A DNA stretch of 64,000 bases, from assembly GCA_045564835.1 (NCBI GenBank), contig JBJLGN010000021.1, positions 1,073 through 65,072 on the forward strand, read 5' to 3'. Made by a program: the position numbers and the translations under genes. The number at the start of each line of letters is the position of its first letter. Within the stretch, counting starts at the first letter, position 1. This stretch comes from Dehalococcoidia bacterium. GTDB lineage: Bacteria; Chloroflexota; Dehalococcoidia; Lucifugimonadales; GCA-002694895. This document shows, one piece after another, positions 1 to 64,000 of this stretch. The notes beneath the pieces are model-generated. The model saw only the letters and a program-made list of their open reading frames with translations. It was not told the DNA's origin and did not search any database.

Positions 1-370
1 TAGATCCAAGAATAATTCCCTCAACTGGTGCATTAGCATTTTGCGCTTTTTCTAAAATATCCCAACCTTCTCTTACTAAGGCTTTATCATAAGAATAAAT
101 AGGTGTTACATCTGATCCTCTGGAAAAACCGGTTTTCAGTACCATAACGATTAATTCATCGCCCACTTTCAAATTGTTGAGTTTTTCTTCCTCTATATAT
201 CTCATCTCAGATTTTGGTATCAATCCCTCAGATTTGCCACCCAAATTAATTAATACACCTTCGTAATTAAGTTCCATAACTTTACCTGACAGAACTTGTC
301 CTCGATTTATCTTAACAACATCCTTTTCATATTCTTCAAGTAATTTTGTTAATTCTTCTTGATTATTAAT
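1..370 (-). CDS. rpsA: 30S ribosomal protein S1, N-terminal part (3' end lies outside the window)
   Basis: Minus-strand translation reads ..INNQEELTKLLEEYEKDVVKINRGQVLSGKVMELNYEGVLINLGGKSEGLIPKSEM..ALVREGWDILEKAQNANAPVEGIILGS, typical of the S1 N-terminus and first S1 domain. The frame is open from a stop at 389-391. There is no ATG/GTG/TTG before the domain. ATT at 370-368 is preceded by AAGGA at 7 nt spacing. The ORF is not in the supplied track because it is edge-truncated with a non-canonical start. Confidence 0.65.
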   Translation of the reverse strand, partial: MNNQEELTKLLEEYEKDVVKINRGQVLSGKVMELNYEGVLINLGGKSEGLIPKSEMRYIEEEKLNNLKVGDELIVMVLKTGFSRGSDVTPIYSYDKALVREGWDILEKAQNANAPVEGIILGS

Positions 371-432
371 ATTTTTTTCCTTATGAAATTAAAAATTGCG
401 AACTTTATTATATGTACTGATTTAACTGAAGT

Positions 433-453
433 AAATACCTAGAAAGGGTATTT
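433..453 (-). terminator. Weak AU-rich hairpin downstream of 5S rRNA (possible terminator or processing stem)
   Basis: AAATACC (433-439) pairs with GGTATTT (447-453) around a 7-nt loop, about 15 nt past the 5S 3' end on the minus strand. No clean U-tract follows. Confidence 0.25.
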
Positions 454-468
454 ATTGGTTCTAATTGA

Positions 469-586
469 TCCTGGCGATTACTTATTGTCCCATATCGTTG
501 CCAATACAGTATCGTCAGCGCAAAAGCGTTTCACTTCCGTGTTCGGGATGGGAACGGGTGGGTCAACTTCGCCATAATCACCAGGA
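469..586 (-). rRNA. rrf: 5S ribosomal RNA
   Basis: The reverse complement reads TCCTGGTGATTATGGCGAAGTTGACCCACCCGTTCCCATCCCGAACACGGAAGTGAAACGC...GGGACAATAAGTAATCGCCAGGA. It carries the universal CCCATCCCGAACACGGAAGT core, and the termini form helix I (TCCTGGTGATT / AATCGCCAGGA). Confidence 0.92.
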
Positions 587-592
587 TTTAAA

Positions 593-622
593 ATTATAGA
601 TTCTAATAAACCAACTTGTCAA
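593..622 (-). promoter_or_regulatory. Consensus sigma-70-type promoter driving the 5S rRNA gene
   Basis: On the minus strand: TTGACA (622-617), 18 nt spacer, TATAAT (598-593), then 6 nt to the mature 5S 5' end at 586. Confidence 0.6.
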
Positions 623-651
623 TTATAATAATATGTATTAATAGGTTAATA

Positions 652-1188
652 ATGAAAACTAAAAACATATTTAAATTAAAAACAGCATTTTTTTCAGGAT
701 TAATTCTGTTTTTAATATTTTTTATTTCTATTTTATTTGTAAATCAAATCAGAACAAGTACAAATATTACAGGTATCAATAAATCTAATAAAATAGCACC
801 CACTTTTATCACATCTCAAATTAATGGTGAAAAATATATTTTCAATTTTGAAAACAAGTCTCCAACAGTTATTACTTTTTGGGCCTCATGGTGCCCTCCT
901 TGTAGAAAGGAAATGCCAATTTTAGATGAAATTCAAAAAGAAAATAAAAATATTAGGATAATTGGAATAAATATAGATGAAGACATTGAAGACGCCAAAG
1001 AATTCCTGGACCAATACAACATAACTTTCTTATCAGTAATAGATGAAGAATTTATAACAATCAAATATGGCGTGACAAAAATTCCAGAAACTTTTTTTAT
1101 TGATCCTGAAGGAAAAATAATTTCTAGAGTTTCAGGTAATTTAACTAAGGATAAAATAAAATTACTTATAGACGATTTAGTTAATTAA
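652..1188 (+). CDS. TlpA/ResA-family membrane-anchored thiol:disulfide oxidoreductase
   Basis: N-terminal TM helix followed by a thioredoxin fold with FWASWCPPCRKEMP. The track starts at TTG 616, but that codon lies inside the 5S promoter -35 box, so ATG 652 (MKTKNIF..) is preferred. Confidence 0.8.
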   Translation: MKTKNIFKLKTAFFSGLILFLIFFISILFVNQIRTSTNITGINKSNKIAPTFITSQINGEKYIFNFENKSPTVITFWASWCPPCRKEMPILDEIQKENKNIRIIGINIDEDIEDAKEFLDQYNITFLSVIDEEFITIKYGVTKIPETFFIDPEGKIISRVSGNLTKDKIKLLIDDLVN

Positions 1189-2236
1189 AAAGTTCAATTC
1201 TTATACCATTTTTATCACTTTTTCTAACTGCTTCAACAAATTCCATATATTTTAATCCGACTTCAAAGGTAGTATGCGTGATTTTTTCTTCTCCTCTGAT
1301 GGAATTAACAAATTCTTCCTCCACTCTCCACCAAGATTGAAGTTCATTCGGAACAGATATTTTCTTGGAATCATTACTTTCATCAGTAATATACAATTCA
1401 TAGTCTACACAATCTAAATGAATAGTACCTTTTGTGCCGTAAATCCGTACAGAATCTTTTGGGGCATTTCCTTTAACCGTACTCATTTTTATATTATAAA
1501 TGCCTCCTATTTCCAATTCTCCAATTACATTTATGTTATCTGGAATCTTTACAAAAGCATAATCATCATTTTCTCTTTTAGTTTTAACTATCAAATCTGA
1601 TACTGACATAACATTTTTAGCTGATCCTACCCATCTCATCATTGCTTCGTACCAAATACCTAATTGCATGGTATTCATACCTGATAAATCTATATCAGAT
1701 CTCCAATGATTTTCTGAATTGAAATCCGGATATCCTCCAGAAATACTTATTGGTGTTTGATGATTAATTGAAATATCGATTTGTATTACTTCTCCAATTG
1801 CATTTTGCCCTATTAATTTACGAATGTATTTGTCATATTTTAATGTCATTGGAGCCGGGACAATTTGAGCTATCAAAGTAGGTGATTTTTTGGAAACCTC
1901 TAGCATCCTTTTGGCACTTTCATAATCAAAGGTCATTCTAGCTTCTGTCATTACATGTTTATTATTCTTTAGGGATTCACATACTAATACTTCATGCATG
2001 TATGGCCAAGTTCCGATGCATATAGCATCTATATCTTTATTTTGTACTAGATCTATCCAGTTAGAATAAACATTATTTATTGAAAATTCATCAGCAACTT
2101 TCTTGCCAGATTCATAAGAACGATTGCATACACCTACCACCTCTACATTTTCTAATTTTTGAAAATTAGGAATATGAAATTTTTTAGTGTTTTCTCCTGC
2201 TCCAATAACTCCAATATTAATCTTTTCACTCATCAT
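1181..2236 (-). CDS. Gfo/Idh/MocA-family NAD(P)-dependent oxidoreductase
   Basis: N-terminal Rossmann motif INIGVIGAGENTKKFHIPNF. Length and overall layout are typical of the family. Confidence 0.8.
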   Translation of the reverse strand: MMSEKINIGVIGAGENTKKFHIPNFQKLENVEVVGVCNRSYESGKKVADEFSINNVYSNWIDLVQNKDIDAICIGTWPYMHEVLVCESLKNNKHVMTEARMTFDYESAKRMLEVSKKSPTLIAQIVPAPMTLKYDKYIRKLIGQNAIGEVIQIDISINHQTPISISGGYPDFNSENHWRSDIDLSGMNTMQLGIWYEAMMRWVGSAKNVMSVSDLIVKTKRENDDYAFVKIPDNINVIGELEIGGIYNIKMSTVKGNAPKDSVRIYGTKGTIHLDCVDYELYITDESNDSKKISVPNELQSWWRVEEEFVNSIRGEEKITHTTFEVGLKYMEFVEAVRKSDKNGIRIELFN

Positions 2237-2346
2237 TACTCTCTTTTCTTGATTATAGGATTTATATATTTCATTATATATTCTAAAATCTTAATAAATA
2301 GCCGAAAATAATAAAAGTAATACAAATTAAAAAGAGGAGAAACAAA

Positions 2347-3117
2347 TTGAAATTTGCTGCAAATCTAACAATGCTATTCACAGAATATGATTTTTTAGAG
2401 AGATTTGAAAAAGCATACGAATACAAATTTAAAGCTGTAGAGTATTTGTTTCCGTATGCTTACGAACCTTCTGAATTAAAAAAATTGCTTGATGAATACA
2501 ATTTAATTCAAGCATTACACAATCTTCCTGCAGGTGATTGGGAAAAAGGAGAAAGAGGTATAGCTTGTAATCCTGACAAGATGCAAGATTTCAAAAATGG
2601 GGTTCAAACTGCTATTGAATACGCAAAAATATTAGATTGCAATAAACTTAATTGTTTGATTGGAATCCCTGAAGATAACTATTCAGAGAAAGATATTGAA
2701 AATTGCATATTAGAAAATTTGAAATATGCATCAAGTGAATTAGAAAAAGAAAACATTCATTTATTGATTGAACCTGTTAACACAATTGACATTCCCGGTT
2801 TTTATCTTAATACAACAAAACAAGCAAAAAATATTATAAATAAAATCAACTCAAATAATTTGTTTATTCAATACGATGTGTATCACATGCAAATTATGGA
2901 AGGGAATCTATCACTAACTATAAAAGAAAACTTGGATTTGATAAAACATATTCAAATTGCAGATCACCCTGGTAGACACGAACCAGGAACAGGTGAAATT
3001 AATTATGACTTTCTATTTTCTTATTTGAAATCACTAAATTACGAAGGATATATAGGATGTGAATACAATCCTGAAAGCAATACAGAAGAAGGATTAAAAT
3101 GGAAAAACAACTTTTAA
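2347..3117 (+). CDS. hyi: Hydroxypyruvate isomerase family TIM-barrel protein
   Basis: MKFAANLTMLFTEYDFLERFEKA...LHNLPAGDWEKGERGIACNP closely follows the Hyi N-terminal signature. TTG start, with AGGAG 8 nt upstream. Confidence 0.8.
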   Translation: MKFAANLTMLFTEYDFLERFEKAYEYKFKAVEYLFPYAYEPSELKKLLDEYNLIQALHNLPAGDWEKGERGIACNPDKMQDFKNGVQTAIEYAKILDCNKLNCLIGIPEDNYSEKDIENCILENLKYASSELEKENIHLLIEPVNTIDIPGFYLNTTKQAKNIINKINSNNLFIQYDVYHMQIMEGNLSLTIKENLDLIKHIQIADHPGRHEPGTGEINYDFLFSYLKSLNYEGYIGCEYNPESNTEEGLKWKNNF

Positions 3118-3425
3118 TAAATTATTCTAATATAATATTTGAGCTTAACGATAATAACATCGTAAAATACAACCTTGATTTAAAGTTTGATTCTTCAAAT
3201 TATTCTAGATGCATTGTAATTGTTAACTCCATCGAAGATCTACAAAAACAAGAAACATTTACCGAATTGAAAAAAAGTACTATGACATTATCTTTGCTCG
3301 TTCTATCAAATAATCCAACACATTTAGAAGAATATTCAGATAAATCAAGGTTTGAGTCTATAATTTCTGGAATAGATCAAAGTGATTTGAATGTTAGAAT
3401 AAATGAAATTTTAAATTTGGTATAA
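3099..3425 (+). CDS. Hypothetical protein (108 aa) leading the cofactor operon
   Basis: Overlaps the hyi end by 19 nt and ends 2 nt before moeA. No recognisable motif. Confidence 0.4.
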   Translation: MEKQLLINYSNIIFELNDNNIVKYNLDLKFDSSNYSRCIVIVNSIEDLQKQETFTELKKSTMTLSLLVLSNNPTHLEEYSDKSRFESIISGIDQSDLNVRINEILNLV

Positions 3426-3427
3426 GT

Positions 3428-4663
3428 ATGTCAGAATTCTTCGAAGTTGTTAGTCCAAATGAGGCTATCTCAAAAATGATATCACACAATGATTTTCCTA
3501 CCTTGAAATCTGAAACAGTTGATACTATTTCATGTCATAATCGTATAACTTCTGAAGATGTAATTTCAAACTCTGATTTACCTCATTTTGACAGATCATC
3601 AATGGATGGGTATGCAATCAAATCTAATGATTCAACAGGAGTTTCAAGTTCTTCTCCAAATTATATTAAAGTCACAGAAGAAATAAAAATGGGACATACT
3701 CCAAGTAAAAAATTAAAAAATGGAGAATGTGCAAGAATATTTACCGGCGGGATGATCCCGCAAGGTGCTGATTCGGTGATTATGGAAGAAGACACAGAAA
3801 TTTTAAATGATAATTTTATCGAAATTAAAAAATCTCTTTCAGTTGGCGAAAATATTATTTTCAAAGGAGAAGAAACAAAAAAAAATAAACTTATATTGTC
3901 CAAAGGTCACAAAATAAGATCTCAAGACATAGGAAGTATGCTTGAATCTGGTATAACAAAGTTAAAAGTTTATAAAAAATTAATAATTGGGGTTTTATCT
4001 TCTGGTGATGAATTGCTTGATCCTACAGAAGATTTACAACCAGCTAAAATTAGAGATATAAATACGTATACAATTTCTACATTAATAAAATCAACAGGAC
4101 ATAAAATCAAAAATTTTCCTATCATGCCTGACAACTTTGAGTCTCAGCTAGATCAGGCAAAAAAAGCTTTCAATGAATGTGATATCCTTATATTTTCTGC
4201 GGGTAGCTCGATAAGCTATAGAGATACAACATCAAAAGTAATCACAAATTTAGGATTACCAGGAATTCTAGTACACGGTGTGTCAGTTAAACCTGGTAAA
4301 CCTACAATACTTGCAATCTGCGACAAAAAAATAATAATAGGATTACCAGGTAATCCAGTGTCTGCAAGCATGATTTTTACTAATATAATTCGCCCAATTA
4401 TATACAGTACATATAATTTCGAGCCATTAGAACCATATGTGTTATGCCAATTAAACGATGATATAAGTTCTCACACAGGTAGAGTTGATTATGTTCCAGT
4501 AAAAATATCAATTAAAAACGGAATCTCTTATGCACAACCAATATTAGGAAAATCCAATTTAATAAATACGTTGGTTCATTCTGATGGGTATATTACAGTT
4601 CCTTCTGAAAAAAGAGGGGTATATAAAAACAGTACTGTTAAGGTAAGTATTTATGAACAATAA
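3428..4663 (+). CDS. moeA: Molybdopterin molybdenum/tungsten-transferase MoeA
   Basis: Motifs DRSSMDGYAI, SAGSS and GLPGNPVSA. The 411 aa length is typical. Confidence 0.85.
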   Translation: MSEFFEVVSPNEAISKMISHNDFPTLKSETVDTISCHNRITSEDVISNSDLPHFDRSSMDGYAIKSNDSTGVSSSSPNYIKVTEEIKMGHTPSKKLKNGECARIFTGGMIPQGADSVIMEEDTEILNDNFIEIKKSLSVGENIIFKGEETKKNKLILSKGHKIRSQDIGSMLESGITKLKVYKKLIIGVLSSGDELLDPTEDLQPAKIRDINTYTISTLIKSTGHKIKNFPIMPDNFESQLDQAKKAFNECDILIFSAGSSISYRDTTSKVITNLGLPGILVHGVSVKPGKPTILAICDKKIIIGLPGNPVSASMIFTNIIRPIIYSTYNFEPLEPYVLCQLNDDISSHTGRVDYVPVKISIKNGISYAQPILGKSNLINTLVHSDGYITVPSEKRGVYKNSTVKVSIYEQ

Positions 4664-6572
4664 TAAAAATAGAAATTATTATTTGGATGATATACCTATT
4701 GAAATAGCTTTAGAAAAATATTTCAACTCTCTTGAAAAATACCTAAGTGTTATCGATCATGAAGAAATACAAGTTACTGATTCGAATAACAAAATAACAT
4801 ATGAACCAATATTTGCAAAAATTTCTTCCCCAAATTTTAACCTGGCTGCAATGGATGGAATTTCAATTGATCATAAATCAACAATTGGGGCAACTGAAAC
4901 TTCACCTATAACCTTAAATTCAAATAAATTTTCATGGGTTGATACAGGGGACCCTATAGATGACAATCATGATGCAGTCATAATGATCGAAGACATTTCT
5001 AAAATATCTTCTCAAAATATCAGAATTTTTTCATCTGTACCTTCAATGTATAACGTAAGAGAAATTGGAGAAGATTTAATCCAATCTGAGATGATAATTC
5101 CTGAAAATACTAAAATAAACCATTTCGATATTGGAGTATGTCTTGCAGGTGGAGTTGATAGGATAAAGATTAAAAAACCTCTTTGCTCTAAATTTATTCC
5201 AACCGGAAATGAACTAATCAAATTAGGAGATGAATATTCCAAGGGAGATTTAATAGAATTTAACAGCTATGTTATTAATGGAATGTTAGATGAAATAGGA
5301 GTAATTACTGATACTTCTCCAATCATAAAAGATAAAAAAACAGATATAAAAAATGAAATATCTAAAGCTGTTAAAACTTTTGATCTTATTATAGTGAGTG
5401 CAGGTTCATCTGCAGGATCTGAAGATTACACAAAAGAAATAATAGAGGAATTGGGAGAAGTAATAGTACATGGAATTTCGATTAAGCCTGGGCATCCAGT
5501 TATTTTAGGTAAAATAAAAGATAAACCTGTAATTGGACTTCCAGGATATCCTGTTTCAGCAATTTTAATCAATGAATTAATAATAAAACCACTAATTGAA
5601 AAGAAATTAAAATATAAAATACACAAAAATGAACCTTTAAAAGCAAAATTAGCAAGAAAATTAAACTCCACAATTGGTGAAGATGAGTATATTCGGGCTA
5701 GTGTTGGAAAAATAAATTCAGAATACGTGGCTGTTCCATTACCAGGTGGAGCAGGAGTGATAAGCTCAATTCAAAAAGCAAATTGTTTAATAAAAATACC
5801 CAAAAATATCGAAGGCTATCAAAAAAACGAAGTTATAGAATTGTCTCCTTTAACTAATATTCAAAGTATAAATAACACAATTATTTGTAGCGGAAGCCAT
5901 GATTTAGTATTAGATTTACTTAAATCTTTTCTTTTAAAACAAGGGTTAGGCTACAATATGGCTATAAATCCTATTGGTAGTTTAGGGGGGTTATTAGCAA
6001 TAGATCAAAATATGTGCCATATAGCGGGAACACACATTTTTGATCCGGAAACAAATCAATATAACACCTCATACATAAACCAATTTATTAAAAACAACAA
6101 AGTAAAAACAATAACTCTTGTAGATAGAATTCAAGGAATAATAGTTCCTAAAAATAATCCTAAAAATATTAAAAAGTTAGATGATTTCAATAATCCTGAA
6201 TTGATTTTTGTTAATAGGCAAAAAGGTTCCGGAACAAGAATCTTACTCGATCACTTATTACAAAAAGCAAATATAAGTCCTCAATGTATACAAGGATATG
6301 ACAATGAAAAAAATTCACATCTTGCAGTATCGTATGCAATCCATTCTAAAAATGCAGATTACGGAATAGGGATTATGTCTTCTGCAAATGCATATGATTT
6401 AGGATTTGTCCCACTTAAAGAAGAACGCTTTGACCTTGTGATACCAGAAAATATATATGAACTAGATTACATACAAAAATTATTAGAGATTATTAACTCA
6501 GCAGAATTTATAAATTCTATAAATTCTATTGGAGGATATAATACTAAAAATACTGGTAAGGGTGTAAATTGA
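4653..6572 (+). CDS. moeA: MoeA paralog fused to a C-terminal periplasmic-binding-protein-like (oxyanion-binding type) domain
   Basis: The N-terminal ~400 aa has AAMDGISI, SAGSSAGSEDY and GLPGYPVSA. The C-terminal ~230 aa (IICSGSHDLVLD...NRQKGSGTRILLD...) resembles the PBP-like domain fused to MoeA in archaea and some bacteria. Confidence 0.8.
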   Translation: MNNNKNRNYYLDDIPIEIALEKYFNSLEKYLSVIDHEEIQVTDSNNKITYEPIFAKISSPNFNLAAMDGISIDHKSTIGATETSPITLNSNKFSWVDTGDPIDDNHDAVIMIEDISKISSQNIRIFSSVPSMYNVREIGEDLIQSEMIIPENTKINHFDIGVCLAGGVDRIKIKKPLCSKFIPTGNELIKLGDEYSKGDLIEFNSYVINGMLDEIGVITDTSPIIKDKKTDIKNEISKAVKTFDLIIVSAGSSAGSEDYTKEIIEELGEVIVHGISIKPGHPVILGKIKDKPVIGLPGYPVSAILINELIIKPLIEKKLKYKIHKNEPLKAKLARKLNSTIGEDEYIRASVGKINSEYVAVPLPGGAGVISSIQKANCLIKIPKNIEGYQKNEVIELSPLTNIQSINNTIICSGSHDLVLDLLKSFLLKQGLGYNMAINPIGSLGGLLAIDQNMCHIAGTHIFDPETNQYNTSYINQFIKNNKVKTITLVDRIQGIIVPKNNPKNIKKLDDFNNPELIFVNRQKGSGTRILLDHLLQKANISPQCIQGYDNEKNSHLAVSYAIHSKNADYGIGIMSSANAYDLGFVPLKEERFDLVIPENIYELDYIQKLLEIINSAEFINSINSIGGYNTKNTGKGVN

Positions 6573-7180
6573 AAAATTCTATACACGGAATTATTTTAGC
6601 TGGAGGAAAAAGTGAAAGACTTGGAAGGGATAAAGCTTTGGAATCATTTAACGGCAAGCCATTAATATCAAATGTTATATCCGCTATAAGAGAGCATGTT
6701 AATAACATAAGTATAGTGGTTAATAAAAACACAAGAAAAGAAGATCTTTATTTTCTTGATAATGTAAGTTTTATTGTAGATAAATACAAAAACGCAGGAT
6801 CACTTGGAGGTATTTACAGCGGATTGGAAAAGTCACCAAATCAAAATATTATAGTCTTTGCTTGCGACATGCCATTTATTTCAGGGAAAATAGTTTCATT
6901 TATGAAAAATAATATCACTTCAAAGTATGACATAATAATACCTGAAACAAATGGGTTTAAACATTCTACTCACGCCATTTATAGTAAAAATTGTTTACCG
7001 ATAATTAAAAAACAATTAATTAAAAAAGAATATAAAATTTCTAAAATATTCGACAAATGTAATACAAAAATACTTAAAGAAAACGATATCAATAAAATTG
7101 AATTAAATACAAAAAGCTTTTTCAATATTAATTACGATCACGATTTAGATAAGGCAAATCAAATATTATCAAATGAATAA
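6569..7180 (+). CDS. mobA: Molybdenum cofactor guanylyltransferase MobA
   Basis: GIILAGGKSERLGRDKA nucleotide-binding motif. TTG start overlaps the moeA2 stop. Confidence 0.8.
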   Translation: MKNSIHGIILAGGKSERLGRDKALESFNGKPLISNVISAIREHVNNISIVVNKNTRKEDLYFLDNVSFIVDKYKNAGSLGGIYSGLEKSPNQNIIVFACDMPFISGKIVSFMKNNITSKYDIIIPETNGFKHSTHAIYSKNCLPIIKKQLIKKEYKISKIFDKCNTKILKENDINKIELNTKSFFNINYDHDLDKANQILSNE

Positions 7181-7460
7181 AATTAAAATTAAAATAGAAT
7201 TCTTTGGAACAGCAAAGCTAATCGCCAAAAAAGATTTTATATATGTATCTACAGAAAAAAAAATTGAAGAAAAAGATCTTGTAGAAATAATAGCTTTAGC
7301 CATACCTGAATTTGTAGATAAAATAATTGAAAAGAATACCTTTGCATTAAAAAAAAGTTATAATCTTGGAATTAATGGTGTGAAAAATACTGGAAACAAA
7401 CATCTTTCATTAAAAAATAATGACTCTATACTAATATTTAGTAGTCAATCAGGAGGTTGA
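7173..7460 (+). CDS. moaD: MoaD/ThiS-family small sulfur-carrier-like protein
   Basis: 95 aa ending in ...SSQSGG followed directly by TGA. The C-terminal Gly-Gly is diagnostic. It sits immediately upstream of aor. Confidence 0.7.
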   Translation: MNKIKIKIEFFGTAKLIAKKDFIYVSTEKKIEEKDLVEIIALAIPEFVDKIIEKNTFALKKSYNLGINGVKNTGNKHLSLKNNDSILIFSSQSGG

Positions 7461-7463
7461 TTT

Positions 7464-9242
7464 TTGCAAGGATACAACAACAAATACCTGCTAATTAATT
7501 TAGACAACCATACTTCTGAAGAAAAAATATTAGATGGTGAAATACTTGCAAATTATATTGGAGGAACAGGGTTAAGTACCTATTTGTTACATAAATATTC
7601 ATCTCCCAAAGTAGACTCTTTTGCCCCTCAAAATCCACTTGTATTCGCTTCAAGCCCTTTAACTGGAACCAAACTAACAACAACAAGTAAATTTTCTATT
7701 GCTACAAAATCACCTCTAACTGATTTTATAGGAGACTCGATGTCATCAAGTCATTTTTCAGACAAATTAAAAAAAACAGGATTTGATGCATTAGTGATTA
7801 TAGGTAAATCAAATAAAAAATCATTAATCAAAATCTCAAACTCAAATATCAGCTTTGTAGATGCATCAAAAATATGGGGGAAACATACAAGCGAAACAGA
7901 AATGATTTTAAATGAAAAAATTGGCAGTAATTATTCTTATGCAACGATAGGTCCTGCAGGTGAAAATTTAGTAAGGTTTGCTGGAATAAAAAATGATGGA
8001 GGAAGAATGGCCGCACGAACAGGCGTTGGCGCAGTTATGGGTTCAAAAAATATTAAAGCAATTGCAGTAGGCGGAGATATAAGCATTTCAATATCTAATC
8101 CTCAAAAAATAAATGATATAAGAAAAAAATTATCCAAAAAAAGCCTTGGAGAGAGTACTGAAAAATATAGAACAACAGGCACTACAATAAATATGTCATT
8201 GCTAAATAGATTAGAAATGTTACCCACTAATAATTTCTCAGAATCTATATTCAAAGAATCAGAAAAAATTGAAGGTGAAAATTTAATAAAAAATCATTTC
8301 TCCGAAAAAGCTCATTGTGCAAACTGTACAATTGGATGTGAAAAAATTTTTGTTACTAATGATAAAAATGAAAAAATAAAATCAAGACTTGAATTTCAAA
8401 CTACAGCAAGCTTAGGCTCGAATATTGGGGTAAGTAACCCAAATTGGATAATTAGAGCTGCTAAGCTTTGTGATGAATTAGGCTTGGACACAATAAGCAC
8501 AGGCGTAACAATAGGATGGGCTATAGAAGCTTCTAAAAATGGACATCTTAAACACAGTATAGATATTAGTTCCGAATCAAAATTATTAAATTTAATAAAA
8601 AACATCGCTTATAGGAAATCTGTTGGAAATTTACTGGCTGAAGGATCAAAATTAGCATCAGATATTACTGGAAAAAATTCTAATTTATACGCAATGCATG
8701 TAAAAGGACTTGAAATACCTTCTTATGATCCCAGAAACTTGCCAGCTCTAGCTTTAGCTTTATCTGTAAGTACAAAAGGAGCATGTCATAACAGAGCAAG
8801 TGCGTATGATATTGATTTTAACAACAAGCAAATATTTGAAGATCCGACACTTATAGCAAAAAAAACAAAAGAAAGTGAAGATTTGTCTGCAGTTATAGAC
8901 TCAATGATATGGTGTAAGTTTCTAAGGAAATCATTTGATGATTTATATGCTGAAAGTTCTGATATTTATTCATTAATAACAGGTGAACAATTTACAGAAA
9001 CCCATATTAAAATTGCTGGAGAAAGAATAAATAATTTGAAAAAATTGTTTAATATCGAAAATGGATGGTCAAGAATTGATGACAATTTACCAAATAGATT
9101 ACTTGAAAGTAATAACAAAAAAAATCAAATCATATCTAAAAACTTCTTGGATTCAATGATTAGTAATTATTATCATTTCAGAGAATGGGATAAGAATGGT
9201 AATATACCTAATAATAAACTTAAATCTTTGAATATAAGTTGA
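7464..9242 (+). CDS. aor: Aldehyde:ferredoxin oxidoreductase family (tungsto/molybdo-pterin) catalytic subunit
   Basis: N-terminus ...NKYLLINLDNHTSEEKILDGEILANYIGGTGLSTYLL. CANCTIGC (CxxCxxxC) plus a later KGACHNRA Cys provide the [4Fe-4S] ligands. Length 592 aa. Confidence 0.9.
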   Translation: MQGYNNKYLLINLDNHTSEEKILDGEILANYIGGTGLSTYLLHKYSSPKVDSFAPQNPLVFASSPLTGTKLTTTSKFSIATKSPLTDFIGDSMSSSHFSDKLKKTGFDALVIIGKSNKKSLIKISNSNISFVDASKIWGKHTSETEMILNEKIGSNYSYATIGPAGENLVRFAGIKNDGGRMAARTGVGAVMGSKNIKAIAVGGDISISISNPQKINDIRKKLSKKSLGESTEKYRTTGTTINMSLLNRLEMLPTNNFSESIFKESEKIEGENLIKNHFSEKAHCANCTIGCEKIFVTNDKNEKIKSRLEFQTTASLGSNIGVSNPNWIIRAAKLCDELGLDTISTGVTIGWAIEASKNGHLKHSIDISSESKLLNLIKNIAYRKSVGNLLAEGSKLASDITGKNSNLYAMHVKGLEIPSYDPRNLPALALALSVSTKGACHNRASAYDIDFNNKQIFEDPTLIAKKTKESEDLSAVIDSMIWCKFLRKSFDDLYAESSDIYSLITGEQFTETHIKIAGERINNLKKLFNIENGWSRIDDNLPNRLLESNNKKNQIISKNFLDSMISNYYHFREWDKNGNIPNNKLKSLNIS

Positions 9243-9243
9243 A

Positions 9244-10872
9244 ATGCAGGACAATCAAAACAGAAATACAAAAGAATTATTAACTAGTAACTTTAAGCCA
9301 CAAAAAAGTTCACTTCTTCAATCATTGCACATGATTCAAAAAGAAAACGGTTACGTATCAGAAAATGATATGCTAGTGCTATCTAGATACTTAAAAGTTT
9401 CTAAAAGTGAAATATACGGTGCAATAACCAGTTATCCAGAAATTCATACATCTATAAATTCAGAACTTCAAGAATGCACTGGTCTCTCTTGTTATATTAA
9501 TAACAGTAATATTAGTAATAATACTACTGATTGTAAATTTAAATGTTTTGAAGGGCCGATAGCAATTCAAAATCATAATATATACTCTAAATCAAGTGGT
9601 AAATACATAGAGAAAAATTCACTGAAAACCCCAATTATCGATTCTTCTGCAATACTTGATAAACCCATATTATTAGAGAATATGGATCACAAAAAAGACT
9701 ATGAATCATATAATTCAGTTTATAAATTCAGTGCTTTAAAAGAAACTTTAAATAAAGATCCACTTGAAATAATAAATATTATTGAAGAGTCAGGACTTAG
9801 AGGAAGAGGTGGCGCCTATTTCCCAACTGCCACAAAATGGAAAATGGCTAGTGGTAATAAATCTATTCAAAAATATTTAATTGTAAATTGCGAAGAAGGT
9901 GAACCTGGAGTATTTAAAGATAGATTGATAATGGAGAATATGCCTTACATGTTGATTGAAGGAGCAATAATAGCTTCCTATGCAACTAACTGCACTGATT
10001 TAGTTTTTTATATTAACGGAGAAGCAGAAAAAAGTTTTAAAACATTGAAAAATGCTTTAATAAAATTGCAACAAAATAATATTATCGATGAAAATGGTAT
10101 GATTTTTAATTCTTCTTACAAATTGAAGATAAAATTAGAATCTGGTGCGGGGGGGTACGTCTGTGGAGAAGAAACAACACTTCTTAATACAATGGAAGGT
10201 AATAGAAGAGAACCAAGGTTAAAACCACCCTTCCCTACTGAAAAAGGAGTTTTCAGCTTACCTACTATAATTAACAATGCTGAAACATTATGTAATGTTA
10301 CTTATATATTAACCCATTCAGTAAAAGATTATAAAATGGTTGGTGATAAAGATTTTCCAGGAACTAAATTATTAAGTGTTAGTGGACATTTCAAAATGAA
10401 TGGAATTATAGAAATTCCTATGGGAATTACAATTAATGATTTATTAGATAAAACAAAATTAGAAAGCCCCACTGATAAAATAAAATACTTAGCCATTGGT
10501 GGTCCTTCAAGTGGACTATTGCCAAGATCTGAATTTGAAACAAGTTTGAAAGGTGGGTTTTTAAATTCAAATGGCATAATGATGGGAGCTGGAGGTTTTA
10601 TTGGTATAAATTCAACGATTGATCCAATAGATATCATTATTAATTTAGCTGAGTACAATGCAGACGAATCATGTGGAAAATGTACTCCATGCAGAGAAGG
10701 TACTCCAAGATTGGTAGAGCAATTAAAACAAATAAAATCAATTTCAGATAAAGATAAATATAAAGATGAATTGAATTTATTAGCAGAAACAGTTAATCTA
10801 GCATCACTTTGTGGCTTAGGACAAGCAGCTGGAAATCCTATAATTAGCTATCTAAAATATTTTTATGATTAA
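9244..10872 (+). CDS. fdsB: NAD(H)-binding diaphorase subunit, NuoE-like domain fused to NuoF-like domain (FdsB-type)
   Basis: GLRGRGGAYFPTATKWK (FMN/NADH site) and ESCGKCTPCREG ([4Fe-4S]). The N-terminal NuoE-like region has CTGLSC...CKFKC. It starts 1 nt after the aor stop. Confidence 0.85.
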   Translation: MQDNQNRNTKELLTSNFKPQKSSLLQSLHMIQKENGYVSENDMLVLSRYLKVSKSEIYGAITSYPEIHTSINSELQECTGLSCYINNSNISNNTTDCKFKCFEGPIAIQNHNIYSKSSGKYIEKNSLKTPIIDSSAILDKPILLENMDHKKDYESYNSVYKFSALKETLNKDPLEIINIIEESGLRGRGGAYFPTATKWKMASGNKSIQKYLIVNCEEGEPGVFKDRLIMENMPYMLIEGAIIASYATNCTDLVFYINGEAEKSFKTLKNALIKLQQNNIIDENGMIFNSSYKLKIKLESGAGGYVCGEETTLLNTMEGNRREPRLKPPFPTEKGVFSLPTIINNAETLCNVTYILTHSVKDYKMVGDKDFPGTKLLSVSGHFKMNGIIEIPMGITINDLLDKTKLESPTDKIKYLAIGGPSSGLLPRSEFETSLKGGFLNSNGIMMGAGGFIGINSTIDPIDIIINLAEYNADESCGKCTPCREGTPRLVEQLKQIKSISDKDKYKDELNLLAETVNLASLCGLGQAAGNPIISYLKYFYD

Positions 10873-13591
10873 AGATGATATGAAAAAAATAAATATACTT
10901 ATAGATGGAAAGAAAATATCTGTTCCACAAAATTATACAGTGCTTGATGCAATTAACAAGAATAAGCAATATATTTCTCAATTGTGTAAAGACCAAGATA
11001 TGAAAGCTTTAGGAGCTTGTAGAACTTGCTTGGTAGAAATCGAAGGAATAAGAGGCTTGCCAGCCTCTTGTTCTCAACCAGTAAGTGATGGAATGAAAAT
11101 CAAAACATATGGTGAGAATCTAGATAAAATAAGGAATAATGTATTGTCTTTAACTTCAGGTATGTTAACAGAAAGTAAATCTAAAAAAGATTACAAAGAT
11201 TTAAGTAAAGCCGTAAATCATTATGGAGTTAACGACAATAAATACGCTGGCCGAAAAAGAGAAAAAACTGATAAGAGTAATACAGTATTTGATATAGCAA
11301 TGGAAGATTGTATATTATGCGGGAGATGCACAACAGGATGCCAAGAAGGTGCACAATTTATTGGTGCGATAGATATTCTTGGAACAGGTAAAAATACGAA
11401 AATTGGTACTTTTAATGACGAACCTCTAGCTGAGTCTGTATGCACAACTTGTGGCCAATGTTTATCAGTTTGCCCTACAGGAGCTATAAAGAAAAAACCT
11501 GAACCAAAAAATGTTACAAAATCTGTAACCACAACATGTCCATACTGCGGTGTAGGTTGTGGTATTAACATAGAAGTGGACAAAAACAACGAAATGGTAA
11601 ATGTCACTGATGACCCTAACAACAAATCAAGCTTAGGTATGTTATGTGTAAAAGGCAGATTCGGATATAGATTTGTCCAACATAAAGACAGGATAAAAAC
11701 ACCATTAATTAAAAAAGATGGAATATTTTTCGAGTCATCTTGGGAAGAAGCAATAGATTTAATAGCTGAAAAATTAAGTGGATATATTGGTAATTCATTT
11801 GCTACTTTGTGTTCTGCAAAAGCCACCAATGAAGACGGTTATATACAACAAAAATTTTCAAGAGTTGTAATGAAAAGTAATAATATTGATCACTGTACAA
11901 GACTTTGCCATTCTCCTTCTGTAGAAGCAATGTTAAAGTCTTTAGGTAGTGGAGCTACTAGTAATTCATATATAGATTACGAGGAAGCTGGTTGCTTGAT
12001 TATTGCGGGATCAGACGCAAATTCAAACCACCCTGTTGCAGCTTCAAGAATGAGAAGAGCTGTTATTGAAAAAGGAGCTAAATTAATTATTATTAATCCT
12101 AGAAGAATAGAAATGTGTGATTACGCTGATCTATGGCTTCGCCCAAAGCCTGGTACAGATGTTGCCTTACTAAATAGCATAGCAAAAGTTATTTTAGATA
12201 AAAACCTACAAAATAATAAATTTATATCAGAGCGAACTGAGGGATATGATGAATGGAAAAAAATCATAGATGACTACAGTCCCGAAAAAGTTGAAAAAAT
12301 CACTGGAGTTAAAGCAGAAGATATAATCCAAGCTGCAGAGTATTATGCAAAACCAAAATTTGGTGGATCTTGTTTGATTTGGGGAATGGGTATTACTCAA
12401 CACACAAATGGAACAGCTAATGCTCATTCTCTTTTAAATCTATCATTGGTAACTGGAGAATTAGGAAAACCAGGATCAGGAATATCACCTTTAAGAGGTC
12501 AAAACAATGTGCAAGGCTGCGGTGATGCAGGTTGTCTCCCTAATTCATTTTCGGGTTATCAGGTAATTGATCAGGAAACAGTAAATAAATTTAAAAAAGA
12601 ATGGAAAACTGATGAACTACCAATTAAGCATGGATATGTAGTAACAGATATGATCAAAAAGATTGAAGAAGGGATTGTAAAAGCAATGTATATTACTGGT
12701 GAAAACCCATTATTAAGTGAACCTGATTTATCTCACGCTGAAGAAACATTTAAAAAATTAGAGTTCTTAGTAGTTCAAGATCTATTTTTGCATGAAACAG
12801 CTCAAATTGCAGATGTAGTTTTACCTGCGTCTAGTTTCGCTGAAAAAGAAGGAACTTTTACTAATAGTGAAAGAAGAGTGCAAAGAGTAAGAGCTGCAAT
12901 AAACCCTGTAGGAGAATCAAAACCTGACTGGGAAATAATTCAATTAATAGCAAATAAAATTGCTGATAAATTGTCGATTGATTTAAAAAAACAATTCAGT
13001 TATGAATCTCCATCTGAAATATGGGATGAAATGTCTAATTTGACTCCAAGTATTTCAGGTATTAATTATGAAAGACTTAACAACGAAGGTGGTATCCAAT
13101 GGCCATGTCCTGATAAGCACCACCCAGGAACACGATATTTGTATGAATCAGACTTTCCAAGAGGAGACAGAGCCAAATTCTTTGGATACAAACAAGGTCC
13201 AAGAGCTGATGAAATTCCAACAAAAAGATACCCTCTAACTTTAATTACTGGTAGAATTTTGTACCATTGGCATGGAGGAACTATAACAAAAAGATCTGAA
13301 TATTTACTATCAAAAGCCAGTGAACTTGAAGTATCAATGAACCAAAAAGATGGCGATAAATTTGGTATTAAAAATGGTGATTGGATAAGTGTTGAGTCAA
13401 AGCGTGGAAAACTAGAAGCAAGAGCTTATATTACTGATAATATGTCTGTTGGTGAAATTTTTGTTCCTTTCGTAAAATTGCAAAATCACGCAGCTAATTT
13501 TTTGACCAATCCAGCTGTTGATCCAGATTCTAAAATTCCTGAATATAAAGTATGTGCAGTAAAAATATCTAAAGTTCTTACAAAAGTATAA
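10865..13591 (+). CDS. fdsA: NAD-dependent formate dehydrogenase alpha subunit (Mo/W-bis-PGD), Cys type
   Basis: N-terminal 2Fe-2S motif (CRTCLVEIEG) and ferredoxin motifs CILCGRCTTGC and CTTCGQCLSVCPTGA, then CPYCGVGCG. Active-site context CTRLCHSPS has Cys, not Sec. Overlaps fdsB by 8 nt. Confidence 0.9.
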   Translation: MIKDDMKKINILIDGKKISVPQNYTVLDAINKNKQYISQLCKDQDMKALGACRTCLVEIEGIRGLPASCSQPVSDGMKIKTYGENLDKIRNNVLSLTSGMLTESKSKKDYKDLSKAVNHYGVNDNKYAGRKREKTDKSNTVFDIAMEDCILCGRCTTGCQEGAQFIGAIDILGTGKNTKIGTFNDEPLAESVCTTCGQCLSVCPTGAIKKKPEPKNVTKSVTTTCPYCGVGCGINIEVDKNNEMVNVTDDPNNKSSLGMLCVKGRFGYRFVQHKDRIKTPLIKKDGIFFESSWEEAIDLIAEKLSGYIGNSFATLCSAKATNEDGYIQQKFSRVVMKSNNIDHCTRLCHSPSVEAMLKSLGSGATSNSYIDYEEAGCLIIAGSDANSNHPVAASRMRRAVIEKGAKLIIINPRRIEMCDYADLWLRPKPGTDVALLNSIAKVILDKNLQNNKFISERTEGYDEWKKIIDDYSPEKVEKITGVKAEDIIQAAEYYAKPKFGGSCLIWGMGITQHTNGTANAHSLLNLSLVTGELGKPGSGISPLRGQNNVQGCGDAGCLPNSFSGYQVIDQETVNKFKKEWKTDELPIKHGYVVTDMIKKIEEGIVKAMYITGENPLLSEPDLSHAEETFKKLEFLVVQDLFLHETAQIADVVLPASSFAEKEGTFTNSERRVQRVRAAINPVGESKPDWEIIQLIANKIADKLSIDLKKQFSYESPSEIWDEMSNLTPSISGINYERLNNEGGIQWPCPDKHHPGTRYLYESDFPRGDRAKFFGYKQGPRADEIPTKRYPLTLITGRILYHWHGGTITKRSEYLLSKASELEVSMNQKDGDKFGIKNGDWISVESKRGKLEARAYITDNMSVGEIFVPFVKLQNHAANFLTNPAVDPDSKIPEYKVCAVKISKVLTKV

Positions 13592-14299
13592 TTAATCAGA
13601 GACCTCAATTCTTAGCCTCTTATTATTTTTACCTTTACTTTGATGGCCTGTCATTTTGATATACCCAACTTCTGAAGTATTATGAACATGAGTCCCACCA
13701 TCAGCTTGTAAATCTAATCCTTCAATATCAACAATTCTGATTTCATTTATACCTTTGGGTAGTAAATTAATTTTAGTTCTAATTAAATCAGGAATGTCGA
13801 ATGCTTCATCTCTTGGTAAATCATATACTTTAATATTCCTTGACAACTCAATTTCTTTATTTATTTTTTCTTCAACTTCTTTAGAAAAATCAACCGACAT
13901 TTCTTCAAGCTCAAAATCCATTCTTCCAGATAAGGGTTTCATATCACCTCCTGTTACAGACGCACCATAATCTCTCCAAACAACTCCACATAAAATATGT
14001 AAAGCTGTGTGCGTTCTCATCAGTTTATATCTATGGTCCCAATCAATAATCGAATCAACTTCTAATCCAATAGCAGGTTTTGTTCCTTCTATGATATGGA
14101 TGATTTGACCATCAATTTTTTTTAAATTCTTAACAACAAATTCATTTTTCTCAAATTTTAATATTCCTTTATCAGAAGGTTGTCCACCACCTCCTGGATA
14201 AAACACAGTTTGATCTAAAATAACACCGTGATCATTAACCTCATTAATCTTTGACTTACATTGCTTTAAATAACTATCTTTGTAACATAAAACATCCAT
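13592..14299 (-). CDS. alaX: Alanyl-tRNA editing protein AlaX (AlaX-M type)
   Basis: HTALHIL and GGTHV editing-domain zinc motifs. Length 235 aa. Confidence 0.8.
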   Translation of the reverse strand: MDVLCYKDSYLKQCKSKINEVNDHGVILDQTVFYPGGGGQPSDKGILKFEKNEFVVKNLKKIDGQIIHIIEGTKPAIGLEVDSIIDWDHRYKLMRTHTALHILCGVVWRDYGASVTGGDMKPLSGRMDFELEEMSVDFSKEVEEKINKEIELSRNIKVYDLPRDEAFDIPDLIRTKINLLPKGINEIRIVDIEGLDLQADGGTHVHNTSEVGYIKMTGHQSKGKNNKRLRIEVSD

Positions 14300-14354
14300 A
14301 TATTCTCCAAATAATAAATTACATATTCTATAATATTACTACAAAAGGATCTTT

Positions 14355-15548
14355 ATGGAAAAAATTGATATTAGTATTGTTGGTGGAGGGATAGTTGGAT
14401 TAGCAACAGCTATGTATGCTCAAGAGAAGTACCCTGACAAGAAAATAAGTGTATTTGAAAAAGAAGATATATTAGCAAAACATCAAACTGGAAATAATAG
14501 TGGTGTAATTCATGCTGGAATTTATTATCAGCCAAGCTCGCAAAAAGCAAAGTTTTGTTGGCCAGGATCTTTGCTTCTACGTGAATTTTGTGACAGAAAT
14601 GAAATCAAATACGAAATGTGTGGGAAACTGATTGTTGCTACAGACGAATCTGAAATAGAAAGATTGAATAATTTGTACGAAAGAGGAAAACAAAATGGTG
14701 TTACAGGATTGCAATTAATTGATAAAGAAAAAATTAATGAATTAGAACCGTATGTAAATGCCATTAAAGGTTTATGGAGCCCCAATACAGGTATTATCGA
14801 TTATAAAGACTTAACTGTGGCTTACTCAAATGTATTCGAAAATAAAGGTGGAATCATATATAAAAACCAAGAAATACAAAGTATAAACCAGAATCAAAAT
14901 AATTTAATTTTGCAAACAAACTCACAAGAATATGAAACAAAATATCTTATAAATTGTGCAGGGTTATTTGCTGACCGGGTCGCAAAAATGATGAAATTAG
15001 ATTTTGATGTTAGGATTGTCCCTTTCAGAGGTGAATATTACACACTAACAAACGAATCCAAAAACATGGTTAATGGATTAATATATCCAGTTCCTGATCC
15101 AGAGCTCCCGTTCTTAGGTGTTCATTTTACAAAGAGAATAAATGGCGAAGTTGAAGCAGGACCTAATGCTGTGATGGCTTATTCTAGAGAAGGTTATAAT
15201 AAGTTTGACATAAACTTAAAAGATATGTACGAATCGTTTTCATATCCAGGTTTTTGGAAAATGGTTAAATCAAATTGGAAAACCGGATTATCTGAACAAT
15301 ACAGATCGATGAACAAACTGAAATTTGTTGATTCTCTTAAAAAATTAATACCAACTATATCATCAAAAGATTTAAATAATCCAGGAGCTGGAGTAAGAGC
15401 TCAAGCAATAGATAAAAACGGGAATTTATTACAAGATTTTAGTATAGTGAAAACTAGTAATTCATTACATGTATTAAGTGCTCCTTCTCCAGGTGCTACT
15501 TCTTCTTTGAAGATTGCAGAACATTTAATGACTGAAATAGAAATTTAA
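14355..15548 (+). CDS. lhgO: L-2-hydroxyglutarate oxidase/dehydrogenase (FAD)
   Basis: IVGGGIVGLATA dinucleotide motif and HQTGNNSGVIHAGIYY, typical of LhgO. Confidence 0.8.
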   Translation: MEKIDISIVGGGIVGLATAMYAQEKYPDKKISVFEKEDILAKHQTGNNSGVIHAGIYYQPSSQKAKFCWPGSLLLREFCDRNEIKYEMCGKLIVATDESEIERLNNLYERGKQNGVTGLQLIDKEKINELEPYVNAIKGLWSPNTGIIDYKDLTVAYSNVFENKGGIIYKNQEIQSINQNQNNLILQTNSQEYETKYLINCAGLFADRVAKMMKLDFDVRIVPFRGEYYTLTNESKNMVNGLIYPVPDPELPFLGVHFTKRINGEVEAGPNAVMAYSREGYNKFDINLKDMYESFSYPGFWKMVKSNWKTGLSEQYRSMNKLKFVDSLKKLIPTISSKDLNNPGAGVRAQAIDKNGNLLQDFSIVKTSNSLHVLSAPSPGATSSLKIAEHLMTEIEI

Positions 15549-17080
15549 TTTATAAAATTAATAATTCCTGTATTTCCATCTATTTCTATCAAATCATTAT
15601 CATTAATTATATTTGTTGCATTATTTACATCTAATATTGTTGGAATATTATATTCTCTAGCCACAATTGCTGTATGAGATAGTGTTCCTCCATTCTCACT
15701 TATGATTCCAGACACAATTCCAAACAACGGAGTCCAACTTGGATTTGTACTAATACATACCATAATATCCCCTTTTTTTAATTTATCCCAATCTTCAAAG
15801 CTTCTAATTATTTTTGCAAGCCCAGAAATTTTCCCTGCAGATGCTGAAGTACCTTTAAGTTGTTTAGTTTTTTCTATTAATTCTTCTTTTTGCATAAAAT
15901 TGTCTTCAGAGGTTAATTTTCCAAGATATTTTGGAGGATTCAAATTTTTATAATGATCACGTTGTTTTTTATTCTCAGAAACGATACTCATCAAGCCAGA
16001 TGTGTTTTGGTCAATATTAACAATATTCTTATAATTTAAATAAAATATATCAGAGTTATTTTCTATTAACCCTTTATTAACTAAAATATCTCCAAATTTT
16101 CGAAATGCTAAGCTAATTAAAGCATTACTATATTGGTCTATATAAAAAGAATGATCTTCTTTTAGATACCATATCTGAGATAAAATCGAATACATTTCAT
16201 GAATTTTAATTTTATCTTCATTATTTGTAATATTTGATACTAATTTGTTCAAATATTTTTGACGATTAGAATTGCTTGTTTGAGATATTTTATTTTCAAG
16301 TACAGAGATAGGTAGGCTTTTAATTAAATTTAGAACTATTGATTGATCATTAATCCAAATTTCATCAGATAAATCAAAACCTACTAATCTATATCCATAT
16401 AATTTATTAAACTTATCTACTTCTACTAGAAGTTGTTTATCATTAATATTTTGATCTACCGAATCATAAGATAACTTTAGGTTATATAAATTTTTATCTA
16501 TTTCCAAAGTTTTATTATTAATACCCTGAAAAAGATTATATAGATCAGTGAGGTTCATGTTAGTTTTAAATGTTTTTACAAAATCAAAAAAATTATCTGT
16601 GTAATGATGTAATGGAATAACAATAAGCATATGAATAAACCAGTGATTTCTATTAATATTTAATAATTCTTCAATTATTTTTTTTCCATTTTCTAATTCT
16701 GTAATATCGTCTATTTTATGTTTCATAAAATTTAAATCTTTATCTATTTGAGGTAAAAATTCATTTCTCCATCTGAAGTCTAGATTTTGATAATATGATT
16801 TATCAATTTCATTGTTTGAATTCTGATGTTTTATGGATGCAAAATATGTGTAGCCATTAATTATTTTTTTTTGCGAATTATTTGTTCTTCCAAAATAGTT
16901 GTTAGCATCAATAATTCCTTTGCCGGAGGATAATTCACTAATATCTGAAGATAAAGGAGTTACAGGAAGAAGATTATGACCACTTTCCCAAGTCCACATC
17001 ATTGATTTTTCCTCATCAGAAAAATTGACAGGAAACCAATCGGGTAAAAATAAATTTTCTGAAATATTACTCATAGTCAC
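15545..17080 (-). CDS. PEP-utilizing-enzyme mobile (swivel His) domain protein with an uncharacterised N-terminal region
   Basis: C-terminus has GGTLSHTAIVAREYNIPT (phosphohistidine motif). The N-terminal ~400 aa has no ATP-grasp motifs that I can recognise. Confidence 0.6.
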   Translation of the reverse strand: MTMSNISENLFLPDWFPVNFSDEEKSMMWTWESGHNLLPVTPLSSDISELSSGKGIIDANNYFGRTNNSQKKIINGYTYFASIKHQNSNNEIDKSYYQNLDFRWRNEFLPQIDKDLNFMKHKIDDITELENGKKIIEELLNINRNHWFIHMLIVIPLHHYTDNFFDFVKTFKTNMNLTDLYNLFQGINNKTLEIDKNLYNLKLSYDSVDQNINDKQLLVEVDKFNKLYGYRLVGFDLSDEIWINDQSIVLNLIKSLPISVLENKISQTSNSNRQKYLNKLVSNITNNEDKIKIHEMYSILSQIWYLKEDHSFYIDQYSNALISLAFRKFGDILVNKGLIENNSDIFYLNYKNIVNIDQNTSGLMSIVSENKKQRDHYKNLNPPKYLGKLTSEDNFMQKEELIEKTKQLKGTSASAGKISGLAKIIRSFEDWDKLKKGDIMVCISTNPSWTPLFGIVSGIISENGGTLSHTAIVAREYNIPTILDVNNATNIINDNDLIEIDGNTGIINFIN

Positions 17081-17153
17081 TGTAAAATAATAATAATTAT
17101 ATCTTAATTATTATTATTTGATAATTTGAATAATACTATGTATCCTATGTTCA

Positions 17154-18413
17154 GTGAAAAATATTATCGATTCAGAAAGTAAAAAAAACAAAATAAATTT
17201 CTCCAATCCTTTAACTTCAATTAAATCAAGCACAGACTTCAAATACCTTTGGTTAGGCCAAGGAGGGCAAGGATTTGCTATGTGGTCAGAAATGATTGCA
17301 AGAAATTGGCTAACTTACCAATTAACAGGGTCTGCATTAGCTATAGGTATTGTCAATTTATTTAGAGCTATACCTTTTATAACAATAGGTTTATTTGGAG
17401 GAGTTGTCGCCGACAGATTCCCGAAAAAAAAGACTCTGATGATTATTCAAATATGGTCACTATTGATATATTTTGTAATGCTTATTTTGATTTCTACTGA
17501 TTTAATAAAACTTTGGCACGTCTATGCTACAGCTTTTTGTCTTGGATTAGGAATGGCTATTAATCAACCTCTTCGTACATCATTCATACCGCAGATGATT
17601 GACGAGAAAAATCTGTTAAACGCATTGTCATTAAATTCTATGGCTATGGGAGTTACAAGATTAATAGGACCAGCAGTAATTGGTTATATAATAGCTATTT
17701 CCGATAACAATGTTGCCCCTGCGTATATAGTTTCAACAGTATCATATTTATTTGTGATATACACAACTTTAAAAATAAATTTAAAAGGAAATCCTACAGA
17801 AAAACATACTAAATCTCCCATGAATGATTTTACAGATGGTATAAAGTACATGGTATTTGAAAACAGAACGGTTTTATGGCTAGTAATACTTGCCCTGGGG
17901 CCACTAGCATTTGGTTTCAGTTATATAAGCCTTTTACCAGTATATGTGGATGAGAAACTAAATCTTGGAGCTGATGCGTTTGGAGCTATTCAATCTATAT
18001 CATCAATAGGAGCTCTTTTAAGTACTTCTCTTTTAGCATCCTCAGGCGATATCAAAATCAAAGGCAAACTATTACTTGTAACTACGATCATTTATGGACT
18101 TGGTGTAATATTGATGGGATTCACTGGAAAAATATTTATAGCGTTTGGAATTGCAATATTTATTGGAGGCTCTCAATCTGTTTTCAGGACATGCGTTTCA
18201 AGTACAATAGTTTCAGTAACAGCAGAAAAATACAGAGGAAGAATGATAAGTATGACTATGTTAGACATGGGAGTTGCGTCAGTTGCTTCTATACTTGCTG
18301 GAAGAATAACAGATTTAATTAGCGTCTCATATGGAATGCTTTTTTGTGGGGTTATGTGTACTATTGTTGGGCTAACAACATTTGCAGCTCATAGAAAATT
18401 AATTAAAATTTAA
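17154..18413 (+). CDS. MFS transporter
   Basis: About 12 hydrophobic segments, and GGVVADRFPKKK, the MFS loop 2-3 motif. Confidence 0.75.
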   Translation: MKNIIDSESKKNKINFSNPLTSIKSSTDFKYLWLGQGGQGFAMWSEMIARNWLTYQLTGSALAIGIVNLFRAIPFITIGLFGGVVADRFPKKKTLMIIQIWSLLIYFVMLILISTDLIKLWHVYATAFCLGLGMAINQPLRTSFIPQMIDEKNLLNALSLNSMAMGVTRLIGPAVIGYIIAISDNNVAPAYIVSTVSYLFVIYTTLKINLKGNPTEKHTKSPMNDFTDGIKYMVFENRTVLWLVILALGPLAFGFSYISLLPVYVDEKLNLGADAFGAIQSISSIGALLSTSLLASSGDIKIKGKLLLVTTIIYGLGVILMGFTGKIFIAFGIAIFIGGSQSVFRTCVSSTIVSVTAEKYRGRMISMTMLDMGVASVASILAGRITDLISVSYGMLFCGVMCTIVGLTTFAAHRKLIKI

Positions 18414-18457
18414 TTATGCTTAGAAAAATAATATTTTAAAAGTAAATTGATTTTACT

Positions 18458-18487
18458 TTGACATATCAAAATCAGATAATGTATATT
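18458..18487 (+). promoter_or_regulatory. Candidate promoter of the selenoprotein gene
   Basis: TTGACA (18458-18463), 18 nt spacer, TATATT (18482-18487). AGGTG lies 4 nt before ATG 18514. Confidence 0.4.
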
Positions 18488-18513
18488 ATTAAAATAAACC
18501 CATCAGGTGTAAA

Positions 18514-19284
18514 ATGAGTTCTTATAATTATGACAGCTTTCCTCTAGATTTTGATATGCAAGCATTTGTAGATTTCCCTACTATCGCAAATGCTGGAACC
18601 AAAGCACCTGAAGCTAAGGTATATAATATCAAGGAGAAAAAGTGGGAAGAGCTTTCAACATATTGGAAAGAAAAAACTACTATCATAGAATTTGGTTCCA
18701 TAACCTGATCAGAATGTGCCCTGGCGGCGCCGGGATTTAATAAATTAGTCGAAGAATTTGGAGACAAATTTAATTTTGTATTTGTATATACCAGAGAAGC
18801 TCATCCTGGTGAAAAAATACCCCACCTTAGTTCTTTTGAGCAAAAAATTGAACATGCAAAATTAATGACAAAAAAATATATTAACAGAACGATGCTAGTC
18901 GATTCTTTAGAAGGTGATGTTCATAAAGCTTATGGTAGACTCCCTAATATGACATATATAGTGAACAGATATGGGAATGTTATCTACAAATCAGATTGGA
19001 CAGACCCTTCTACAATAAAAATGGCTTTAAATCATTATCAAGAAGAACGAAAAATGATGGAAGATAAAATTAGAGTTACACCTTATTACATAGAATGGCA
19101 GCCAATGAGGAAAAATGATACTGAAGAATTCATGACAATATTATTAAACGATGCCGGACCAAAAGCAATTAAAGATTTCATAAATTCGGCAAATCACTAT
19201 ACAGGTCCAATACAATCAAATTCAAGTTTAGGAAAAGCCATGGGTAAAAAATTACAAGATTGGTTAGATAAACAAAGCTACTAA
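18514..19284 (+). CDS. Thioredoxin-fold, iodothyronine-deiodinase-like selenoprotein (in-frame UGA = Sec at 18706-18708), 256 aa
   Basis: Track ORFs 18514..18708 and 18865..19284 share a frame. The 52 codons between them are open. Read-through gives ..TTIIEFGSIT-U-SECALAAPGFNKLVEEFGDKFNFVFVYTREAHPGE..VDSLEGDVHKAYGRLPNMTYIVNRYGNVIYKSDW... A GC-rich hairpin follows the UGA. Confidence 0.7.
18719..18734 (+). promoter_or_regulatory. Candidate bacterial SECIS stem-loop
   Basis: CCCTGGCGGCGCCGGG starts 11 nt after the UGA. It forms five or six G-C pairs (719-721 with 732-734, 723-724 with 730-731) with a bulged U722 and a G-rich apical loop (CGGCG). It is the only run of this kind in an otherwise very AT-rich region. 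Confidence 0.55.
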
Positions 19285-19288
19285 AACA

Positions 19289-19438
19289 ATGGAAGAAGGT
19301 AAAAAATTGAATGACAATATAAATATAGGAATGAAAAACAAATTAAATCAATTATTCAAAAAATTTAGTTTGATATTATCTGCTCTACTTGGTTTGTTTT
19401 TATTAATCTATATACTAGTTTTGATTTTACTCGTTTAA
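19289..19438 (+). CDS. Possible small tail-anchored membrane protein (49 aa)
   Basis: MEEGKKLNDNINIGMKNKLNQLFKKFSLILSALLGLFLLIYILVLILLV: polar N-terminus plus one TM helix. Not in the track because it is under 60 aa. Support is weak. Confidence 0.25.
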   Translation: MEEGKKLNDNINIGMKNKLNQLFKKFSLILSALLGLFLLIYILVLILLV

Positions 19439-19728
19439 GAATTGTTTTCCGTGAAAAAAGTATAAATCATTGCTACTATTGAACCAATAACAACCCCTAA
19501 AACTAAAATCCAAAATGAAAAAAATTGAATATTCCACATAAGTTTATTTATCGTAGAAATAATACTTAAATCGTAAGAACCCAATAATCTTTTATCTGTA
19601 GCTAGTCCGAAAATTGTTGTCAGGATACAAATAACACCATTAATTCCAAGTAATACCAGAATATAATTAATTATATTTTTAAATTTACCATTTTGATCTT
19701 TTGTCATCATAGCCCGTATGTATATCAA
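19435..19728 (-). CDS. Small hypothetical membrane protein (2 TM)
   Basis: Two hydrophobic helices. Overlaps the end of the upstream TPP-enzyme gene, so the true start may be Met7 or Met8. Confidence 0.35.
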   Translation of the reverse strand: MIYIRAMMTKDQNGKFKNIINYILVLLGINGVICILTTIFGLATDKRLLGSYDLSIISTINKLMWNIQFFSFWILVLGVVIGSIVAMIYTFFTENNS

Positions 19729-21319
19729 TCAAGACTGTATTGCCTTTTTGGTTTTCTGTCATAGCATATTTGATGGATTCACCAACTTCATCAACAGATT
19801 TTACTACAATACCTTTTGCCCCCATCCCTTCAGCAATTTTAGCATAATCACCTTTCATATAAGAAACCCCAAAATTTTTCCTTGCATTAGGAAACCCACC
19901 TGGATAAGTTGCCATTCCGCCATTGTTCAAAATAATAGTCGTGATAGGAAGTTTTGCTCTTACTGCTGTTTCAATATCTAATCCAGACATTCCGAAAGCT
20001 CCATCTCCCATTAAGTTTAAGCAGAATTTATCTGGATTTGCCATTTTAGCGCCAATCATTAATGGGATACTAAATCCTAGATGAGTAGTTTTCCCCCATC
20101 CTATATAACTATGAGGAACAGTAGCATTAAAAAATGGGACAATTTGATCTCTTGGTGCTCCTGCGTCATGGGTAACTATGGATTTTTCAGGGATAATATT
20201 TTTATTAATTTCATTTATAACTCTGTAAGGATTAATAGGGATTTCATTTGAATTCAAATGAGATTCCCATTCACTAAGCCATTGTTTTTTTAAATTACTA
20301 ATTTTGGTTTGGACATCAGGATTAGGTTTTTTATCTTTAATAAGATCTGAGACTTCATCAATTAATAGATCTAAGGTTAATTTAGTATCACCATTTAATA
20401 TTACATCAGCATAATGATCTTTATTTATATCTTCGTAATTATCAGAATTATGTATTAAGAATTTTGAGGCAGTATCAATAGATTGTCCATATGGAGTGTC
20501 AGTCATGCTACTACCTAATGCTAGAACAACATCACATTCATCAAGAAAAGTTCTGGCTTGAAGAGTTGTCGTTTGAACTCCTGCACCTAAAGCTAGTGGA
20601 TGCACTTCATTGATTGCTGATTTGCCGGGCATAGTTGTATATACAGGAATATTTGTTATTTCAGCAAAAGATTGAAGTTGTTTAGTAGCTCTTGCAAACA
20701 AAACTCCTTGACCAGCAATAATTATAGGATTTTTCGCTCCAAGCAGTTTTTTAACTGCGAGCGAAACATCTGTTTTTGATGGCGAATGATACCCTTTAGT
20801 AGGAGGTTTGTAGGAGTTAATATCGACTGATATTTTTGATGCAGAAATATCAGATGGTACCTCAACAACCACAGGACCAGGTCTACCATTTTTAATATTA
20901 TGAAAAGCTCTTCGCATAACATCAATAACTTGGTCAGGTTGGGTAATACATTCAACGTTTTTTACAATACCTTTATAATTTGATGACGCACTAAAATTAG
21001 GCCTTATTGATAATTGATTTAGTGGAGGGGCTCCGGGAATAATTAATACAGGTATATTGTCTGCATAGGCTTGGCTAATTCCTCCCATGCTATTTTCTGC
21101 ACCTGCTTGGCTTTGCATAGAAAAAACTCCAATTTTTTCTCTATCACTAGTTCTACTAAAGCCATCAGCTGCCATCATAGCTCCTCTTTCATGACGAAAC
21201 ATGATAGGTCTTATATCAATTTTCGAAAGGTCTTCTATGAGTGGATTATTTGGAAAACATGAAATCCATTCAATGTTTTCTTTTTTAAGTATTTGAGCTA
21301 TTGCTTCAGAAACATTCAT
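19685..21319 (-). CDS. Thiamine-pyrophosphate-dependent enzyme (acetolactate-synthase-like superfamily)
   Basis: N-terminal pyrimidine-binding domain (FRHERGAMMAADGFSR) and a C-terminal TPP motif GDGAFGMSGLDIETAVRAKLPITTIILNNGG. Confidence 0.8.
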   Translation of the reverse strand: MNVSEAIAQILKKENIEWISCFPNNPLIEDLSKIDIRPIMFRHERGAMMAADGFSRTSDREKIGVFSMQSQAGAENSMGGISQAYADNIPVLIIPGAPPLNQLSIRPNFSASSNYKGIVKNVECITQPDQVIDVMRRAFHNIKNGRPGPVVVEVPSDISASKISVDINSYKPPTKGYHSPSKTDVSLAVKKLLGAKNPIIIAGQGVLFARATKQLQSFAEITNIPVYTTMPGKSAINEVHPLALGAGVQTTTLQARTFLDECDVVLALGSSMTDTPYGQSIDTASKFLIHNSDNYEDINKDHYADVILNGDTKLTLDLLIDEVSDLIKDKKPNPDVQTKISNLKKQWLSEWESHLNSNEIPINPYRVINEINKNIIPEKSIVTHDAGAPRDQIVPFFNATVPHSYIGWGKTTHLGFSIPLMIGAKMANPDKFCLNLMGDGAFGMSGLDIETAVRAKLPITTIILNNGGMATYPGGFPNARKNFGVSYMKGDYAKIAEGMGAKGIVVKSVDEVGESIKYAMTENQKGNTVLIDIHTGYDDKRSKW

Positions 21320-21321
21320 AA

Positions 21322-21621
21322 TTAATAAGGAACATCTCCACTTTCTACGACAATAGATTTTGAATGACTCGCATTAAGTCTTATCTCTTTTACCGGTTTA
21401 TATTCTTCTGAATTTTGCCATGCTTCTAATTGTTCAATCGAGGGAAATTCAAGTACAACTATCCTTCCTTCGGGAGTCCAGTCTAAGGAGCTAATAATTT
21501 GGCCACCTCTAACTAAATATCTTCCACCATATTTTTCAATGGTTTCAGGAACTAACTTCATATATTCTTTATATTTTTCATTGTCTTCAACAACGATATC
21601 GCTTATTACGTATACTTTCAT
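21322..21621 (-). CDS. DUF1330-family protein
   Basis: About 99 aa with a dimeric alpha/beta-barrel-type sequence, MKVYVISDIVVEDNEKYKEYMKLVPETIEKYGGRYLVRGG. Confidence 0.7.
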   Translation of the reverse strand: MKVYVISDIVVEDNEKYKEYMKLVPETIEKYGGRYLVRGGQIISSLDWTPEGRIVVLEFPSIEQLEAWQNSEEYKPVKEIRLNASHSKSIVVESGDVPY

Positions 21622-21633
21622 GAAATTCTATAA

Positions 21634-21810
21634 TTAAAATGGTAATTTAAAATGTGTTTCGGATAATATCACAAATAATACAATTATAGTCATCATCCCA
21701 CCAAACAATCCAAGAATTGTCAATGGAATGGCTTCTAAACCAACTTCAGATATATCCCATAAGCCAATCTTTTTGCCTAATTTTTCCATGTATTCAGCTA
21801 TTTTTTCCAT
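21634..21810 (-). CDS. Possible small membrane protein (58 aa)
   Basis: MEKIAEYMEKLGKKIGLWDISEVGLEAIPLTILGLFGGMMTIIVLFVILSETHFKLPF. GGAG lies 7 nt upstream of the ATG. Not in the track. Confidence 0.3.
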   Translation of the reverse strand: MEKIAEYMEKLGKKIGLWDISEVGLEAIPLTILGLFGGMMTIIVLFVILSETHFKLPF

Positions 21811-21927
21811 TCATCACTCCGTTAAAATAAAATAAATGGTACTATCAACTTAAAAATTCTATACTATTTTTAAATTGTTTAATAGACAAAACAATTACTA
21901 AGAAATTAATAATTTATTTGGAATATC

Positions 21928-22365
21928 GTGAAAAAGAGAATAACATTGATTGAAAATTCACTTAACGAAGACTCAGAAATGATAGTTTGGGAGTTTTTAA
22001 AGTTGTCTGAGCAATTTACTTGGAAATTTCATGAAGATAAATCTTGCTTTAAAGCACATAAAAAATGGAAGCATATCGAATGGTCACAAAGTTTAAAGAA
22101 TAATGTAAAAGATATTTATAATAATCCTCAATATATTACTGAAGATGAAAAAAACTTAATAGATTTCCACAAACATTTTGCAATACAAATCAATAACATT
22201 GAAAATGAAATAGAAATTTATTATCGTAATAAAGGAAATAAGTATCAAAAATTATCTGATTTCTATAATTGGTATAAAGATGCAAATAATATTAAAGCAA
22301 AGGAAGCACCTCTAGATAAGTTCATTAACGAATTAGGAATAGAGTCATTAATGAATTTATATTAA
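21928..22365 (+). CDS. Hypothetical protein (145 aa)
   Basis: GTG start. Lys/Asn/Trp-rich with no recognisable motif. Confidence 0.4.
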   Translation: MKKRITLIENSLNEDSEMIVWEFLKLSEQFTWKFHEDKSCFKAHKKWKHIEWSQSLKNNVKDIYNNPQYITEDEKNLIDFHKHFAIQINNIENEIEIYYRNKGNKYQKLSDFYNWYKDANNIKAKEAPLDKFINELGIESLMNLY

Positions 22366-23081
22366 GTTTTCTTGAATATTGTCCTGACAACCGAAAATAG
22401 CATTATAAAAATGTTAGATAAAATCCAAATATAGTAAGAAATATCATACATTAAATTTTTATCATCAAATACAAATAATAAAAACAATGTACAAATGCCC
22501 CACAGAGAAAAACTTAATAAAGCTAACGTTCTATAAGATTTTACTCTTAGTGGGTGAATAAATTTTATAGGCACAAAAGTAAGAACAACACAAAAAATAA
22601 TTGCAATAAAATTAATTGTTTGCGAAGTATTCATAATATAAAAATCTAAAACTAATACATTCCATATAGCGGGAAATCCATTGAAATAGTTATCTTTAGT
22701 TTTTTGTTTTGTATTTGCAAATGTATAACATGAAGCACATAAAATTAATATAACTGACAAAAATTCAATTTGATCAGAAAGAAATCCAATTTGAAGAATA
22801 ATTAAAACGGGTAATATAACGTAATTAAAAAAATCTACAATAGCATCTAAAATCACGCCATCGATTCTAGGTGCAAATTTAGTTACTTGATATTTACGGG
22901 CAAAAAAGCCATCAGTGCCATCGATAAACAAAGCTGCAGCCAACCATAAAAAAACAATCTCTAAATTATTTTCAAATAAAGCTTTTACAGCAAATATTCC
23001 ACAAACAATTCCCATCGTGGTATATATATGAACAGCATAGGCTTTAATAACATCTGAGTTTATTGTTGTTATTGAATACAT
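22362..23081 (-). CDS. pcs: CDP-alcohol phosphatidyltransferase, phosphatidylcholine-synthase-like
   Basis: DGTDGFFARKYQVTKFAPRIDGVILDAIVD fits DGxxAR-x12-G-x3-D-x3-D, the Pcs-type spacing. About 8 TM helices, 239 aa. Confidence 0.55.
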   Translation of the reverse strand: MYSITTINSDVIKAYAVHIYTTMGIVCGIFAVKALFENNLEIVFLWLAAALFIDGTDGFFARKYQVTKFAPRIDGVILDAIVDFFNYVILPVLIILQIGFLSDQIEFLSVILILCASCYTFANTKQKTKDNYFNGFPAIWNVLVLDFYIMNTSQTINFIAIIFCVVLTFVPIKFIHPLRVKSYRTLALLSFSLWGICTLFLLFVFDDKNLMYDISYYIWILSNIFIMLFSVVRTIFKKT

Positions 23082-23090
23082 ATCAGATAT

Positions 23091-24152
23091 TCAAAGATTT
23101 ATAGATCTTTGGTATTGTAAGGGCCATGATTCTTTGTTTTTCTCTGCATATAAGGCCCAATAGGGATTTCTTAAATATTCTCTGGCCATAAATATTGCAT
23201 CAGCTTGATGTGATTCTAATATTTGGTCAGCATGTTCTGGCTTTGTTATTAAACCTACAGCTCCAGTTAAAATATCAGCTTGATTCTTAATTTGTTGTGA
23301 AAGATTTACTTGATAACCAGGCTTAAGTGTTATTTCCTGCTCAGAATAATTAGCTCCAGATGAACAATCAATTAAATCTACTCCTAATAATTTAAGATTT
23401 TTAGATAATTTTATCGATGATTCCAAATCCCATCCTTCACCTGGAAAGTATTCAGTTACAGATAATCGTGCGAATAAAGGAATGTTATTGCCTATTGCTT
23501 CTCTAACACTAGATGCTATAGTTGTTGCTAATAAAATCCTGTTTTCAAAATTCCCACCATACTCATCTTCTCTATGGTTTGAAATAGGTGATAAAAATTC
23601 ATGAACTAAATATCCATGGGCAAAGTGTAATTCTATAACTTTAAATCCTGCATCTATTGATCTTTTTGAAGCTAATACAAAATCTTCAACTATTTTATCA
23701 ATCTCATTTGAATTTAGTTCCTTTGGCACCAAAGATTTACTGCTATACGGAATATCACTTGGACCAACAGGATCCCATCCTCCTGATTTTTTTTCAACAA
23801 TCCCTCCACCTAACCATGGTCTTTCTGTAGAAGCTTTCCTCCCAGCGTGGGCTAACTGTATAGCTGGAGTAGATCCATTTTGAGATATAAAGTTTGTGAT
23901 TTTCTTCATTGGTTCTATATGCTCATCCTTCCATAAGCCCATATCCCATGGGCTTATACGACCTTCAGGAGAAATTGCAGTAGCTTCCATCATTACCAAC
24001 CCTGCTCCACCCATTGCTCGTGATCCTAGGTGAACAAGATGCCAATCATTTGCCATCCCGTCATTGGATGAATATGTACACATAGGGCTTACCCAAGCTC
24101 TATTTTTTATATTTTCTTCTCTTATTGTTATTGATTCAAATAATTTTGACAA
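23091..24152 (-). CDS. NADH:flavin oxidoreductase, Old Yellow Enzyme family (YqjM/NamA type)
   Basis: SPMCTYSS..DWHLVHLGSRAMGGAGLVMMEATA and HAGRKAS motifs. Confidence 0.85.
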   Translation of the reverse strand: MSKLFESITIREENIKNRAWVSPMCTYSSNDGMANDWHLVHLGSRAMGGAGLVMMEATAISPEGRISPWDMGLWKDEHIEPMKKITNFISQNGSTPAIQLAHAGRKASTERPWLGGGIVEKKSGGWDPVGPSDIPYSSKSLVPKELNSNEIDKIVEDFVLASKRSIDAGFKVIELHFAHGYLVHEFLSPISNHREDEYGGNFENRILLATTIASSVREAIGNNIPLFARLSVTEYFPGEGWDLESSIKLSKNLKLLGVDLIDCSSGANYSEQEITLKPGYQVNLSQQIKNQADILTGAVGLITKPEHADQILESHQADAIFMAREYLRNPYWALYAEKNKESWPLQYQRSINL

Positions 24153-24156
24153 TTTT

Positions 24157-25023
24157 TTATCCTATTTTAAAAGGGAAAATTTCAGGTGTATTATTCTTGT
24201 ATTCTAAATACTCTTTATCCTTTCCCCATTTCATGTCAGCTCTGCTTTCTAAAATTCGAACTCCAGATATAAATTTTAACATTATAAATACAAAAATTGG
24301 AGAGATTAATCCGAGCCAACTCCATCCACTAAATAATGGAATTGCAATTACAGTAATTCCGCTCCAAAGAATAATTTCACCTAAATAATTAGGATGTCTA
24401 GAATATTTCCACAGTCCTGTGGAAATAAATTTATTTTTATTACTATTATTATTTTTGAAATCAGATTTTTGCTTGTCAGCTAATACTTCAATAAATAATC
24501 CAAATATCCAAGTAATAATACCAATATAGTCATAAGTACCTAAATTTTCTTCAGGATGACTTGAAGTGAATATTATTAAAGAACTGAGTAAAGTGAAAGT
24601 TATCCACAGTGCTTGCAGATTCCATACCATAAAAAATGTTGAAAAATCTTTTAAGTCATCAAATCTGCCATCAGATCCGGCAGCTTTAACTCTTCTTAAT
24701 AAAAAAATACCAAGCCTAGTAGCCCAAACAACAATAAGTAAAGTTAGTATAATCGATCGAATATTCTTATGATCATTTAAAACAAAAGCTAATATAGAAA
24801 CTGTTATAAACGTTATTGATCCCGTTATATCAAAATAATGTTCAGTCGATTTGAGATATGAAGGTACGAACATAATCCATTGAATCAAAATGATTACGCA
24901 AACAATAAGTACTAGTGAAGGAATTGAAAAAATATAATTTCCATCAAATCCTGATAGGTAAGAAATCAGAACAACAAAAAGTAAAGTTATGGTTGTTATT
25001 ATTAAGTTTCTTATATGTTTCAT
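24157..25023 (-). CDS. DUF1295 / steroid-5-alpha-reductase-like membrane protein
   Basis: Polytopic, with the C-terminal motif WKYSRHPNYLGEIILW. Confidence 0.75.
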   Translation of the reverse strand: MKHIRNLIITTITLLFVVLISYLSGFDGNYIFSIPSLVLIVCVIILIQWIMFVPSYLKSTEHYFDITGSITFITVSILAFVLNDHKNIRSIILTLLIVVWATRLGIFLLRRVKAAGSDGRFDDLKDFSTFFMVWNLQALWITFTLLSSLIIFTSSHPEENLGTYDYIGIITWIFGLFIEVLADKQKSDFKNNNSNKNKFISTGLWKYSRHPNYLGEIILWSGITVIAIPLFSGWSWLGLISPIFVFIMLKFISGVRILESRADMKWGKDKEYLEYKNNTPEIFPFKIG

Positions 25024-25030
25024 TTTATGA

Positions 25031-26308
25031 TTATTGCATTAATATAAATGTGACAGCACCTGATAAGTATCCAATCAAAGCCAAAAAAGAAATATTTTTT
25101 AGATACCAAATAAAATTTATTCTTAATATCCCCATTACAGCAACTCCTGCTGCAGATCCGATAACTAATAAACTACCACCTGTCCCAGCACAATATGCCA
25201 AAAATTCCCAAAACAATCCATCTACAGCAAAATCGCCAGTAGCTTGAACTTCATACATACCCATAGCACCTGCCACTAACGGGACATTATCTAAAATTGC
25301 TGATAAAAATCCAATGAATATATTGATGATAAACAAATTACCGTTAAAGATATCATCAAGAATATTAGCTAACGAATCTAATATTCCTGTAGATTGTAAG
25401 CTTCCAACTGCAAGTAATATACCTAAAAAGAAAAATATTGTAGAAGCTTCGATCTTTGATAAAGCTCCTACTACAGTAAGTGAATGTTTTTGTTTTTTTT
25501 CTTTATTTCTATGAATAATTTCTGTAACAGTCCATAGCACTCCTAAGCTTAATAACATTCCTAAATATGGAGGTAAATGTGTAACAGTCTTAAATACTGG
25601 TACAAATAACAATCCTAAAACTCCTAATATAAATAAAAGGTTTCTTTCATAAGGAATAACTTCATAAACTTTGTCTCCTGATTTAATTGCGGGTCTTTCG
25701 ATTACAACACCTCTGTACTTAAACGAAACATACACAAGCGGGACTATCATACAAACCAAACTTGGTATTATGATTGCTTGAACTATATTCAAAGTTACCA
25801 TTCCACCTACCCAAAGCATAATAGTAGTAATATCGCCTATTGGAGACCATGCTCCACCAGCATTAGCTGAAAGTATCATAATCCCAGCAAAGAATAATAA
25901 TTGTTGTCTATCTTTTATTATCTTACCTAGTAATGCTGCCATAACAATTGCTGTAGTCAAATTGTCTAATACTGCAGAAAAGAAAAATGTAAGTATTGAT
26001 AAAATCCATAATAATTTGACAGCATTTTTAGTAGTGATTTTATCTGTAATTATAGAGAACCCTTGATGAGAATCAACTAATTCCACTATAGTCATTGCTC
26101 CAAGTAAAAAGAATACAATTTCGCCTATTTCTACCAAGTGATGTGCTAATTCTTCATCTATAAAATGATGATCTGAATAAAAGACAAAAATTGTCCAAGT
26201 TAGAACACCAGTAATTAAAGCGATTGCAGCTTTATCAATTCTAATATTGTGCTCAAAGGCTATAAGTAAATAACCAAGAGAAAAAACTGATATAAGTAAT
26301 ATTTCCAA
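25031..26308 (-). CDS. nhaD: NhaD/ArsB-superfamily Na+/H+ antiporter
   Basis: About 12 TM helices. Sequence is characteristic of NhaD-type permeases (..LDNLTTAIVM.., ..ILDNVPLVAGAMGMY..). Confidence 0.7.
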   Translation of the reverse strand: MEILLISVFSLGYLLIAFEHNIRIDKAAIALITGVLTWTIFVFYSDHHFIDEELAHHLVEIGEIVFFLLGAMTIVELVDSHQGFSIITDKITTKNAVKLLWILSILTFFFSAVLDNLTTAIVMAALLGKIIKDRQQLLFFAGIMILSANAGGAWSPIGDITTIMLWVGGMVTLNIVQAIIIPSLVCMIVPLVYVSFKYRGVVIERPAIKSGDKVYEVIPYERNLLFILGVLGLLFVPVFKTVTHLPPYLGMLLSLGVLWTVTEIIHRNKEKKQKHSLTVVGALSKIEASTIFFFLGILLAVGSLQSTGILDSLANILDDIFNGNLFIINIFIGFLSAILDNVPLVAGAMGMYEVQATGDFAVDGLFWEFLAYCAGTGGSLLVIGSAAGVAVMGILRINFIWYLKNISFLALIGYLSGAVTFILMQ

Positions 26309-26446
26309 TTAACTATCCATAAGATTTTAAAATAGCATTCTATCAAAAATTAGTTTATATAATAACTTCATTTTAGATCCTGTTAGCAATTTCTTGACAA
26401 TATTTTTGTAGGCTTATAATCTCTATTTAAACATTACATAATTAAA

Positions 26447-27949
26447 ATGAACCATTCTAAATATCTAGCCACTGCATTTATTTTCGTAATATCAATTTTA
26501 CTGATTGCTTTATTTACATATTTATTTGACCAACAAAACATAACAAATAAACGAATTAATAATTTATATGAATCATCAAATGAACAAACAAAAGAATTAG
26601 CAAATTTAAACGAAAGTATTAAATCTCATTATGAAAAATCACACGAAATTACTGCGAGTATAATTTCTAATGAAGAAGCAGTAATACCTGTTGATAAAAC
26701 ATGTGTATTATCAGGAGGAGAGATTGTTGAAGATGGATGGGTCGGCAAAGACACTGGGAATAATTATTGCAATCAATGTCGATGTATGGATGGCGCTATG
26801 GCTTGTACTAAAATGGCATGTATAAATAGAAAATCTGACAGTATATCTGACAATGTAATTGCAAGCGATGGTAAAGAAAATAATAAATCAGATAAATATT
26901 TAGACAAAACACCTGATATTATAAACGTGATTTTGGCAAAAATAATTTCAGATGAAAATATAGATAATAATAATCTTATATTAGATTCTTTTGAAGAAGT
27001 AACATGGAATTCAAGCGCATTAGGATGCCCTGTAAATGGAGTGTTCTATGCTCAAGTAATGACAGACGGTTATAAATTAAATTTATTGAAAAACAATGAA
27101 ATAGAGGAATATCATTCTGATTTAAGATCTAACTATATTAATTGCACTAAGATTAGAAAATCAAATATAACCACAACAGAAGTAACTAAAAATTGTGAAC
27201 AATCTAATAATTTTATTGATATAAAAGCAAACGAAGCTAATAATTTATACCCTAGCCCAAAATTAGAAGTTAGATGTGAAGGTGATCTCCTAATTATCAA
27301 AAGCAACGGAATACCTGTATTTGAATTTAAAACTACTACACCCAATCCACTGTTAGAGCAATCGCACAATTGGTCAATTCCTCAAAATCCTAAATTAGCT
27401 GATTCAATAACAGATCTACCTTTGTTAGGGACAGTTGCAGTTGCTATTGACGGATTACCATATTACGGGCCTAATGAAGGACCTCCACAAGGTTTTGGAG
27501 ATCCATTTTTAGACGAAATATTAGACTATTGTAATGGACACACTGCGCCTGGTGGAGATTATCATTATCATTCTGTGCCCTCATGTTTAGTAAACATAAA
27601 TAAGTCTCAAGTAATAGGATATGCTTTGGATGGCTTTGAGATAGTTTCGCCAAACAAAAATATAAAAAGTAGCTGGAAAAAAACTTCGAATGCAAGGTCT
27701 GCATGGGAAGCTAATGAATTTGTAGAAGGATCGGGAGAATTAGATAAATGTAATGGGAAAATTGACGATGATGGAGTTTACCGTTATCATGCAACTAATT
27801 CATTTCCATATATTATTGGTTGCTACAAAGGAGTAATTGAAAATATATCGAATAATAATACTTCAAGTATAAATGATAACCCAAGACAACGTTCACCAAG
27901 ATCACAAAATAATCCGCCGTTAAGACAAATGCCAAAAAGAAATGATTAA
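26447..27949 (+). CDS. Membrane-anchored secreted YHYH-domain protein with an N-proximal Cys-rich module
   Basis: N-terminal TM helix, a Cys-rich block at residues 86-125, GGDYHYHS (YHYH motif), and a basic Pro/Arg tail. Confidence 0.6.
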   Translation: MNHSKYLATAFIFVISILLIALFTYLFDQQNITNKRINNLYESSNEQTKELANLNESIKSHYEKSHEITASIISNEEAVIPVDKTCVLSGGEIVEDGWVGKDTGNNYCNQCRCMDGAMACTKMACINRKSDSISDNVIASDGKENNKSDKYLDKTPDIINVILAKIISDENIDNNNLILDSFEEVTWNSSALGCPVNGVFYAQVMTDGYKLNLLKNNEIEEYHSDLRSNYINCTKIRKSNITTTEVTKNCEQSNNFIDIKANEANNLYPSPKLEVRCEGDLLIIKSNGIPVFEFKTTTPNPLLEQSHNWSIPQNPKLADSITDLPLLGTVAVAIDGLPYYGPNEGPPQGFGDPFLDEILDYCNGHTAPGGDYHYHSVPSCLVNINKSQVIGYALDGFEIVSPNKNIKSSWKKTSNARSAWEANEFVEGSGELDKCNGKIDDDGVYRYHATNSFPYIIGCYKGVIENISNNNTSSINDNPRQRSPRSQNNPPLRQMPKRND

Positions 27950-28882
27950 TCACATAAAATAAGGCTGAGTCCAAGCTTTATAACCATCCGAGCTCGTTAT
28001 CACTGCTCTTATATATTTTTCATTACCTTTTATTTTATATGAAGGTGTTAAGTCGTCTGATACTAATAAAATTTCGCCATTGTATCCAATGAATTCTGTT
28101 TTAAATTGTTGATCAGTAATTTTAGGAGAAAGAATATGAATTTGCGTTGGGTCTAAATCAATCTCAATAGTTATTTCATTTTTATTAATTAAAATATCAG
28201 AGATATATACTCCTGTACTTGAATAAAAATTTCCCATTTCAAAATTCTCAAGGATATCATTTTGTGAATTAGATTTTGCTCTAACCATTACCCATCCTCG
28301 CCCAGGATTAGAAAAAGTTGAATGAAACACTTTGTAGTGATGAGAATCATCTGTTGCTACACCATAAATTAATTTACCACTGCTTAAAACAGAATCCCAA
28401 ATTTGATCGGTATTTTTCTTATTCCCATTTCTCATATCACCTAAATCATTAGCGTGAGTTCCACCGTTAAAAACCTCAAAAAATTTCAGGTTTTCAGATT
28501 CAATTATCATCTTGTCGTCAACAGCCCATTTATAATTGGGATGATTTAATATTGGGATCCCATTAGCAGTCTGAATAGCTTTAATATTAGCTTTTAAAGT
28601 GTCTAATGAATCTTTTCCGTAAATAGGCTCTACATAAGATTCTATACCTACAGCACCAACATGAATATTGAAGGGTTCTCTTATTGTAACTTCTTCACCA
28701 GGAATTAATAATAAATCAGGCTTATCCTTTCCATAATCTAAAATTGTAAGATGATTATGATCACTCAAGACCAAAAAATCATAATTATGTTCTACAAAAT
28801 AATCGACTACAACTTCTGGATCCGAGTCACCATCTGACTCATTTGTGTGGGTATGTATGTTACCTTTATACCACTTTTGCAT
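27950..28882 (-). CDS. PHP-domain (CehA/McbA-like) metal-dependent phosphoesterase
   Basis: GNIHTHTNESDGD N-terminal PHP motif, plus later HH and DDSHH motifs. Confidence 0.65.
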   Translation of the reverse strand: MQKWYKGNIHTHTNESDGDSDPEVVVDYFVEHNYDFLVLSDHNHLTILDYGKDKPDLLLIPGEEVTIREPFNIHVGAVGIESYVEPIYGKDSLDTLKANIKAIQTANGIPILNHPNYKWAVDDKMIIESENLKFFEVFNGGTHANDLGDMRNGNKKNTDQIWDSVLSSGKLIYGVATDDSHHYKVFHSTFSNPGRGWVMVRAKSNSQNDILENFEMGNFYSSTGVYISDILINKNEITIEIDLDPTQIHILSPKITDQQFKTEFIGYNGEILLVSDDLTPSYKIKGNEKYIRAVITSSDGYKAWTQPYFM

Positions 28883-28884
28883 AA

Positions 28885-30255
28885 CTATATTCTTTCAAAA
28901 TATCTATTTTTTTCCCAGTCTGTAACTGCTTTTTCATAAAGTAATTTTTCAATACTAAAAAAATGGTTATAATGATCTTTCACATTATTGCCAAATACAT
29001 CAGCAATAAATTTACTTTTCTCAAACAATTGAAGGCCTTTGCCAATATTATCAGGGCATGATTGTAGAGAACTATTATTATAAGAATCTCCCTCTGATAT
29101 CTTAGGAGGTTCGATTTTTTCTTCAATACCTTTTAACCCTGCAGCTATACTTGCGGCAAAAGCTAAATAAGGATTAACATCAGCACCGGGAATTCTGCAC
29201 TCAATTCTCAAGCTCGACTCTTCACCTACAATTCTATATGTAGAGGTTCGGTTATCCATACTCCAACTTATTTTTGTAGGAGCAAATGACTCAGATACAA
29301 ATCTTTTAAAGGATGTAGGATAAGGGGAATAAAACATAAATATATCTGGAGAATATTTCATCCATCCACCAAGAAAATTTTTGAAATAATCAGAAACTTT
29401 AAGTTCAGACTTACTATTAGGGTCAAAAAAAAGATTAGTGTTTTCTTTTTCGTCCCATAAACTTAAATGGATGTGCGAACTTGAACCTGCTGAATTTTCA
29501 TCCCATTTAGACATAAAAGTTACAGACATATCTTGCTGGTACGCAATCTCTTTAGCCGCTTGCTTTATAATGCTATGGTTATCAGCCATTGTTAAAGGAT
29601 CTGAATATTTAACATTTATTTCTTGTTGCCCTAAGCTCCACTCACCTTTAGTGCACTCAACTTCAATACCAGAGTTAGCAAGATGTTTTCGTAACAATGA
29701 CATGTAAGATTCTTCTTTGGTAGTATTGAGCAAACTATAATCTTCTCTAAATCTATTACTTGGATTCATTTTTATATAAGAGTCATTTTTTGCATCTTGA
29801 TAAGAATTATCAAAAACATAAAATTCTAACTCAGAAGCAAGTTTAATTTGAAAGCCTTTGGATTTGGCCAATTCTATTTGATTTTTCAATATTGATCTCG
29901 GAGATTCAGAAACTATATTATGGTTTTTTTCAACATCTCCAATAATAATAGCTGTTTTATCTAACCAGTCAGCTATTCGAATAGAATTTGTATCTAATTT
30001 CAAATGAAAATCCCCGTAACCTTTTTCCCAACTTGAAATTTGATATCCTGGTATAGTTTCCATATCTATGTCAGATCCAAGTAAATAATCACAGGCGTGA
30101 GTTCCTTGTTCTAGAACATCAGTTATGAAAAAATTGCTATCAAATCTTTTTCCTACTAACCTTCCATACATATCAGGGAAAGCAGTAATTACTGTTTCTA
30201 CGGATTGATTTTTAACTAAATTAATAAGTTCGTCTTTTGTTATTTTTAAATTCAT
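28885..30255 (-). CDS. Glutamine-synthetase-family gamma-glutamyl ligase (PuuA/GlnA3-like)
   Basis: GS catalytic-domain motifs, including VECTKGEWSLGQQEINVKY and SSSHIHLSLW. Length 456 aa. Confidence 0.8.
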   Translation of the reverse strand: MNLKITKDELINLVKNQSVETVITAFPDMYGRLVGKRFDSNFFITDVLEQGTHACDYLLGSDIDMETIPGYQISSWEKGYGDFHLKLDTNSIRIADWLDKTAIIIGDVEKNHNIVSESPRSILKNQIELAKSKGFQIKLASELEFYVFDNSYQDAKNDSYIKMNPSNRFREDYSLLNTTKEESYMSLLRKHLANSGIEVECTKGEWSLGQQEINVKYSDPLTMADNHSIIKQAAKEIAYQQDMSVTFMSKWDENSAGSSSHIHLSLWDEKENTNLFFDPNSKSELKVSDYFKNFLGGWMKYSPDIFMFYSPYPTSFKRFVSESFAPTKISWSMDNRTSTYRIVGEESSLRIECRIPGADVNPYLAFAASIAAGLKGIEEKIEPPKISEGDSYNNSSLQSCPDNIGKGLQLFEKSKFIADVFGNNVKDHYNHFFSIEKLLYEKAVTDWEKNRYFERI

Positions 30256-30259
30256 TTTC

Positions 30260-31525
30260 TTATAATTTTTTTCTATTTTTAAATTCTACCATTGATTCGT
30301 TATATTTTTCTTTATCTTTTAGCAATGTATAAGCAGTAGCTGACATGCCTTTAATTATTTCAATCCCATTTTTATGAGCAAGATTACTTATTGAAGCTTT
30401 TTCCATTTCAATAGAATGCCCAGGAACAGGATCTTTAGAAACGGCAAAATGAAAAGCGTATGAAGGCATCTCGTGACTAATGTTGCCAAAATCTGTTGAA
30501 GCTCCACTACCATATTTATTTTTTGGTTGTTCACTTAAATTAATATCAAGATCGTTCAAATAAAACTTGCCTAATTTTCCAATTGTTGTATTTGGAATAA
30601 CATGTTTATATCCGGGTTCATCTTCAGCTATTTCTAACTCTGCCCCTGTCATCAAAGCTGCACCATTAGCAATATTATCAATTTGTTTTCTTATAAAATC
30701 AACATAATCTGACTTTTTTGATCTCATTAATATATCAGCTTCTGCAAATGCTGGTACTATATTAGGCGCTTTTCCTCCATCTGTTATTATTCCGTGAACT
30801 CTAGCGTCATCTTTCAAATGTTGCCTCAAAGAGTCAATGCCATTAAAAAGCATAATGACTGAATTTAATGCATTCACTCCTTCATCAGGATTTATTGCTG
30901 CATGAGAAGCTTTCCCATGAAATTTATATAGTGCTTTAGATGTAGCCAAACTCATTCCCTCTTCCATTGGAACATCCTGCCATAGAATAGTTAAATTTGA
31001 AGATCCGTGCGAAGATATAGAAATATCTACATCATCAAAAAGACCTTCGTTTAACAAACTGATTTTTCCTCCACCACCTTCTTCAGCTGGGGTCCCAATC
31101 AATCTGATTTCACCTTCAAATTCTCCATTAAGAGCTAAAAATGACAAAAATGCGCCAACATTAGTCATTGCTATTAAATTATGTCCACAGGCATGGCCTA
31201 TTGCAGGTAAAGCATCATATTCTGCCAAAAACGATATAACTGGACCTTCTTTTTTACCTTTTATTGATGATACAAATGCAGTTGGGTAGTTTTCAACCGG
31301 AGTAAATTCTAATCCATTTTCAACTATTAATGATTTAATGTTTTCTACTGCTTTATATTCCTTCCATTTAATTTCAGGATTACTGTGAATAACTCTACTA
31401 AGTTCCAAAAGATCATTTTTCAACTCTTCGGTTTTCAAATATAATTTATTGATAGCATCACTCATATAACTCATAATTTTTGTATATAATAATTTAACTA
31501 TACAAGTATAATGATTTGAAAACAA
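30260..31525 (-). CDS. M20-family amidohydrolase (M20D / AbgB-like)
   Basis: GHACGHN metal-binding motif and PAEEGGGGK. The true start is probably Met18 or Met21 (31474 or 31465). Confidence 0.8.
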   Translation of the reverse strand: MFSNHYTCIVKLLYTKIMSYMSDAINKLYLKTEELKNDLLELSRVIHSNPEIKWKEYKAVENIKSLIVENGLEFTPVENYPTAFVSSIKGKKEGPVISFLAEYDALPAIGHACGHNLIAMTNVGAFLSFLALNGEFEGEIRLIGTPAEEGGGGKISLLNEGLFDDVDISISSHGSSNLTILWQDVPMEEGMSLATSKALYKFHGKASHAAINPDEGVNALNSVIMLFNGIDSLRQHLKDDARVHGIITDGGKAPNIVPAFAEADILMRSKKSDYVDFIRKQIDNIANGAALMTGAELEIAEDEPGYKHVIPNTTIGKLGKFYLNDLDINLSEQPKNKYGSGASTDFGNISHEMPSYAFHFAVSKDPVPGHSIEMEKASISNLAHKNGIEIIKGMSATAYTLLKDKEKYNESMVEFKNRKKL

Positions 31526-31546
31526 ATTTCAAGAATTTCAAACAAT

Positions 31547-32311
31547 ATGACTAATAACACAAAACCGTCTTATAATTTTAATAACAAAACTGCTGTAATT
31601 ACAGGGGCTGGCGGAGGTATGGGAGAGCAAATTTGCTTATCTTTAGAATCATACGGAGCTAAAGTATATGGAATAGACTTAAAACCAGCGCCTTCACACT
31701 ACAAAGGAAAAAATATTACATATTTCCAAGAAGATATCACAGATTATACAGCTATAGACTCCGTATTTAGTAAAATTTCAAAAGAATCCACAAAGCTAGA
31801 TTATTTAGGGAATGTGGCTGGCGTTTTGTTATTTGATCAAGATAAATCTTTACTAGACATAGATATGGAGGTGTATGACAAGGTTATCGAAATAAACTTA
31901 AAAGCAGCTACATATATGGCGAGAAAAGCAATTCCATTGATGCTCAAATCCAACGGGGGATCAGTAGTTAATTTTTCTTCTGTGCAAGCTTATAGGGGTG
32001 ATGCTTTGCCACAAGATGCATATTCGCAATCCAAAGCAGCAATATTAAACCTTTCAAAATCTATAGCCATGCAATTTGCTGATAAAAATATTAGAGCTAA
32101 TACTATTGTTCCAGGAATGACTATGACGCCTCTACAAAAACGATGGGAAGGCGATGAGATTTCAAAACAAAAGATGGCCGATTATATTCCGCTAAAACGA
32201 TTAGGGACACCTATGGATATGTCTGACGGTGTTTTGTTCTTATTTTCTGATGCCTCATCCTTTATTACTGGCACAGAATTAATTATTGATGGCGGGATAT
32301 TACTTCACTAA
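31547..32311 (+). CDS. Short-chain dehydrogenase/reductase
   Basis: TGAGGGMG cofactor motif and YSQSK catalytic YxxxK. Confidence 0.85.
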   Translation: MTNNTKPSYNFNNKTAVITGAGGGMGEQICLSLESYGAKVYGIDLKPAPSHYKGKNITYFQEDITDYTAIDSVFSKISKESTKLDYLGNVAGVLLFDQDKSLLDIDMEVYDKVIEINLKAATYMARKAIPLMLKSNGGSVVNFSSVQAYRGDALPQDAYSQSKAAILNLSKSIAMQFADKNIRANTIVPGMTMTPLQKRWEGDEISKQKMADYIPLKRLGTPMDMSDGVLFLFSDASSFITGTELIIDGGILLH

Positions 32312-32312
32312 T

Positions 32313-32642
32313 TTACTTCATTACTGACATATCAGTTGATTTTAAGCGTTTAACAACTGTCGCACTTCTATCAATTAATTTTTCAACAGTTTTATCCATA
32401 CCATTTAACCATTCATCACTTTCATAAACTTTCTTATACAAAGATATTCTTTCTTGTTCGTTTTCAAATCTTCTAATCCAAACATAAGTATCATTATCCT
32501 CTTCAACAGTAAAACTTCCGTGAATAACCATGCCTTTTGATACTTGAAAAGGCATTATAGTACCTTCCATAAAATGTATCCATTCATTCATTTTTCCAGG
32601 TAAAATTTTATAAGTTCTTAATTCAAAAAATGCATCCATCAA
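32313..32642 (-). CDS. NIPSNAP-family protein
   Basis: FELRTYKILPGKMNEWIHFMEG is a typical NIPSNAP N-terminus. Length 109 aa. Confidence 0.7.
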   Translation of the reverse strand: MMDAFFELRTYKILPGKMNEWIHFMEGTIMPFQVSKGMVIHGSFTVEEDNDTYVWIRRFENEQERISLYKKVYESDEWLNGMDKTVEKLIDRSATVVKRLKSTDMSVMK

Positions 32643-32717
32643 TAAACTCCTTAATTTAAATTAATATAATTATTTATAAATATTGAGAAAAAAATCTACC
32701 TCAATTAAAGTAAAATA

Positions 32718-34196
32718 ATGGAAAAATATATTTTATCTCTAGATCAAGGCACAACAAGCTCTAGAGCTGTACTAATAAATGAAAAAGCTCAAATAGTTTC
32801 AATATCACAAAAAGAAATACAACAAATATACCCAAAAGAAGGTTGGGTTGAGCATGATCCTGTAGAAATCTTAAATTCGGTTATTGATGTTATAAAAGAG
32901 GTTATAGAAAAGCAAAAAATCCAACCCCAACAAATTAAATCAATAGGTATTACAAATCAAAGAGAAACTACTGTTATTTGGGACAAAGAAACTGGCAAAC
33001 CAATTCACAACGCCATAGTTTGGCAAGATAACAGGACAATAGCATTATGTGAAAAATTAAATGAACAAAAATTAGATAAAATAATATCTGACAAAACAGG
33101 TTTAGTAATAGGACCTTATTTTTCTGCTACAAAAATTAAATGGTTGCTAGACAGTGTTTTACATGCTAGAAAACTCGCTGAATCTGGAAAACTAATTTTT
33201 GGTAATATTGATACTTGGTTAATATGGAATTTAACAAATAAATCCACTCATGCCACAGATTTTTCAAATGCATCAAGAACAATGCTCTTTAACATTAACA
33301 CTTTAGAATGGGATGAAGATATATTGCAAGAGTTAGACATCCCTAAACCCATCTTACCAGAAGTGAAAAATTCTAATTCTTATTATGGAGATTTTCAATA
33401 TAAAGGAACTAATATCCCCATAAATGGAATATTAGGAGATCAACAAGCATCTTTGTTTGGTCATATGTGCTTTGAAAAAAATTCAATTAAAAATACTTAT
33501 GGCACTGGATGTTTTGTGCTTATGAATACAGGTACCCAAATAATAAAAAGTAAGAATGGGTTGTTGTCAACGGTTGCATGGGGAATAGAAAATAATATTT
33601 CTTATGCTCTAGAAGGAAGTATATTTATTGGAGGAGCTGCAATTCAATGGCTTAGGGACGAAGTAGGAATTATACAATCATCTGAGCAATCTGAAAGTGA
33701 AGCTTTAAAATCAACTAAATCAAAAAATTTATATATGGTTCCTGCATTCAATGGATTAGGTGCTCCCTATTGGGATATGCATGCCACTGGTTTAATAATA
33801 GGAATCACTAGAGATACAAACAATTCAGATATTATAAAAGCTACTCTCAATTCAATTGCATATCAAACTAAAGATGTTTTAATAAGCATGGAAAATGATG
33901 TTGGGAGTAAAATAAATACATTAAATGTAGACGGAGGCGCATCGACTAACGACTATTTGATGCAATTTCAATCTGACATATTGGGTATAAATTTAAAAAG
34001 ACCTAAATATACTGAATTGACAGCTTTGGGAGCTGGTTATATTGCTGGATTGAAGTCCTCTTTTTGGGATATAGATCATTTAAAAACATTAAATAAAAAT
34101 AACACAGTATTTCATCATACATACAATACAAATAAAATAGATGATTTATACAAGAAATGGAAAAAAGCAGTACATAGATCTATGAATTGGAGTTAA
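32718..34196 (+). CDS. glpK: Glycerol kinase
   Basis: ILSLDQGTTSSRAVL, GITNQRETTVIWD and YGTGCF motifs. Length 492 aa. Confidence 0.92.
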   Translation: MEKYILSLDQGTTSSRAVLINEKAQIVSISQKEIQQIYPKEGWVEHDPVEILNSVIDVIKEVIEKQKIQPQQIKSIGITNQRETTVIWDKETGKPIHNAIVWQDNRTIALCEKLNEQKLDKIISDKTGLVIGPYFSATKIKWLLDSVLHARKLAESGKLIFGNIDTWLIWNLTNKSTHATDFSNASRTMLFNINTLEWDEDILQELDIPKPILPEVKNSNSYYGDFQYKGTNIPINGILGDQQASLFGHMCFEKNSIKNTYGTGCFVLMNTGTQIIKSKNGLLSTVAWGIENNISYALEGSIFIGGAAIQWLRDEVGIIQSSEQSESEALKSTKSKNLYMVPAFNGLGAPYWDMHATGLIIGITRDTNNSDIIKATLNSIAYQTKDVLISMENDVGSKINTLNVDGGASTNDYLMQFQSDILGINLKRPKYTELTALGAGYIAGLKSSFWDIDHLKTLNKNNTVFHHTYNTNKIDDLYKKWKKAVHRSMNWS

Positions 34197-35083
34197 TAAA
34201 AAATATCTATTGCTTTTTCCATAACTTCTGACTCAAATGGGCTTTCTCCAATCATTTCTCCATCTATATTTAACTGATCATTATTGTCAGAAATCAAATT
34301 GAATTCTTTACACTTAATATACTTTACTTCCGGTTCATTTATATGTGTACCATTAAATAATTTGGGTAAAACATTTAATAATCTAAATCTAGATATATTA
34401 CCCTCAACAATAATTACATCAATTAATCCATCATCAAGTTTTGCATTGGGTGCCATTAACATTCCTTTGCCCACATTTTTAGAATTACAAGCAATAGCAA
34501 ACATAAATTCACCTTCTATAATATTGTCATCAACTTTTAATGTAGCATATCTTGTTTTTTTAAAGAATATTTCTATTACCGCAGCTATTGTATATCTTGA
34601 ATATCCAAATAACCTAAATTTTTCTGAGGTTAACCCAACATCCGTAATCATCCCCCATCCGACCAAGTTAATAGAATATTTTATTTTTTGATTGTACTTA
34701 ATTCTTAGAATATCTATTTTTTTTGTTTTATGCATTATTATTCGATCTAAAGCTAGAATTGGGTCCGTGATATTCAAATCTAATAAAAAAGAATTCCCTG
34801 TACCACCTGGGATAATTCCTATGGGTATTTGAGTGTTATCTTTTCTAGTCATCATGCCATTAACAATTTCATGAAACGTACCATCTCCTCCAATCATTAT
34901 TATTCCATCATACTTTGATATGTTTAATGTTTGGGTTAATGATGAAGCGTCACCAGAATTTTTGGTAATATGTGTATCATACGAAAAGCCTTTAGTATCA
35001 AGAATTGATTCAATATTTTTTAATATATTTAGTCCTTTCTTTTTCCCACTAAATGGGTTAACAATAATAATGTAATTTTTCAT
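34193..35083 (-). CDS. Diacylglycerol-kinase-catalytic-domain lipid kinase (YegS/BmrU family)
   Basis: GGDGTFHEIVNG motif. Overlaps the glpK end by 4 nt on the opposite strand. Confidence 0.8.
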   Translation of the reverse strand: MKNYIIIVNPFSGKKKGLNILKNIESILDTKGFSYDTHITKNSGDASSLTQTLNISKYDGIIMIGGDGTFHEIVNGMMTRKDNTQIPIGIIPGGTGNSFLLDLNITDPILALDRIIMHKTKKIDILRIKYNQKIKYSINLVGWGMITDVGLTSEKFRLFGYSRYTIAAVIEIFFKKTRYATLKVDDNIIEGEFMFAIACNSKNVGKGMLMAPNAKLDDGLIDVIIVEGNISRFRLLNVLPKLFNGTHINEPEVKYIKCKEFNLISDNNDQLNIDGEMIGESPFESEVMEKAIDIFY

Positions 35084-35090
35084 TATTTTG

Positions 35091-35855
35091 TTACAATATT
35101 TGACTTAAAAATAATTTTGTTCTGTCTTCTTGTGGATTATTAAAGAAATGATCAGGAGTACCTTCTTCAACAATTAATCCTTCATCAAAAAATAAAAACC
35201 TATCCGCCACTTCTCTAGCAAATCCCATTTCATGAGTCACGACAATCATTGTCATCCCAGATTCTGCAAGTTCAGTCATAACTTCCAAAACTTCTTTAAT
35301 CATTTCAGGATCTAAAGCAGACGTTGGTTCATCAAATAACATAATTTTGGGTTGCATAGCTAATGCTCTTGCTATTGCTAGTCTTTGTTGCTGTCCTCCT
35401 GACAATTGGCTGGGAAATTTATTTGCCTGTTCAGGAATACCGACTCTTTTTAATAAATTCATAGCAATTTCGTCTGCATCACCTCTTTTCAATCCTTTTA
35501 CTTTTTGTGGAGCCAAAGTTATGTTTCTTAATACAGAAAGATGTGGAAATAAATTGAATTGTTGAAATACCATGCCAACATTAGATCGCACATGTTCAAG
35601 GTTTTTAACATCGTCATTAAGTTCAACTCCATCTACAATGATTTCACCAGAATCATGTGGTTCTAATCGATTCAAAGTTCTGATATATGTTGATTTCCCT
35701 GAACCAGACGGTCCAAAAACTACTACTACTTCCTGTTCATATATTTTGGAAGATATACCTTTTAACGCTTGGAATTTTCCAAAAGATTTTGTTACATCTG
35801 TTGTAGAAATAATTTCTTTACCAATTTGTTTTTTTGATCTTTTTTTCATACTCAT
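35091..35855 (-). CDS. aapP: General L-amino-acid ABC transporter ATP-binding protein
   Basis: Walker [10 protein letters not shown], signature LSGGQQQR, Walker [12 protein letters not shown]. Confidence 0.85.
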
Positions 35856-35877
35856 ATAAAACTCCTAATTATAAATG

Positions 35878-37041
35878 CTATCTTGTACCTATACCCATTG
35901 ATTTTTCAACTCTTGTACTCAAATTAGAAAGTGCCATAGACACTATCCAGAACAAAAATGCAACTACAGATAATGCTTCTAATGCTTTGCCAAAAAATTC
36001 AGGGTCTTGTTCAGGAATAATCCTTCCCACCTGTAGTAAATCAGTTAGAGCTAAAACAAAGACTAGTGAAGTGTCTTTAAAAACACCGATAAACGTACTA
36101 ATCAAAGCAGGAATAACAACTCGAATAGCCTGGGGTAAAACAATTAAAGTCAACTTAGTAAACAAATTCAAATTCAAACTATCAGCAGCTTCAATTTGCC
36201 CTTTAGGTATAGATTGAAGGCCTCCTCTAATTACTTCTGCCGTATATGCGCTTGTAAATGCAGATAAAATAATCATTGCTCTAATCACAACACTTATTTC
36301 ATTTAAATTCCAAAACTCGGGTAAAAATTTTGGAAGGACAAACCAGGCAAGCAACAGCCAACCTACTAACGGAGCTCCTCTTATTGTTTCAATATAAAAA
36401 GTACATACAATTTTTATTGCTGGTAGTTTGCTTGCTCTACCTAACGCAAATAAAAGACCTAGTGGGAATCCTATAGAAATAGCAACCCCAGCCAAAATAA
36501 TATTTAATAAAAAACCACCCCATAAAGTTGGCTTAGGGCCATCTGCTATTAATAAAATTACAAATATTAATGGAATTATAATGACCCACATGAAAATTAG
36601 TGCTCTTTTTAACAAATTCAAATATTTCAAATTGGTTATATAACTAGTAATAAAATATGAAAAAATCGAAATCAGTGTAAAGATAATTACATTAGCAACA
36701 GCGTTCCCCGTAATAAAAATAAAACAAACACTAGCAAAAATTAGTGCTATAAAAGCTAGTTCTTTCTTGGAAGGCAATACGAATAAGCGAAGTGAAGAAA
36801 AAATAAGAAACGAGGCAATCCATAGAATTGTCCAACCTCTCCATTCTTCACCTTGTGGCATTCTACCAACCAAAAGTAATCTTCTGTTTTCAGTAACAAC
36901 CGTCCATTCGGAAGTAGATATAAATCCGAACAAATTACTTGCTAAATAAAGAAAGATAATTAAGCTCAACAAAGATATAAAAGTGTTATATAGTGATCCC
37001 GAAAAAGTATTGTATGCCCATTTGATTTGTTGATTTAACAT
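35878..37041 (-). CDS. aapM: Amino-acid ABC transporter permease (AapM type, extended N-terminus)
   Basis: EAA loop QIEAADSLNLNLFTKLTLIVLPQA. Length 387 aa. Confidence 0.8.
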   Translation of the reverse strand: MLNQQIKWAYNTFSGSLYNTFISLLSLIIFLYLASNLFGFISTSEWTVVTENRRLLLVGRMPQGEEWRGWTILWIASFLIFSSLRLFVLPSKKELAFIALIFASVCFIFITGNAVANVIIFTLISIFSYFITSYITNLKYLNLLKRALIFMWVIIIPLIFVILLIADGPKPTLWGGFLLNIILAGVAISIGFPLGLLFALGRASKLPAIKIVCTFYIETIRGAPLVGWLLLAWFVLPKFLPEFWNLNEISVVIRAMIILSAFTSAYTAEVIRGGLQSIPKGQIEAADSLNLNLFTKLTLIVLPQAIRVVIPALISTFIGVFKDTSLVFVLALTDLLQVGRIIPEQDPEFFGKALEALSVVAFLFWIVSMALSNLSTRVEKSMGIGTR

Positions 37042-37042
37042 A

Positions 37043-38239
37043 TTACGTACCTATTTTTGTAACTCTTCTATTTATTAAATTCATAAAAACAGAAATAAAT
37101 AAGCTAAGAGTTAAATAAGTAAACAAAATCAAGAAAAATACAGGTAAAGCTCTTCCAGAGTTGTTCATAATTGTCCTGGATACCATAAATAATTCAGGGT
37201 AAGCAATAACTACTGACAAACTAGAATTTTTAGTTAAGTTTAAAAATTGATTAGTCAACGGAGGAATAATTGATCGTAAGGCTTGTGGAAGAATAATAAG
37301 AGTCATAGATTGATAATTAGATAATCCTAGAGATTGAGCCGCTTCAGTTTGTCCTTTGGATAAGGATTGAATACTACCTCTAACAATTTCTGTGATAAAT
37401 GTACCTGTGTATAAAACTAACGCAAATAAAATAGCACCAAACTCAGGTGTGAATTCAAAACCTCCAGATTGTAAATACGTTCCTTTGTTGTTTTGATACA
37501 AAGAAGGAAGGTCGATTACAAATGGTTTTTGTAAAATAAAATATGTTGAAATTGAAAGTATTAAAAATACTAAAGTTCCTGTAATAGAACCATTTAAATT
37601 ATAATTTAGTATTTTAAGTTTCTTACCATCCAAATCTTCTCTTTTGTTTAAATAATAAGTGATACCAAAAGAAATAATAATTATAAATAAAAGGATAAAA
37701 ATAAAAATATTAGAATTCATGTCCTGATTAGCTTTTGTAGATGGAAGTAAAATACCTCTGTTAGAAATAACTACTGTACTACCTAAAGTTAATGCTTCTG
37801 TAATTCGTGGTAATTTTAAAAATATGATTTGCCAAAAAATAATTTGAATGAGTAATGGAGTGTTTCTAAGTATTTCTACATATAAATACGAAATAGTTGA
37901 AAACAAAACATTTTTAGATAATCTGGCAACCCCCATCACTGTTCCTAACAGTGTGGCTAAGATTATTGCAACCAAACTGACTCTTATGGTATTTATCACT
38001 CCAGTAAAATATGCCGACCATCTACTGTCATTGCTAGTGTAATCTTTTAAAAACGTATGACTAATACCAAACCCGGATCTGCTCTCAAAATGAGAAAGAG
38101 TTAGTTCTAGTTGCATTGCTTTAGATATAAAATAATTCACAAAAAAAGCAACAAGAATTAAGAATAGGAATTGGTAAAGCAAATTTCTATTTCTTTGAGA
38201 TCTGCTCAATTGAGATAGTTTGCTTATAAAAATGCTCAT
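37043..38239 (-). CDS. aapQ: Amino-acid ABC transporter permease (AapQ type)
   Basis: EAA loop QTEAAQSLGLSNYQSMTLIILPQA. Length 398 aa. Confidence 0.8.
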   Translation of the reverse strand: MSIFISKLSQLSRSQRNRNLLYQFLFLILVAFFVNYFISKAMQLELTLSHFESRSGFGISHTFLKDYTSNDSRWSAYFTGVINTIRVSLVAIILATLLGTVMGVARLSKNVLFSTISYLYVEILRNTPLLIQIIFWQIIFLKLPRITEALTLGSTVVISNRGILLPSTKANQDMNSNIFIFILLFIIIISFGITYYLNKREDLDGKKLKILNYNLNGSITGTLVFLILSISTYFILQKPFVIDLPSLYQNNKGTYLQSGGFEFTPEFGAILFALVLYTGTFITEIVRGSIQSLSKGQTEAAQSLGLSNYQSMTLIILPQALRSIIPPLTNQFLNLTKNSSLSVVIAYPELFMVSRTIMNNSGRALPVFFLILFTYLTLSLFISVFMNLINRRVTKIGT

Positions 38240-38262
38240 ATTAAAAATATACCATAATGAAT

Positions 38263-38295
38263 AAAATGTCGGGCTACAAAACAGCCCGACATTTT
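38263..38295 (-). terminator. Intra-operon hairpin (attenuating terminator) between aapJ and aapQ
   Basis: A 13-bp perfect stem, AAAATGTCGGGCT (38263-38275) with AGCCCGACATTTT (38283-38295), around a 7-nt loop. T-rich tail on the minus strand. Confidence 0.55.
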
Positions 38296-38322
38296 ATCAA
38301 ATTCAATTATTAGTTAGTAAAT

Positions 38323-39441
38323 CTACCTGAATGGAGGTGCATATATTAATCCACCGTTAGTCCACATAGCATTTAATGAACCTTCTCTTGTTAATCCAAG
38401 AGGAGTTAAATGTCTTTCGTAGATTTCACCATAGTTACCAACAGCTGCAATAGCATGTTGAATGAAAGTTGAGTCAACTCCAAATGAGAAGTCTGCAACT
38501 TTACCGTCTTTGTATGGAACACCAAGTAATCTAGCCATTCCAGGATCTTTAGGATCAGCAGCCATAGCAGCAACATTAGAACTTGTTATGCCACTTTCTT
38601 CAGCTTGAATTAATCCAAATACAACCCACTGTACAACATCGTAGAATTCGCTGTCATTATCTCTTGTCAAAGGACCTAATGGTTCTTTAGAAAGAGTTTC
38701 AGCTAAAACAACTAATGCTTCAGGTCCACCTGCTGCTGCAGGGAATTCAGCTCTTTTAGATGCTAGTCCAGATTTATCAGTAGTCCATCCGTCACATCTT
38801 TTTTCTTCAAAAGCTGCCTGTAATGGATCATTTGTTTCAAAAGTTAATGGTGTATAGTCCAATCCAGCAGATTTAAATCTGTCATCAAGATTTAATTCTG
38901 TAGTTGTACCCTGAAGTACACAAATCGTAGCTCCAGCCATATCTTCAATTGTTTTATAACCACTATCAGCATATACCATCATTCCTTGTCCATCATAGAA
39001 AGTAGTTGCAGTAAAATCATTACCTAGATCTCTGTCTCTACTTGCTGTCCAAGTTGTATTTCTGATTAATAGATCGATTTCTTCAGAACCAAGAGCTTCG
39101 AATCTTGCGGATGCTGTTAATGGAACATATTCCACTTTGCTAGCATCACCGAATATTGCAGCTGCTACAGCTTTACAATAATCAATGTCGAAACCTTCGA
39201 ATGAACCTGCAGATGTTAAAACTCCAAAACCAGTTAGGTTATCGTTAACACCACATTTAACAGTTCCTCTCTCGAGTACTTCTTCTAAAGTTGAATGATC
39301 TGCGTGATCATCGTGATCATCTTTTGCTTCTTTTGCTACTTCTACTTCTGTTGCCACTTCTTCAACTTCTTCAGAGCTACAAGCTAATACTAAAGTTAAA
39401 GACATAACAGCTAAAAGTAGAAAAAATAACTTAGATTTCAT
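38323..39441 (-). CDS. aapJ: General L-amino-acid ABC transporter substrate-binding lipoprotein
   Basis: Signal peptide with a lipobox-like LVLAC, an acidic/His linker (KDDHDDHADHS), then a type-2 PBP fold (GFDIDYCKAVAAAIFGD..). Confidence 0.85.
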   Translation of the reverse strand: MKSKLFFLLLAVMSLTLVLACSSEEVEEVATEVEVAKEAKDDHDDHADHSTLEEVLERGTVKCGVNDNLTGFGVLTSAGSFEGFDIDYCKAVAAAIFGDASKVEYVPLTASARFEALGSEEIDLLIRNTTWTASRDRDLGNDFTATTFYDGQGMMVYADSGYKTIEDMAGATICVLQGTTTELNLDDRFKSAGLDYTPLTFETNDPLQAAFEEKRCDGWTTDKSGLASKRAEFPAAAGGPEALVVLAETLSKEPLGPLTRDNDSEFYDVVQWVVFGLIQAEESGITSSNVAAMAADPKDPGMARLLGVPYKDGKVADFSFGVDSTFIQHAIAAVGNYGEIYERHLTPLGLTREGSLNAMWTNGGLIYAPPFR

Positions 39442-39499
39442 AATTATTTTCTCCTTAAGAATTTATTATTAATGTATTCTCCGTTATATTCAGTAAAAT

Positions 39500-39528
39500 A
39501 TTTTATCTTTCCTAAGGGTAAAAGTCAA
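39500..39528 (-). promoter_or_regulatory. Candidate aapJ promoter
   Basis: On the minus strand: TTGACT (39528-39523), 17 nt spacer, TAAAAT (39505-39500). AAGGAG lies 9 nt before the ATG. Confidence 0.35.
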
Positions 39529-39577
39529 ATAATTAAAAACCTATTTCTCTTTAGTGAATTCAAAAAATTAGTTACTT

Positions 39578-40378
39578 TTAATTATCTTGGTTGGCAGACT
39601 TGATAAATTTAAAAACTTCAAAATTAAAAATGTCTGGTTTTTCAAAATAAATAGAATGACCACATCCAGGAACATATACATATTTAGAATGATTTATATA
39701 AGATGATGCAAGTTTTATAATCTCAGGTGGCATTAAAGTGTCATACTCACCAACCATAAATAATACTGGCATAGTTAGAGCTTTCAGAGCATTCCCAGAC
39801 GGACCGCCTAGTAAATTTATTTTAGAAAAATCCATATCAGGACTAGTAAGCTCTGGGTTTGTTTGCCCTATTTGAATATACAGATTAGCCATTTCAGGTT
39901 TTTCTTTTTCAAATATTTCTGAGATCGCTTCTAATCTACCGCGAGTTCTAGGGTTATTTTTTTTCCATTTAATCATTTCTTCTTCTAATATGGGTTCTCC
40001 CATTCCCCCAGTAGTATCAGCAAAAGTTACACTCAAAACTCTTTCAGGATTTTCAACAGCAAATCCTAATGCTGAAACTCCACCCATGGATTGAGCAACT
40101 AAATGAGCTTTTTTGATACTTAAATTATCCATAAGAGCTTTCAAATCTTTTGGAAATTCTAATAATCCTTTGCTATCGTCATTATCATAAGAATGACCAA
40201 AGCCTCTTTGGGAGTAAACAATACATTTGTATTCTTTTTCAAAAAATGGAATTTGTTGAAACCACGACAAAAGATTCCCTCCTCTTCCATGCATGAAAAT
40301 TATTGTTTCATAATTTTCTTTGTTTGGAACAAATTCTTGATATTCAATTTTTATATCTTTCAGTTCTAGCAGTGGCAT
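39578..40378 (-). CDS. Alpha/beta-fold hydrolase
   Basis: HGRGGN oxyanion region, nucleophile elbow AQSMGG, C-terminal GCGHS. Confidence 0.8.
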   Translation of the reverse strand: MPLLELKDIKIEYQEFVPNKENYETIIFMHGRGGNLLSWFQQIPFFEKEYKCIVYSQRGFGHSYDNDDSKGLLEFPKDLKALMDNLSIKKAHLVAQSMGGVSALGFAVENPERVLSVTFADTTGGMGEPILEEEMIKWKKNNPRTRGRLEAISEIFEKEKPEMANLYIQIGQTNPELTSPDMDFSKINLLGGPSGNALKALTMPVLFMVGEYDTLMPPEIIKLASSYINHSKYVYVPGCGHSIYFEKPDIFNFEVFKFIKSANQDN

Positions 40379-40388
40379 CGCATTTCCT

Positions 40389-40655
40389 TTACAAATTTCT
40401 TTCTAATTCTTTTTCTTTACGAGATAAAACAATTAAAGGTTCTAATATTATTCTCTTAAAATCGTTATGCATATATATCCAATCATCGCCATATTTTTCG
40501 ATCATACAAGCTACAATGATACCTATCGTATCTTGCTCCCAGCTAAAATTTGACTCATGTAGAAATCTTTTTGCAAAACTATGAAATTCAATATTAACAA
40601 TATTTTCACTATTAAGAAAATTTTTTATACTATTAAATAACTCATTATCTTCCAT
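40389..40655 (-). CDS. Hypothetical protein (88 aa)
   Basis: ORF with good packing between neighbouring genes. No motif recognised. Confidence 0.4.
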   Translation of the reverse strand: MEDNELFNSIKNFLNSENIVNIEFHSFAKRFLHESNFSWEQDTIGIIVACMIEKYGDDWIYMHNDFKRIILEPLIVLSRKEKELERNL

Positions 40656-40664
40656 AGCTAATCC

Positions 40665-40916
40665 TTATATTTTTACTAATTTTAATTTTTGAACTTTAGA
40701 TAATTTTTTTATTCTGTTTTCTTCTTTCATAGCCATACTTTGTGTATCAAATGTATTTTCATACACTAATTTAAACGGGCCTCTGCCTTTTGTATATTTA
40801 GCCCCCTTACCTTTTTCATGCGTTAACATTCTTTTTTTAATATCATTGGTGATACCTGTATAAAGAGTTCCATCATTACAAAGTAAAATATATACATACC
40901 AATTTTCATTTTCCAT
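40665..40916 (-). CDS. GIY-YIG nuclease-domain protein (UPF0213-like)
   Basis: WYVYILLCNDGTLYTGITNDIKKRMLTHEKGKGAKYTKGR carries the GIY-YIG motifs. Confidence 0.8.
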   Translation of the reverse strand: MENENWYVYILLCNDGTLYTGITNDIKKRMLTHEKGKGAKYTKGRGPFKLVYENTFDTQSMAMKEENRIKKLSKVQKLKLVKI

Positions 40917-40951
40917 CTTTCACTATTATAAACATAATAATTCCAATTTTC

Positions 40952-41944
40952 TTAATCATATAATTTTTCTAATACATCGGGATTTAATACTCTGACTGGA
41001 TTGTAATTTAAAAAAGCAATAACATTATCAATTATGCCTTCATAATATGCCTGATAAGCTTCTTGTGTAACATATCCAATATGAGGAGTTAAAAGAGTAT
41101 TGGGAGTCTGCAATAAAGGATGATTAGATATTAGCGGTTCTTCGTCAAAAGTATCTATAGCTGCTCCTGCTATTTTGTAATAATTAAGCGCATCTACCAA
41201 TGCTTTTTCATTGATTATTGGTCCTCTTGAGGTGTTTATAATATAAGAACTTCTTTTCATTAAACTTATTTCTTCTTTCCCGATTAAATTTTTTGTTCTA
41301 CTACTAAGTTTTGTGTGAATTGATAATATGTCAGAATCTTTAAAAAGTGTTTGCTTATCTACGCAATTAACACCGTATTTATTTGTAGATAAATCATCCA
41401 AATTTTCACTCCAGGCAATAACTTGCATTCCTAAAGCCAATCCTACTTTTGAAACTAATTTACCTATATGACCAAATCCTAATAATCCTAGTGTTTTTCC
41501 ATTTAAACTCGGTCCTATATGCGTTCCCCACTGTCCTTCTCTCAAAAGTTTGTCTTCTACGTGTATTTTTCTTACTAAACTAATAATTAACCCCCAAGTT
41601 AAATCAACAGGGCCTTCACCTGAGCCTGGGGTTCCAGAAACTACAATATTATTTTTCGTAGCTGCATCCAAATCATAAGATGCATTTTTAAGTCCTGTTG
41701 TTATAAGAAATTTCAGGTTTGGGAGTTGATTAATAACATCTTTAGGAAATTTGGTTCGTTCGCGAATTCCAACAACGATATTAGCATCATAAAGATTATT
41801 GATTAATTCATCATTATTTTTAAAATGTTTTTTATATACAACCAAATTAATATCATCTGGTAATCTTTTGTCATTTGCCAAATCGTGAAAATAATTATGG
41901 TAATCATCAAGAACTACCATATTTATATGATTATTAATTTTCAT
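40952..41944 (-). CDS. D-isomer-specific 2-hydroxyacid dehydrogenase
   Basis: GLLGFGHIGKLV NAD motif, and a catalytic-region R..E..H layout (TSRGPIINE...TPHIGY). Confidence 0.85.
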   Translation of the reverse strand: MKINNHINMVVLDDYHNYFHDLANDKRLPDDINLVVYKKHFKNNDELINNLYDANIVVGIRERTKFPKDVINQLPNLKFLITTGLKNASYDLDAATKNNIVVSGTPGSGEGPVDLTWGLIISLVRKIHVEDKLLREGQWGTHIGPSLNGKTLGLLGFGHIGKLVSKVGLALGMQVIAWSENLDDLSTNKYGVNCVDKQTLFKDSDILSIHTKLSSRTKNLIGKEEISLMKRSSYIINTSRGPIINEKALVDALNYYKIAGAAIDTFDEEPLISNHPLLQTPNTLLTPHIGYVTQEAYQAYYEGIIDNVIAFLNYNPVRVLNPDVLEKLYD

Positions 41945-41977
41945 AAATAAATGTAGGGTTAAAAATAATTAAATATT

Positions 41978-43387
41978 TCAATGAGAAATTCCAGATATTG
42001 GAGGGATGGGAGGATTAGCATGAATAAAATTACCGATGCCAGGATTTTGTTCTAATTTACCTTCGTTTAATAAAATATTACCTCTCAGTAATGTCATCCA
42101 TGGTTTACCTTTTACTTCCCAATTCTCATATGGAGTATATCCTGTTGTGCTTTGATGATTTTTTGCATTAATTGTTGAAGTTGATTTAGGATCAATAATT
42201 AATAAATCTGCATCTGAACCTGGTTGTATAATTCCTTTTTGTGGATAAAGTCCAAAAATTCTAGCTGGATTTTCAGAAAGCATTCTCGACATCCACCAAA
42301 TTGGAAATTCTCTTTTTATTACACCCTCAGAAAACATTAATGGAACCAATGTTTCTATCGATGGCGCACCAAATGGAATTGGATCACCGTTTGGTGCTCT
42401 GAAAATATTTTCCCATCCTAATTCTTTTTTTTCTGAAGGCGCAGGAGAATGATCACTGCCAATGGTAGATAAGTATCCATTCTTCAAACCATTCCACAAT
42501 GCAGTTTGATTTAATCCGTCAGAAGGTCTTAAGGGAGGTCCGATTTTTGCAAATGGTCCAATTTTTTCCAAAGCTGTTTCGTCTAGCAATAAATATTGAG
42601 GACAGGTTTCTCCCCAGACTTGTTGCCCTGTTAATTGTGCACTAATAATTCTATTTAAACCAACTTTTGTAGTGAGATGAACAATGTACAAAGGGCAATC
42701 AGTCATTTTAGCTAGCAAAATACCTCTGTTTATTGCTTCTTCTTCTGCCCAAGGGGGACAAGTGTCAGGAAAATCTGAAGGTTTGGTATTTCCTTCAGAT
42801 ATAGATTTATTCATCAAATGCTCTATAACATCTCCATTTTCAGCATGCAATTGGACTATACCGCCGTTTTTACCTACAATTTCCATAACATTTGCTATAA
42901 ATGAATCTGAGACTCTATGATCATAAGTCATAAACATTTTATAAGAAGATACCCCCATTTGAATTGCTTCTTTGAGGCTATCAATAATATAAGGGGTATT
43001 ACTTAAAATATAATGGAATGAATAATCAACTAAAGATTCTCTTCCAGCTTCTTCTTTCCATCTTTTAATTGCTTGAGGAAGAGTTTCTTTTATTTTTGGA
43101 TTGTATTCCCCAAATGGAATAATTGTTGTTAATCCTGCTAACGCTGCCGCTTTTGATCCAATTCCCCAGTCATCTCCCGGTTTTTCTCTTATATGAACAT
43201 GGCAGTCTATAAGTCCTGGTAAAACATATTTACCTGTTGCGTCAATATAATTATTAGCTTTTGGCATTGTGGATTTATTTCCAACAGCAACTATCTTTTC
43301 TCCCTTAATCGCAATACTTGATTCAAATGCATTTGATGAGAATGCAACAATTCCACCATCTATAACTGTATCAACAATTTCAGGCAT
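41978..43387 (-). CDS. Dihydropyrimidinase / D-hydantoinase-type cyclic amidohydrolase
   Basis: GLIDCHVHI metal motif and a later GSDHSP. Length 469 aa. Confidence 0.8.
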   Translation of the reverse strand: MPEIVDTVIDGGIVAFSSNAFESSIAIKGEKIVAVGNKSTMPKANNYIDATGKYVLPGLIDCHVHIREKPGDDWGIGSKAAALAGLTTIIPFGEYNPKIKETLPQAIKRWKEEAGRESLVDYSFHYILSNTPYIIDSLKEAIQMGVSSYKMFMTYDHRVSDSFIANVMEIVGKNGGIVQLHAENGDVIEHLMNKSISEGNTKPSDFPDTCPPWAEEEAINRGILLAKMTDCPLYIVHLTTKVGLNRIISAQLTGQQVWGETCPQYLLLDETALEKIGPFAKIGPPLRPSDGLNQTALWNGLKNGYLSTIGSDHSPAPSEKKELGWENIFRAPNGDPIPFGAPSIETLVPLMFSEGVIKREFPIWWMSRMLSENPARIFGLYPQKGIIQPGSDADLLIIDPKSTSTINAKNHQSTTGYTPYENWEVKGKPWMTLLRGNILLNEGKLEQNPGIGNFIHANPPIPPISGISH

Positions 43388-43389
43388 AA

Positions 43390-43986
43390 TTATTTCCCCT
43401 TTTGCACATTTCGTAAAGATAGTTCATTCCAAATTTCTTCTATATCAATATCTGATTTTTCTAACAAAACTAGCATATGAAAAAGCAGGTCTGAAAATTC
43501 GTATATAACTTCTTTTTTATCATCGCCTAAGCTGGCAATACTTAATTCTCCAGCTTCTTCTACTATTTTTTGTGCGATTTTTGGCATACCTTCTTTTAGT
43601 AAGCTTGAAGTATAACTTTCATTACTAAACGTTGCATTTCTTTCATTAATGATTTTTATTAATGAGTATAAAAAATTCTGATTACTATCAAAATCATCAA
43701 AACAACTATAAGTTCCGTTGTGACATGTAGGCCCCTCCGGACTTGCAGAAATTAATATCGAGTCTTTATCACAATCATAAACTAATTGTTTTAATTGTAA
43801 ATAATTACCCGATGATTCTCCTTTTTCCCATAATTTATTTCTGCTTCTGCTGTAAAACCAAACATGTTTGGTTTTCAAGGTTAAATCTATTGATTCTTGA
43901 TTCATATATCCAAGCATCAATACATTTAAAGTTTTATGATCTTGAACTATTGCAGGTATTAATTCTTTTTGTCTTTTATCAATCAT
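43390..43986 (-). CDS. hisI: Bifunctional phosphoribosyl-AMP cyclohydrolase / phosphoribosyl-ATP pyrophosphatase
   Basis: LIPAIVQD...WFYSRSRNKLWEKGESSGN (HisI part) and EEAGEL..E.SDLLFHMLVLL (HisE part). Confidence 0.9.
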   Translation of the reverse strand: MIDKRQKELIPAIVQDHKTLNVLMLGYMNQESIDLTLKTKHVWFYSRSRNKLWEKGESSGNYLQLKQLVYDCDKDSILISASPEGPTCHNGTYSCFDDFDSNQNFLYSLIKIINERNATFSNESYTSSLLKEGMPKIAQKIVEEAGELSIASLGDDKKEVIYEFSDLLFHMLVLLEKSDIDIEEIWNELSLRNVQKGK

Positions 43987-44737
43987 CCCTAATTTTTATA
44001 CCTTTAGAATTTAAATATTGCTTTATATTTTTAATTGTATATTCTTCAAAATGAAATATACTTGCTGCTAAAACAGCGTCTGCATTGCCTTCTGCTAAAG
44101 CTTTAAACATATGTTCGGGAGATCCTGCTCCGCCACTTGCTATAATTGGTATGTTTACATTATTTGATATTTCTTGCAAAAGATCTATATCATATCCTGA
44201 TGTTTTCCCATCTTGATCAATGCTTGTAACCAAGAGTTCACCTGCTCCTAGTTTTTCTAAGGTTTTAGCCCAATCCAAAGCATCTAAACCTGTTGAGTTA
44301 CGTCCGCCGTGGCTAAATATTTCCCATGAATTGCCATTTTTTTTAGCATCAATTGCACCTACTATAGCTTGAGATCCAAAATAATTTGAAGCTTCACTTA
44401 TAAAATTTCTGTTTAAAATTCCTGAAGTATTTATAGAAACTTTGTCAGCACCAGAATTTAGTAATTTTTTAATATCATCTATAACTTTAATCCCACCACC
44501 TACTGTTAATGGAATAAAAACATTTTTTGAAACTTGTTCAACAATACTTAGTATTGTTTCTCTATTCTCAATGCTGGCAGTAATATCTAAAAACACAATC
44601 TCGTCGGCACCAGAGTCGTAATATTTTTTTGCTAAATCAACTGGATCTCCTGCATCGACAAGATTAATAAAGCTTTTTCCTTTTACTACTTTTCCCTTAT
44701 CTACATCTAAGCAAGGTATGATTCGTTTTGTTAACAT
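43979..44737 (-). CDS. hisF: Imidazole glycerol phosphate synthase cyclase subunit
   Basis: MLTKRIIPCLDVDKGKVVKG... and PLTVGGGI motifs. Confidence 0.95.
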   Translation of the reverse strand: MLTKRIIPCLDVDKGKVVKGKSFINLVDAGDPVDLAKKYYDSGADEIVFLDITASIENRETILSIVEQVSKNVFIPLTVGGGIKVIDDIKKLLNSGADKVSINTSGILNRNFISEASNYFGSQAIVGAIDAKKNGNSWEIFSHGGRNSTGLDALDWAKTLEKLGAGELLVTSIDQDGKTSGYDIDLLQEISNNVNIPIIASGGAGSPEHMFKALAEGNADAVLAASIFHFEEYTIKNIKQYLNSKGIKIRDD

Positions 44738-44754
44738 ATCAATTCTCTATCAAG

Positions 44755-45471
44755 TCAGTTATATTTATTAATAATAGTTGGGTTTAAATAATTTTCGTAA
44801 AATGCTTTACCAATAATAACACCATTAACACCTAATTCATTCAATGAATCAACATCTGATTCAGAAGAAACACCCCCTGCAACAGTCAAATTTATTTGAA
44901 ATTCTTGCATTATTTTACTTATAAATTTTGTAGACACTCCTTCAAATGTTCCATCTTTGTCTATATCTGTATATATAAAATTAGTTACACCCTCTTTAAT
45001 CATATTTGAAATAAATTCTTCAGGAGATAATTTCATTTCTTTTTCCCATCCTTCTGATTTAACTTTTCCATTGGAAGAATCTACAGATACAGTAATATGG
45101 TTTGATCCATATTCCTGTATCGATTTATTAACAAAATTATTTTCATTTTTGATAGCAGCACTTCCGAGAATAATTTTTTCTACACCAAGAGAAAAATAAT
45201 ACTTGATTGTATCTAAGTTTCTAATTCCTCCGCCAATTTGTATTTTAAGGTTAGTTTTTTCAACCATTTCCGTAATAAGTTCTTTTGAAATCGGCGTACC
45301 ATTCCTTGCACCCTCGAGGTCGATTATATGAATCCATTTTGCTCCGTTAGATTTCCATTGTTGAATTACTTTTACAGGGTTGTCAGAATAAACAGTGAGC
45401 TTGTCATATTCTCCTTTGTAAAGCCTGACACATTTGTTTTCATATATATCTATTGCAGGGATTATATTCAT
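44755..45471 (-). CDS. hisA: ProFAR isomerase
   Basis: IIPAIDI...VRL.KGEY and IQIGGGIR motifs. Confidence 0.9.
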   Translation of the reverse strand: MNIIPAIDIYENKCVRLYKGEYDKLTVYSDNPVKVIQQWKSNGAKWIHIIDLEGARNGTPISKELITEMVEKTNLKIQIGGGIRNLDTIKYYFSLGVEKIILGSAAIKNENNFVNKSIQEYGSNHITVSVDSSNGKVKSEGWEKEMKLSPEEFISNMIKEGVTNFIYTDIDKDGTFEGVSTKFISKIMQEFQINLTVAGGVSSESDVDSLNELGVNGVIIGKAFYENYLNPTIINKYN

Positions 45472-45479
45472 TTACTTAC

Positions 45480-46085
45480 CTATATAAATTTATTAATAAA
45501 ATTATCAAAAATTTGCAACCCTAAGTTCCCACTTTTTTCCGGATGAAATTGAACTCCCACATAATTATCTAATCCATATGCAGAACAAAAATCATTCCCA
45601 TAATTAGTGCTACCAATTATATTTTCAGATTCCAAAGGCTTTACATAATAGCTATGAAGAAAATAAAAGTATGAATCATCAGGAATTCCTTCAAAAATTT
45701 TATGAGATTTACCAAATTTAACCGAGTTCCAACCTATATGAGGAACTTTTACTGAATTGGTTATTTTAGGAACCGTTCCCTTTAATAAATTTAATCCTTT
45801 AATATTACCTTCTTCTGATGATTCAAACATTAATTGTAATCCAAGACAAATACCTAAAAATGGTACTCCATCGTTGATGAGGTTGATAAGAGTTTTAGTT
45901 ATATCAAATTGTGAAAGTTTATCTATTGCAGAAGGAAAAGATCCTTGTCCTGGGAAAATCACTGCATTAGCATTAATTAATTCACTAGCTTTATTTGTGG
46001 TAACTGGTTCACATCCAACTTTCTTTAACGCATTTCTAATGCTTTCTAAATTACCTGAATCATAATCCACTATATGAATTTTCAA
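45480..46085 (-). CDS. hisH: Imidazole glycerol phosphate synthase glutamine amidotransferase subunit
   Basis: GICLGLQ nucleophile motif and VQFHPEKS. Confidence 0.9.
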   Translation of the reverse strand: MKIHIVDYDSGNLESIRNALKKVGCEPVTTNKASELINANAVIFPGQGSFPSAIDKLSQFDITKTLINLINDGVPFLGICLGLQLMFESSEEGNIKGLNLLKGTVPKITNSVKVPHIGWNSVKFGKSHKIFEGIPDDSYFYFLHSYYVKPLESENIIGSTNYGNDFCSAYGLDNYVGVQFHPEKSGNLGLQIFDNFINKFI

Positions 46086-46206
46086 ATATACCTCGGTATT
46101 TAATTGTAATAATAAATAAATAAAGAAATATTATAAGAAACATTGACTATTATTATCCATAATGAGAAACTATCTCTTCTTAATAAATCTTATAAATTAT
46201 AGAATT

Positions 46207-47172
46207 ATGTTAACAATAGCTCTACCATCGAGTGGACCTTTATACCAATCAACAATAGAATTTTTTAATAATGCAGGAATTACTATAAAAAAATCAAGCT
46301 TGCGATCATATACAGGTACTACCAGCTTCGATGACACTGTAAAAATGATTTTCCAAAGACAAACAGACATTCCTACTTCAATAAACAATGAAATTGCCGA
46401 CATAGGTGTGATGGGCCTTGATAGATATTTAGAAAATAACAATTTTCCAGACACCAAAATTGTCATCGAAAAAATGGGATATGGTCAATGCGATCTTGTA
46501 GTAGCAATTCCACAAAAATGGGGAGAAATTAATAATATAAAAGAATTGGTTAATTATTCGATTAAGAAAAAATTGAAAATTGCCACAAAATATCCAATTC
46601 AGACTGCAAAATATCTTAATGAAAATAATTTAGAATCATATGAAATAGTAACAACTAGTGGGTCAGTTGAAGTAGCGCCTGAAATGGGGATAGCAGATAT
46701 GATTGTTGACATAAGTTCTACTGGAAACACTATAAGAGCAAACAATCTAAAAATATTAGATGACGGATATATATTGTTCTCAGAAGCCACAATGATTGCA
46801 AATCTGTCTTCGATAAACAAATCAATCGAAAAGTTTGAATCCGCTAAAAAAATCTTGAGATTTATACTTGGCTATCTTAATTCCAAAAAATTTAACACTA
46901 TAATTTTTAACATAAATTCTAAAGATGAAAGTACATTAGTAAATAATCTTAACAAGTATAATTCTTTAAAAGGTGTCATAGGTCCAACAATAGCAAAAGT
47001 GTTCTCAAACGATCAAAAAAACTGGTACGCAGTCACTATCATTGTTTCTAATGAAAATTTAAATGCAGCTATTAATGACTTAGATGAATTAGTTGCTGAG
47101 GGAGTTACTGTGATAGAAAACAAATTAGTATTTAACAAAACATTAAATGTAGATAAATTACTAAAAAAATAA
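46207..47172 (+). CDS. hisG: ATP phosphoribosyltransferase, long form with C-terminal regulatory domain
   Basis: MLTIALPSSGPLYQSTIEFF... and DISSTGNTIRANNL. The track start at 46162 adds 15 implausible residues, so ATG 46207 is preferred. Confidence 0.85.
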   Translation: MLTIALPSSGPLYQSTIEFFNNAGITIKKSSLRSYTGTTSFDDTVKMIFQRQTDIPTSINNEIADIGVMGLDRYLENNNFPDTKIVIEKMGYGQCDLVVAIPQKWGEINNIKELVNYSIKKKLKIATKYPIQTAKYLNENNLESYEIVTTSGSVEVAPEMGIADMIVDISSTGNTIRANNLKILDDGYILFSEATMIANLSSINKSIEKFESAKKILRFILGYLNSKKFNTIIFNINSKDESTLVNNLNKYNSLKGVIGPTIAKVFSNDQKNWYAVTIIVSNENLNAAINDLDELVAEGVTVIENKLVFNKTLNVDKLLKK

Positions 47173-47244
47173 TTTAAACCCGTATTATATTTATATATAT
47201 TAAAGTTATAATAATGTCCTTATAAAAGATCTTCCGAATTTAAA

Positions 47245-47841
47245 ATGACAAATAGAAAAATAACAAACTCAAGAAAAACTAACGAAACTAATATTAAAAT
47301 TTCGCTAAATATTGATGGAAATGGGAATTCAAATGTTAAAACTGGAAACGAAATGTTTGATCATATGCTTTCACAATTATCAAAACATGGACTTATAGAT
47401 TTAGATCTAGACTTGATAAGTGGTGATAGCGGCCTAGGGTGGCATCATGTAGTAGAAGATGTTGGTATTCTTCTTGGAGAATCATTCTCCAAGTGTATAG
47501 GAGATGGAACCGGGATATCAAGAACAAGCCATGCATATGTACCTCTAGACGAAACACTAGTAAGAAATGTTATTGACTTTGGAGGACGGGGATATTTTAA
47601 ACTGTCAGGTTATATAGGTGATTCAGATTTAGGAGAATTAAGCGGGTCATTAATAGCACACTTTTTAGAAACTTTTAGTAGAGAAGCTAATTGTAATTTG
47701 TTCACAACAATTTTAGAAGGTGTTAATAATCATCACATTTCTGAAGCAATATTCAAATCATTAGGAATAGTTCTAAAGCAATCTTTATCTATTGATCCAA
47801 GAAGAAAATCTATACCTAGTACAAAGGGTACAATTACTTAA
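47245..47841 (+). CDS. hisB: Imidazoleglycerol-phosphate dehydratase
   Basis: FDHML..., WHHVVEDVGI and HHISEAIFKS motifs. Confidence 0.9.
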   Translation: MTNRKITNSRKTNETNIKISLNIDGNGNSNVKTGNEMFDHMLSQLSKHGLIDLDLDLISGDSGLGWHHVVEDVGILLGESFSKCIGDGTGISRTSHAYVPLDETLVRNVIDFGGRGYFKLSGYIGDSDLGELSGSLIAHFLETFSREANCNLFTTILEGVNNHHISEAIFKSLGIVLKQSLSIDPRRKSIPSTKGTIT

Positions 47842-47843
47842 AA

Positions 47844-49313
47844 ATGTTATTCAATTCTCCTGAATTTATTTTTATTTTTATTCCTATCGTTTTGCTTTTT
47901 GCTTTCCTTGCACAGAATTATATAAATAAAGAAGCAAACATATACATAATAATTCTAAGTTCTATTTTCTTTTATGGTTTTTGGAATATATCTTATGTCC
48001 CATTATTACTAGGGTCAGTTCTATTTAATTTTCTAATACATAAAAAAATTAAAGACAGTAGAGTTTTAATAACAGGGTTAATTATTAATGTATCTGTACT
48101 ATTATTTTTCAAATACACAAATTTTTTCATTGATAATTTATCACTGATACTCGACAAAAAATTTACAAATTATAATATAGCTCTACCATTAGCGATTTCA
48201 TTTTTCACATTTCAGCAAATTGCTTTTATAGTAGATAGTTATAAAAATAAAACAACTAAGTTTTCAATTCATGAATATATACTTTTCATCACTTTTTTCC
48301 CTCAATTGATAGCAGGACCAATTGTTAGGTTTCATCAATTTATACCTCAATTACAATCTAGAAAACTTAATATTTCATTAGAAAACTTTTCAATTGGAAT
48401 CGTTATATTCTCAATTGGGTTATTCAAAAAAATTGTATTAGCAGATCAGCTTGGTATAGTATCAGACAACGTATTCTTACAATCAAATCAACATACACTA
48501 TCGTTTTTCGAATCATGGGGCGGCATTTTAGCTTTTACTTTTCAAATATATTTTGATTTCTCTGGATATTCAGATATGGCTATTGGATTAGGGCAAATTT
48601 TCGGAATAAGATTACCTTTGAATTTTAATTCTCCTTATAAATCAAAAAGTATTATAGATTTTTGGAGAAGATGGCATATATCACTTTCCTCATTTTTAAA
48701 AGAATACATTTACATTCCATTAGGCGGAAATAAAAAAGGGACATTTATTAAATACTTAAATATATTAGTTGTGATGATATTAGGAGGTATATGGCACGGA
48801 GCAGGATGGAACTTTATATTATGGGGATTCTCTCATGGGATTTTATTAATCATAAATCACGAAATTAACAGGAAAAATATTAAAATATTTTTACCAACAT
48901 TAGCAAAACAAATTATTACTTTCTTACTAGTTACAATAACTTGGGTTTTATTTAGAGCAGAAAATATATTGTCAATTAAAAACTTTTATTCAGGAATGAT
49001 TGGGCAAAATGGATTTTATTTAGATCACAGATTAGAAAAGTTTATACCATTTACTTCTTCATTAATAATATTCGAAGGGTTGCACATTGGAAGTTTTGAT
49101 TTGGGAGGAGTTTTTTATATAGCTATATCTATGCTGATAATTTCGCTATTTGCAAATACAAATGAAATTATTAATAAAAAAGAAAAATCATTAATTAATT
49201 TGAAATTTGATTTTAATATAAAGGGATCAATATATTTAGCAACAATATTATTTATATCCATTCAACTTATGTTTAATATTCCCAAAACGGAGTTTTTATA
49301 TTTTGATTTTTAA
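47844..49313 (+). CDS. MBOAT-family membrane O-acyltransferase (AlgI/DltB-like)
   Basis: Polytopic. Conserved-His region FWRRWHISLSSFLKEYIYIPLGGN. Starts 2 nt after hisB. Confidence 0.85.
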   Translation: MLFNSPEFIFIFIPIVLLFAFLAQNYINKEANIYIIILSSIFFYGFWNISYVPLLLGSVLFNFLIHKKIKDSRVLITGLIINVSVLLFFKYTNFFIDNLSLILDKKFTNYNIALPLAISFFTFQQIAFIVDSYKNKTTKFSIHEYILFITFFPQLIAGPIVRFHQFIPQLQSRKLNISLENFSIGIVIFSIGLFKKIVLADQLGIVSDNVFLQSNQHTLSFFESWGGILAFTFQIYFDFSGYSDMAIGLGQIFGIRLPLNFNSPYKSKSIIDFWRRWHISLSSFLKEYIYIPLGGNKKGTFIKYLNILVVMILGGIWHGAGWNFILWGFSHGILLIINHEINRKNIKIFLPTLAKQIITFLLVTITWVLFRAENILSIKNFYSGMIGQNGFYLDHRLEKFIPFTSSLIIFEGLHIGSFDLGGVFYIAISMLIISLFANTNEIINKKEKSLINLKFDFNIKGSIYLATILFISIQLMFNIPKTEFLYFDF

Positions 49314-50217
49314 AAAATTTTTATTAATATTATGTTTAATTATGGGATTAGCACAAATACTTGTCATATCTCATAATTTATATTACGACAAATTTGGTCT
49401 AGTTAAACAAAAAAATGAAATATTAATCACTAGTGATGAAAGATATTCAAAATATTTACTATCATATAAATATATACCAGAAAATTATGACGGAATATTA
49501 ATTGGCCCATCTGTGTCAGGAAATTTAAACACTTCAAATATCTCAAATTATAAAATATACAATGCTTCTGTAAATGGGGGGAACTATTCTGAATTAAAAT
49601 TAATCAGTGAAAGAGTTTTACAATCCAATAAAATCAAATTTTTAATTATTTGTTTACATCCTTATGCTTCAAAAAACAGTAATCTAAAAACAAATCAAAT
49701 TAATTCAAAATTTTATTGGCTAAATTTAGTTGGAATTGAACCAATTAGTTACAAAATCAAATCATTATTCAAAAAACAATTAAATAATGTTAATACATTT
49801 CACTCAAGTAAAGATGGATATAATGATTTTAATTTGCTAAATGAAAATGTTAATTTACAAAACATAATAAATTCCACTAAAAATGATCCTAATTATAATA
49901 AAGATATTTTCATAGATCCAAAATCATTAGAAGATTTACAAATAATAATTAATAATGCACATAAAAATGATATCAAAATCGTCAGTTATTTTTTTCCGTA
50001 CTACTTTGAGTTACTTGAAAATCAAAAAAGATCTGGAAGTTGGAATGTATACAAAAATAAAATTTCTCAACTATTTTCAGAAGAAGATATTCTATTAGAT
50101 ATGAATGAAATTGAGTTTAAACATATAAATCAAGATATAAAATCATATTCTGATGGGCATTTAAGTTATATAGGTGCAGATAAGGTAATCAAAGAAATAG
50201 TAAAAAAACTGCCATAA
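49303..50217 (+). CDS. Hypothetical membrane-anchored protein, probable partner of the MBOAT enzyme
   Basis: TTG start overlaps the MBOAT end by 11 nt. N-terminal TM helix. Its position is analogous to the DltD/AlgJ-type partners of MBOAT proteins, but no motif was recognised. Confidence 0.45.
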   Translation: MIFKKFLLILCLIMGLAQILVISHNLYYDKFGLVKQKNEILITSDERYSKYLLSYKYIPENYDGILIGPSVSGNLNTSNISNYKIYNASVNGGNYSELKLISERVLQSNKIKFLIICLHPYASKNSNLKTNQINSKFYWLNLVGIEPISYKIKSLFKKQLNNVNTFHSSKDGYNDFNLLNENVNLQNIINSTKNDPNYNKDIFIDPKSLEDLQIIINNAHKNDIKIVSYFFPYYFELLENQKRSGSWNVYKNKISQLFSEEDILLDMNEIEFKHINQDIKSYSDGHLSYIGADKVIKEIVKKLP

Positions 50218-50230
50218 TTACAAAACAAAA

Positions 50231-50260
50231 GGCTAAAAGAATTAATTCTTTTAGCCTTTT
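50231..50260 (+). terminator. Rho-independent terminator (bidirectional-looking)
   Basis: GGCTAAAAGAA (50231-50241), loop TTAA, TTCTTTTAGCC (50246-50256), followed by TTTT and preceded by AAAA. Confidence 0.6.
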
Positions 50261-50357
50261 GTAAGCTATATTAGGCTCACATTACAAATATCTCGGCTTA
50301 GAAATATTTGTAAAATAATATAGCTCAAACAATATATCAGCTATTGTATAAGAAAAA

Positions 50358-50402
50358 TAGAGAGGGTAACCGGATTCGAATCGACGACCTTCTACTTAGA
50401 AG
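50358..50402 (-). pseudogene. Decayed 3' half of a tRNA (tRNA-Gly-like fragment)
   Basis: 36 of 45 positions are identical to the 3' half of the intact tRNA-Gly at 51008..51052, including the 12-mer ACCGGATTCGAA (T-arm). Similarity stops in the anticodon loop. There is no 5' half, and the T-stem and acceptor stem are mismatched. Confidence 0.45.
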
Positions 50403-50561
50403 TTTCCTTAAATGTATATCTCCGTGTAAGTATTTAATTTTAATATATCAAAATCTACAAAAAAAGATATGAGAATGGCTCCTGGATGTATTTAACTGAT
50501 AAAAAATGAAATAATGTTATTTGATAATTTAAATACAAAATCATTAAATTTATTGTGGTAC

Positions 50562-50594
50562 AAAAAAACTAACACTTTATTAATAAAGTGTTAG
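50562..50594 (-). terminator. Rho-independent terminator of the Cys-rich mini-ORF
   Basis: CTAACACTTTA (50569-50579), loop TTAA, TAAAGTGTTAG (50584-50594). A7 at 50562-50568 gives U7 on the minus strand. It lies 19 nt past the ORF stop. Confidence 0.55.
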
Positions 50595-50612
50595 TTTTAA
50601 AGTGTTAGTTTT

Positions 50613-50717
50613 TTATGATTTACACTGACAAGCTGTGCTGCAATCATTACAGCAATCATTACAGTCTTTACAGCAACTAGCGCTGCAATCATTACAGCAA
50701 TCTAATGTTTCGCTCAT
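50613..50717 (-). CDS. Unannotated 34-aa cysteine-rich peptide (metallothionein-like or RiPP-precursor-like)
   Basis: MSETLDCCNDCSASCCKDCNDCCNDCSTACQCKS has 11 Cys in 34 residues and an internal perfect 21-nt duplication encoding DCCNDCS. AGGTGA lies just upstream of the ATG, and a terminator follows. It is below the track size cut-off. Confidence 0.45.
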   Translation of the reverse strand: MSETLDCCNDCSASCCKDCNDCCNDCSTACQCKS

Positions 50718-50739
50718 GTATCACCTATATATTAAATTG

Positions 50740-50844
50740 TTAAGTATGCAAATACATATTAAGTATGCTTAAAGCATATTAAGTATGTAAATGCATATTA
50801 AGTATATATTAATGTAATTAAGTATGCAAATACATATTAAGAAT
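50740..50844. repeat. Six tandem 19-20 bp direct repeats (TTAAGTATGyAAAtrCATA-type), iteron/operator-like
   Basis: TTAAGTAT(G) recurs at 50740, 50759, 50779, 50798 and 50818, with a partial copy (TTAAGAAT) at 50837. Units 1 and 5 are identical (TTAAGTATGCAAATACATA). Unit 2 contains the palindrome TATGCTTAAAGCATA. Confidence 0.8.
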
Positions 50845-51007
50845 TTCCAATAGAATATAGAAAAATCTACAATGAAAGATACATGCATGCCTCTTTGGTG
50901 AATTTATCTATTTTGGGATATTAAACGGGGGACTTAGCACGGTAAATTGAGCAAATTACAATAAATCTCTATGAAAGGTTGCTTGCCATTTCTATTCAGT
51001 AGATAAA

Positions 51008-51083
51008 TGGAGCGGGAGACCGGATTCGAACCGGCGACATTCTGCTTGGAAGGCAGATACTCTAGCCGCTGAGTTACTCCCGC
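51008..51083 (-). tRNA. tRNA-Gly (anticodon UCC), CCA encoded
   Basis: The reverse complement folds as GCGGGAG-TA-ACTC-AGCGGCTA-GAGT-A-TCTGC-CTTCCAA-GCAGA-ATGTC-GCCGG-TTCGAAT-CCGGT-CTCCCGC-T-CCA. This is a perfect 76-nt cloverleaf. Confidence 0.92.
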
Positions 51084-51117
51084 ATTATAGAGTGATTATT
51101 ATAACATCAATAGTATC

Positions 51118-52008
51118 TTATGCTCTACTAAATCCAGATACAGGAATAGATGGATCAACTCCTCTACCCTTAGCGTCATTAATAATTCCATATTCATTAA
51201 GTATTTCTTGGCTGTATGTTACTCTGCCAGAAATTTGTTCTTTCTCTAAACTCGCCAATAATACCGTAGCTTTAGCCATTAATTCCGGATGTTCTCCCTT
51301 AGGGTCATCAAAACCTTCAACCAAATTATGAAATACTGTTCCTGGCGTAGGGACGACCAAGCTAGGCGAAACACATGTCACTGATATTCCGTACTCAAAA
51401 ACTTCTTCAGCTAAACCTTGTGTAAATCTCTCTAATGCTGCTTTTTGTGCTCCATAGCAAGTTCCTCCACCTTTTTTTCTTGGTTTATTTTGTATATCTT
51501 CATTTGCTGATTCTTCATATGGGCCAGATCCCGGTCCAACCGCTGCTGCAGAAGATATGTTGACTATACTACCTTCTTTTTGAGTTATCATATCCTCCAA
51601 TACTAAATGACTTAAATAAAAAGGGGCATGTAAATTCACTTCCCATGATTTAATCCATCGTTTCAATTTGTAATCACGAATCGGAACAAAATATGTTAAA
51701 GCAGCATTGTTTACCAAAATGTCTATTGGTCCATATATATTTTTAGCTTGTTCAATCAATTGTTCACATTGATCAAAATCTGAGATATTTGCTGATAATG
51801 CAGTAGCTTCTCCTTCTTCTACTCTAATACTTTCAACTGTGTTTGTTAAAGATCCTTCTAATGGGTGTTCTCCATCTGACATCGTTCTTGCAACGCAAAC
51901 AACCTTTGCACCCTTTTTTGCAAACTCCTGAGATATATATTGGCCAATACCTCTACTAGCTCCTGTAACTAAAACATTTTTGTTTTTTAAATCCTTCATT
52001 ATTTTCAC
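51118..52008 (-). CDS. Short-chain dehydrogenase/reductase
   Basis: VTGASRGIG cofactor motif and YGAQKAA catalytic YxxxK. Confidence 0.85.
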   Translation of the reverse strand: MKIMKDLKNKNVLVTGASRGIGQYISQEFAKKGAKVVCVARTMSDGEHPLEGSLTNTVESIRVEEGEATALSANISDFDQCEQLIEQAKNIYGPIDILVNNAALTYFVPIRDYKLKRWIKSWEVNLHAPFYLSHLVLEDMITQKEGSIVNISSAAAVGPGSGPYEESANEDIQNKPRKKGGGTCYGAQKAALERFTQGLAEEVFEYGISVTCVSPSLVVPTPGTVFHNLVEGFDDPKGEHPELMAKATVLLASLEKEQISGRVTYSQEILNEYGIINDAKGRGVDPSIPVSGFSRA

Positions 52009-52132
52009 CTTATAGGAATATATATTTTGTTAATTGAACAATTCTACTCAACACTTATTATAATATCCTTCTAAAAATAAAAACTAGTACTTCTATTTTT
52101 GATTCTTAGAATTTAATTCACATGATCCTCAA

Positions 52133-52161
52133 TTGACATTAAAAATAAATCATATTAATAT
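52133..52161 (+). promoter_or_regulatory. Candidate promoter of the amidohydrolase gene
   Basis: TTGACA (52133-52138), 17 nt spacer, TAATAT (52156-52161). AAGGAG lies 7 nt before ATG 52187. Confidence 0.4.
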
Positions 52162-52186
52162 TTGCTTAACTAAAAGGAGATAAATC

Positions 52187-53782
52187 ATGACAAAACAATC
52201 AATTCCAGATTTGATAGTAAAAAATGCTAACGTTATTACTGTAGATGAATCAATGCCAAGTGCTGAAGCATTTGCGATTTCGAACGGAAAATTTGTAGCA
52301 ATAGGAAGTAATTCAGACATTCAAAATTTAGCATCACCAAATACAAAAACATACGACGCAGAAGGACGTACAATTATTCCAGGTTTAATCGATGCTCATA
52401 TTCATGTACTTAGTAGCGGAATAAGACATGTAATGGCAGCTGATTGTACAGTAAAAGATATTGAAGAAGTGTCTCATTTAATTAAAGATCAAGCAAATAA
52501 AACCCCAAAAGGCGAATGGGTTCAGGGGTTTAAATACGATGATACAAAAATAAAAGAAAACAGGGATCTATATAGACAAGATTTAGATTCAATATCACTG
52601 GACCATCCCATAATGGTTTCGCACAGAGCTGGCCATGTTTATTATATGAATTCTAAAGCTTTGGAATTATCAGGCTATCACAATGAGTCTGAAGATCCAC
52701 ATGGAGGAAAACTAGGAAGAAATGAAACCACTGGAGAATTAAATGGCGTAGTTTATGAAAGAGCTATAGAACCAACAAGAGATTTATTACCAACAATTTC
52801 TGATAAAGACAGAACCGAAGGTCTTAAGCAAATAAGTTCGATGTTAAATTCTTCAGGATTAACAAGTGTTCATGATGCAAGAGTTAGCCAAGATGAATTT
52901 TTAACTTACCAAGATGGAGAAAAAAATGATTATCTAGGCTTAAGAGTTTACATGCTGATGGCTCAAGATTTATTTCCTAGCCTAAGAGATGCTGGGGTGA
53001 AAACAGGTTTTGGAAGTGAAATGTTAAAAGTTGGAGGGATCAAAATGACTTCTGACGGGGCTATTGCTGCTAGAACAGCATGGTTATCTCAACCCTATAT
53101 TGGATCAGAACACGATTGTGGAATACAAGCAATGAGTCAGGAAGAATTAGATGATCAAGTTATTCAAATGCATAATGCAGGCTTCCAGGTAGCTGTGCAT
53201 GCAAATGGTGATTCTGCTATTTCGATGGTATTGAATTCATATGAAAAAGCACTTGAACTTAACCCTTTAAAGGATACAAGGCATAGAATAGAACATTGCA
53301 CATTAGTAAATCCAGAAATATTAACGCGGATGGCAAAAAACGATGTACAAGCTACTCCCTTTTGTACCTACGTTTTCTATCACGGTGAAAAAATGCAATT
53401 TTATGGCGAAGAAAGACTGGAATGGATGTTTGCTCAAAAATCATTCATTGAATATGGGGTAAACTCAACAGGTGCAACTGATTATCCTCCAGGACCATAC
53501 CCTCCTCTAATGGGAATTCAGAGCTGCATAACTAGAACTGATTCCAATGGCAAACTTTGGGGACCCAGTCAAAAAATTAATATTCAAGAAGCTTTGAAAA
53601 TTTATACTTTAAATGGTGCAAGGGCTGCATTTGAAGAAAATATAAAAGGATCTATTTCATTAAATAAACTTGCTGATTTTGTTGTACTAGATAAAGACAT
53701 TACCAAAGTGGATCCTTTCGAAATCAAAGACATAAAAATAGTTCAAACGGTAATTGGCGGAAAAGCAGTATATGAAGGTTAA
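52187..53782 (+). CDS. Amidohydrolase-3 family metal-dependent hydrolase (YtcJ-like)
   Basis: GLIDAHIHV metal motif, with later HANGD and HRIEH motifs. Length 531 aa. Confidence 0.8.
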   Translation: MTKQSIPDLIVKNANVITVDESMPSAEAFAISNGKFVAIGSNSDIQNLASPNTKTYDAEGRTIIPGLIDAHIHVLSSGIRHVMAADCTVKDIEEVSHLIKDQANKTPKGEWVQGFKYDDTKIKENRDLYRQDLDSISLDHPIMVSHRAGHVYYMNSKALELSGYHNESEDPHGGKLGRNETTGELNGVVYERAIEPTRDLLPTISDKDRTEGLKQISSMLNSSGLTSVHDARVSQDEFLTYQDGEKNDYLGLRVYMLMAQDLFPSLRDAGVKTGFGSEMLKVGGIKMTSDGAIAARTAWLSQPYIGSEHDCGIQAMSQEELDDQVIQMHNAGFQVAVHANGDSAISMVLNSYEKALELNPLKDTRHRIEHCTLVNPEILTRMAKNDVQATPFCTYVFYHGEKMQFYGEERLEWMFAQKSFIEYGVNSTGATDYPPGPYPPLMGIQSCITRTDSNGKLWGPSQKINIQEALKIYTLNGARAAFEENIKGSISLNKLADFVVLDKDITKVDPFEIKDIKIVQTVIGGKAVYEG

Positions 53783-53873
53783 AACTCAAATTACTAAGTA
53801 AGCAAATCCTTAAATAATAAATTAATACTCTTTAGTATCCATCATATATTCAGATCCTGTTTGTTTCATTAAT

Positions 53874-54926
53874 TTATTTTGAGAATTGTAATGCTTCAGA
53901 TGGGTTTTTGTATAAAATTGAATTAATCATATCGTCAGTAAAACCTTTCTGGCGCATTCTTGGTATCACAAATGAAGGAATAAATGTAAATCCAAATCCT
54001 CCGTATTCTTGCAATTGATGTTTGTGACAAACATCGTGAGCAATTAAAATTTTAGATTCATATCCATTTTCAATCATGAAAAGAATATCTTCCATTCTTT
54101 TTGCATCCGAAGGCATATCTATTTTTTCATTTGCGGAGTAAAAATGATTTTCTTGTCCAAACAAATCCCATTCTAAATAACAACCTGATTCTGCAATTTG
54201 AATAAGAGTTTCTCTTTCGAAAACAGTTCTATCAAGATGTCCCATGATTGTCATATTCAAATCAGCTCCAGATTTCTTTAATATATCTATTGCAACAATT
54301 GGGGCTTTTTCATCTCTTCCCGGATGGATAAGCAGAGGTGCACCTGTTTCTTTCTGTGCTACAGCAGATGCAATTAAAACTTTTTCTTCATCTTTGTGTA
54401 ATGGATGTGATAATCCAACTTCTCCTATTATTCCCGATTTTATTTTTAATGCCCCTACTCCAACATTAACGTCGTTAATAATTACAGCAGCCAAATCTTC
54501 AATTGACATTTCTGCGACTTCTGGAGGATGGGCTAAATACACATAATAAGAAGATCCCATTATTATATTTATATCAGTCAAGTTTGAAATTTTCAGTAAT
54601 CCTTCAGGATCTCTTGATAATCCAATACTTGTCGCATCTACCATCGCACCACCACCTACCGATTTATATTTCAACACTTCGTCTACAGATATATCTAAAT
54701 CTATTATGGAAGAGTTATCTAAATTTTTCCATGCGTGATGATAAATCAAACCTCTGTTCTGTAAAGTTATAGGCTCATAAAATACTTGTTTTCTGTGCGA
54801 TTCTTCTGGAGGAACTGAAAAAGTATCTGGAAATTCAATTAAAAGATGCTCATGAGTCATTGTCATTCCTAAATCAATTGGGTCAATAACATTTCTTACT
54901 GTTTGAATCTTACCTTTTCTACTCAT
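53874..54926 (-). CDS. Phosphotriesterase-related (PTE/PLL family) hydrolase, possible lactonase
   Basis: GMTMTHEHLL (HxH metal site) and a TIM-barrel amidohydrolase layout. Length 350 aa. Confidence 0.8.
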   Translation of the reverse strand: MSRKGKIQTVRNVIDPIDLGMTMTHEHLLIEFPDTFSVPPEESHRKQVFYEPITLQNRGLIYHHAWKNLDNSSIIDLDISVDEVLKYKSVGGGAMVDATSIGLSRDPEGLLKISNLTDINIIMGSSYYVYLAHPPEVAEMSIEDLAAVIINDVNVGVGALKIKSGIIGEVGLSHPLHKDEEKVLIASAVAQKETGAPLLIHPGRDEKAPIVAIDILKKSGADLNMTIMGHLDRTVFERETLIQIAESGCYLEWDLFGQENHFYSANEKIDMPSDAKRMEDILFMIENGYESKILIAHDVCHKHQLQEYGGFGFTFIPSFVIPRMRQKGFTDDMINSILYKNPSEALQFSK

Positions 54927-54992
54927 AATTTCTCCAAATAAAACTTTTATAAAATTTAACTTATAATAAAATAAAAGAAAAATAAAAGAAAG

Positions 54993-55607
54993 ATGCTAAA
55001 TCAAACAATTATAATTGGAATCACCGGATCTATCGCAACAGGTAAATCAACATATATAAATAAATTAATAAAAGAATTTTCACCTGAATACTGTGATGCT
55101 GATAAATTGGTTCACACTTTATATGAACCAGGTAAACCAGCATATGACAGAATTATTGATATTTTTGGAAATGAAATAATAGATTACAAAACACAATATA
55201 TAGATCGTAAAAAACTAGGGGCTATTGTTTTTAAAGACAAAGCACTAATGAAAAAACTCACTGATGCAATTGGCAATATTGGGATTGAAGTTAAAAATGT
55301 TGTTGATGGATGGATAAAAAACAAAAAATGTATCGGTATAGTAGAAGCAGTAAATTTAATAGAAGCAAATTATATAGAATGGTGTGATCATGTATGGTTA
55401 TTCAAAGTAGATGACAATATAGCATTAAACAGACTCATTAAAAGAAATAATCTTAGTACATCTGAAGCTAAAAAAAGAATTGATAGCCAAACATCATGGG
55501 AAAAAAGATCAGAATATTCAAATTTAATTGTAGATACAAATGATGAAGTAGAAAATGTTTACAGTAAACTAAAAGAAAACTATATAAAAATACTTAATCT
55601 TCAGTAA
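54993..55607 (+). CDS. coaE: Dephospho-CoA kinase
   Basis: IIGITGSIATGKST P-loop. Length 204 aa. Confidence 0.85.
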   Translation: MLNQTIIIGITGSIATGKSTYINKLIKEFSPEYCDADKLVHTLYEPGKPAYDRIIDIFGNEIIDYKTQYIDRKKLGAIVFKDKALMKKLTDAIGNIGIEVKNVVDGWIKNKKCIGIVEAVNLIEANYIEWCDHVWLFKVDDNIALNRLIKRNNLSTSEAKKRIDSQTSWEKRSEYSNLIVDTNDEVENVYSKLKENYIKILNLQ

Positions 55608-57795
55608 AAATTATCTCTTGTTTATAAAATTCATTAATTTGTTTTTCAGAATAACCTAATTTACTTAAATAAAAATTATTGTGCTCACCTAAATCTGGGA
55701 ATTTAGATACATCAACCAAATCTAATCCAAAATCATATAAATTATGAGCCATCTCTAATGATATAAGTGAAGGATGAGAATTTTTATTTGACACTAAATC
55801 CCATGTCACAGGATTTTTTAAAAAATCATAATCGTCTTCTCTTGGATTAGTTACAATACATGAAAACATATCTTGTGAATTTAATTGGCTTATAATCATT
55901 GAAGATTTTTGTGAGTGAAAAAAACTTTCTAAATCAGAAATATTCATATTAAATTTTTGTTTAATAAAATCAAAAATATTTAGCCTAGTTAAATTTTTAC
56001 AATAAAAATATATCCAACCATCGCTTGTTTCATAAGCTCTATTAAAATCATCGACTCCATTTTGATCTTTATTAACAAATTTTGGAATATAATCTTTTTC
56101 AATAAAATCACTAATTCTTTTTGCATTCAATAACATCCCACCTGATAATAAATTTGTATTAACTATTGAACCTGAATTATTTTTAATTCGGTTATATAAA
56201 CCAACAATAGTTCCTAAAGCCGCCATCCCTCCAGCCGTAAAATCAGTAGGAGCTAACATTCCTAAAAACACAGGAGCCTCGCCGCCACCTTGTACAATTT
56301 GTAACCCTGTAATCGATTGAGCTATAGGGTCGAGTCCGGGTCTATTAACATAAGGCCCGTCATGTCCATATGCTGCTATATGTGTTTGAATTATGCCTGG
56401 ATTTAATTCATTCAAATCTTTCTTGCCTAATCCAACTCTTTCCGCTGCACCTGGTCGCATGTTTTCAAGAAAAATATCTACTTCCTTTATAAGTGATCTG
56501 GCAATTTCTTTGCCATCCTCAGTTTTAGTGTTAACAGAAATTCCTTTTTTATTGCGATTTAAATTTTGAAAATAACCTACACCTAACGGTCTCGATATTT
56601 CTCCATTAGGAGGCTCCATTTTAATTACTTCCACACCCAAGTTGGTAAGTATTCGGCCTGCTACAGGTCCAGCAATTACATTTGTAATCTCAAGGGATTT
56701 AAAGCCTTCTAAAGGTAGAGAAAATGAATCACGGGTAAAATCTGTTTTAATATCCGTATCAACGCCTTTTTCGACAGATACAAATTTGCCAATATTCTTT
56801 TTATCATTTTGTTCAAAAATCAATTTATTATGTAATATTTGCGGATCATTAATTGCTTCAGTTAAATTGTTAATTTTGTTATAAGGAACATCAGCTTCTT
56901 CGAAAATCTTACTCCATTCATCACAAGTTTTATTTTTCATTTTTTCTGCAATTAAATTGTATAATTTTGTAGCAATACTTATAAAGTTATCCCTGTCTCT
57001 GTTGTTTGGTTTGAAGATTGATTCAAATTCAGGATCAAATAGTATTTCAGGCATATCTATTGCTATTGCAGCTTTCTCTGAAAATCCTGAATGAATGCAA
57101 GCAAGTTGAATAAATCCATCTTTACATTCATAGCTACTATAAAACGGAACTCCTCCATAAGGTTTGGCAAAATCTCTCCATTTATCACCTTGATATGGAT
57201 TTGAAGCATATAACAATAATCCTCCAATCAAAGTAGAGTTTATTTTATATATTTGTTTTTTAGATATAATATTGGATATCAAAGTAGATACTATTGCTGT
57301 AGCTGAATTTATTCCACATCCAACACTCGTAATAGGATGCATTAAGTATTTAGGGCCAGGTTTTCCATGACCAGGTAATATTCGCATCTCCCCTGCTCTT
57401 GCAACAACTAATTCATCAATCATCAATTCATTTTTCAAATTAGAGTTTGATGGAAATGCTGATATATGACAAACAATTAAATTTGTATTATTTGAATCAC
57501 TGATCATTTTAGTTAAATTATTAAATTCATCTGATTCAATTTGAAAATCATGTATTAAAACAGACGCTGTGTTTAAAATTGATTTATCTAAATCAGTTAA
57601 ATCAGAATAATTTAATAATTTTTTATTTCTATTCCAAAAAGCATCTTTTTTAAAAGTTGATAACTTTTTGTTTACTAATTTAGAAACATCAGCTCCAAAA
57701 TCAGATAAAAACATTGAAGTTATATCACCTGAATAGTGATTTGTGAAATCTAAGATCTTGATTTCATTTAATATTTTAGTAACACTAGAATCCAT
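55594..57795 (-). CDS. Tandem (double-module) family III CoA-transferase (CaiB/BaiF)
   Basis: Two CaiB-like N-terminal motifs lie in one chain: ILDFTNHYSGDITSMFLSDFGADVSKL near residue 10 and LEITNVIAGPVAGRILTNLGVEVIKMEPPNG near residue 370. The second module has GLDPIAQSITG. At 733 aa it is about twice the normal length. Confidence 0.8.
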   Translation of the reverse strand: MDSSVTKILNEIKILDFTNHYSGDITSMFLSDFGADVSKLVNKKLSTFKKDAFWNRNKKLLNYSDLTDLDKSILNTASVLIHDFQIESDEFNNLTKMISDSNNTNLIVCHISAFPSNSNLKNELMIDELVVARAGEMRILPGHGKPGPKYLMHPITSVGCGINSATAIVSTLISNIISKKQIYKINSTLIGGLLLYASNPYQGDKWRDFAKPYGGVPFYSSYECKDGFIQLACIHSGFSEKAAIAIDMPEILFDPEFESIFKPNNRDRDNFISIATKLYNLIAEKMKNKTCDEWSKIFEEADVPYNKINNLTEAINDPQILHNKLIFEQNDKKNIGKFVSVEKGVDTDIKTDFTRDSFSLPLEGFKSLEITNVIAGPVAGRILTNLGVEVIKMEPPNGEISRPLGVGYFQNLNRNKKGISVNTKTEDGKEIARSLIKEVDIFLENMRPGAAERVGLGKKDLNELNPGIIQTHIAAYGHDGPYVNRPGLDPIAQSITGLQIVQGGGEAPVFLGMLAPTDFTAGGMAALGTIVGLYNRIKNNSGSIVNTNLLSGGMLLNAKRISDFIEKDYIPKFVNKDQNGVDDFNRAYETSDGWIYFYCKNLTRLNIFDFIKQKFNMNISDLESFFHSQKSSMIISQLNSQDMFSCIVTNPREDDYDFLKNPVTWDLVSNKNSHPSLISLEMAHNLYDFGLDLVDVSKFPDLGEHNNFYLSKLGYSEKQINEFYKQEIIFTED

Positions 57796-57885
57796 AACAA
57801 AATTTTACAGCCTTACAATATAAGTTCAATACATAAATTTATTTTTAAACAAACATATTATTAAAATTAAAGGAAAACGTGAATA

Positions 57886-58713
57886 ATGAAAAATCATCAA
57901 ATAATAAAACAAATCAATAATGGAAACTGCGTGTTTGGTACTATGCTTACAAATTCTGTATCACCAAGATGGGCTTCTCATTTTGAAAATATTGGCCTTG
58001 ATTATGTGGTGATAGATACTGAACACTCTCCTTATAATAGATCTGAAGTAGCAAATCTAATTAATTCTTTTAATTTATGTCAGGTTGCTCCGATCGTAAG
58101 AATTCCAGTTCCATATTCTCATTACGCAACAATGGGTCTGGATGCTGGAGCTGCAGGTATACTAGCACCTTACTGTGAGTCAAAATCCGAAGTTGAAGAA
58201 ATAGTAGGGGCAGTAAAATGGAAACCATTAAAAGGCAAACTATTAGATGATATTGTAACTAAAAATATCTTTCCAAGTGAAAAATCAAAAACATATCTTG
58301 AAAATCTTAATAAAAACAATATTTGTATTATTGGGATAGAAAGTGTTCCAGCAATAGAAAATTTAAACAATATATTAACAACAAAAGGGATAGATGCCAT
58401 ATTTGTTGGGCCTAATGATTTAAGTGTATCATTAGGAATTCCTAACGAGTATGAAAACAAATTATACGAAGATGCACTTAAAGAAATAATTCAAAAGTGT
58501 GAATCTAAGAATACTCCTGTAATGATCCATCATCAAACTACAACTCTTACAAGTAAATGGATCGGAAATGGAGCAAATTTTGTCTTATACACCTCAGATA
58601 AACGAACATCTCAAAATGGATTTGTTGAAGAATTTAAAGACATTAAAGACACTGCAATTACTCTTGGGAAATATAAAAGTATAGATAAAAATATTGAAGA
58701 AGAAATAGTGTAA
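57886..58713 (+). CDS. HpcH/HpaI-family class II (pyruvate) aldolase
   Basis: YVVIDTEHSPY motif, IVRIP, and the GPNDLS C-terminal motif. Confidence 0.8.
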   Translation: MKNHQIIKQINNGNCVFGTMLTNSVSPRWASHFENIGLDYVVIDTEHSPYNRSEVANLINSFNLCQVAPIVRIPVPYSHYATMGLDAGAAGILAPYCESKSEVEEIVGAVKWKPLKGKLLDDIVTKNIFPSEKSKTYLENLNKNNICIIGIESVPAIENLNNILTTKGIDAIFVGPNDLSVSLGIPNEYENKLYEDALKEIIQKCESKNTPVMIHHQTTTLTSKWIGNGANFVLYTSDKRTSQNGFVEEFKDIKDTAITLGKYKSIDKNIEEEIV

Positions 58714-58733
58714 AGAATTCAGAATCCGCTGTA

Positions 58734-59948
58734 TTAATCTTCATTTATTGAATCAATAGTTATTTTGTGTATTATTTTTGTAGAAAATATTATTAATAGT
58801 AAGATAAAAAATCCTGATATCGGTAAATATCTCATAGCTAGTTGAGCAGTATAATTTTCAGCGAAAACTCCATACAGAAATGATCCAATTGGTCCACTTC
58901 CTATACACATCGCAAGTATTCCCATTGCAATTCCTCTTTCTTTAGAAGTAGTTGTGATTTGTATTAATGAAGCTTGTGTAGCACCAAATCCTGCAATTCC
59001 CACTCCTACTACCCCATAAAGGATAAGGCTTAAAATATCGTATGTGGAAAAAGAATAAATAAATAAAAAAAACAAACAAAGAGATGTACAAAATCCAAAA
59101 ATCAAACCAATTCTTTTGGTATTTAAAATCATTAAACTTATAGAAGTAATTATTGATCCAACAGCTGCAGTGGATATAATAATTGAGCTGAAAGTTGATG
59201 ATTTTCCCAAAACTTCTACTGCTATAAATGGAAGAAGAGATTGTGACGGAAACATAAATATATTCATAATTATTGTTATGCCACAAACAGCTAACACAGC
59301 TTTGTTTTTGGAAATCAAAGTAATATAGTCTCTGATTTTAGTTTTGGTAGTTTTTAGAGATATTTCGTGATATGTATGTTCTATTGATATTGCGGATAAA
59401 AGATTGAAAAATAAAAACAGACATATTAAAAACAAAGCAGATGATGCACTAAAAATTGATAAAAATAACGCTGCCATTAAAGGGCCAATCAATGTGCTGA
59501 TTTGCCACAAAAATCCTTCGATAGCATTTCCTTTGACTATATAATTTCTACCAAGAATATCTAACATTAATTGTCTTTTGGCAGGAAAATCTATTACAAT
59601 TCCAGCACCATTAAGAAAAAGTGTAATGTAAACAATTGTTATATTTAGATAACCAAGCATTGAAAATAATGCCAAAGAAATCATTGATATTAACGACAAT
59701 AATCTTGCTATAATCATTATCGATTTGTTATTGTGTTTTGAGACGAGATTTCCTGAGAATCCACCAAGTAGAGACCACGGTAATGACCAACTAACATTTG
59801 CAAATGTTACTTTTAGTGGAGAGTCTGTTAGTTCATACATTATTATAATTATTAAAGGTATTTGAATCCAGAAAGACATAGATGAGGAAAATGACCCAAA
59901 AGCTAATTTAAGGTGATTAGGATTATAAATTGGATTGTTAGCTCGCAT
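58734..59948 (-). CDS. MFS transporter
   Basis: About 12 TM segments. Length 404 aa. Confidence 0.75.
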   Translation of the reverse strand: MRANNPIYNPNHLKLAFGSFSSSMSFWIQIPLIIIIMYELTDSPLKVTFANVSWSLPWSLLGGFSGNLVSKHNNKSIMIIARLLSLISMISLALFSMLGYLNITIVYITLFLNGAGIVIDFPAKRQLMLDILGRNYIVKGNAIEGFLWQISTLIGPLMAALFLSIFSASSALFLICLFLFFNLLSAISIEHTYHEISLKTTKTKIRDYITLISKNKAVLAVCGITIIMNIFMFPSQSLLPFIAVEVLGKSSTFSSIIISTAAVGSIITSISLMILNTKRIGLIFGFCTSLCLFFLFIYSFSTYDILSLILYGVVGVGIAGFGATQASLIQITTTSKERGIAMGILAMCIGSGPIGSFLYGVFAENYTAQLAMRYLPISGFFILLLIIFSTKIIHKITIDSINED

Positions 59949-60155
59949 GTTCCCACAAATATAATTAAAGCTGATCTAATCTAACATAATATTTGGTACG
60001 TAGGTTACGAAATGTTATATTAATTCACACAACACAAATGCTATTGTTGATAATTTCAGTATTTGTGATAAAAAAAAAACGAAGTAATTACATGTAGGGG
60101 TTATAAAATACGGAGCTCTTTTATAGCGCTGAATTGGTATTCAAAGTCTGCAAGA

Positions 60156-61334
<1,179 letters not shown>

Positions 61335-62177
61335 TTATAAATTCTGAGCTATTAGCAATAATCCCATACACAACAAAACAAGAGCTAATATCCTTATGAT
61401 CCATTTACCATTTAAATATTTACTAACTTGGGCTCCCATTTGGGCTCCAATTAATGCTCCTAGAGCCGCTGGAAGAAATAAATTGAAATCATAAAATCCT
61501 TGTATCCAATACACTAAAGTTCCGGCAAGTGATGTAAACAAAAGACTAAAGACTGACGTAGCAGTAGCGATTTTTACAGGAAATTTTGAAATATAAATTA
61601 ACAAAGGAGTTCTTATTATTCCTCCTCCGATACCAAAGAATGTTGCAATAAAACCTAGAAAAATGTTATAAAAAGCCGCTAATCCCATGCTAAAAGTATA
61701 TTCGTATTCTTGACCTTCTTTCGTGGTAATATTTCTCTTTTCACTTAAAAATTTATTGTTTAAATTTGTGATATTACCAGAGTCACCAGAAACATCATTT
61801 TTCATAGATTGATAGATCATAAATATAGTAATTAATATTAAAGTAACACCAAACATAATTTTAAAATTTGAAGTGTCAATCTGAATCAAAGTTAAAGCAG
61901 CCAATATACTGAATGGAATTCCAATCATACTGAATATAAATCCACTTTTTATATCTACAGTTCCAATATTCAGATATCGGTATGAACCTGAAATGCTATT
62001 TACAACTACACAAGCCAAAGAAGTCCCTATAATATTTTTTGCTCCTATAGAAGTGCCCATTGAAGTTTCAGTTAAAAGAAGTAAAGGGCCTAATATGGCA
62101 CTGCCTCCAGCTCCAATCAAAGTACCGAGAGTTGATGAAACCAAACTAGATAAAAAATAATAAATAATTAAAAACAT
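61335..62177 (-). CDS. TauE/SafE (TSUP) family anion exporter
   Basis: Eight TM helices in an internally duplicated 4+4 layout with Gly-rich helices. Its start overlaps the aroKB stop (TAATG). Confidence 0.75.
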   Translation of the reverse strand: MFLIIYYFLSSLVSSTLGTLIGAGGSAILGPLLLLTETSMGTSIGAKNIIGTSLACVVVNSISGSYRYLNIGTVDIKSGFIFSMIGIPFSILAALTLIQIDTSNFKIMFGVTLILITIFMIYQSMKNDVSGDSGNITNLNNKFLSEKRNITTKEGQEYEYTFSMGLAAFYNIFLGFIATFFGIGGGIIRTPLLIYISKFPVKIATATSVFSLLFTSLAGTLVYWIQGFYDFNLFLPAALGALIGAQMGAQVSKYLNGKWIIRILALVLLCMGLLLIAQNL

Positions 62178-63817
62178 TACATTTCACCAAATATTCTAAA
62201 TATTGTATCTTTATCGATATCATCTCTAACTACTGCTTTCCCTAAAGATTCTAATAAAATCCAATTGATTTTACCATTTTTAACTTTTTTGTCATTTTTA
62301 ATTAGCTCAAAGCATTTATCCCAATCTATATTGTCAGGAGAAACAGGCAAATCAAATTTTTGCAATATGTCATTATGTAATTTCAAATCTTTGTCAGAAA
62401 TCATATTAAGATGATTACTTAACTTAGCTGCAAATGACATGCCTATACTAACAGCTTCACCATGGGTATATTTCTCTAAATTAGTAGAACTCTCAATTGC
62501 ATGACCAAGTGTATGTCCATAATTGAGCATAATTCTAGAGCCATATTTTTCATTTTCATCCACAGTTACAATTTCACCTTTTATTTGAATACTCTTCTTT
62601 ATAATAGAACTAACATTATCATCAATCTTTTTATAATCTTGAATTTGTATCATTTTATCCAAAAGATCTCTGTCTCTTATAAATCCATGTTTAATTAATT
62701 CAGCCCAACCTGAACTTATTTGTCTGTTCGGCAATGTTCCAAGAGTGCTAAGATCGGAATATACTAAGGAAGGATTATAGAATGATCCAACTAAGTTTTT
62801 AATTTTATTGACATCAACAGCAGTTTTTCCACCGATAGATGAATCAGACATTGATAACAAAGTAGTTGGCACAAGTACAAATCTTATTCCTCTCATATAA
62901 GTTGACGATACAAATCCTGTAATATCTCCAACAACACCCCCTCCAACACCAATTAACACATCACCTCGGTCAGCATGTTCATATGAAAGCCATTCATATA
63001 TCTTAGAAGATATTGATAATGATTTACTAGTTTCACCTTGTGGGATGATAAAAGTTGTCGTTAATTTGCCAGCAAGTTCAAATTCTTGTTGAATTTTTCT
63101 CATATATGACTTAGATCCATCATCAGATAATAAATAAACTTTTTGCTTATTGATTATCTTATTCATAACTTCAGGTAGATATTTATAAATATCTAATCCT
63201 ACAAAAACTCCATACTGATTATTTTTTGATAGGACATTTGTACAAAAAGAATCAAATTTTTCAAAATGTAAAGAGTTTAATTGATCAACATATTTTTCAG
63301 CTTGGTAAACAATGTTATTGGCTACTTCTTCAACAGATAATTTATTAGTATTAATAGTAAAATCAGATTTAGCATATATATCAGACCTTTCTGATTTGAA
63401 TTGGATAATTTCAGGCAAACTTGATTGTATTAATTTGGGTCTCAAAGATTTTTCATTTTCTCCTTCGGAGCTTTGGTTTTGTAATCTTTTAATGATTATA
63501 TCTACTGACGCATCCAAAGTTAGTACGTATCCAGAATTATTCATTATATCGAAATTTGAATCCCTAATCGGCAATCCTCCTCCTGTAGATATAATGCAAT
63601 TGTTCTCTTCAGATAATTTTGCTAGTAGTTCAGATTCTTTATCCCTAAACCATTCTTCGCCATTTTTTTCAAAAATTTGACTTATTGGTTTACCAACTTG
63701 CTCTTCAATTATTTGATCCATATCAAATAATTTCCATCCTAATGCTGCAGCTGCTAACTTGGAAGCTGCAGACTTTCCTGTACCGGAAAAACCAATTATG
63801 TACAAAATTTTATTCAT
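62177..63817 (-). CDS. aroB: Bifunctional shikimate kinase / 3-dehydroquinate synthase
   Basis: N-terminal P-loop IIGFSGTGKSAASK (AroK). The C-terminal ~360 aa has GGGVVGDITGF and HTLGHAIE (AroB). Confidence 0.85.
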   Translation of the reverse strand: MNKILYIIGFSGTGKSAASKLAAAALGWKLFDMDQIIEEQVGKPISQIFEKNGEEWFRDKESELLAKLSEENNCIISTGGGLPIRDSNFDIMNNSGYVLTLDASVDIIIKRLQNQSSEGENEKSLRPKLIQSSLPEIIQFKSERSDIYAKSDFTINTNKLSVEEVANNIVYQAEKYVDQLNSLHFEKFDSFCTNVLSKNNQYGVFVGLDIYKYLPEVMNKIINKQKVYLLSDDGSKSYMRKIQQEFELAGKLTTTFIIPQGETSKSLSISSKIYEWLSYEHADRGDVLIGVGGGVVGDITGFVSSTYMRGIRFVLVPTTLLSMSDSSIGGKTAVDVNKIKNLVGSFYNPSLVYSDLSTLGTLPNRQISSGWAELIKHGFIRDRDLLDKMIQIQDYKKIDDNVSSIIKKSIQIKGEIVTVDENEKYGSRIMLNYGHTLGHAIESSTNLEKYTHGEAVSIGMSFAAKLSNHLNMISDKDLKLHNDILQKFDLPVSPDNIDWDKCFELIKNDKKVKNGKINWILLESLGKAVVRDDIDKDTIFRIFGEM

Positions 63818-63818
63818 A

Positions 63819-64000
63819 CTATTTTTTTAATAATTCTAAACATTTGTTTTTCATTTCTTCAAACGATGGTGTTAATCCTGTCCATAATTCAATGCTTTTA
63901 GAAGCTTGATATACTAACATATCTATTCCCTCAATAATATCAGCATTTTTACTGATTGCCATTGACATTAATTTAGTTACTCCTGGATTATATACCAAAT
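63819..64000 (-). CDS. aroE: Shikimate dehydrogenase, C-terminal part (5' end outside the window)
   Basis: Minus-strand translation ..YNPGVTKLMSMAISKNADIIEGIDMLVYQASKSIELWTGLTPSFEEM..* matches the AroE C-terminus. The stop is at 63819-63821, 1 nt from the aroKB start. Confidence 0.7.
   Translation of the reverse strand, partial: LVYNPGVTKLMSMAISKNADIIEGIDMLVYQASKSIELWTGLTPSFEEMKNKCLELLKK

Follow-up and report, generated by a model that had tools for sequence, protein, structure and literature searches.

A conserved Dehalococcoidia gene cassette joining an AOR-family aldehyde oxidoreductase gene, an FDH1-type formate dehydrogenase and pterin-cofactor genes

Introduction

The tungsten FDH1 of Methylobacterium extorquens AM1 (MeFDH1, Fdh1AB; PDB 7VW6, 7E5Z) is a characterised heterodimeric NAD-dependent formate dehydrogenase. 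The FdsGBA(CD) enzymes of Rhodobacter capsulatus and Cupriavidus necator (6TGA, 6VW7) distribute the same three functional modules over more subunits and are of the non-bifurcating NuoF type. Their FdsB, like Nqo1, lacks clusters B2-B5, which define the BfuB family of bifurcating enzymes and include a C-terminal 2x[4Fe-4S] ferredoxin domain (IPR017896) together with an N-terminal [2Fe-2S] cluster. In SAR202 bacteria, formate dehydrogenase (FDH) has been described as the last step of a C1 oxidation route linked to THF, with formaldehyde as a further product.

Enzymes of the AOR family occur as the monomeric 'M-type' WOR of Pyrococcus furiosus (1AOR), as the NAD-reducing 'N-type' AorABC of Aromatoleum aromaticum (8C0Z) and as the bifurcating WorABCSL (Wor-Bfu) of Acetomicrobium mobile (9MQX). 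In all multi-subunit WORs characterised, a WorS/AorA polyferredoxin serves as the bridge (PMC12318220).

Here we analyze a locus in 64,000 nt of DNA (the window) from a low-GC marine Dehalococcoidia lineage, where an aor gene directly precedes FDH genes. The initial annotation had read these genes as one translationally coupled operon in which two pterin-dependent catalytic subunits flank a single FMN/NAD(H) module.

Results

The locus is a co-oriented, tightly coupled array of nine genes at 2347-13591 (Table 1). The four open reading frames of the initial annotation (7173-7460, 7464-9242, 9244-10872 and 10865-13591) were recovered, and Pfam and NCBIfam profile searches agreed with its domain calls for AOR, NuoE/F and FdhA, and only weakly with the moaD-like call. 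The stop codon of the moaD-like gene is followed by AGGAGG and, 7 nt on, by the TTG start of aor, a start supported both by this upstream site and by the orthologue consensus. As first annotated, a single base separates the aor stop (TGA, 9240-9242) from the ATG of nuoE/F (9244). The nuoE/F gene ends with TAA at 10870-10872. Two in-frame ATGs could start fdhA, one at 10865 that overlaps nuoE/F by 8 nt and one at 10880 after a gap of 7 nt. The second is likelier, because same-lineage orthologues begin MKK, MKN or MDN past the nuoE/F stop; the 8-nt overlap originally proposed thus probably gives way to a gap, though the junction is tight either way.

Equally tight junctions were found among the Hyi-like gene, the ORF at 3099-3425, moeA, moeA-PBP, mobA and the moaD-like gene. 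The coupling that had been proposed for the last genes therefore stands as a co-oriented array, but as it extends to five upstream genes, cofactor genes included, it does not mark enzyme subunits.

Upstream of the array there is one sizeable non-coding gap, at 2237-2346, which is the likely promoter region. It contains a promoter-like site at 2261-2289 (TTTATA-17-TAAAAT, 9/12 consensus match); this is weak, consensus evidence only, because shuffled sequence has such sites at least as often. At the 3' boundary lies a convergent AlaXM-type gene, with a 0-nt spacer between its stop and that of fdhA. This layout would fit co-transcription of all nine genes as a single operon, which is part of the overall reading given below and shares its moderate confidence.

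Table 1. Features of the array and its boundaries (positions in the window).
Start	End	Strand	Feature	Basis or remark
2237	2346	.	Divergent intergenic region	Between minus-strand GFO/IDH/MocA gene (1181-2236) and plus-strand gene at 2347
2347	3117	+	Hydroxypyruvate isomerase / 2-oxo-tetronate isomerase-like TIM-barrel gene (Hyi-like)	PF01261
3099	3425	+	108-aa ORF, function unknown	19-nt overlap with preceding gene
3428	4663	+	MoeA, molybdopterin metal-insertion enzyme	MoeA_N, MoCF_biosynth, MoeA_C
4653	6572	+	MoeA + periplasmic-binding-protein-like domain fusion (MoeA-PBP), PRK14498 type	MoeA domains, PF12727 PBP_like E 2e-63
6569	7180	+	MobA guanylyltransferase	PF12804; best NCBIfam NF001457, 156 bits, just below cutoff 164
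7173	7460	+	MoaD/ThiS-like small protein	C-terminal ...QSGG (Gly-Gly end)
7464	9242	+	AOR-family (WorL-type) aldehyde oxidoreductase	AFOR_N E 7e-66, AFOR_C E 1e-100
9244	10872	+	FDH beta: NuoE-like [2Fe-2S] + NuoF core (FMN, NAD(H), [4Fe-4S])	Pfam, NCBIfam
10880	13591	+	FDH alpha, FdhA (Cys-type, Mo/W-bis-MGD)	TIGR01591; alternative in-frame start 10865
13592	14299	-	AlaXM-type alanyl-tRNA editing protein	best NCBIfam NF040865, 281 bits, below cutoff 300

The Hyi-like product scored above the cutoffs of TIGR03234 (353.9 against 353.45 bits) and NF043033 (351 against 325 bits). Its gene leads the array in the window lineage only, standing upstream also in the low-GC relatives L001-L005 (L numbers denote related loci), and SAR202 cassettes have fhs in its place. 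The 108-aa ORF had no match in Pfam or NCBIfam searches and was weakly conserved (30-36 % identity) within the same lineage only. Of the cofactor genes, moeA was kept in the cassette at most related loci, moeA-PBP (NF011068, 668 bits against a cutoff of 534) was conserved and mobA was present in all; MobA makes the bis-MGD cofactor that FdhA, not AOR, requires. The small protein encoded at 7173-7460 was weakly MoaD-like (TIGR01687, E 2e-4, below cutoff) and its SAR202 orthologues gave weak ThiS matches. Its gene invariably preceded aor at the tightest junction of the cassette (median gap 4 nt; <=20 nt in 70/83 loci).

By gene content, AOR would be a single-subunit ('M-type') enzyme, and compared with the monomeric P. 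furiosus AOR it has neither an added domain nor an extension. That enzyme was its best PDB match (338 bits), followed by WorL (9MQX_D, 318 bits); AorB of AorABC matched at 251 bits. The catalytic pair is kept as Glu310/His442 (Glu313/His448 in P. furiosus), as are the [4Fe-4S] ligands (CANCTIGC and Cys484) and the DELGLDTIS motif.

The product of 9244-10872 combines 2Fe-2S_thioredx (NuoE-like, residues 15-92), Complex1_51K and NADH_4Fe-4S domains, a content that makes it the equivalent of FdsG plus FdsB; the statement that fdsG is lacking was therefore inaccurate. The NuoE motif C-x4-C...C-x3-C was retained in 8/8 close relatives, with a loop of 13-15 residues in the window and these relatives against 26-37 in the separate NuoE of SAR202 bacteria. 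Also missing from the fusion is the ~125-aa N-terminal domain of SAR202 NuoF. The best PDB sequence matches of its NuoF part were B subunits of bifurcating enzymes (NfnB 9N5U, StnB 8OH5, HydB 7Q4V), and WorB (9MQX) matched as well. The fusion nevertheless stops at the NuoF core and so has no C-terminal ferredoxin domain; neither its NuoF part nor the SAR202 homologues showed a Fer4 domain, and the extra clusters that define BfuB are absent.

FdhA (Fer2_4, two Fer4, Molybdop_Fe4S4, Molybdopterin and Molydop_binding domains) scored 775 bits against TIGR01591 'formate dehydrogenase alpha' (cutoff 666). It is of the Cys type, as previously called, with the active-site motifs RLCHSPSV (Cys-His) and RGQNNVQG (Arg), and has one [2Fe-2S] cluster, two ferredoxin-type [4Fe-4S] clusters and the Molybdop_Fe4S4 cluster. 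A His-ligated cluster motif was absent from FdhA in 79/79 clade members. MeFDH1 was its best PDB match (632 bits, against 575 for FdsA).

Among the scanned window ORFs we found no FdhD, FdsD, ferredoxin or polyferredoxin, which bears out the reported absence of fdsD and fdhD. A WorS/AorA-type polyferredoxin was likewise missing from the cassette, from the 64-kb window and from the intergenic inserts of ~90 related loci. No ferredoxin gene linked to the cassette was found and no fdsC or fdsD homologue was detectable; the conserved ~214-aa ORF that follows fdhA in SAR202 cassettes is unrelated to either. Neither AOR nor FdhA showed a clade-specific extra domain.

The synteny is not limited to this genome. 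The order mobA, moaD-like, aor, nuoE/F, fdhA was intact in 69/73 evaluable species-level Dehalococcoidia/SAR202 genomes, which span 30-68 % GC and AOR identities down to 45 %. It held from either gene, with aor upstream of the NuoF relatives in 7/7 examined. Dozens of genomes share the arrangement of aor, nuoE/F and fdhA although their flanks differ, a recurrence far beyond chance. SAR202 relatives have separate genes in the order nuoE(fdsG)-nuoF(fdsB)-fdhA(fdsA), and fhs, encoding formate-tetrahydrofolate ligase, lies upstream in 44 loci and leads the cassette in about half of the SAR202 relatives. Distance matrices of the eight cassette proteins were congruent (raw r 0.76-0.97), and the cassette has therefore been inherited as a unit. 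A rate-covariation test gave no usable signal.

Gaps of <=20 nt occurred at 25/87 aor-nuoE and 19/78 nuoF-fdhA junctions, and toxin-antitoxin insertions at 30/87 and 31/78, respectively. The aor-nuoE spacing is +1 in the window, -23 in L001/L012 and -4 in L034/L044. Two loci (L043, L078) keep aor-nuoE-nuoF with ordinary metabolic genes in place of fdhA, which hints at a possible core pair made up of aor and the diaphorase genes. In two others aor is intact despite deletion (L086) or decay (L083) of the FDH genes, which indicates that AOR can work without them.

Discussion

The reading we favor, with moderate confidence, is a conserved pterin-cofactor supra-operon that serves two autonomous Mo/W-pterin enzymes and carries genes for their cofactor maturation. 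NuoE/F and FdhA together reproduce every architectural feature of MeFDH1, so that no third subunit is needed. The picture of two catalytic subunits flanking one module overlooks this complete alpha-beta heterodimer. The last two genes would thus encode a self-sufficient NAD+-dependent FDH of the MeFDH1 type. Formate would be oxidized at the Cys-ligated bis-MGD metal site (W or Mo) of FdhA, and electrons would pass from the Molybdop [4Fe-4S] through the two ferredoxin-type [4Fe-4S] clusters to the N-terminal [2Fe-2S] of FdhA, then to the [4Fe-4S] and FMN of the beta subunit, where NAD+ would be reduced; as in MeFDH1, the NuoE-type [2Fe-2S] would not be part of this path. AOR, a predicted single subunit with a tungsto-bispterin and one [4Fe-4S], would convert aldehydes to acids, and its electrons would go to a soluble acceptor, most likely a ferredoxin whose gene lies elsewhere.

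The genes may stay together through a common metal-pterin supply, with MoeA, MoeA-PBP and the MoaD-like protein shared or AOR-linked and MobA serving FDH. Both enzymes probably act in the same catabolic stream. Given the formate-tetrahydrofolate ligase gene at the head of about half of the SAR202 cassettes, the operon appears to be built around formate, and a plausible sequence would oxidize an aldehyde to its acid, formaldehyde to formate perhaps, and then formate to CO2.

Against this autonomy stands the exceptional strictness and age of the association, which a shared cofactor by itself would explain poorly. We therefore weighed a physical partnership, a tentative and less probable reading, in which AOR docks without WorS, its surface-near [4Fe-4S] facing FdhA or the NuoE/F diaphorase. 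With the FMN shared, aldehyde oxidation would then drive NAD+ reduction there (or reduction of CO2 at the FDH site), and the whole would be a two-headed aldehyde/formate:NAD+ oxidoreductase or, in a variant, one diaphorase with AOR and FdhA as alternative partners. The strict conservation of aor directly upstream of nuoE across deep divergence, seen from either gene, and the start/stop overlaps or 1-nt gaps there in several lineages speak for such docking. In its gap and insertion fractions this junction resembles the bona fide intra-enzyme one between nuoF and fdhA, it persists in L043 and L078, and no linked ferredoxin gene was found. AOR-family subunits on NuoEFG-like modules have solved and proposed precedents (WorABCSL 9MQX, Bam), and by analogy with these single complexes the neighboring genes here might also encode one; an NAD-linked AOR would suit the largely aerobic SAR202 cells.

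The polyferredoxin adaptor that all known WOR complexes need is, however, absent. In WorABCSL it reaches cluster A4 of a WorA without the catalytic C-terminal domain, and in this FdhA a full FDH domain would fill the adaptor's space. AOR and FdhA are without a clade-specific extra domain, and the Cys-free FdhA linker is common to MeFDH1, which has no known AOR partner. An essential dock cannot lie in the NuoF N-terminal domain, which the window lineage has lost, or in the part of NuoE by which that lineage is shorter, and L083 and L086 keep aor in the absence of an FDH module. The initial proposal is thus partly supported: an AOR wired to an NAD module has a precedent in 9MQX and the gene order is conserved, but such complexes need WorS and a bifurcating BfuB, both absent here, and two genomes retain aor after loss of the FDH module.

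Very improbable as the product of the cassette is an electron-bifurcating enzyme of the Wor-Bfu or Fdh-Bfu type, in which aldehyde or formate oxidation would reduce NAD+ and ferredoxin simultaneously. The matches to NfnB, StnB and HydB, and an AOR gene adjoining NuoEFG-like genes as in Wor-Bfu, point that way; the missing clusters, with NuoF ending at its core here and in the SAR202 homologues, contradict it, and WorS is absent. Least credible is an incidental adjacency, without functional meaning, from collinearity in one narrow lineage: the closest relatives (64-90 % identity; L001-L005, L011, L012) are indeed collinear over the whole 20-kb neighborhood, unrelated genes included, but the SAR202/Chloroflexota survey led us to reject it, as order and strand are kept with entirely different flanks at 30 to 68 % GC and 45-54 % AOR identity and the congruent distance matrices indicate inheritance as a unit.

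Comparison with known systems

The favored reading, two autonomous enzymes, places the FDH closest to MeFDH1. Both have an alpha-beta design whose beta subunit fuses an FdsG-like [2Fe-2S] domain to an FdsB/NuoF core, neither has the FdsB N-terminal domain or FdsD, and both alpha subunits carry bis-MGD, three [4Fe-4S] and one [2Fe-2S] without the extra RcFDH cluster. They differ in that the beta subunits align over the NuoF core only (residues 152-542) and that the inter-cysteine loop of the window NuoE-like domain is much shorter (13 residues). The NuoE-NuoF fusion may be independent of that in MeFDH1, as nuoE and nuoF are separate genes in SAR202 relatives. The window FDH genes also lie behind an aor gene; to our knowledge MeFDH1 has no AOR partner.

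FdsGBA(CD) shares its gene order with the SAR202 relatives. FdsA, however, has a HPLDCLTCAANGDC His-ligated cluster that the whole window FdhA clade lacks, and the cassettes have no detectable fdsC or fdsD homologue.

AorABC is an AOR-family enzyme coupled to NAD+ reduction, but relies on the polyferredoxin AorA and the FAD subunit AorC, neither of which is encoded in the window. WorABCSL, as in the window, has an AOR-family catalytic subunit encoded beside NuoG-, NuoF- and NuoE-like genes. Its WorL, however, reaches WorA only via the WorS polyferredoxin nanowire, its WorA lacks a pterin domain and has a C-terminal adaptor helix, and its WorB has the B3/B4/B5 clusters of an enzyme that bifurcates; the window has none of these features. 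The AOR itself compares best with the P. furiosus enzyme, which it matches over its full length and in length class, with the same catalytic Glu/His, four [4Fe-4S] Cys and pterin-binding motifs and no small-subunit gene. The host is in contrast a mesophilic bacterium, probably largely aerobic, and aor sits between cofactor genes and those for an NAD-FDH.

Gene organisation

Nine plus-strand open reading frames lie back to back at 2347-13591, overlapping or separated by gaps of a few bases at most, in a window with a G+C content of about 30%. Profile searches agreed with the domain calls of the initial annotation (AOR, NuoE/NuoF and formate dehydrogenase alpha), and the profile matches in the window also included AlaXM, moaD_arch and PRK14498. 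The aor gene starts with TTG, with AGGAGG located 7 nt 5' of it, and one base separates its TGA stop from the ATG of nuoE/F. This spacing and the tight moaD-aor and nuoE/F-fdhA junctions, all described initially, were confirmed in the sequence. The fdhA start is no more than a few bases away from the nuoE/F stop, but the 8-nt overlap proposed for this junction depends on ATG 10865, and ATG 10880 (7-nt gap) is the likelier start because same-lineage orthologues begin MKK, MKN or MDN past the stop codon.

Coordinates of the cassette genes and of related features (window positions unless a survey locus is named)
Feature	Locus	Position	Strand	Basis or remark
Hydroxypyruvate/2-oxo-tetronate isomerase-like (gene 1)	window	starts 2347	+	profile search
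108-aa ORF (gene 2)	window	ends 3425	+	no assigned family
MoeA (gene 3)	window		+	profile search
MoeA-PBP fusion (gene 4)	window	4653-6572	+	profile search; PRK14498 type, PF12727
MobA (gene 5)	window		+	profile search
MoaD/ThiS-like, 95 aa (gene 6)	window		+	profile search; C-terminus Gly-Gly
AOR-family enzyme (gene 7)	window		+	profile search; AFOR_N + AFOR_C
NuoE-like N-terminus + NuoF core (gene 8)	window		+	profile search
NuoE-like domain of the fusion	window	9244-9640
Formate dehydrogenase alpha (gene 9)	window		+	profile search; TIGR01591, 775 bits vs cutoff 666
fdhA stop codon TAA	window	13589-13591
AlaXM stop codon	window	13592-13594	-	convergent
5S rRNA gene	window	469-585	-	Rfam RF00001, 88 bits
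~214-aa ORF	L006	17634-18278		outside window
~214-aa ORF	L009	16615-17286		outside window
~214-aa ORF	L092	14484-15137		outside window
Example gap	L006	11816-12725
Example gap	L033	13927-14992
Example gap	L021	11858-12404
nuoF followed by metabolic genes	L043	10001-21800
nuoF followed by metabolic genes	L078	10001-21842
Module lost	L086	9900-13800
Module decayed	L083	11700-14700

The fdhA stop codon directly abuts that of AlaXM (0-nt spacer), and no terminator-like hairpin is present there; genes packed to this extreme are typical of streamlined genomes. The remaining genes of the window have ordinary heterotroph functions, and no ferredoxin, FdhD or W/Mo transporter gene was found in the rest of the 64 kb. 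The 5S rRNA gene adjoins a thioredoxin/AhpC-like gene, and neither a 16S nor a 23S rRNA gene is present anywhere within the 64-kb window.

Conservation of the cassette

Proteins closely related to the NuoE/F fusion (64-90% identity) came from marine metagenomes and had the whole 20-kb neighbourhood in common, which alone proves only collinearity within one lineage. On SAR202/Chloroflexota contigs, with an AOR about 50% identical, the order moeA, moeA-PBP, mobA, small ORF, aor, nuoE, nuoF, fdhA was found between flanks wholly unlike those of the window, with nuoE and nuoF as two genes. A genome scan was carried out with the AOR alignment as query against 185 k species, each represented by one genome, and the best 80 loci were taken; all were from Dehalococcoidia, SAR202 or Chloroflexota MAGs, except one labelled only 'uncultured bacterium'. 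The scan places the lineage of the window itself as a Dehalococcoidia bacterium, and on this ground two other origins were rejected, an archaeal one to which the AlaXM, moaD_arch and PRK14498 matches had pointed and a Clostridium-like one suggested by the 30% G+C. In a tblastn survey of the scan loci, aor-nuoE-nuoF-fdhA was intact, with gene order and strand unchanged, in 69 of the 73 loci whose contig was long enough to judge, so that the synteny extends across genomes and is not limited to the one annotated initially. The surveyed loci cover 30-68% G+C, with AOR identity as low as 45%. In the reverse test, all NuoF clusters picked independently of AOR (4/4) had aor immediately upstream, as did three further NuoF clusters on contigs already reached via AOR. 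The survey effectively excludes chance adjacency of aor and the FDH genes. For all eight proteins of the cassette the pairwise distance matrices were congruent (raw r 0.76-0.97), indicating that its genes are inherited together, as one unit.

A formate-tetrahydrofolate ligase gene heads the cassette in 44 surveyed loci, and a Zn-ADH gene lies near it in 26. The isomerase-like gene and the 108-aa ORF (2347-3425) head the array in the low-GC lineage only; in SAR202 the ligase gene stands there. Directly 3' of fdhA, in the position of fdsC/fdsD in fdsGBACD operons, at least 42 SAR202/Dehalococcoidia cassettes carry a conserved ORF of ~214 aa whose invariant residues include W46, H68-E69, N86-P87 and D117-W-Q-R120 (alignment A2). 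It is absent from the window, and searches of Pfam, NCBIfam and PDB, also by profile, gave no match for it; tested as an FdsC, FdsD or FdhD analogue, it was rejected, with no matching family in these databases.

The aldehyde oxidoreductase and the formate dehydrogenase

AFOR_N (PF02730, E 7e-66) and AFOR_C (PF01314, E 1e-100) cover the full length of the window AOR, for which a full-length alignment to 1AOR was obtained; its top PDB match is the monomeric P. furiosus AOR. The [4Fe-4S] ligands C285/C288/C292/C484, together with E310 and H442, are invariant in the AOR alignment (A1) and align with C288/291/295/494, E313 and H448 of the P. furiosus enzyme, and the pterin-binding motif DELGLDTIS is found in the window AOR. 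Family membership predicts an aldehyde-oxidising enzyme of the tungsten type, which, judged by gene content, would be of the monomeric 'M type' in the Adams-laboratory typology.

FdhA scores above the cutoff of the FdhA equivalog TIGR01591, and its active-site motifs are RLCHSPSV, with the Cys-His pair, and RGQNNVQG, with the conserved Arg. Its N-terminal Fe-S region carries the NuoG-like set of Fer2_4, Fer4 and Molybdop_Fe4S4 domains, and two CxxCxxCxxxC motifs are present in 77/79 members of the FdhA clade. The top solved match was the tungsten FDH1 of Methylobacterium extorquens (MeFDH1; 7VW6/7E5Z, 632 bits), with Rhodobacter capsulatus FdsA at 575 bits. Whereas R. capsulatus FdsA carries HPLDCLTCAANGDC, which houses a His-ligated [4Fe-4S] cluster, the window FdhA has a Cys-free linker at that position, as does MeFDH1 alpha, and the motif is missing in all 79 clade members examined; the alignment with 6TG9 and 7VW6 agrees with this. 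The structure paper PMC10869683 describes MeFDH1 as an alpha-beta heterodimer whose alpha subunit holds W-bis-MGD, three [4Fe-4S] and one [2Fe-2S] and is without the extra cluster found at the R. capsulatus enzyme's dimer interface; beta is described there as FdsG and FdsB in a single chain, without the FdsB N-terminal domain, and with no FdsD. The window module matches MeFDH1 in having no extra His-ligated [4Fe-4S] on alpha, a deleted FdsB N-domain and no detectable FdsD. Profile scans found no FdsD in the window, and the absence of fdsD and fdhD reported initially held up. The accompanying statement that fdsG is missing was wrong, because an FdsG equivalent is present as the NuoE-like N-terminus of the fusion, joined to the NuoF core.

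The NuoE-homologous region of the fusion has all four [2Fe-2S] cysteines and is joined straight onto the NuoF core. Only 13 residues lie between its cysteine pairs, compared with 26-37 in the separate SAR202 NuoE to which the region is homologous; across the lineage, the four cysteines are kept in 9/9 members with a loop of 13-15 residues. In the MAFFT alignment, three of the fusion cysteines also match those of a thioredoxin-like domain with three Cys at the N-terminus of SAR202 NuoF, and this alignment together with the short loop suggests that the fusion may be chimeric, made from two domains that are homologous. An AlphaFold2 model of the fusion had a mean pLDDT of 67 and is unreliable at the shortened, putative [2Fe-2S] site, where residues 53-109 scored below 50. 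The NuoF part is ~125 N-terminal residues shorter than SAR202 NuoF. It consists of Complex1_51K and NADH_4Fe-4S with the FMN, NAD and [4Fe-4S] motifs kept, its C-terminus being that of the NuoF core.

With active-site, cluster and cofactor motifs kept, FdhA, AOR and NuoF all look functional. Judged by sequence, the NuoE/F diaphorase and FdhA form a complete, self-sufficient enzyme type, already characterised as MeFDH1, and are predicted to act as a formate:NAD+ oxidoreductase. By homology, electrons would pass in alpha from bis-MGD to the Molybdop [4Fe-4S], move on through two ferredoxin-type [4Fe-4S] to the [2Fe-2S], and go from there in beta via [4Fe-4S] and FMN to NAD+.

Relationship between the two enzymes

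The likeliest reading, to which we give an even chance, is that the cassette is a conserved supra-operon in which two autonomous enzymes, an M-type AOR and an MeFDH1-type NAD-FDH, are encoded together with their cofactor maturation. Co-regulation of such a supra-operon is probable, and it may serve a single stream of aldehyde and formate oxidation. The initial annotation had suggested that the AOR and FdsA-like subunits could share one electron-transfer chain. This is partly supported: the operon is conserved, but the picture of a single shared module leaves out that NuoE/F with FdhA is already a complete enzyme type. The main rival reading, possible but less likely, is that in marine Dehalococcoidia/SAR202 an adaptor-less, single-subunit AOR docks on a non-bifurcating module of the MeFDH1/FdsGBA type, or only on the NuoE/F diaphorase of that module. 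A single FMN would then gather electrons from tungsten aldehyde-oxidising and formate-oxidising centres and pass them to NAD+.

Docking is favoured by the great age of the aor-FDH association, which is found from either gene, by the lack of a linked ferredoxin gene in the cassette, and by the likeness of the aor-nuoE junction to the true intra-enzyme junction nuoF-fdhA. Gaps of 20 nt or less occur in 25/87 loci at aor-nuoE and in 19/78 at nuoF-fdhA, and gaps of more than 300 nt in 30/87 and 31/78, respectively. Toxin-antitoxin or defence-type genes (nucleotidyltransferase/HEPN-like, TIR, HicAB-like, DUF433 with PIN-like, and Uma2) occupy the long gaps at both junctions and, since the same insert classes occur at both, the insertions are no argument against the AOR being part of the unit. 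The tightest junctions of the cassette, however, are those of cofactor genes, which are no enzyme subunits: the median moaD-aor gap is 4 nt, and mobA and moaD overlap. The aor-nuoE and nuoF-fdhA gaps are both same-strand insertion hot spots, hit in about a third of genomes at each, and the moaD/aor and nuoE/nuoF junctions are almost never interrupted in related loci. A hidden adaptor in either gap was considered and rejected; the inserts are of toxin-antitoxin or defence type and none is a polyferredoxin.

Loss of individual genes points in both directions. Two loci (L043, on OY282365.1, and L078) keep aor-nuoE-nuoF and have ordinary metabolic genes at the expected place of fdhA (enoyl-CoA hydratase and aminotransferase in one, an MFS transporter and thiolase in the other), which is in favour of docking; AOR and diaphorase may be a functional pair if these genomes have no fdhA elsewhere. 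Against it, aor is intact in two loci that have lost working FDH genes, so that AOR must be able to act without FDH. In L086, nuoE, nuoF, fdhA and the ~214-aa ORF are all gone and ilvD/edd lies immediately 3' of aor; in L083, about 32 C-terminal codons are left of nuoF, and fragments of fdhA are spread over several frames, with an internal deletion. Also against docking, alignments to solved relatives revealed no clade-specific extension on AOR or FdhA that could be used as a dock, and in the streamlined lineage of the window NuoE has become shorter and NuoF has lost its N-domain.

Rate covariation of AOR with the FDH genes and with the cofactor genes was compared by a mirror-tree method with partial correlation in 41 non-redundant cassettes. 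The positive-control pairs were low (NuoE-NuoF 0.11, NuoE-FdhA 0.05) against 0.39 for MoeA-MobA, and the analysis gave no usable signal.

Cofactor supply and metabolic context

The supra-operon reading is in keeping with the gene content, the cassette being a cofactor-maturation set together with its client enzymes. MobA, the MoaD-like protein, whose gene always directly precedes aor, and two MoeA paralogues, one with a binding-protein-like domain, are encoded beside AOR and FDH. MobA would make bis-MGD, which only the FDH requires. The MoeA-PBP fusion adjoins plain MoeA in cassettes clade-wide and is a candidate for metal selection (W vs Mo) at cofactor insertion.

Hydroxypyruvate isomerase yields the aldehyde tartronate semialdehyde, which, as speculation, could serve as a substrate of the AOR. 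In a plausible scheme the operon is centred on formate and the acid supplied by the AOR would possibly be formate made from formaldehyde. In genome papers on SAR202, FDH is the last step of THF-linked C1 oxidation, and reactions that produce formaldehyde are noted (PMC5395668, PMC5864207); these papers mention neither an AOR or tungsten nor the cassette, which appears to be undescribed in the literature searched. AOR and FDH are each a further example of known enzyme types, and the apparently new element is the clade-wide cassette that unites the maturation set, a tungsten-type AOR and an MeFDH1-type NAD-FDH, often with formate-THF ligase at its head.

In the dark ocean, SAR202/Dehalococcoidia rank with the most abundant bacteria, and the oxidation of C1 units and of recalcitrant organic matter is ascribed to them. 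Even read conservatively, the cassette suggests that a tungstoenzyme regarded classically as 'anaerobic' has a role in pelagic bacteria, and it suggests a concrete path from aldehyde and formate to CO2, and it offers a natural case of fused subunits and a lost domain in a streamlined lineage. It lends itself to complex prediction and to biochemical work on cultured SAR202, of which 'Candidatus Lucifugimonas' isolates exist.

Comparison with known complexes

The initial annotation knew of no characterised complex with this layout. The general idea does have a precedent, as AOR with NuoEFG-like subunits has been solved as WorABCSL of Acetomicrobium mobile (PDB 9MQX), a match of both the window AOR and the NuoF part, but the locus is without the features that define Wor-Bfu. 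WorABCSL is an electron-bifurcating tungsten aldehyde oxidoreductase (PMC12318220) of the Bfu family (PMC9304861), in which WorL is linked to WorA only via the polyferredoxin WorS; WorS is also found in the AorABC-like N type and membrane-linked U type WORs (PMC12318220). The window cassette, in contrast, has no WorS. An ORF motif scan found CxxCxxCxxxC in FdhA alone within the window, and no Cys-rich ORF with a ferredoxin motif was found between the genes of about 90 related cassettes, where the inserts were searched. Bifurcating BfuB carries clusters B2-B5, B3/B4 in a C-terminal 2x[4Fe-4S] domain and B5 in an N-terminal [2Fe-2S] (PMC9304861), whereas the NuoF part and its SAR202 homologues have no Fer4 and no C-terminal extension; profile search and alignment with those homologues showed the C-terminal ferredoxin domain to be absent. 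WorA is without a catalytic C-terminal domain and terminates in an adaptor helix (PMC12318220), unlike the NuoG-like protein of the window, which is a full FdhA ending in a Molydop_binding domain. A bifurcating enzyme of the Wor-Bfu type is thus effectively excluded, with WorS, the extra BfuB clusters and a WorA-type subunit all missing. AorABC differs as well, in its AorA polyferredoxin and AorC FAD/NAD subunit, neither of which is encoded in the cassette or window.

If the AOR does plug into the FDH or its diaphorase, this would be a new mode of coupling a WOR to NAD+ and would bring a tungsten enzyme into the carbon oxidation of a highly abundant deep-ocean clade, with a compact, possibly oxygen-tolerant scaffold for biocatalysis of CO2, formate and acid reduction. 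Docking without an adaptor would add a fifth type to the WOR complexes; it would also be the first case of an enzyme in which two different pterin active sites share one Fe-S/flavin chain.

Follow-up and report, generated by a model that had tools for sequence, protein, structure and literature searches.

A deiodinase-like gene of a probably marine Dehalococcoidia bacterium very probably encodes a selenoprotein through an in-frame TGA

In a stretch of 64,000 nucleotides from a Dehalococcoidia bacterium, which was analysed as a whole and is called the window here, two adjacent open reading frames are one gene of which the in-frame TGA almost certainly encodes selenocysteine (Sec). Judged from sequence comparison, this gene at 18514-19284 very probably specifies a single cytoplasmic, 256-residue prokaryotic deiodinase-like selenoprotein (PF00837) with Sec inserted at the UGA of 18706-18708. 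Prokaryotic deiodinase-like selenoproteins were first reported in 2005, when Zhang, Fomenko and Gladyshev described them in metagenomic data of the Sargasso Sea (PMC1088965), and "Deiodinase-like protein, PF00837, UxxC" is listed as a prokaryotic selenoprotein family with a bacterial SECIS (PMC1088965; PMC9312934; PMC13188914). The expectation of an earlier, sequence-only reading of this DNA that the family would not be new was therefore right, as it has been catalogued since 2005 (PMC1088965; PMC13188914), and for that reason the locus is a well-supported correction of annotation and no discovery.

Translation of 18514-19284 on the forward strand yielded one open frame of 256 sense codons with one internal stop and a terminal TAA. 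The ORFs 18514..18708 and 18865..19284 of the ORF list share this frame, the TGA is its sole in-frame interruption and the 52 codons of 18709-18864 are free of stops. The shared frame, the single TGA and the stop-free 52 codons had been described in the sequence-only reading and were reproduced by our translation, and the read-through peptide quoted there proved exact. The local context of the putative Sec65 is EFGSIT-U-SECALAAPGFNK, so that the product carries U65-S-E-C68, a UxxC motif, at the Cys/Sec column. The proposal that U-S-E-C forms a UxxC pair agrees with the alignment of homologous loci, in which a TGY codon at the Cys68 position (alignment columns 10-12) is common to all 82 sequences. 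The features of the gene are collected in the table below. The promoter-like site upstream of it has 11 of 12 consensus matches and is the best in the region, but it carries little weight because shuffled sequences hold about as many such sites (8.9 +/- 3.8, compared to 13 in the region).

Table. Positions in the window of the gene and of the elements within and directly upstream of it
Feature	Position	Strand	Basis
CDS, 256 codons + TAA, MSSYNYDSFP...KQSY	18514..19284	+	translation, ORF list, orthologues
In-frame TGA, putative Sec codon U65 in FGSIT-U	18706..18708	+	sequence, 82/82 loci, Dio3 alignment
TGT = Cys68, partner Cys of the U-S-E-C (UxxC) motif	18715..18717	+	translation
SECIS-like hairpin CCUGGC-GGC-GCCGGG, 6 bp	18720..18734	+	MFE structure, covariation, codon usage
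Thioredoxin-fold / T4_deiodinase domain, residues 20-161	18571..18996	+	PF00837, Dio3/Dio2 matches
Y-T-R-E-A-H-P motif, residues 92-98	18787..18807	+	alignments, Dio3 match
C-terminal helical extension, residues 165-256	19006..19281	+	P0001 model, alignments
Shine-Dalgarno-like AGGTG, 4 nt before ATG	18505..18509	+	read from sequence
Promoter-like TTGACA-18 nt-TATATT, ~27 nt before the ATG	18458..18487	+	consensus match only

For protein profile searches the TGA was written as Cys. The product matched Pfam T4_deiodinase (PF00837) over residues 20-161 with 52.7 bits (cutoff 27, E 4.8e-14) and AhpC/TSA (PF00578) with 31.3 bits (cutoff 26). Its best sequence matches in the PDB were Dio3 (4TR3, E 7.6e-7) and Dio2 (9H48, E 1e-6), and the TGA column aligned with the position of Sec170 in Dio3, replaced by Cys in the crystallised protein (FGSCT-C); U65 falls on the Sec/Cys column of the deiodinase family. 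A structure was modelled with AF2 for P0001, an orthologue 86% identical to the window protein (pLDDT 86.4). The top Foldseek matches of this model were mouse Dio3 (4TR3) and mouse Dio2 (9H48), followed by the CxxC oxidoreductases ResA/TlpA/DsbE and by peroxiredoxins. These structural matches cover about 180 of the 256 residues with a TM-score of 0.54 (query-normalised), and identity to the animal deiodinase structures is about 20%. The Pfam, Dio3/Dio2 and orthologue-model matches thus bear out the deiodinase-like fold with the TGA at the catalytic Sec column that had been proposed from motifs. The Y-T-R-E-A-H-P block, for which alignments A1 and A3 show no variation at Y92, R94, E95, A96, H97 and P98, aligns with the 'iyieeahp' stretch of Dio3, and we take it to correspond to Dio3 Y197...E200-A-H202-P (numbering of Schweizer et al. 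2014).

Behind this domain, the P0001 model has helices at residues 165-183, 203-214, 216-227 and 238-252, mostly of high pLDDT, and P190, E194, F206, L210 and G215 of the extension are conserved in the subfamily. The Pfam search of the window protein gave no match beyond residue ~162, and the extension has no counterpart in the deiodinase structures either. At the other end of the protein, residues 1-17 are disordered in the model, and neither a hydrophobic segment nor a transmembrane anchor is present in the N-terminus MSSYNYDSFPLDFDMQAFVDFPTIANAGTKAPEAK.

From sequence and fold we infer how Sec would be inserted, how the redox cycle would run and on which kind of substrate. The hairpin at 18720-18734 would act as a bacterial SECIS, bringing SelB.GTP.Sec-tRNA(Sec) to the ribosome when the UGA reaches the A site. 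Sec65, predicted to lie within FGSIT-U-SE-C where helix alpha1 begins, would attack an oxidised or electrophilic substrate, for instance a peroxide or disulfide and possibly an organohalogen. Cys68 would resolve the selenenic or selenenyl intermediate into an intramolecular selenenylsulfide, which could be reduced by a thiol reductant such as thioredoxin, while the invariant YTREAHP may supply the Glu/His pair used by deiodinases for proton transfer and substrate contact.

The window protein resembles the prokaryotic deiodinase-like family, to which it is likened by published description, in its PF00837 domain, a UGA at the catalytic position, UxxC, Cys-containing homologues, marine bacterial origin and a bacterial SECIS inside the ORF with a small, G-containing apical loop. 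With DIO1-3 it shares the thioredoxin/peroxiredoxin-like fold, the FGSxT-U strand-helix junction and the Y..EAHP and AYG blocks. In contrast to DIO1-3 it lacks an N-terminal membrane anchor, has a Cys three residues past Sec (UxxC, where the animal enzymes have UPPF or UPSF), possesses the extra C-terminal helical domain and has its SECIS as a bacterial hairpin within the ORF and not as a kink-turn element in the 3'-UTR; compared to Dio3, the sequence alignment also shows a 9-residue deletion within the deiodinase insertion after EAHP. A thioredoxin fold in which helix alpha1 begins with the redox-active residue is likewise found in TlpA/ResA/DsbE and in peroxiredoxins (PF00578, PF08534), and UxxC parallels the CxxC spacing of TlpA/ResA/DsbE with Sec in place of the N-terminal Cys. 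Unlike these proteins, the window protein has no signal peptide or anchor and is nearer in sequence to deiodinases, and in place of the peroxiredoxin PxxxT/SxxC motif it has the deiodinase-type FGSxT-U, with I58 and not Pro at -7 from Sec. The catalytic domain is also homologous to that of NF038285 (deiodinase_rel), whose 347-aa model starts with a membrane region, but that model scored only 59.6 bits (cutoff 250, E 3.5e-16) and over model positions 179-324 only; about 175 N-terminal model residues are absent, and the window protein belongs to a different subfamily.

As to substrate, the closeness of Dio3 and Dio2 in sequence and predicted fold, the conserved FGSxT-U and Y..EAHP catalytic blocks and a host clade of marine Dehalococcoidia, living in an organohalogen-rich habitat, would suit a true reductive dehalogenase of natural iodinated or brominated aromatics better than a general peroxide or disulfide oxidoreductase. 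The subfamily is moreover almost entirely of the Sec type, Cys forms making up just 2 of the 120 nearest clusters, and this preference resembles the animal DIOs, for which Sec matters greatly in dehalogenation. We nevertheless consider such an activity unlikely, as UxxC and the structural matches to ResA, TlpA, DsbE and Prx speak for redox chemistry of a generic thiol/selenol kind and the deiodinase-specific insertion has 9 residues fewer than in Dio3. No dehalogenation-related neighbour genes were found at the window locus or across related loci. Across the 82 loci, the only recurrent neighbour is an MFS transporter (10 loci, mostly by synteny among close relatives), beyond which no conserved functional neighbourhood was found; other neighbour clusters were discarded as spurious overlapping ORFs in GC-rich loci. 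The authors who first described the family also foresaw a redox role distinct from the deiodination of thyroid hormones (PMC1088965). There is thus a small chance that the Sec-dominant UxxC subfamily, which has a C-terminal helical domain of its own, constitutes a widespread bacterial selenium-dependent deiodinase/debrominase for natural halogenated aromatics; if it did, it would be a prokaryotic functional counterpart, possibly the ancestor, of thyroid-hormone deiodinases and would offer marine Dehalococcoidia a cobalamin-independent route of dehalogenation. Because of its near-exclusive Sec use and its closeness to deiodinases, the family is a reasonable biochemical target.

The region 18700-18760, for which the sequence-only reading had proposed a bacterial SECIS prediction, holds a covarying bacterial-type hairpin at canonical distance. 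It starts after a spacer of 11 nt from the UGA and has the apical loop GGC (18726-18728), in agreement with the description of bacterial SECIS elements as stem-loops that follow shortly after the UGA and contain G in a small apical loop (PMC1088965). In the alignment of the 82 sequences, 90.9% of the cells are paired compared to 29-49% in slid registers, double-sided changes occur in 5 of the 8 hairpin pairs (58 such cells), and covariation is 0.318 compared to at most 0.081; none of 500 shuffles reached the observed score. RNAalifold independently found the core helix. The codons that make up the hairpin in the window (GCC, CTG, GCG, GCG and CCG) belong to the rarest of their synonyms, with a synonymous usage of 7.3%, 2.7%, 5.4%, 5.4% and 7.1%, respectively, with a joint probability of ~2e-7 in a window of ~30% GC and a GC3 of 0.19. 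Only 3 GC hairpins of this type, defined by a loop of 3-7 nt on a 6-bp stem in which 5 or more pairs are G:C, occur on the + strand of the window, and one of them begins 11 nt past the TGA. Folding energies at 8 loci did not differ significantly from dinucleotide shuffles (z -0.3 to -1.6); this test used the same short GC-rich segment, for which thermodynamics alone is uninformative. As single-sequence z-scores are not significant, the case for the hairpin rests on covariation and codon usage. Rfam searches returned no SECIS or other RNA family for the window at gathering thresholds or for 18680-18800 at a permissive E-value.

In work by Liu et al. from 1998, the minimal SECIS upper stem-loop of E. 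coli fdhF is said to lie 11 nt from the UGA. The window hairpin likewise lies inside the ORF, follows the UGA after an 11-nt spacer and carries G residues in its small apical loop, but this loop is GGC and not GGUC and no bulged U is evident. Its stem counts 6 bp, compared to 8 bp with a 9-nt spacer in most relatives. Against the expected loss, the one close Cys-form homologue, with TGC at the Sec column (P0004, locus L082), retains all 8 hairpin pairs, which means that the hairpin is not strictly tied to the TGA. As a control, L082 is thus uninformative or else a sign of a fossil SECIS. We read its hairpin as such a fossil, probably left after a recent Sec-to-Cys change; it could alternatively reflect another role of the hairpin or a base-call error.

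An intact gene and SECIS might still persist as a relic in a lineage that has lost the Sec machinery or meets selenium rarely, in which case translation would mostly end at the UGA or continue with a near-cognate amino acid, and no functional selenoenzyme would result here. Several observations in the window could be taken that way. Pfam scans of 40 of its long ORFs revealed no selA, selB or selD, and tRNA scans found no tRNA-Sec in its 64 kb or in the sequence flanking 60 related loci; the missing sel genes carry little weight, however, because 64 kb is a small part of the genome. The FDH alpha subunit (10865-13591) is indeed of the Cys type, as had been remarked, with TRLCHSPSV at the Sec position. 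A six-frame scan of the 64-kb window for long frames split by TGA detected no other credible selenoprotein gene; the remaining candidates were either antisense or neighbouring genes that happen to share a frame, and none combined coding-like sequence with a GC-rich hairpin downstream. What makes a relic improbable is that seven low-GC relatives (81-92% amino-acid identity) all keep both TGA and hairpin. Stem changes among them preserve pairing (C-G to U-G, U-G to U-A), and such changes, in a stem that stays GC-rich under strong AT mutational pressure, indicate ongoing selection for the RNA element.

The TGA itself is present at the same column (EFGSxT-U-xxC) in all 82 homologous loci examined. 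These come from at least 8 phyla and include Chloroflexota, Acidobacteriota, Planctomycetota, Myxococcota and Verrucomicrobiota, and further Bacillota, Eiseniibacteriota, Rokubacteria, Actinomycetota and Alphaproteobacteria. Most relatives carry U-P-[YF]-C, while the clade of the window has U-SEC. The family profile retrieved 855 clusters at 50% identity (E <= 1e-10) from many phyla. Cys forms are rare; the full-length homologues with Cys at the Sec column include P0004 and P0160 (both CPFC), P0168 (CPLC), P0059 and others. Cys-containing homologues thus exist, and the column of U65 holds Sec or Cys. In the six close orthologues (L001-L006), ATG, length and TGA are the same as in the window gene and the stop is kept. 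Substitutions among them fall mainly on third codon positions, before the TGA as well as after it, with differences from L001 of 8/6/33 by codon position upstream and 19/9/75 downstream, a pattern that points to purifying selection on both halves in one frame.

These data also bear on a pseudogene, in which the TGA would be a nonsense mutation or an assembly error in a Cys-type thioredoxin-fold gene. A single in-frame stop does resemble a fresh nonsense mutation, TGA is one base away from TGT/TGC (and one close homologue has TGC), and no Sec machinery was seen among the ORFs and tRNAs scanned in the window. However, conservation of the TGA in each of the 82 independent loci from many phyla, the codon-position pattern in both halves with start, TGA and stop kept, and the covarying rare-codon hairpin at SECIS distance effectively refute this explanation, to which we assign only a very slight probability. 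Genome-wide reassignment of TGA to Trp or Gly (codes 4 or 25), which the AT-rich composition shared with many code-4 organisms and the W called at the TGA column of P0001 (a cluster of 244 member sequences) might suggest, is scarcely credible, since homologues have Cys and not Trp or Gly at this column, no other long ORF of the window has a credible internal TGA, and TGA ends 7 of its 50 long ORFs. As had been noted earlier, TGA is an ordinary stop there; the three sites cited, at 6570-6572 (MoeA2), 7458-7460 (MoaD-like) and 9240-9242 (AOR), are all real, and the MoaD-like ORF (7173-7460) terminates in ...SQSGG-TGA, at the functionally obligatory C-terminal GG. Moreover, the nearest relatives are Chloroflexota/Dehalococcoidia MAGs, for which no reassigned code is known.

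Apart from the genome-wide search for the machinery, the sequence-level checks suggested in the sequence-only reading all turned out in favour of Sec. With Sec the favoured reading of the TGA, the gene suggests that this low-GC marine Dehalococcoidia lineage is likely to use selenocysteine. Standard gene callers cut it in two or shorten it, and no NCBIfam model would name or rescue it, NF038285 remaining far below its cutoff. The prediction that standard gene callers mis-annotate such loci holds widely. The 120 nearest clusters comprise 117 truncated calls, 1 read-through and the 2 Cys forms, and the large P0001 cluster has Trp; the truncated calls start after the Sec codon and lack a deiodinase annotation, which leaves the catalytic half of the family largely invisible in databases. 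The locus further provides a case of RNA-protein dual coding, in which a GC-rich SECIS-like hairpin in a ~30% GC setting is conserved nearly base for base across phyla.

The deiodinase-like gene at 18514-19284 (+ strand) consists of one frame with 256 sense codons that is interrupted solely by a TGA at 18706-18708 and closed by a terminal TAA. The ORF list agrees with this translation, as ORFs 18514..18708 and 18865..19284 share a frame and the 52 codons in between are open, which confirms the sequence-only reading of the split pair as one frame broken by one TGA. Its interpretation of the gene as a deiodinase-like selenoprotein with a UxxC motif proved correct on the grounds of fold, Sec/Cys column, TGA conservation and an RNA hairpin.

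A protein search returned 207 relatives, and the nearest 120 clusters (90% identity) were classified. Gene calls of 145-228 residues, mostly named 'hypothetical protein' and beginning just past the Sec column, make up 117 of these; one full-length cluster (P0001, the 86%-identical orthologue, 244 member sequences) has a W at the column where the DNA reads TGA, translated as Trp, and two are full-length Cys forms. The expected mis-annotation of this locus type by gene callers is systematic among these clusters. In this subfamily, Sec forms vastly outnumber Cys forms, a predominance that is unusual among bacterial selenoprotein families. One genome per GTDB species was scanned, which gave 318 loci, and 80 of them were kept; in these, the homologous locus L001 and the window, the in-frame TGA lies at the column within EFGS-x-T-U-x-x-C in 82/82 loci, in line with the proposed redox pair, here U65/Cys68. 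Searched with a profile, 1.84 billion representatives yielded 2,437 clusters at E <= 0.001 (855 at E <= 1e-10), and in the full-length ones the column is mostly Cys, several being CxxC. Cys-containing homologues were found by both the protein and the profile search, and U aligns with a Sec/Cys column. By record title, the hosts of the compared loci comprise Chloroflexota (Dehalococcoidia, SAR202, Ktedonobacteria, Chloroflexia, Thermomicrobiales), Acidobacteriota, Planctomycetota, Myxococcota, Verrucomicrobiota, Bacillota, Eiseniibacteriota, Rokubacteria, Acidimicrobiia and Alphaproteobacteria.

A pseudogene and two separate genes are both ruled out, because six close orthologues retain start, length, TGA and stop, and because their substitutions are concentrated at third codon positions both before and after the TGA. 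Between the window and L001, differences by codon position amount to 8/6/33 upstream and 19/9/75 downstream of the TGA. Reassignment of the whole code, already considered unlikely from the sequence, is excluded: TGA terminates 7/50 long ORFs of the window, the TGA stops previously pointed out at 6570-6572, 7458-7460 and 9240-9242 are all real, and a six-frame scan of the window revealed no other credible TGA-interrupted gene. The MoaD-like ORF indeed closes with ...SQSGG-TGA, and in MoaD the Gly-Gly has to stand at the very C-terminus.

The search for a bacterial SECIS element downstream of the TGA yielded a hairpin (Table) that covaries over 82 loci, in an alignment of the 45 nt from the TGA onward that is gap-free in 82/82. 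Scored over alignment columns 13-20 / 24-31, standard pairs fill 90.9% of helix cells, compared to 29-49% when the 3' arm was slid by 1-3 columns; double-sided changes occur at 5/8 pairs (58 cells), and the covariation score is 0.318, compared to <= 0.081 in the slid registers, with 0/500 shuffles reaching the observed value. RNAalifold independently recovered the core helix. Several compensatory changes in the stem alter amino acids together: G-C to A-U, for instance, turns Ala into Val, and U-A/U-G to A-U turns Leu into Gln. Part of the constraint on the motif C-(G/A)-L-A-A-P therefore comes from the RNA. In the window, where GC3 is 0.19, the stem codons GCC, CTG, GCG, GCG and CCG have a synonymous usage of 7.3%, 2.7%, 5.4%, 5.4% and 7.1%, giving this choice a joint probability of ~2e-7, and only three hairpins on the + strand combine a 6-bp stem that has 5 or more G:C pairs with a loop of 3-7 nt. 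The folding energy does not surpass that of shuffled versions of this GC-rich segment, and Rfam offered no model matching the hairpin region. The 11-nt spacing equals that of the minimal E. coli element, as reportedly described by Liu et al. in 1998. Moreover, the hairpin agrees with the published description of bacterial SECIS elements as stem-loops 3' of the UGA whose small apical loop contains guanosine (PMC1088965). All 8 pairs are kept at L082 (180-950), the locus of the only close Cys form (P0004; 44% identity; TGC at the Sec column), which we read as a fossil SECIS left behind by a recent conversion from Sec to Cys; alternatively, the TGC could be a base-call issue in this single 1.3-kb contig.

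Table. Features of the window around and beyond the selenoprotein gene.
Feature	Position	Strand	Remark
5S rRNA	469-585	-	window edge
Thioredoxin/AhpC-TSA-like protein	616-1188	+	adjoins 5S rRNA
MoeA	3428-4663
GC hairpin GCGGGATGATCCCGC	3747-3761		within MoeA gene
MoeA-PBP fusion	4653-6572
MobA-like protein	6569-7180
MoaD-like protein	7173-7460		ends GG-TGA
Tungsten-type aldehyde:ferredoxin oxidoreductase	7464-9242
NuoF-like flavoprotein	9244-10872
Formate-dehydrogenase-like molybdopterin subunit	10865-13591		Cys-type
Stand-alone AlaX-like editing protein	13592-14299	-	tRNA-synt_2c C-terminal part + tRNA_SAD
MFS_3 transporter	17154-18413	+	upstream of selenoprotein gene
Promoter-like TTGACA-18-TATATT	18458-18487	+	best consensus match of region
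Shine-Dalgarno-like AGGTG	4 nt 5' of ATG	+	read from sequence
Hairpin CCUGGC-GGC-GCCGGG	18720-18734	+	begins 11 nt after UGA
49-aa ORF	19289-19438	+	starts 5 nt past selenoprotein stop; hydrophobic C-terminal tail
GC hairpin CGGGCTACAAAACAGCCCG	38270-38288		between solute-binding-protein and permease genes, ABC transporter operon, minus strand
tRNA-Gly(TCC)	51008-51083	-

In Pfam, the protein with Cys written at the TGA passed PF00837 T4_deiodinase (52.7 bits, cutoff 27, E 4.8e-14) and, more weakly, AhpC/TSA (31.3 bits, cutoff 26), with Redoxin slightly under its cutoff (24.8 against 26.6 bits); the sole NCBIfam offering, NF038285 'deiodinase family protein', stayed far under its 250-bit cutoff at 59.6 bits. 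Among all PDB sequences the two best were the animal deiodinases mouse Dio3 (4TR3, E 7.6e-7) and Dio2 (9H48, E 1e-6), whose catalytic Sec position (Cys in the crystallised mutants) aligns exactly with the TGA column, while YTREAHP pairs with Dio3 IYIEEAHP. Both lines agree with the proposed thioredoxin-fold deiodinase relative carrying TGA at the catalytic Sec. An AlphaFold2 model of P0001 (pLDDT 86.4, pTM 0.85) structurally matched Dio3 and Dio2 best, with ResA/TlpA/DsbE CxxC oxidoreductases and peroxiredoxins ranking next; only ~180/256 residues are covered. Residues 165-256, matched by no Pfam model, form an extra helical region in the orthologue model that is conserved within the subfamily.

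The family is, as suspected, not new: the catalogue of prokaryotic selenoprotein families includes 'Deiodinase-like protein, PF00837, UxxC', discovered in 2005 in the Sargasso Sea metagenome along with homologues carrying Cys and with SECIS elements of the bacterial type (PMC1088965), and the 2022 and 2026 reviews still list it without known function (PMC9312934, PMC13188914). Judged by sequence, the locus would belong to it on every sequence-level criterion. Its product is not an animal-type deiodinase, because it lacks a membrane anchor, has a shorter insertion, carries UxxC and an additional C-terminal domain, and has its SECIS-like element inside the ORF. The main value of the locus lies in correcting annotation and in marking a marine Dehalococcoidia lineage as a likely user of Sec.

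The analysis establishes the gene and its fold, the Sec/Cys column, the UxxC pair, and a hairpin that is conserved and lies at the distance of a SECIS. SelB carrying Sec-tRNA(Sec) would bind the hairpin, leading to Sec insertion at U65. At the start of helix alpha1, Sec65 would act as nucleophile, with Cys68 resolving the oxidised selenium to a selenenylsulfide that a thiol reductant could recycle. The invariant Glu95 and His97, equivalent to Dio3 Glu200 and His202, may help to transfer protons or to bind the substrate. Those who first described the family proposed a redox function other than the deiodination of thyroid hormone (PMC1088965). Reductive dehalogenation of natural organohalogens is a possible candidate function, since Sec forms make up nearly all of the subfamily, which lies nearest to true deiodinases.

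Marine Chloroflexota/Dehalococcoidia MAGs supply the closest loci (81-92% identity), and the window, with a GC content of roughly 30%, most likely derives from such an organism; the Sec trait is known in some Chloroflexi (PMC1794560). Neither Sec-machinery genes (0 among 40 long ORFs scanned with Pfam) nor tRNA-Sec were found in the window, which is uninformative at 64 kb. Both flanking genes are syntenic in close relatives: the MFS_3 transporter in L001 and L003-L006, with MFS genes also nearby in a few distant loci (L030, L041, L060, L071), and the downstream 49-aa ORF, which is conserved in L003 (58% identity), L002 and L004; no neighbour conserved across phyla was found around deiodinase-like loci.

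Several loci carry a further deiodinase-like selenoprotein gene, a paralogue lying ~0.9 kb away from the main one, its REAHP motif being at the positions given in L039 (~2339), L046 (~2078), L045 (~4128) and L069 (~2490) and absent from the window. Its motif LEFGSIT-U-PPFVGEVP is nearer to animal DIO 'UPPF' than that of the main gene; L045 has TGG (Trp) at the Sec column, and stops break up the upstream part in L069. Elsewhere, the window contains a Mo/W-cofactor and oxidoreductase cluster (3428-13591), in which the formate dehydrogenase alpha subunit is Cys-type (TRLCHSPSV), as had been noted. The only other strong GC hairpins of the 64-kb window lie at 3747-3761 and 38270-38288, and the latter may be an intercistronic stabiliser or attenuator.

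Follow-up and report, generated by a model that had tools for sequence, protein, structure and literature searches.

A hairpin at positions 18720-18734 of the 64,000-nucleotide stretch of DNA analyzed here (the window) is very probably the bacterial SECIS element (bSECIS) of a gene that encodes a deiodinase-like, thioredoxin-fold selenoprotein. A preliminary description of this DNA had proposed a bacterial SECIS behind a selenocysteine (Sec)-encoding UGA, and this remained the best explanation of the site: the UGA was found in 98 of 98 homologous loci, the hairpin covaried among them, and its geometry and energy lay within the published limits for bSECIS elements. The features of the locus are as follows.

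18458-18487, plus strand: promoter-like site (TTGACA, 18 nt, TATATT) from a consensus scan, agreeing at 11 of 12 positions; a consensus match only
18505-18509, plus strand: Shine-Dalgarno-like motif AGGTG, read from the sequence
18514-19284, plus strand: deiodinase-like (thioredoxin-fold) selenoprotein gene, 256 codons and a TAA stop, with one internal UGA
18706-18708, plus strand: in-frame UGA at codon 65, putatively Sec, the first residue of a U-S-E-C redox motif
18709-18719, plus strand: 11-nt spacer from the UGA to the stem, covering Ser66, Glu67, Cys68, and the first two bases of Ala69, read from the sequence
18715-18717, plus strand: TGT codon of Cys68, the partner cysteine of the UxxC motif, invariant in family alignments
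18720-18734, plus strand: probable SECIS hairpin, with the 5' arm at 18720-18725 (CCUGGC), the loop at 18726-18728 (GGC), and the 3' arm at 18729-18734 (GCCGGG)

The gene, its product, and its relatives

The reading frame consisted of a 64-codon ORF, starting at the ATG at 18514, that was joined in frame by the TGA to 191 more codons ending with the TAA at 19282-19284. The joined product reads ...IIEFGSIT-U-SEC-ALAAPGFNKLVEEFGDKFNFVFVYTREAHPGE..., and a profile search of this 256-residue protein, made with Cys substituted for the stop at codon 65, identified the Pfam family T4_deiodinase at 52.7 bits (cut-off 27; E = 4.8e-14) over residues 20-161, with the match running straight over the UGA. 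Weaker Pfam matches were found to AhpC-TSA, Redoxin, and Thioredoxin. The top PDB match by sequence was the catalytic core of mouse Dio3 (4TR3; E = 7.6e-7), where FGSIT-U-SEC aligned to FGSCT-C(U)-PPF and codon 65 was placed opposite the Cys that replaces the catalytic Sec. By this alignment, the UGA would occupy the catalytic selenocysteine position.

The fold was assessed on an AF2 model of P0001, a protein that is 86% identical to the window protein and was deposited with Trp at codon 65. The model had a mean pLDDT of 88 and a pTM of 0.87, and its residue 65 directly precedes the helix 66-82, which is the classical position of CxxC in the thioredoxin fold. A Foldseek search with the model placed Dio3 (4TR3; E = 5e-10) and Dio2 (9H48) at the top, followed by CxxC oxidoreductases of the ResA/DsbE type. 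The Pfam score, the UGA at the catalytic position, and the fold all agreed with membership of the bacterial deiodinase-like selenoprotein family (PF00837, UxxC). The predicted product carries its U-x-x-C redox centre at the N-terminal end of the first helix of the thioredoxin fold, and thiol/selenol-based oxidoreduction would be its most plausible function. Besides the thioredoxin-fold domain, the protein contained a C-terminal extension of about 90 residues (165-256; window 19006-19281) that was conserved in the family (TPYYxEWxPxRxND...AGPxAV). In the model, residues 165-256 were confidently predicted to form four helices; this part had no Pfam family and lay outside the structural matches to Dio3 and ResA.

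Homologues in protein databases were mostly C-terminal fragments of 165-180 residues, together with one full-length entry with Trp at residue 65 and rare Cys forms, a pattern that typically marks a selenoprotein with a faulty annotation. Among species-representative genomes, a scan identified 380 relatives, and in the best 80 of these a TGA was found at the equivalent of codon 65 in all 80. A metagenome scan added 18 marine relatives (81-99% identity), each with only one internal TGA, again at codon 65. In all 98 loci fetched by the two scans (the best 80 from genomes and the 18 from metagenomes), the TGA was conserved and the hairpin was located at the matching place, with the loop C-G-[G/U]-N-N. 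The best 80 genome loci belonged to MAGs labelled with approximately 10 phyla, and the labels comprised Dehalococcoidia and other Chloroflexota, Acidobacteriota, Planctomycetota, Myxococcota/Deltaproteobacteria, Verrucomicrobiota, Bacillota, Eiseniibacteriota, Rokuibacteriota, and Alphaproteobacteria. The nearest loci were from marine Dehalococcoidia/Chloroflexota MAGs of about 30% GC, at 81-92% identity. The redox motif was U-S-E-C in the window, compared with the U-P-Y-C that is usual in the family.

The immediate context of the UGA was also biased (window 18703-18709 region). The preceding codon was ACC in 24 of 24 clade sequences despite a GC3 of 0.19, and the UGA was followed by U in the clade and by C in 71 of the 75 distant loci; both may reflect a context constraint on recoding. 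In addition, three loci (L037:2255, L044:1994, and L043:4044) contained a second deiodinase-like paralogue at a distance of about 1 kb from the main gene. Its motif, FGSIT-U-PPFVGEVPPL, is nearer to the animal U-P-P-F, and its hairpin (GUGGGGGA-GGU-UCCUCCAC) had the same spacing, +13 to +31, as that of the main gene. In the L043 paralogue, the Sec codon was occupied by TGG in place of TGA.

The surroundings of the gene in the window included the following features.

469-585, minus strand: 5S rRNA gene, near the left edge
15545-17080: gene for a protein with a PEP-utilising mobile domain, neighbour of the selenoprotein gene
17154-18413: MFS transporter gene, neighbour of the selenoprotein gene
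19685-21319: gene for a ThDP-dependent enzyme, neighbour of the selenoprotein gene
51008-51083, minus strand: single tRNA-Gly(UCC) gene

The three neighbouring genes had no obvious redox link. The position of the 5S rRNA gene near the left edge suggests an rRNA operon that runs off the window. A near-perfect hairpin of 15-17 bp (AAAAUGUCGGGCU...AGCCCGACAUUUU; -23.8 kcal/mol) was also found at 38258-38299, between two minus-strand ORFs. Of all TGA-anchored folds in the window this was the most stable, and it resembles an intrinsic terminator acting in both directions.

Fold, covariation, and codon usage of the hairpin

The segment CCCTGGCGGCGCCGGG (18719-18734) contains G or C at 15 of its 16 positions, within a window that is AT-rich (about 30% GC, 28-34% per 2 kb; GC3 of 0.19). 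The preliminary description had remarked on this composition and on the absence of other long G/C runs, and the segment was indeed the GC maximum of the 64 kb: 16-mers with at least 15 G+C occurred only at 18719-18734 and at the overlapping 18718-18733, and no 16-mer outside 18715-18736 exceeded 13 of 16. The minimum free energy (MFE) fold of 18706-18745 was a 6-bp hairpin of -9.6 kcal/mol, with the pairs C720-G734, C721-G733, U722·G732, G723-C731, G724-C730, and C725-G729 enclosing the loop G726-G727-C728. Opening of the closing pair C725-G729 yields the loop CGGCG.

This register departs from the one first described, in which C719-C721 paired with G732-G734 and U722 was bulged. The inner pairs G723-C731, G724-C730, and C725-G729 of that description were retained in the MFE fold. 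Its outer pairs can be drawn but are not part of the MFE fold, and the orthologues spoke against them: the three outer pairs failed to form in 43, 68, and 45 of the 81 sequences. U722 was not bulged but paired with G732, and the corresponding pair was U-A in 42 and U-G in 31 of the 81 loci, U-A thus being the form in most relatives. Similarly, the spacing of 11 nt from the UGA holds for the supported register, where the stem begins at 18720, but would be 10 nt in the register first described.

Folding stability at the site was unusual, not unique. Among 40-mers of the window, the mean MFE was -3.05 (sd 2.51) and only 1.8% reached -9.6, while the site ranked 34th of 2,604 TGA-anchored 40-mers. 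When segments of 40-61 nt were shuffled, the folding energy was no better than that of the shuffled sequences (z = -0.31 and +0.25). A lack of stability relative to shuffled controls had been named in advance as grounds for rejecting the hairpin, and literally such a lack was seen (z about 0), but the shuffles are uninformative because they retain the GC patch. Thermodynamics alone would not single out the site, and the case is therefore carried by comparative evidence. Searched against Rfam release 15, the segment 18600-18850 had no match even at an E cut-off of 10, and the whole window had no SECIS family at the gathering score. A possible lower helix extending the SECIS, pairing 18708-18713 with 18736-18741 (AUCAGA/UUUGAU, including the A of the UGA), could be formed in 12 of 22 clade sequences. 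In the window itself it is broken by AAT, instead of GAT, at codon 76, and the lower helix was not conserved.

In most relatives, the register extended to 8 bp (GGGCUGGC-GGC-GCCGGCCC), spanning columns 13-31 as counted from the U of the UGA, compared with 6 bp including one G·U pair in the clade of the window. The spacer contained no indels across the 81 aligned loci. Among these loci, 90.7% of the cells were paired in this register, compared with 28-49% when the partners were slid by 1-3 columns, and RNAalifold independently recovered the identical register. The loop was C-G-[G/U]-N-N in 81 of 81 loci. Two-sided changes were found in 56 cells, distributed over four pairs, and none of 500 column shuffles reached the observed pairing or covariation. 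Compensatory changes in orthologues, which had been put forward as a check on the hairpin, were thus observed, and orthologues that keep the UGA without a structure at this position, which would have spoken against it, were not found among the 98 loci: the hairpin was kept at the same position.

The covariation connected silent with amino-acid-changing positions. A Gly codon contributes its silent third base to a pair whose other member is the second, amino-acid-changing base of the codon five positions on, with GGG opposite GCC (Ala) in 17 loci, GGA opposite GUC (Val) in six, and GGU opposite GAC (Asp) in four; GCG/GCG was also seen. Likewise, the choice of Gly or Ala at the first codon covaried with a silent choice between GCC and GCG at the second, giving a G-C pair in 32 loci and a C-G pair in 29. 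Such covariation between silent and non-silent sites is not predicted by protein-level selection. A covariance model trained only on 75 distant orthologues (at most 48% amino-acid identity) returned 18721-18733 as its only hit over both strands of the 64 kb, with 13.7 bits and a rough E of about 0.01; the next best hit in the window had an E of about 6.

The codons of the hairpin had been called atypical for the genome, and their usage in the window agreed with this. The shares within their synonymous families were 7.3% for GCC, 2.7% for CTG, 5.4% for each of the two GCG codons, and 7.1% for CCG, and the joint probability of the string GCC-CTG-GCG-GCG-CCG given the peptide was about 2e-7. CTG, GCG, and GCG were invariant across 22 distinct CDS of the clade (81-99% amino-acid identity), compared with 66 other conserved four-fold codons, of which only 7.6% were invariant and whose third positions had a mean diversity of 0.44. 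The GC3 of the clade was 0.75 in the hairpin codons and 0.18 elsewhere. The hairpin sites that did vary in the clade preserved pairing, as CCG/CCA results in U·G or U-A and GCC/GCT results in C-G or U·G.

These codons also encode [G/A]-L-A-A-P-[A/V/D], a peptide conserved in the family, and conservation alone is ambiguous because the hairpin overlaps the codons of this peptide. RNA and protein constraints overlap here, and part of the sequence conservation is at the protein level. The covariation and the freezing of silent sites nevertheless allow RNA selection to be separated from protein selection. The earlier proposal of selection on RNA structure rather than on the protein was accordingly borne out in its first half, by the frozen silent sites, and not in its second, since ALAAP is conserved.

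According to the consensus model of Zhang and Gladyshev, a bSECIS has an upper stem of 4-16 bp capped by a loop of 3-9 nt, a G within the first two loop positions, usually as N1-G-[G|U]-N-N2, in which N1 pairs with N2, a distance of 16-37 nt between the UGA and the loop, and an MFE of at most -7.5 kcal/mol (PMC13188914, Fig. 2). The fold of the window agreed with the published pattern throughout. The stem-loop is located directly 3' of an in-frame UGA and within the ORF, it has a 6-bp stem and a loop of 3 nt (GGC) or 5 nt (CGGCG), and its loop region reads C-G-G-C-G. The distance from the UGA is 17 nt (18709-18725) with the 3-nt loop and 16 nt, the lower limit, with the 5-nt loop, and the energy is -9.6 compared with the threshold of -7.5 kcal/mol. 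In addition, orthologues with the UGA showed compensatory changes that maintained the structure.

Homologues with Cys at the position of codon 65 (P0004, P0059, and P0121) provided a further comparison. The Cys forms P0004 and P0121 likewise contained the peptide [GA]-L-A-A-P. Two close Cys forms, L081 (~390-440) and L103 (~500-550), each a single short contig, carried TGC at the Sec codon and kept the hairpin with 8/8 and 6/8 pairs, respectively, which suggests either a recent replacement of Sec by Cys or an error in the reads. Their retention of the hairpin indicates that the hairpin is not strictly tied to the UGA. The distant Cys homologues L082, L104, and L105 had neither the peptide nor the hairpin, with 3/8 pairs in register. 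As a test, the comparison with Cys forms was consistent with a SECIS but not discriminating.

Proposed decoding and alternative explanations

In the proposed mechanism, a ribosome arriving at UGA65 would encounter the hairpin 11 nt downstream, which would present its G-rich apical loop (C-G-G-C-G). The C-terminal domain of SelB, a specialized elongation factor, would bind this hairpin and bring Sec-tRNA(Sec) into the A site, whereupon the UGA would be decoded as selenocysteine and translation would proceed for 191 further codons. Because the window contains no genes of the Sec machinery, decoding as Sec is inferred rather than shown: ARAGORN and a crude sequence-motif scan found no tRNA-Sec and no selA, selB, or selD signatures in the 64 kb. 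Sec machinery was likewise not found in the flanks of the fetched loci by a motif scan and, over L001-L060, by a tRNA scan. Its absence is a weak negative, as the window covers only 64 kb of the genome.

The first alternative is that the hairpin is a by-product of the conserved C-A-L-A-A-P-G peptide, without a function as RNA, and that the UGA is passed independently of a SECIS, for example through near-cognate read-through or insertion of Trp or Cys. The conservation of [GA]-L-A-A-P across the family, including the Cys forms P0004 and P0121, the retention of the hairpin in the Cys-form loci of these two proteins, and the Sec machinery not being seen in the window would all fit such an origin. 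Under it, a GC3 of 0.19 predicts codons ending in A or T, whereas CTG-GCG-GCG was frozen in 22 distinct sequences; silent bases covaried with amino-acid-changing ones such that Watson-Crick pairs were maintained; and the distant Cys homologues L082, L104, and L105 lacked the peptide together with the hairpin. A by-product is accordingly regarded as improbable. Still less credence is given to the UGA being a true stop, with a 64-residue peptide followed by a separate downstream protein, or a pseudogene, and with the hairpin acting as a terminator or attenuator. Public gene callers do split the gene in this manner, and the database entries are mostly the C-terminal fragments of 165-180 residues, but both the Pfam domain and the confident AF2 fold are continuous over the UGA, and the TGA and the frame were conserved in 98 of 98 scan-derived loci from several phyla. 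Moreover, the next in-frame ATG, GTG, or TTG after the UGA is the ATG at codon 118 (18865), a scan for terminator-like sites found none, and in the high-GC relatives the stem is not followed by a U-tract.

A reading of UGA as a sense codon (Trp or Gly) in an alternative genetic code, as the gene caller of P0001 assumed, is just as remote. It would account for the Trp deposited at codon 65 of P0001, and the genome is low in GC. However, TGA ended seven of 50 long ORFs in the window, several of them at typical operon junctions, which argues against a global reassignment, and the selenoprotein gene was the only credible TGA-bridged pair of long ORFs in the window. Relatives of high GC content, from many phyla with the standard code, have the TGA as well, and the homologues carry Cys, not Trp or Gly, at codon 65. 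The other TGA-bridged ORF pairs in the window were considered as selenoprotein genes and rejected, being either shadows on the antisense strand or neighbouring genes that share a frame. A bacterial SECIS that directs Sec insertion at codon 65 thus remains the strongly preferred explanation.

Significance and comparison with known systems

In public annotation, this gene is split or mistranslated, with entries that are C-terminal "hypothetical protein" fragments or that carry Trp at the Sec position. Recognition of the SECIS restores a selenoprotein of 256 residues and makes a low-GC marine lineage a likely selenium user. The locus is also a clear example of an RNA structure within a coding region that overrides codon bias and shapes amino-acid choice. 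A more far-reaching and rather doubtful possibility is that the gene and its SECIS travel together, as a self-contained recoding cassette, across the approximately 10 labelled phyla. As one loop and one stem register were found across these phylum labels, very different SelB proteins would then read a single signal. If so, the RNA stem would dictate the choice of Ala, Val, or Asp five codons on through the wobble base of a Gly codon, and the 6-bp version of the 30%-GC, Dehalococcoidia-like clade would be close to a natural minimal SelB-binding hairpin. More speculative still, a near-obligately Sec-containing deiodinase homologue in a Dehalococcoidia-like host could act on halogenated aromatics instead of disulfides.

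The closest known system is the bacterial deiodinase-like family. Deiodinase-like proteins with an in-frame UGA and a bacterial SECIS were first described from the Sargasso Sea metagenome by Zhang, Fomenko, and Gladyshev in 2005, with four Sec sequences (PMC1088965, Table 1, Fig. 7), and the GOS data included 22 Sec and 21 Cys deiodinase-like sequences (PMC2398784). A "Deiodinase-like protein, PF00837, UxxC" is listed in a 2026 review (PMC13188914) and also in a review from 2022. The family, the UxxC motif, and the bacterial SECIS have therefore been in the literature since 2005, and the locus is a further instance that raises no new question. The window gene and the published family (PMC1088965) have in common the Pfam family, UxxC, the catalytic Sec, a marine origin, and rare Cys homologues, as well as a stem-loop of the bacterial type, with a small G-containing loop, directly after the UGA. 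This comparison was with the published description of the Sargasso sequences and concerns the family rather than the subfamily. The window instance differs from the family in its 30%-GC, Dehalococcoidia-like genome (as judged by the MAG labels of the closest loci), in a stem trimmed from 8 to 6 bp, and in the motif U-S-E-C instead of U-P-Y-C.

The structure also has a counterpart in the E. coli gene fdhF. The fdhF SECIS, as reported by Liu et al. in 1998 and in work from the Bock lab, is said to consist of a minimal upper stem-loop of 17 nt, 11 nt after the UGA, with a bulged U and a GGUC loop. Both elements lie inside the coding region, with a short GC-rich stem 11 nt after the UGA and a small loop in which G is followed by G or U, and both presumably act by tethering SelB. 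The hairpin of the window differs from fdhF in its loop, GGC or CGGCG instead of GGUC, and in having no bulged U, and the two have no sequence similarity. The resemblance to fdhF pointed out in the preliminary description therefore holds only at a generic level (a short GC stem, a small G-rich loop, and the 11-nt spacing), because U722 is not bulged.

Among eukaryotic proteins, the animal deiodinases Dio1-3 resemble the window protein in the thioredoxin/peroxiredoxin-like fold, in Sec at the equivalent active-site position, and in the FGS-x-T-U and EAHP motifs. They differ in having a eukaryotic SECIS in the 3'-UTR and the motif U-P-P-F, which lacks a Cys at +3. For the window protein, thyroid hormones are implausible as a substrate; compared with Dio1-3, it carries a UxxC like that of the ResA/TlpA-type thiol-disulfide oxidoreductases and a C-terminal helical extension of about 90 residues.

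Follow-up and report, generated by a model that had tools for sequence, protein, structure and literature searches.

The minus strand of the analysed window (by which we mean the whole stretch of DNA under study, 64,000 nucleotides long) carries a short open reading frame (ORF) whose predicted product is about one third cysteine, and which is accompanied by the following features.

50613 to 50717, minus strand: Cys-rich ORF of 34 codons plus a TAA stop, encoding MSETLDCCNDCSASCCKDCNDCCNDCSTACQCKS
50720 to 50726, minus strand: Shine-Dalgarno-like AGGTGAT, whose GG matching the end of AGGAGG sits 6 nt before the ATG
50562 to 50612, minus strand: intrinsic terminator, composed of a palindrome, a U7 run and a tandem copy of the 5' arm
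50637 to 50702, minus strand: repeats within the coding sequence, where 21 nt encoding DCCNDCS are duplicated exactly and nested within a 12-nt periodicity
50597 to 50692, minus strand: ORF of 31 aa in the +1 frame, MIAALVAVKTVMIAVMIAAQLVSVNHKKLTL, hydrophobic with a basic tail
50740 to 50856, minus strand: upstream repeat array, 3 x 39 nt with a 19-nt sub-period (5.3 units)
50442 to 50497, with its partner at 50854 to 50909, no strand assigned: imperfect direct repeat of 56 nt and 75% identity, of uncertain significance
50351 to 50402, minus strand: degenerate 3' half of a tRNA-Gly, starting in the anticodon loop, with 81% identity across 52 nt; forms the att-like distal end of the cassette
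51008 to 51083, minus strand: tRNA-Gly(TCC), sharing the strand of the ORF and located 290 nt 5' of it; bounds the cassette proximally and is an island integration site

The initial annotation had singled out this 34-aa, 11-Cys frame on the minus strand as an unannotated one, and was right on both counts: the ORF is present and lacks an entry in the source MAG, where the protein numbers from MFL2767508 (MBOAT) to MFL2767511 (amidohydrolase) fit just the genes for a 291-aa protein of unknown function and an SDR in between, leaving no slot for it, nor is any gene called in the corresponding gap on any related contig. The remaining neighbours are a PTE and the his genes, and downstream of the ORF come the tRNA remnant and then a convergent gene, placing the ORF outside any operon. 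Our Pfam scan of the neighbourhood covered 30 window ORFs, made up of all those of at least 90 aa at 31.5-64 kb (about 13-19 kb around) and ten smaller ORFs at 0.6-23 kb; among these 30 scanned ORFs there is no metal transporter or metal-sensing regulator and no radical-SAM, YcaO, Lan-type maturase or transporter gene, and no cysteine-metabolism genes lie beside the ORF.

With 11 Cys in 34 residues, a mass of 3.6 kDa and a pI of 4.05, the peptide contains no His and no aromatic residue, a composition that holds for F, W, Y and His in 4/4 alleles, across which the mass ranges from 3.6 to 4.4 kDa and the Cys content from 32 to 34%. The Cys share of the ORF is the highest among the open frames of the window (31%, followed by 22% for the runner-up and 1.06% for the long ORFs). 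Its cysteines are spaced as CCxxCxxxCCxxCxxCCxxCxxxCxC, in an architecture whereby a 15-aa module, CCKDCxDCCNDCSxx, is duplicated and then followed by a CQC tail that is unique, lies outside the repeats and contributes two more Cys. The sequence has no N-terminal hydrophobic segment (GRAVY -0.34), which makes a secreted disulfide-rich peptide unlikely; having no signal peptide, the product would be expected to stay in the reducing cytoplasm. AlphaFold2, given the single window sequence, predicted no confident fold (mean pLDDT 68.5, pTM 0.33), and this low confidence, while compatible with metal-dependent folding, is not evidence for it.

The anatomy of the locus suggests that it is probably a real, unannotated small gene encoding a peptide of 34-41 residues, one third of them Cys. 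The frame opens only one codon 5' of its ATG and runs to a stop codon that adjoins a strong terminator. The AGGTGA reported upstream of the ATG is found at 50721-50726 and, together with T50720, extends to a 7-mer match to the anti-SD complement some 3-6 nt before the ATG, at optimal spacing, against a background in which an SD of at least 5 nt precedes only ~20% of the long ORFs here and a match of at least 6 nt just 1.35% of all ATGs in the window. The hairpin and U7 terminator described after the stop proved no less solid: the palindrome is perfect over 17 bp (50565-50598; arms 50582-50598 and 50565-50581; U7 at 50562-50568) and folds, with its T7, at -18.2 kcal/mol (z = -4.6), and a second, tandem copy of its 5' arm (14 nt, 50599-50612) begins directly 3' of the stop codon. 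The GC content of the ORF (38%) is raised above that of its flanks (20-27%), as in coding sequence. The SD, the stop abutting the terminator and the raised GC thus count for a gene. The proposal of a complete minimal transcription unit, however, is sustained for the SD and the terminator but not for the promoter, since promoter-like matches on the locus are no commoner than in shuffles (7 versus 6.2 +/- 2.6); the only promoter-like hexamer pairs on the minus strand fall within the upstream array, and alleles with a single copy of the upstream repeat have zero matches at threshold. A simple consensus scan, which required a stem with at least three G-C pairs, gave no terminator between the tRNA-Gly and the ORF, which lies 212-290 nt downstream of it.

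The ORF is also carried by five further independent marine-metagenome contigs from one near-clonal population, so that six assemblies hold four alleles between them, in classes of 34 aa with 11 Cys, 38 aa with 13 Cys and 41 aa with 14 Cys. Start and stop codons are intact in every allele, all indels within the ORF are in frame (12 nt and 21 nt) and amount to the gain or loss of parts of the duplicated 15-aa module, and the sole point substitution, N27K, mirrors the K/N difference between the repeat modules. Frame-disrupting indels in relatives, which had been named as evidence against a gene, are absent from all six assemblies. The internal repeats are themselves the site of this in-frame 9-, 12- and 21-nt length polymorphism, and because these are their own periods, slippage would yield such indels even without selection. 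The earlier claim of a real gene draws its strength from the SD, the open frame, the terminator, the GC content and the frame that stays intact in six assemblies. The upstream 39-nt repeat, for its part, is present in one or three copies in the population, varying independently of the ORF allele.

The cysteines can, indeed, be viewed as a property of the DNA. The perfect 21-nt duplication encoding DCCNDCS twice, already pointed out by the initial annotation, occurs at 50637-50657 and 50682-50702, a third copy (71%) lies at 50649-50669, and the Cys codons as a whole sit in nested 12/21/45-nt repeats, whose unit, TGCTGTAAT-G-ATTGCAGCA, is near-palindromic with a 12-nt periodicity; 3/6 reading frames are open across it. 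Under a model of independent codons, at least 11 TGY in 34 codons have a probability of ~7e-10 per position and 9e-5 per window, but given the nested repeats the chance argument of the initial annotation is weaker than claimed, a single module-sized event (6 TGY in 20 codons) being expected ~1.2 times per window. The synonymous codon score of the ORF, 0.10, corresponds to the 5th percentile of real-gene windows and falls between the real-gene and out-of-frame distributions, the TGC share of its Cys codons being 5/11 versus 26% in the genome and its AGC usage 3/5 versus 7%. Since the Cys codons lie in nested near-palindromic repeats, both the Cys richness and the in-frame indels could be by-products of a DNA repeat: an incidental Cys-rich frame, drawn from an amplified repeat in a decaying element at the tRNA-Gly att site and perhaps present only in a tRNA-trailer transcript, would then have no protein function. 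We consider this rather unlikely, even though the palindromic unit, the open frames across it, the chance expectation for one module, the atypical codon use and the lack of homologues elsewhere in protein-database searches all lend it weight. It does not account for a 7-mer SD and an ATG placed exactly where the open frame begins, for the terminator directly adjoining the stop, for the continuation of the Cys pattern into the non-repeated tail or for the coding-like GC content; that every repeat period is a multiple of three speaks against it as does the frame kept intact in six assemblies, even if periods of 9, 12 and 21 nt make indels in-frame automatically.

Each repeat unit being a near-palindrome, two copies would pair into a long RNA hairpin, and the ORF region does fold beyond its shuffles (z = -2.5 for the 34-aa allele, with 3/200 shuffles equally good, and z = -2.7 for the 41-aa allele, which has the same central hairpin), a complementarity that the rare codons AGC and TGC bring about. 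These values are what would be expected if the functional transcript were a structured small RNA, made of the long imperfect hairpin of the two repeat units and the terminator, with the ORF a mere coincidence. Such an RNA nonetheless appears highly unlikely, for it leaves the SD and ATG unexplained, its predicted helix loses strength at one terminal pair through N27K, and Rfam offers no match to it, while the alleles are near-identical and too alike for covariation. Membership in a known sRNA family was rejected, only tRNA reaching its gathering score in Rfam 15 (the other matches score 12.7-29.1 bits against gathering scores of 60-100).

A structured mRNA in an island setting would also suit a type I toxin-like membrane peptide, and the +1 frame, whose ORF is present with unchanged length in all alleles, encodes a product of fitting character (GRAVY 1.49, pI 10.3). 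The likelihood that this frame is the functional one is nevertheless very slight: its ATG lacks an SD and lies hidden within the hairpin, there is no sign of an antisense promoter or RNA, the L298 substitution (M12K) would place a Lys inside the hydrophobic stretch, Pfam and NCBIfam hold no match and the codon score is not better than that of the Cys frame.

Searches for relatives of the peptide beyond this population were uniformly negative within their scope. Exact look-ups of the four alleles in protein databases found no entry, phmmer against 1.84 billion representatives gave zero matches, and a word-index search with the doubled peptide (40-aa minimum) zero scored matches; these protein-database negatives are weak evidence, however, because gene callers pass over the ORF, including on those contigs where it is present. 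Pfam hmmscan at E <= 10 with the 34-, 38- and 41-aa alleles returned no metallothionein family, the metallothionein and copper-storage models of Pfam and NCBIfam, eukaryotic ones included, gave nothing relevant (the sole match was DUF3741, E = 2.2), and neither PHROG families nor PDB sequences at E <= 10 were matched. At the nucleotide level, scans of viral contigs with five patterns met only low-complexity tracts with no relation to the ORF and high-GC tRNA-Gly genes from phages, the peptide drew no match by tblastn or blastn from the phage and plasmid collections, and a nine-TGY pattern with free spacers produced, among the matches listed from metagenome and genome contigs, (TGY)n microsatellites and low-complexity DNA but nothing relevant. 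In these searches, copies came to light within one near-clonal population and none outside it.

Metallothioneins are described as a superfamily whose members are small, rich in Cys and carry metal-thiolate clusters (PMC7558416; PMC10612145). By the classical description, the peptide resembles them in its mass (below 10 kDa, and here below 5 kDa), in its high content of Cys in CC, CxC and CxxC motifs and in its lack of aromatic residues. On its composition alone, we tentatively take the product to be a metallothionein-like peptide that resides in the cytoplasm and belongs to an undescribed family. In size, Cys motifs and absence of His and aromatic residues it is closest to the short all-Cys metallothioneins, such as the mammalian alpha-domain and the fungal Cu-thioneins. 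The mammalian alpha-domain places 11 Cys in ~31 residues and binds as M4Cys11. The peptide shares with metallothioneins a modular internal duplication and the lack of a predicted stable metal-free fold, but it is acidic and rich in Asp and Asn where they are rich in Lys, Ser and Gly, and it bears no detectable sequence similarity to the metallothionein models of Pfam and NCBIfam or to PDB chains. The absence of a match to such models, of homologues beyond the population in the searches above and of metal genes among the 30 scanned ORFs, together with the atypical codons, the location of the Cys codons in nested repeats and the promoter-like matches at shuffle level, counts against this reading.

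Comparison with the characterised bacterial proteins is equally mixed. The BmtA/SmtA group (Pfam Metallothio_Pro; structure 1JJD) likewise comprises small bacterial Cys-rich proteins, and in marine cyanobacteria the SmtA-type genes are accessory genes linked to metals (PMC10612145, PMC3865332); SmtA, however, adopts a zinc-finger fold that includes hydrophobic residues and His ligands, and coordinates Zn4 through nine Cys plus His (PMC10612145, PMC7558416), whereas the present peptide has neither His nor a hydrophobic core, and it matches neither the SmtA-type nor any other curated metallothionein model, as the initial annotation had anticipated in setting it apart from the SmtA pattern. MymT of M. 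tuberculosis, a 4.9-kDa Cys-rich Cu-binding protein, was found as a small non-annotated ORF (PMC7558416), and our peptide belongs to the same size class and was equally missed by annotation. MymT is a Cu-induced mycobacterial Cu(I) metallothionein; the Cys density of the peptide is much higher, and the peptide matches zero NCBIfam families at E <= 10.

The gene-like anatomy is accounted for equally well by a translated Cys-rich peptide with some other role, whether in buffering thiol/redox state or persulfides, as a small Fe-S or zinc-ribbon-like partner of another protein, or as the substrate of modifying enzymes encoded elsewhere. Nearly every Cys adjoins an Asp or Asn, an arrangement that recalls the acceptor residues of thioether cross-links of the ranthipeptide type. 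We nonetheless hold such roles to be distinctly unlikely: the peptide has no leader, the maturase and transporter genes sought are missing from the 30 scanned ORFs, there is no operon (a terminator follows the ORF and the next gene is convergent) and no ferredoxin-type CxxCxxCxxxCP motif occurs. A RiPP precursor in particular (ranthipeptide/SCIFF, thiopeptide or lanthipeptide) is disfavoured, the segment MSETL(D/E) ahead of the first Cys spanning 5-6 aa versus at least 20 aa in a typical leader; the doubt previously voiced about a RiPP, for lack of an adjacent maturase, is thereby reinforced.

Dense Cys codons in an unannotated short ORF also recall the polycysteine leaderless short ORFs of mycobacteria, Cys-responsive attenuators that form the first cistron of Cys-metabolism operons and whose RNA structures mask the next ribosome-binding site (bioRxiv 10.1101/834739). 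Ribosome stalling at the Cys codons might, by that precedent, control downstream genes as a means of cysteine sensing, and the hairpin after the stop does have two alternative 5' arms. Both alternative hairpins are terminators with the same U-run, however, leaving no anti-terminator, and the minus strand downstream offers only the tRNA remnant and a convergent gene, with no cysteine-metabolism genes adjacent; for want of a downstream cistron this reading is effectively refuted, its probability being vanishingly small.

The wider setting is that of a cassette of ~600 bp between the tRNA-Gly(TCC) gene and the decayed tRNA 3' half, with the Cys-rich ORF as its only cargo. The 605-bp interval contains this ORF, its overlapping frames and a 39-aa open frame in the upstream array (50769-50888, minus strand), and no integrase; the arms of the 56-nt direct repeat enclose the upstream array, the ORF and the terminator. 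Related strains hold other islands at the tRNA-Gly site, and a relative with an 84%-identical homologue of the 291-aa protein has a perfect copy of the tRNA 3' half in the same place, followed by unrelated DNA. The flanks are thus those of a tRNA-targeted island, with the intact tRNA gene on one side and, on the other, a direct repeat that copies its 3' part from the anticodon loop onward, although the cassette measures only ~600 bp and encodes no integrase. Integrase-less derivatives of tRNA-gene-targeted genomic islands exist as cis-mobilizable elements. Because the distal repeat has decayed (81%), current mobility of the cassette is doubtful, and an incidental frame would find support in these flanks and in the missing integrase. 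Both the near-palindromic core of the ORF and its tRNA-linked island site had been overlooked by the initial annotation.

Returning to the metallothionein-like reading, the small gene would be the sole cargo of this tRNA-Gly-linked cassette in a low-GC marine Dehalococcoidia population, and its 11-14 thiolates, in CC, CxxC and CxC motifs, may wrap several metal ions as thiolate clusters, the translated peptide acting as a buffer, store or detoxifier. If the chemistry of M4Cys11 and Cu(I)-thioneins is a guide, one peptide could bind roughly four Zn/Cd ions or between six and eight Cu(I). Recombination or slippage between the 9/12/21-nt coding repeats would alter the number of Cys (11, 13 or 14), and recombination between the upstream 39-nt repeats their copy number (1 or 3), which may change expression. 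In its most extended form, which we consider unlikely, this would be an undescribed bacterial metallothionein family on a miniature tRNA-linked cassette, with both thiolates (11/13/14) and expression (1/3 repeats) tuned by repeat recombination within one streamlined marine Dehalococcoidia population, that is, a contingency locus for trace metals in the surface ocean.

Should the peptide be made and bind metal, it would represent a new family, unrelated in sequence to the few bacterial metallothioneins (here SmtA/BmtA and MymT), in a host lineage that is abundant, uncultured, genome-streamlined and marine and for which trace-metal economy matters, and would provide a clean natural case of polymorphism in Cys modules and promoter repeats within one population that is relatable to ocean metal data; should it be a mere by-product of the repeat, the locus would be ordinary island debris. 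Gene callers systematically miss such ORFs, and protein databases therefore cannot show how widespread they are. As to the upstream array, its units contain the palindrome TATGyATTTrCATA and are spaced by CTTAA, and its only match in the phage and plasmid collections is a weak one, to a 9-nt tandem array on Photobacterium plasmids.

Translation of positions 50613-50717 on the minus strand, next to tRNA-Gly(TCC), yields MSETLDCCNDCSASCCKDCNDCCNDCSTACQCKS, a peptide of 34 aa with 11 Cys whose stop-to-stop frame is just one codon longer than the open reading frame (ORF) itself, and the observation made in the initial annotation is confirmed. The features of the locus, in minus-strand order, are as follows.

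Upstream of the tRNA: SDR gene
51083-51008, minus: tRNA-Gly(TCC), then a spacer of ~150 nt
50856-50740, minus: three 39-nt direct repeats (19-nt sub-period, 5.3 units; every unit includes the palindrome TATGyATTTrCATA)
50720-50726, minus, 3' of these repeats: Shine-Dalgarno (SD) sequence AGGTGAT, matching the anti-SD complement, canonical GG 6 nt 5' of the ATG
50613-50717, minus: Cys-rich ORF
50637-50657 and 50682-50702, inside the ORF: exact 21-nt duplication
Directly 3' of the TAA stop, minus: terminator (14-nt tandem duplicate, perfect 17-bp palindrome, then U7)
50597-50692, minus: +1-frame ORF overlapping the Cys-rich ORF
50402-50351, minus: degenerate tRNA-Gly 3' half, from the anticodon loop, 81% identical over 52 nt, ~600 bp downstream of the tRNA
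Past this remnant, convergent: 291-aa gene with its own hairpin

The AGGTGA, the perfect internal duplication and the hairpin with U7 that had been claimed were all recovered, the last folding at -18.2 kcal/mol (z = -4.6). The SD match is informative because SDs are sparse in this genome: in the window, one of at least five nucleotides precedes 10 of 51 long ORFs, and one of at least six stands before only 1.35% of all ATGs. The suggestion of a complete minimal transcription unit holds for the geometry of ribosome-binding site and terminator, but does not extend to an established promoter, and the ORF could share a transcript with tRNA-Gly.

The ORF had been called unannotated, and the numbering of the NCBI proteins bears this out. 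Six neighbouring proteins have exact copies in the public collection, those bearing an NCBI name being MAG proteins of "Dehalococcoidia bacterium" (MFL27675xx), with cluster mates labelled Chloroflexi/Chloroflexota from Tara and other marine samples; number 08 is the MBOAT protein and 11 the amidohydrolase, and since the two numbers between them fit the 291-aa protein and the SDR only, the ORF is unannotated in the source MAG. No gene caller reported it on any related contig either, and protein-database searches are consequently nearly blind to it. Viral, phage and plasmid searches returned no relative of the peptide, and a search of metagenome and genome contigs with its Cys spacing gave, among the matches listed, (TGY)n microsatellites, which filled these matches because all non-Cys positions had been left free.

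Relatives carry different DNA at this site. In a contig whose 291-aa homologue is 84% identical, the corresponding spot holds the tRNA-Gly 3' half in perfect form, followed by unrelated DNA (L325:1030-1110), and three contigs with SDR genes 90% identical (L001, L013, L018) have other sequences after the tRNA (L001:6915-7130; L013:6915-7200); genes seen after the tRNA in relatives other than L325 are that of an 858-aa BNR-like protein, or an 87-aa ORF and an epimerase. Such differing DNA, together with the tRNA 3'-half copies, marks tRNA-Gly(TCC) as an integration hot spot, i.e. a tRNA-linked island site, the "island" of this population being a cassette of ~600 bp with the Cys-rich ORF as its only gene-like content. 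No fewer than nine metagenome contigs from this population either stop precisely at 50254, immediately past the 291-aa gene's terminator, or start in or next to the tRNA (~50996-51051), which suggests that assemblies break here because several variants of the interval coexist. An imperfect 56-nt direct repeat (75% identity; 50442-50497 and 50854-50909) flanks the segment formed by the repeat array, ORF and terminator; it could be the edge of an older duplication or insertion, or chance in AT-rich DNA. On L001, a further tRNA-like fragment, gtcgccggttcaagtttcgg, lies ~115 nt past the tRNA.

The whole cassette is also contained in five more contigs, assembled independently from different marine metagenomes, whose flanks align with the window over 0.8-5.5 kb at 99.4-100% identity.

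Alleles of the Cys-rich ORF in the window and five marine-metagenome contigs of the same near-clonal population
34 aa, 11 Cys: MSETLDCCNDCSASCCKDCNDCCNDCSTACQCKS; window, L310
38 aa, 13 Cys: MSETLECCKDCCNDCSASCCKDCNDCCNDCSTACQCKS; L295, L322
41 aa, 14 Cys: MSETLECCKDCKDCCNDCSASCCKDCNDCCNDCSTACQCKS; L297
41 aa, 14 Cys: L297 sequence with N27K; L298

The 41-aa form reads MSETLE + CCKDCKDCCNDCSAS + CCKDCNDCCNDCSTA + CQCKS, its two 45-nt modules being identical at 41 of 45 positions, and the shorter alleles derive from 9- and 21-nt deletions between short direct repeats. Frame, ATG and stop are kept throughout, and the frame-breaking indels that would have spoken for a mere DNA repeat were not seen; the alleles were compared at only 0.03-0.4% divergence, too little for dN/dS. 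The 39-nt upstream repeat, present in three copies in the window and L297 and in one copy in the other four contigs, shows no link with the allele of the ORF. Outside these repeat-mediated changes, N27K and two point differences in the L297 upstream array, the intergenic region is invariant.

We count in favour of a gene the right geometry of SD, ATG, stop and terminator, a raised GC content (38% versus 20-27% in the flanking spacer), the intact ORF in six assemblies, repeat periods that are all multiples of three, two more Cys in the non-repeated tail, and N27K, which mirrors the K/N difference between modules. The main rival, an incidental ORF born of palindromic repeat amplification in island debris, draws on observations that we count as adverse or neutral: with periods of 9, 12 and 21 nt, indels stay in frame automatically; the synonymous codon score of 0.10 lies at the 5th percentile of real-gene windows and the 90th of out-of-frame ones, codon use being atypical (TGC 5/11, AGC 3/5); and each repeat unit, TGCTGTAAT-G-ATTGCAGCA, is nearly palindromic, and two such units pair into a long RNA hairpin (z ~ -2.5 to -2.7, short and long alleles). 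With 31% Cys, the ORF stands apart from every other open frame in the window (next 22%; long ORFs 1.06%). The assertion that such a frame is unlikely by chance is weakened by the single module, for which chance alone would supply enough TGY codons about once in a window. On balance we consider translation reasonably probable, a judgement that sums our confidence in three readings with a translated product, and the repeat by-product unlikely, albeit worth weighing.

Among the individual readings, the likeliest, put forward tentatively, is that this unannotated ORF on the island, polymorphic in its repeats, encodes a metallothionein-like peptide from a family not yet described. Metallothioneins are a superfamily of small Cys-rich proteins forming metal-thiolate clusters (PMC7558416, PMC10612145), and MymT is a precedent for a missed small ORF that proved to be one (PMC7558416). 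The peptide is acidic (pI 4.05-4.4), with 32-34% Cys, no His, no aromatic residue and no signal peptide or hydrophobic segment, in agreement with the classical compositional description of metallothioneins; it matched no curated metallothionein model, and hence no known family of these proteins, nor any other Pfam, NCBIfam or PHROG family or PDB chain, and AlphaFold2 gave no confident fold. It is thus from composition that we infer a metallothionein-like function, and the earlier interpretation is partly supported: the resemblance stands in composition but not in family models, the lack of an SmtA-type pattern agrees with the latter, and the alternative of a Cys-rich RiPP core is rejected, since the peptide has no leader and the 30 ORFs scanned with Pfam revealed no maturase nearby. 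Those ORFs (all of at least 90 aa in 31.5-64 kb plus ten smaller ones in 0.6-23 kb) likewise encode no transporter or sensor of metals and no enzyme that modifies peptides. If validated, this orphan would be a worthwhile case for small-protein and trace-metal specialists.

Other candidates were discarded. A Cys-sensing leader peptide requires a downstream cistron (bioRxiv 10.1101/834739); at this locus each of the two alternative hairpins is a terminator, and the gene that follows runs in the opposite direction. No known RNA family matched. The +1-frame ORF, MIAALVAVKTVMIAVMIAAQLVSVNHKKLTL (31 aa, hydrophobic with a basic tail, in all alleles), lacks an SD and acquires a Lys within its hydrophobic stretch in L298.

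Several minor observations accompany these results. The upstream 19/39-nt repeat (motif ACTTAATATG, 50740-50856) has a weak blastn match (E ~1e-4) to Photobacterium damselae plasmid NZ_CP035461.1 (L331:2988-3099), where the target, a 12-copy 9-nt tandem array (TAATATGCT) that closely precedes the genes for an AAA-ATPase and a 99-aa protein on conjugative plasmids, resembles a partition centromere or operator in layout; as both repeats are AT-rich, the match may be coincidental. Four IMG/VR viral entries (L022, L023, L042, L050) encode large proteins (395-983 aa) with long Cys-rich tracts of CCTDC(T)x heptad-like period, the Cys count reaching 158 in a protein of 395 aa; a conserved C-terminal domain is common to two of the proteins, the PHROG search yielded a weak tape-measure match only, and no homology to the peptide was demonstrable, though CCxDC recurs. 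After tRNA-Gly, L018:5190-5269 and L013:7114-7165 have in common a short ORF starting MKVVLLLFLLL, an off-frame reading of which is artificially Cys-rich (KWCCCCSSCFVCC...), illustrating how easily TGY-rich frames arise from GTT/GCT/CTG-rich DNA. Right at its start, the window carries a 5S rRNA gene (469-585, minus), followed by a thioredoxin/AhpC-like ORF (616-1188). Finally, the MBOAT O-acyltransferase and the adjoining 291-aa protein (together 47844-50217), the latter with no Pfam domain, have very few close relatives, identities among 5.8 billion proteins being 95% and 84% and then at most 45%, which suggests that the pair may itself be an accessory module beside the his operon.
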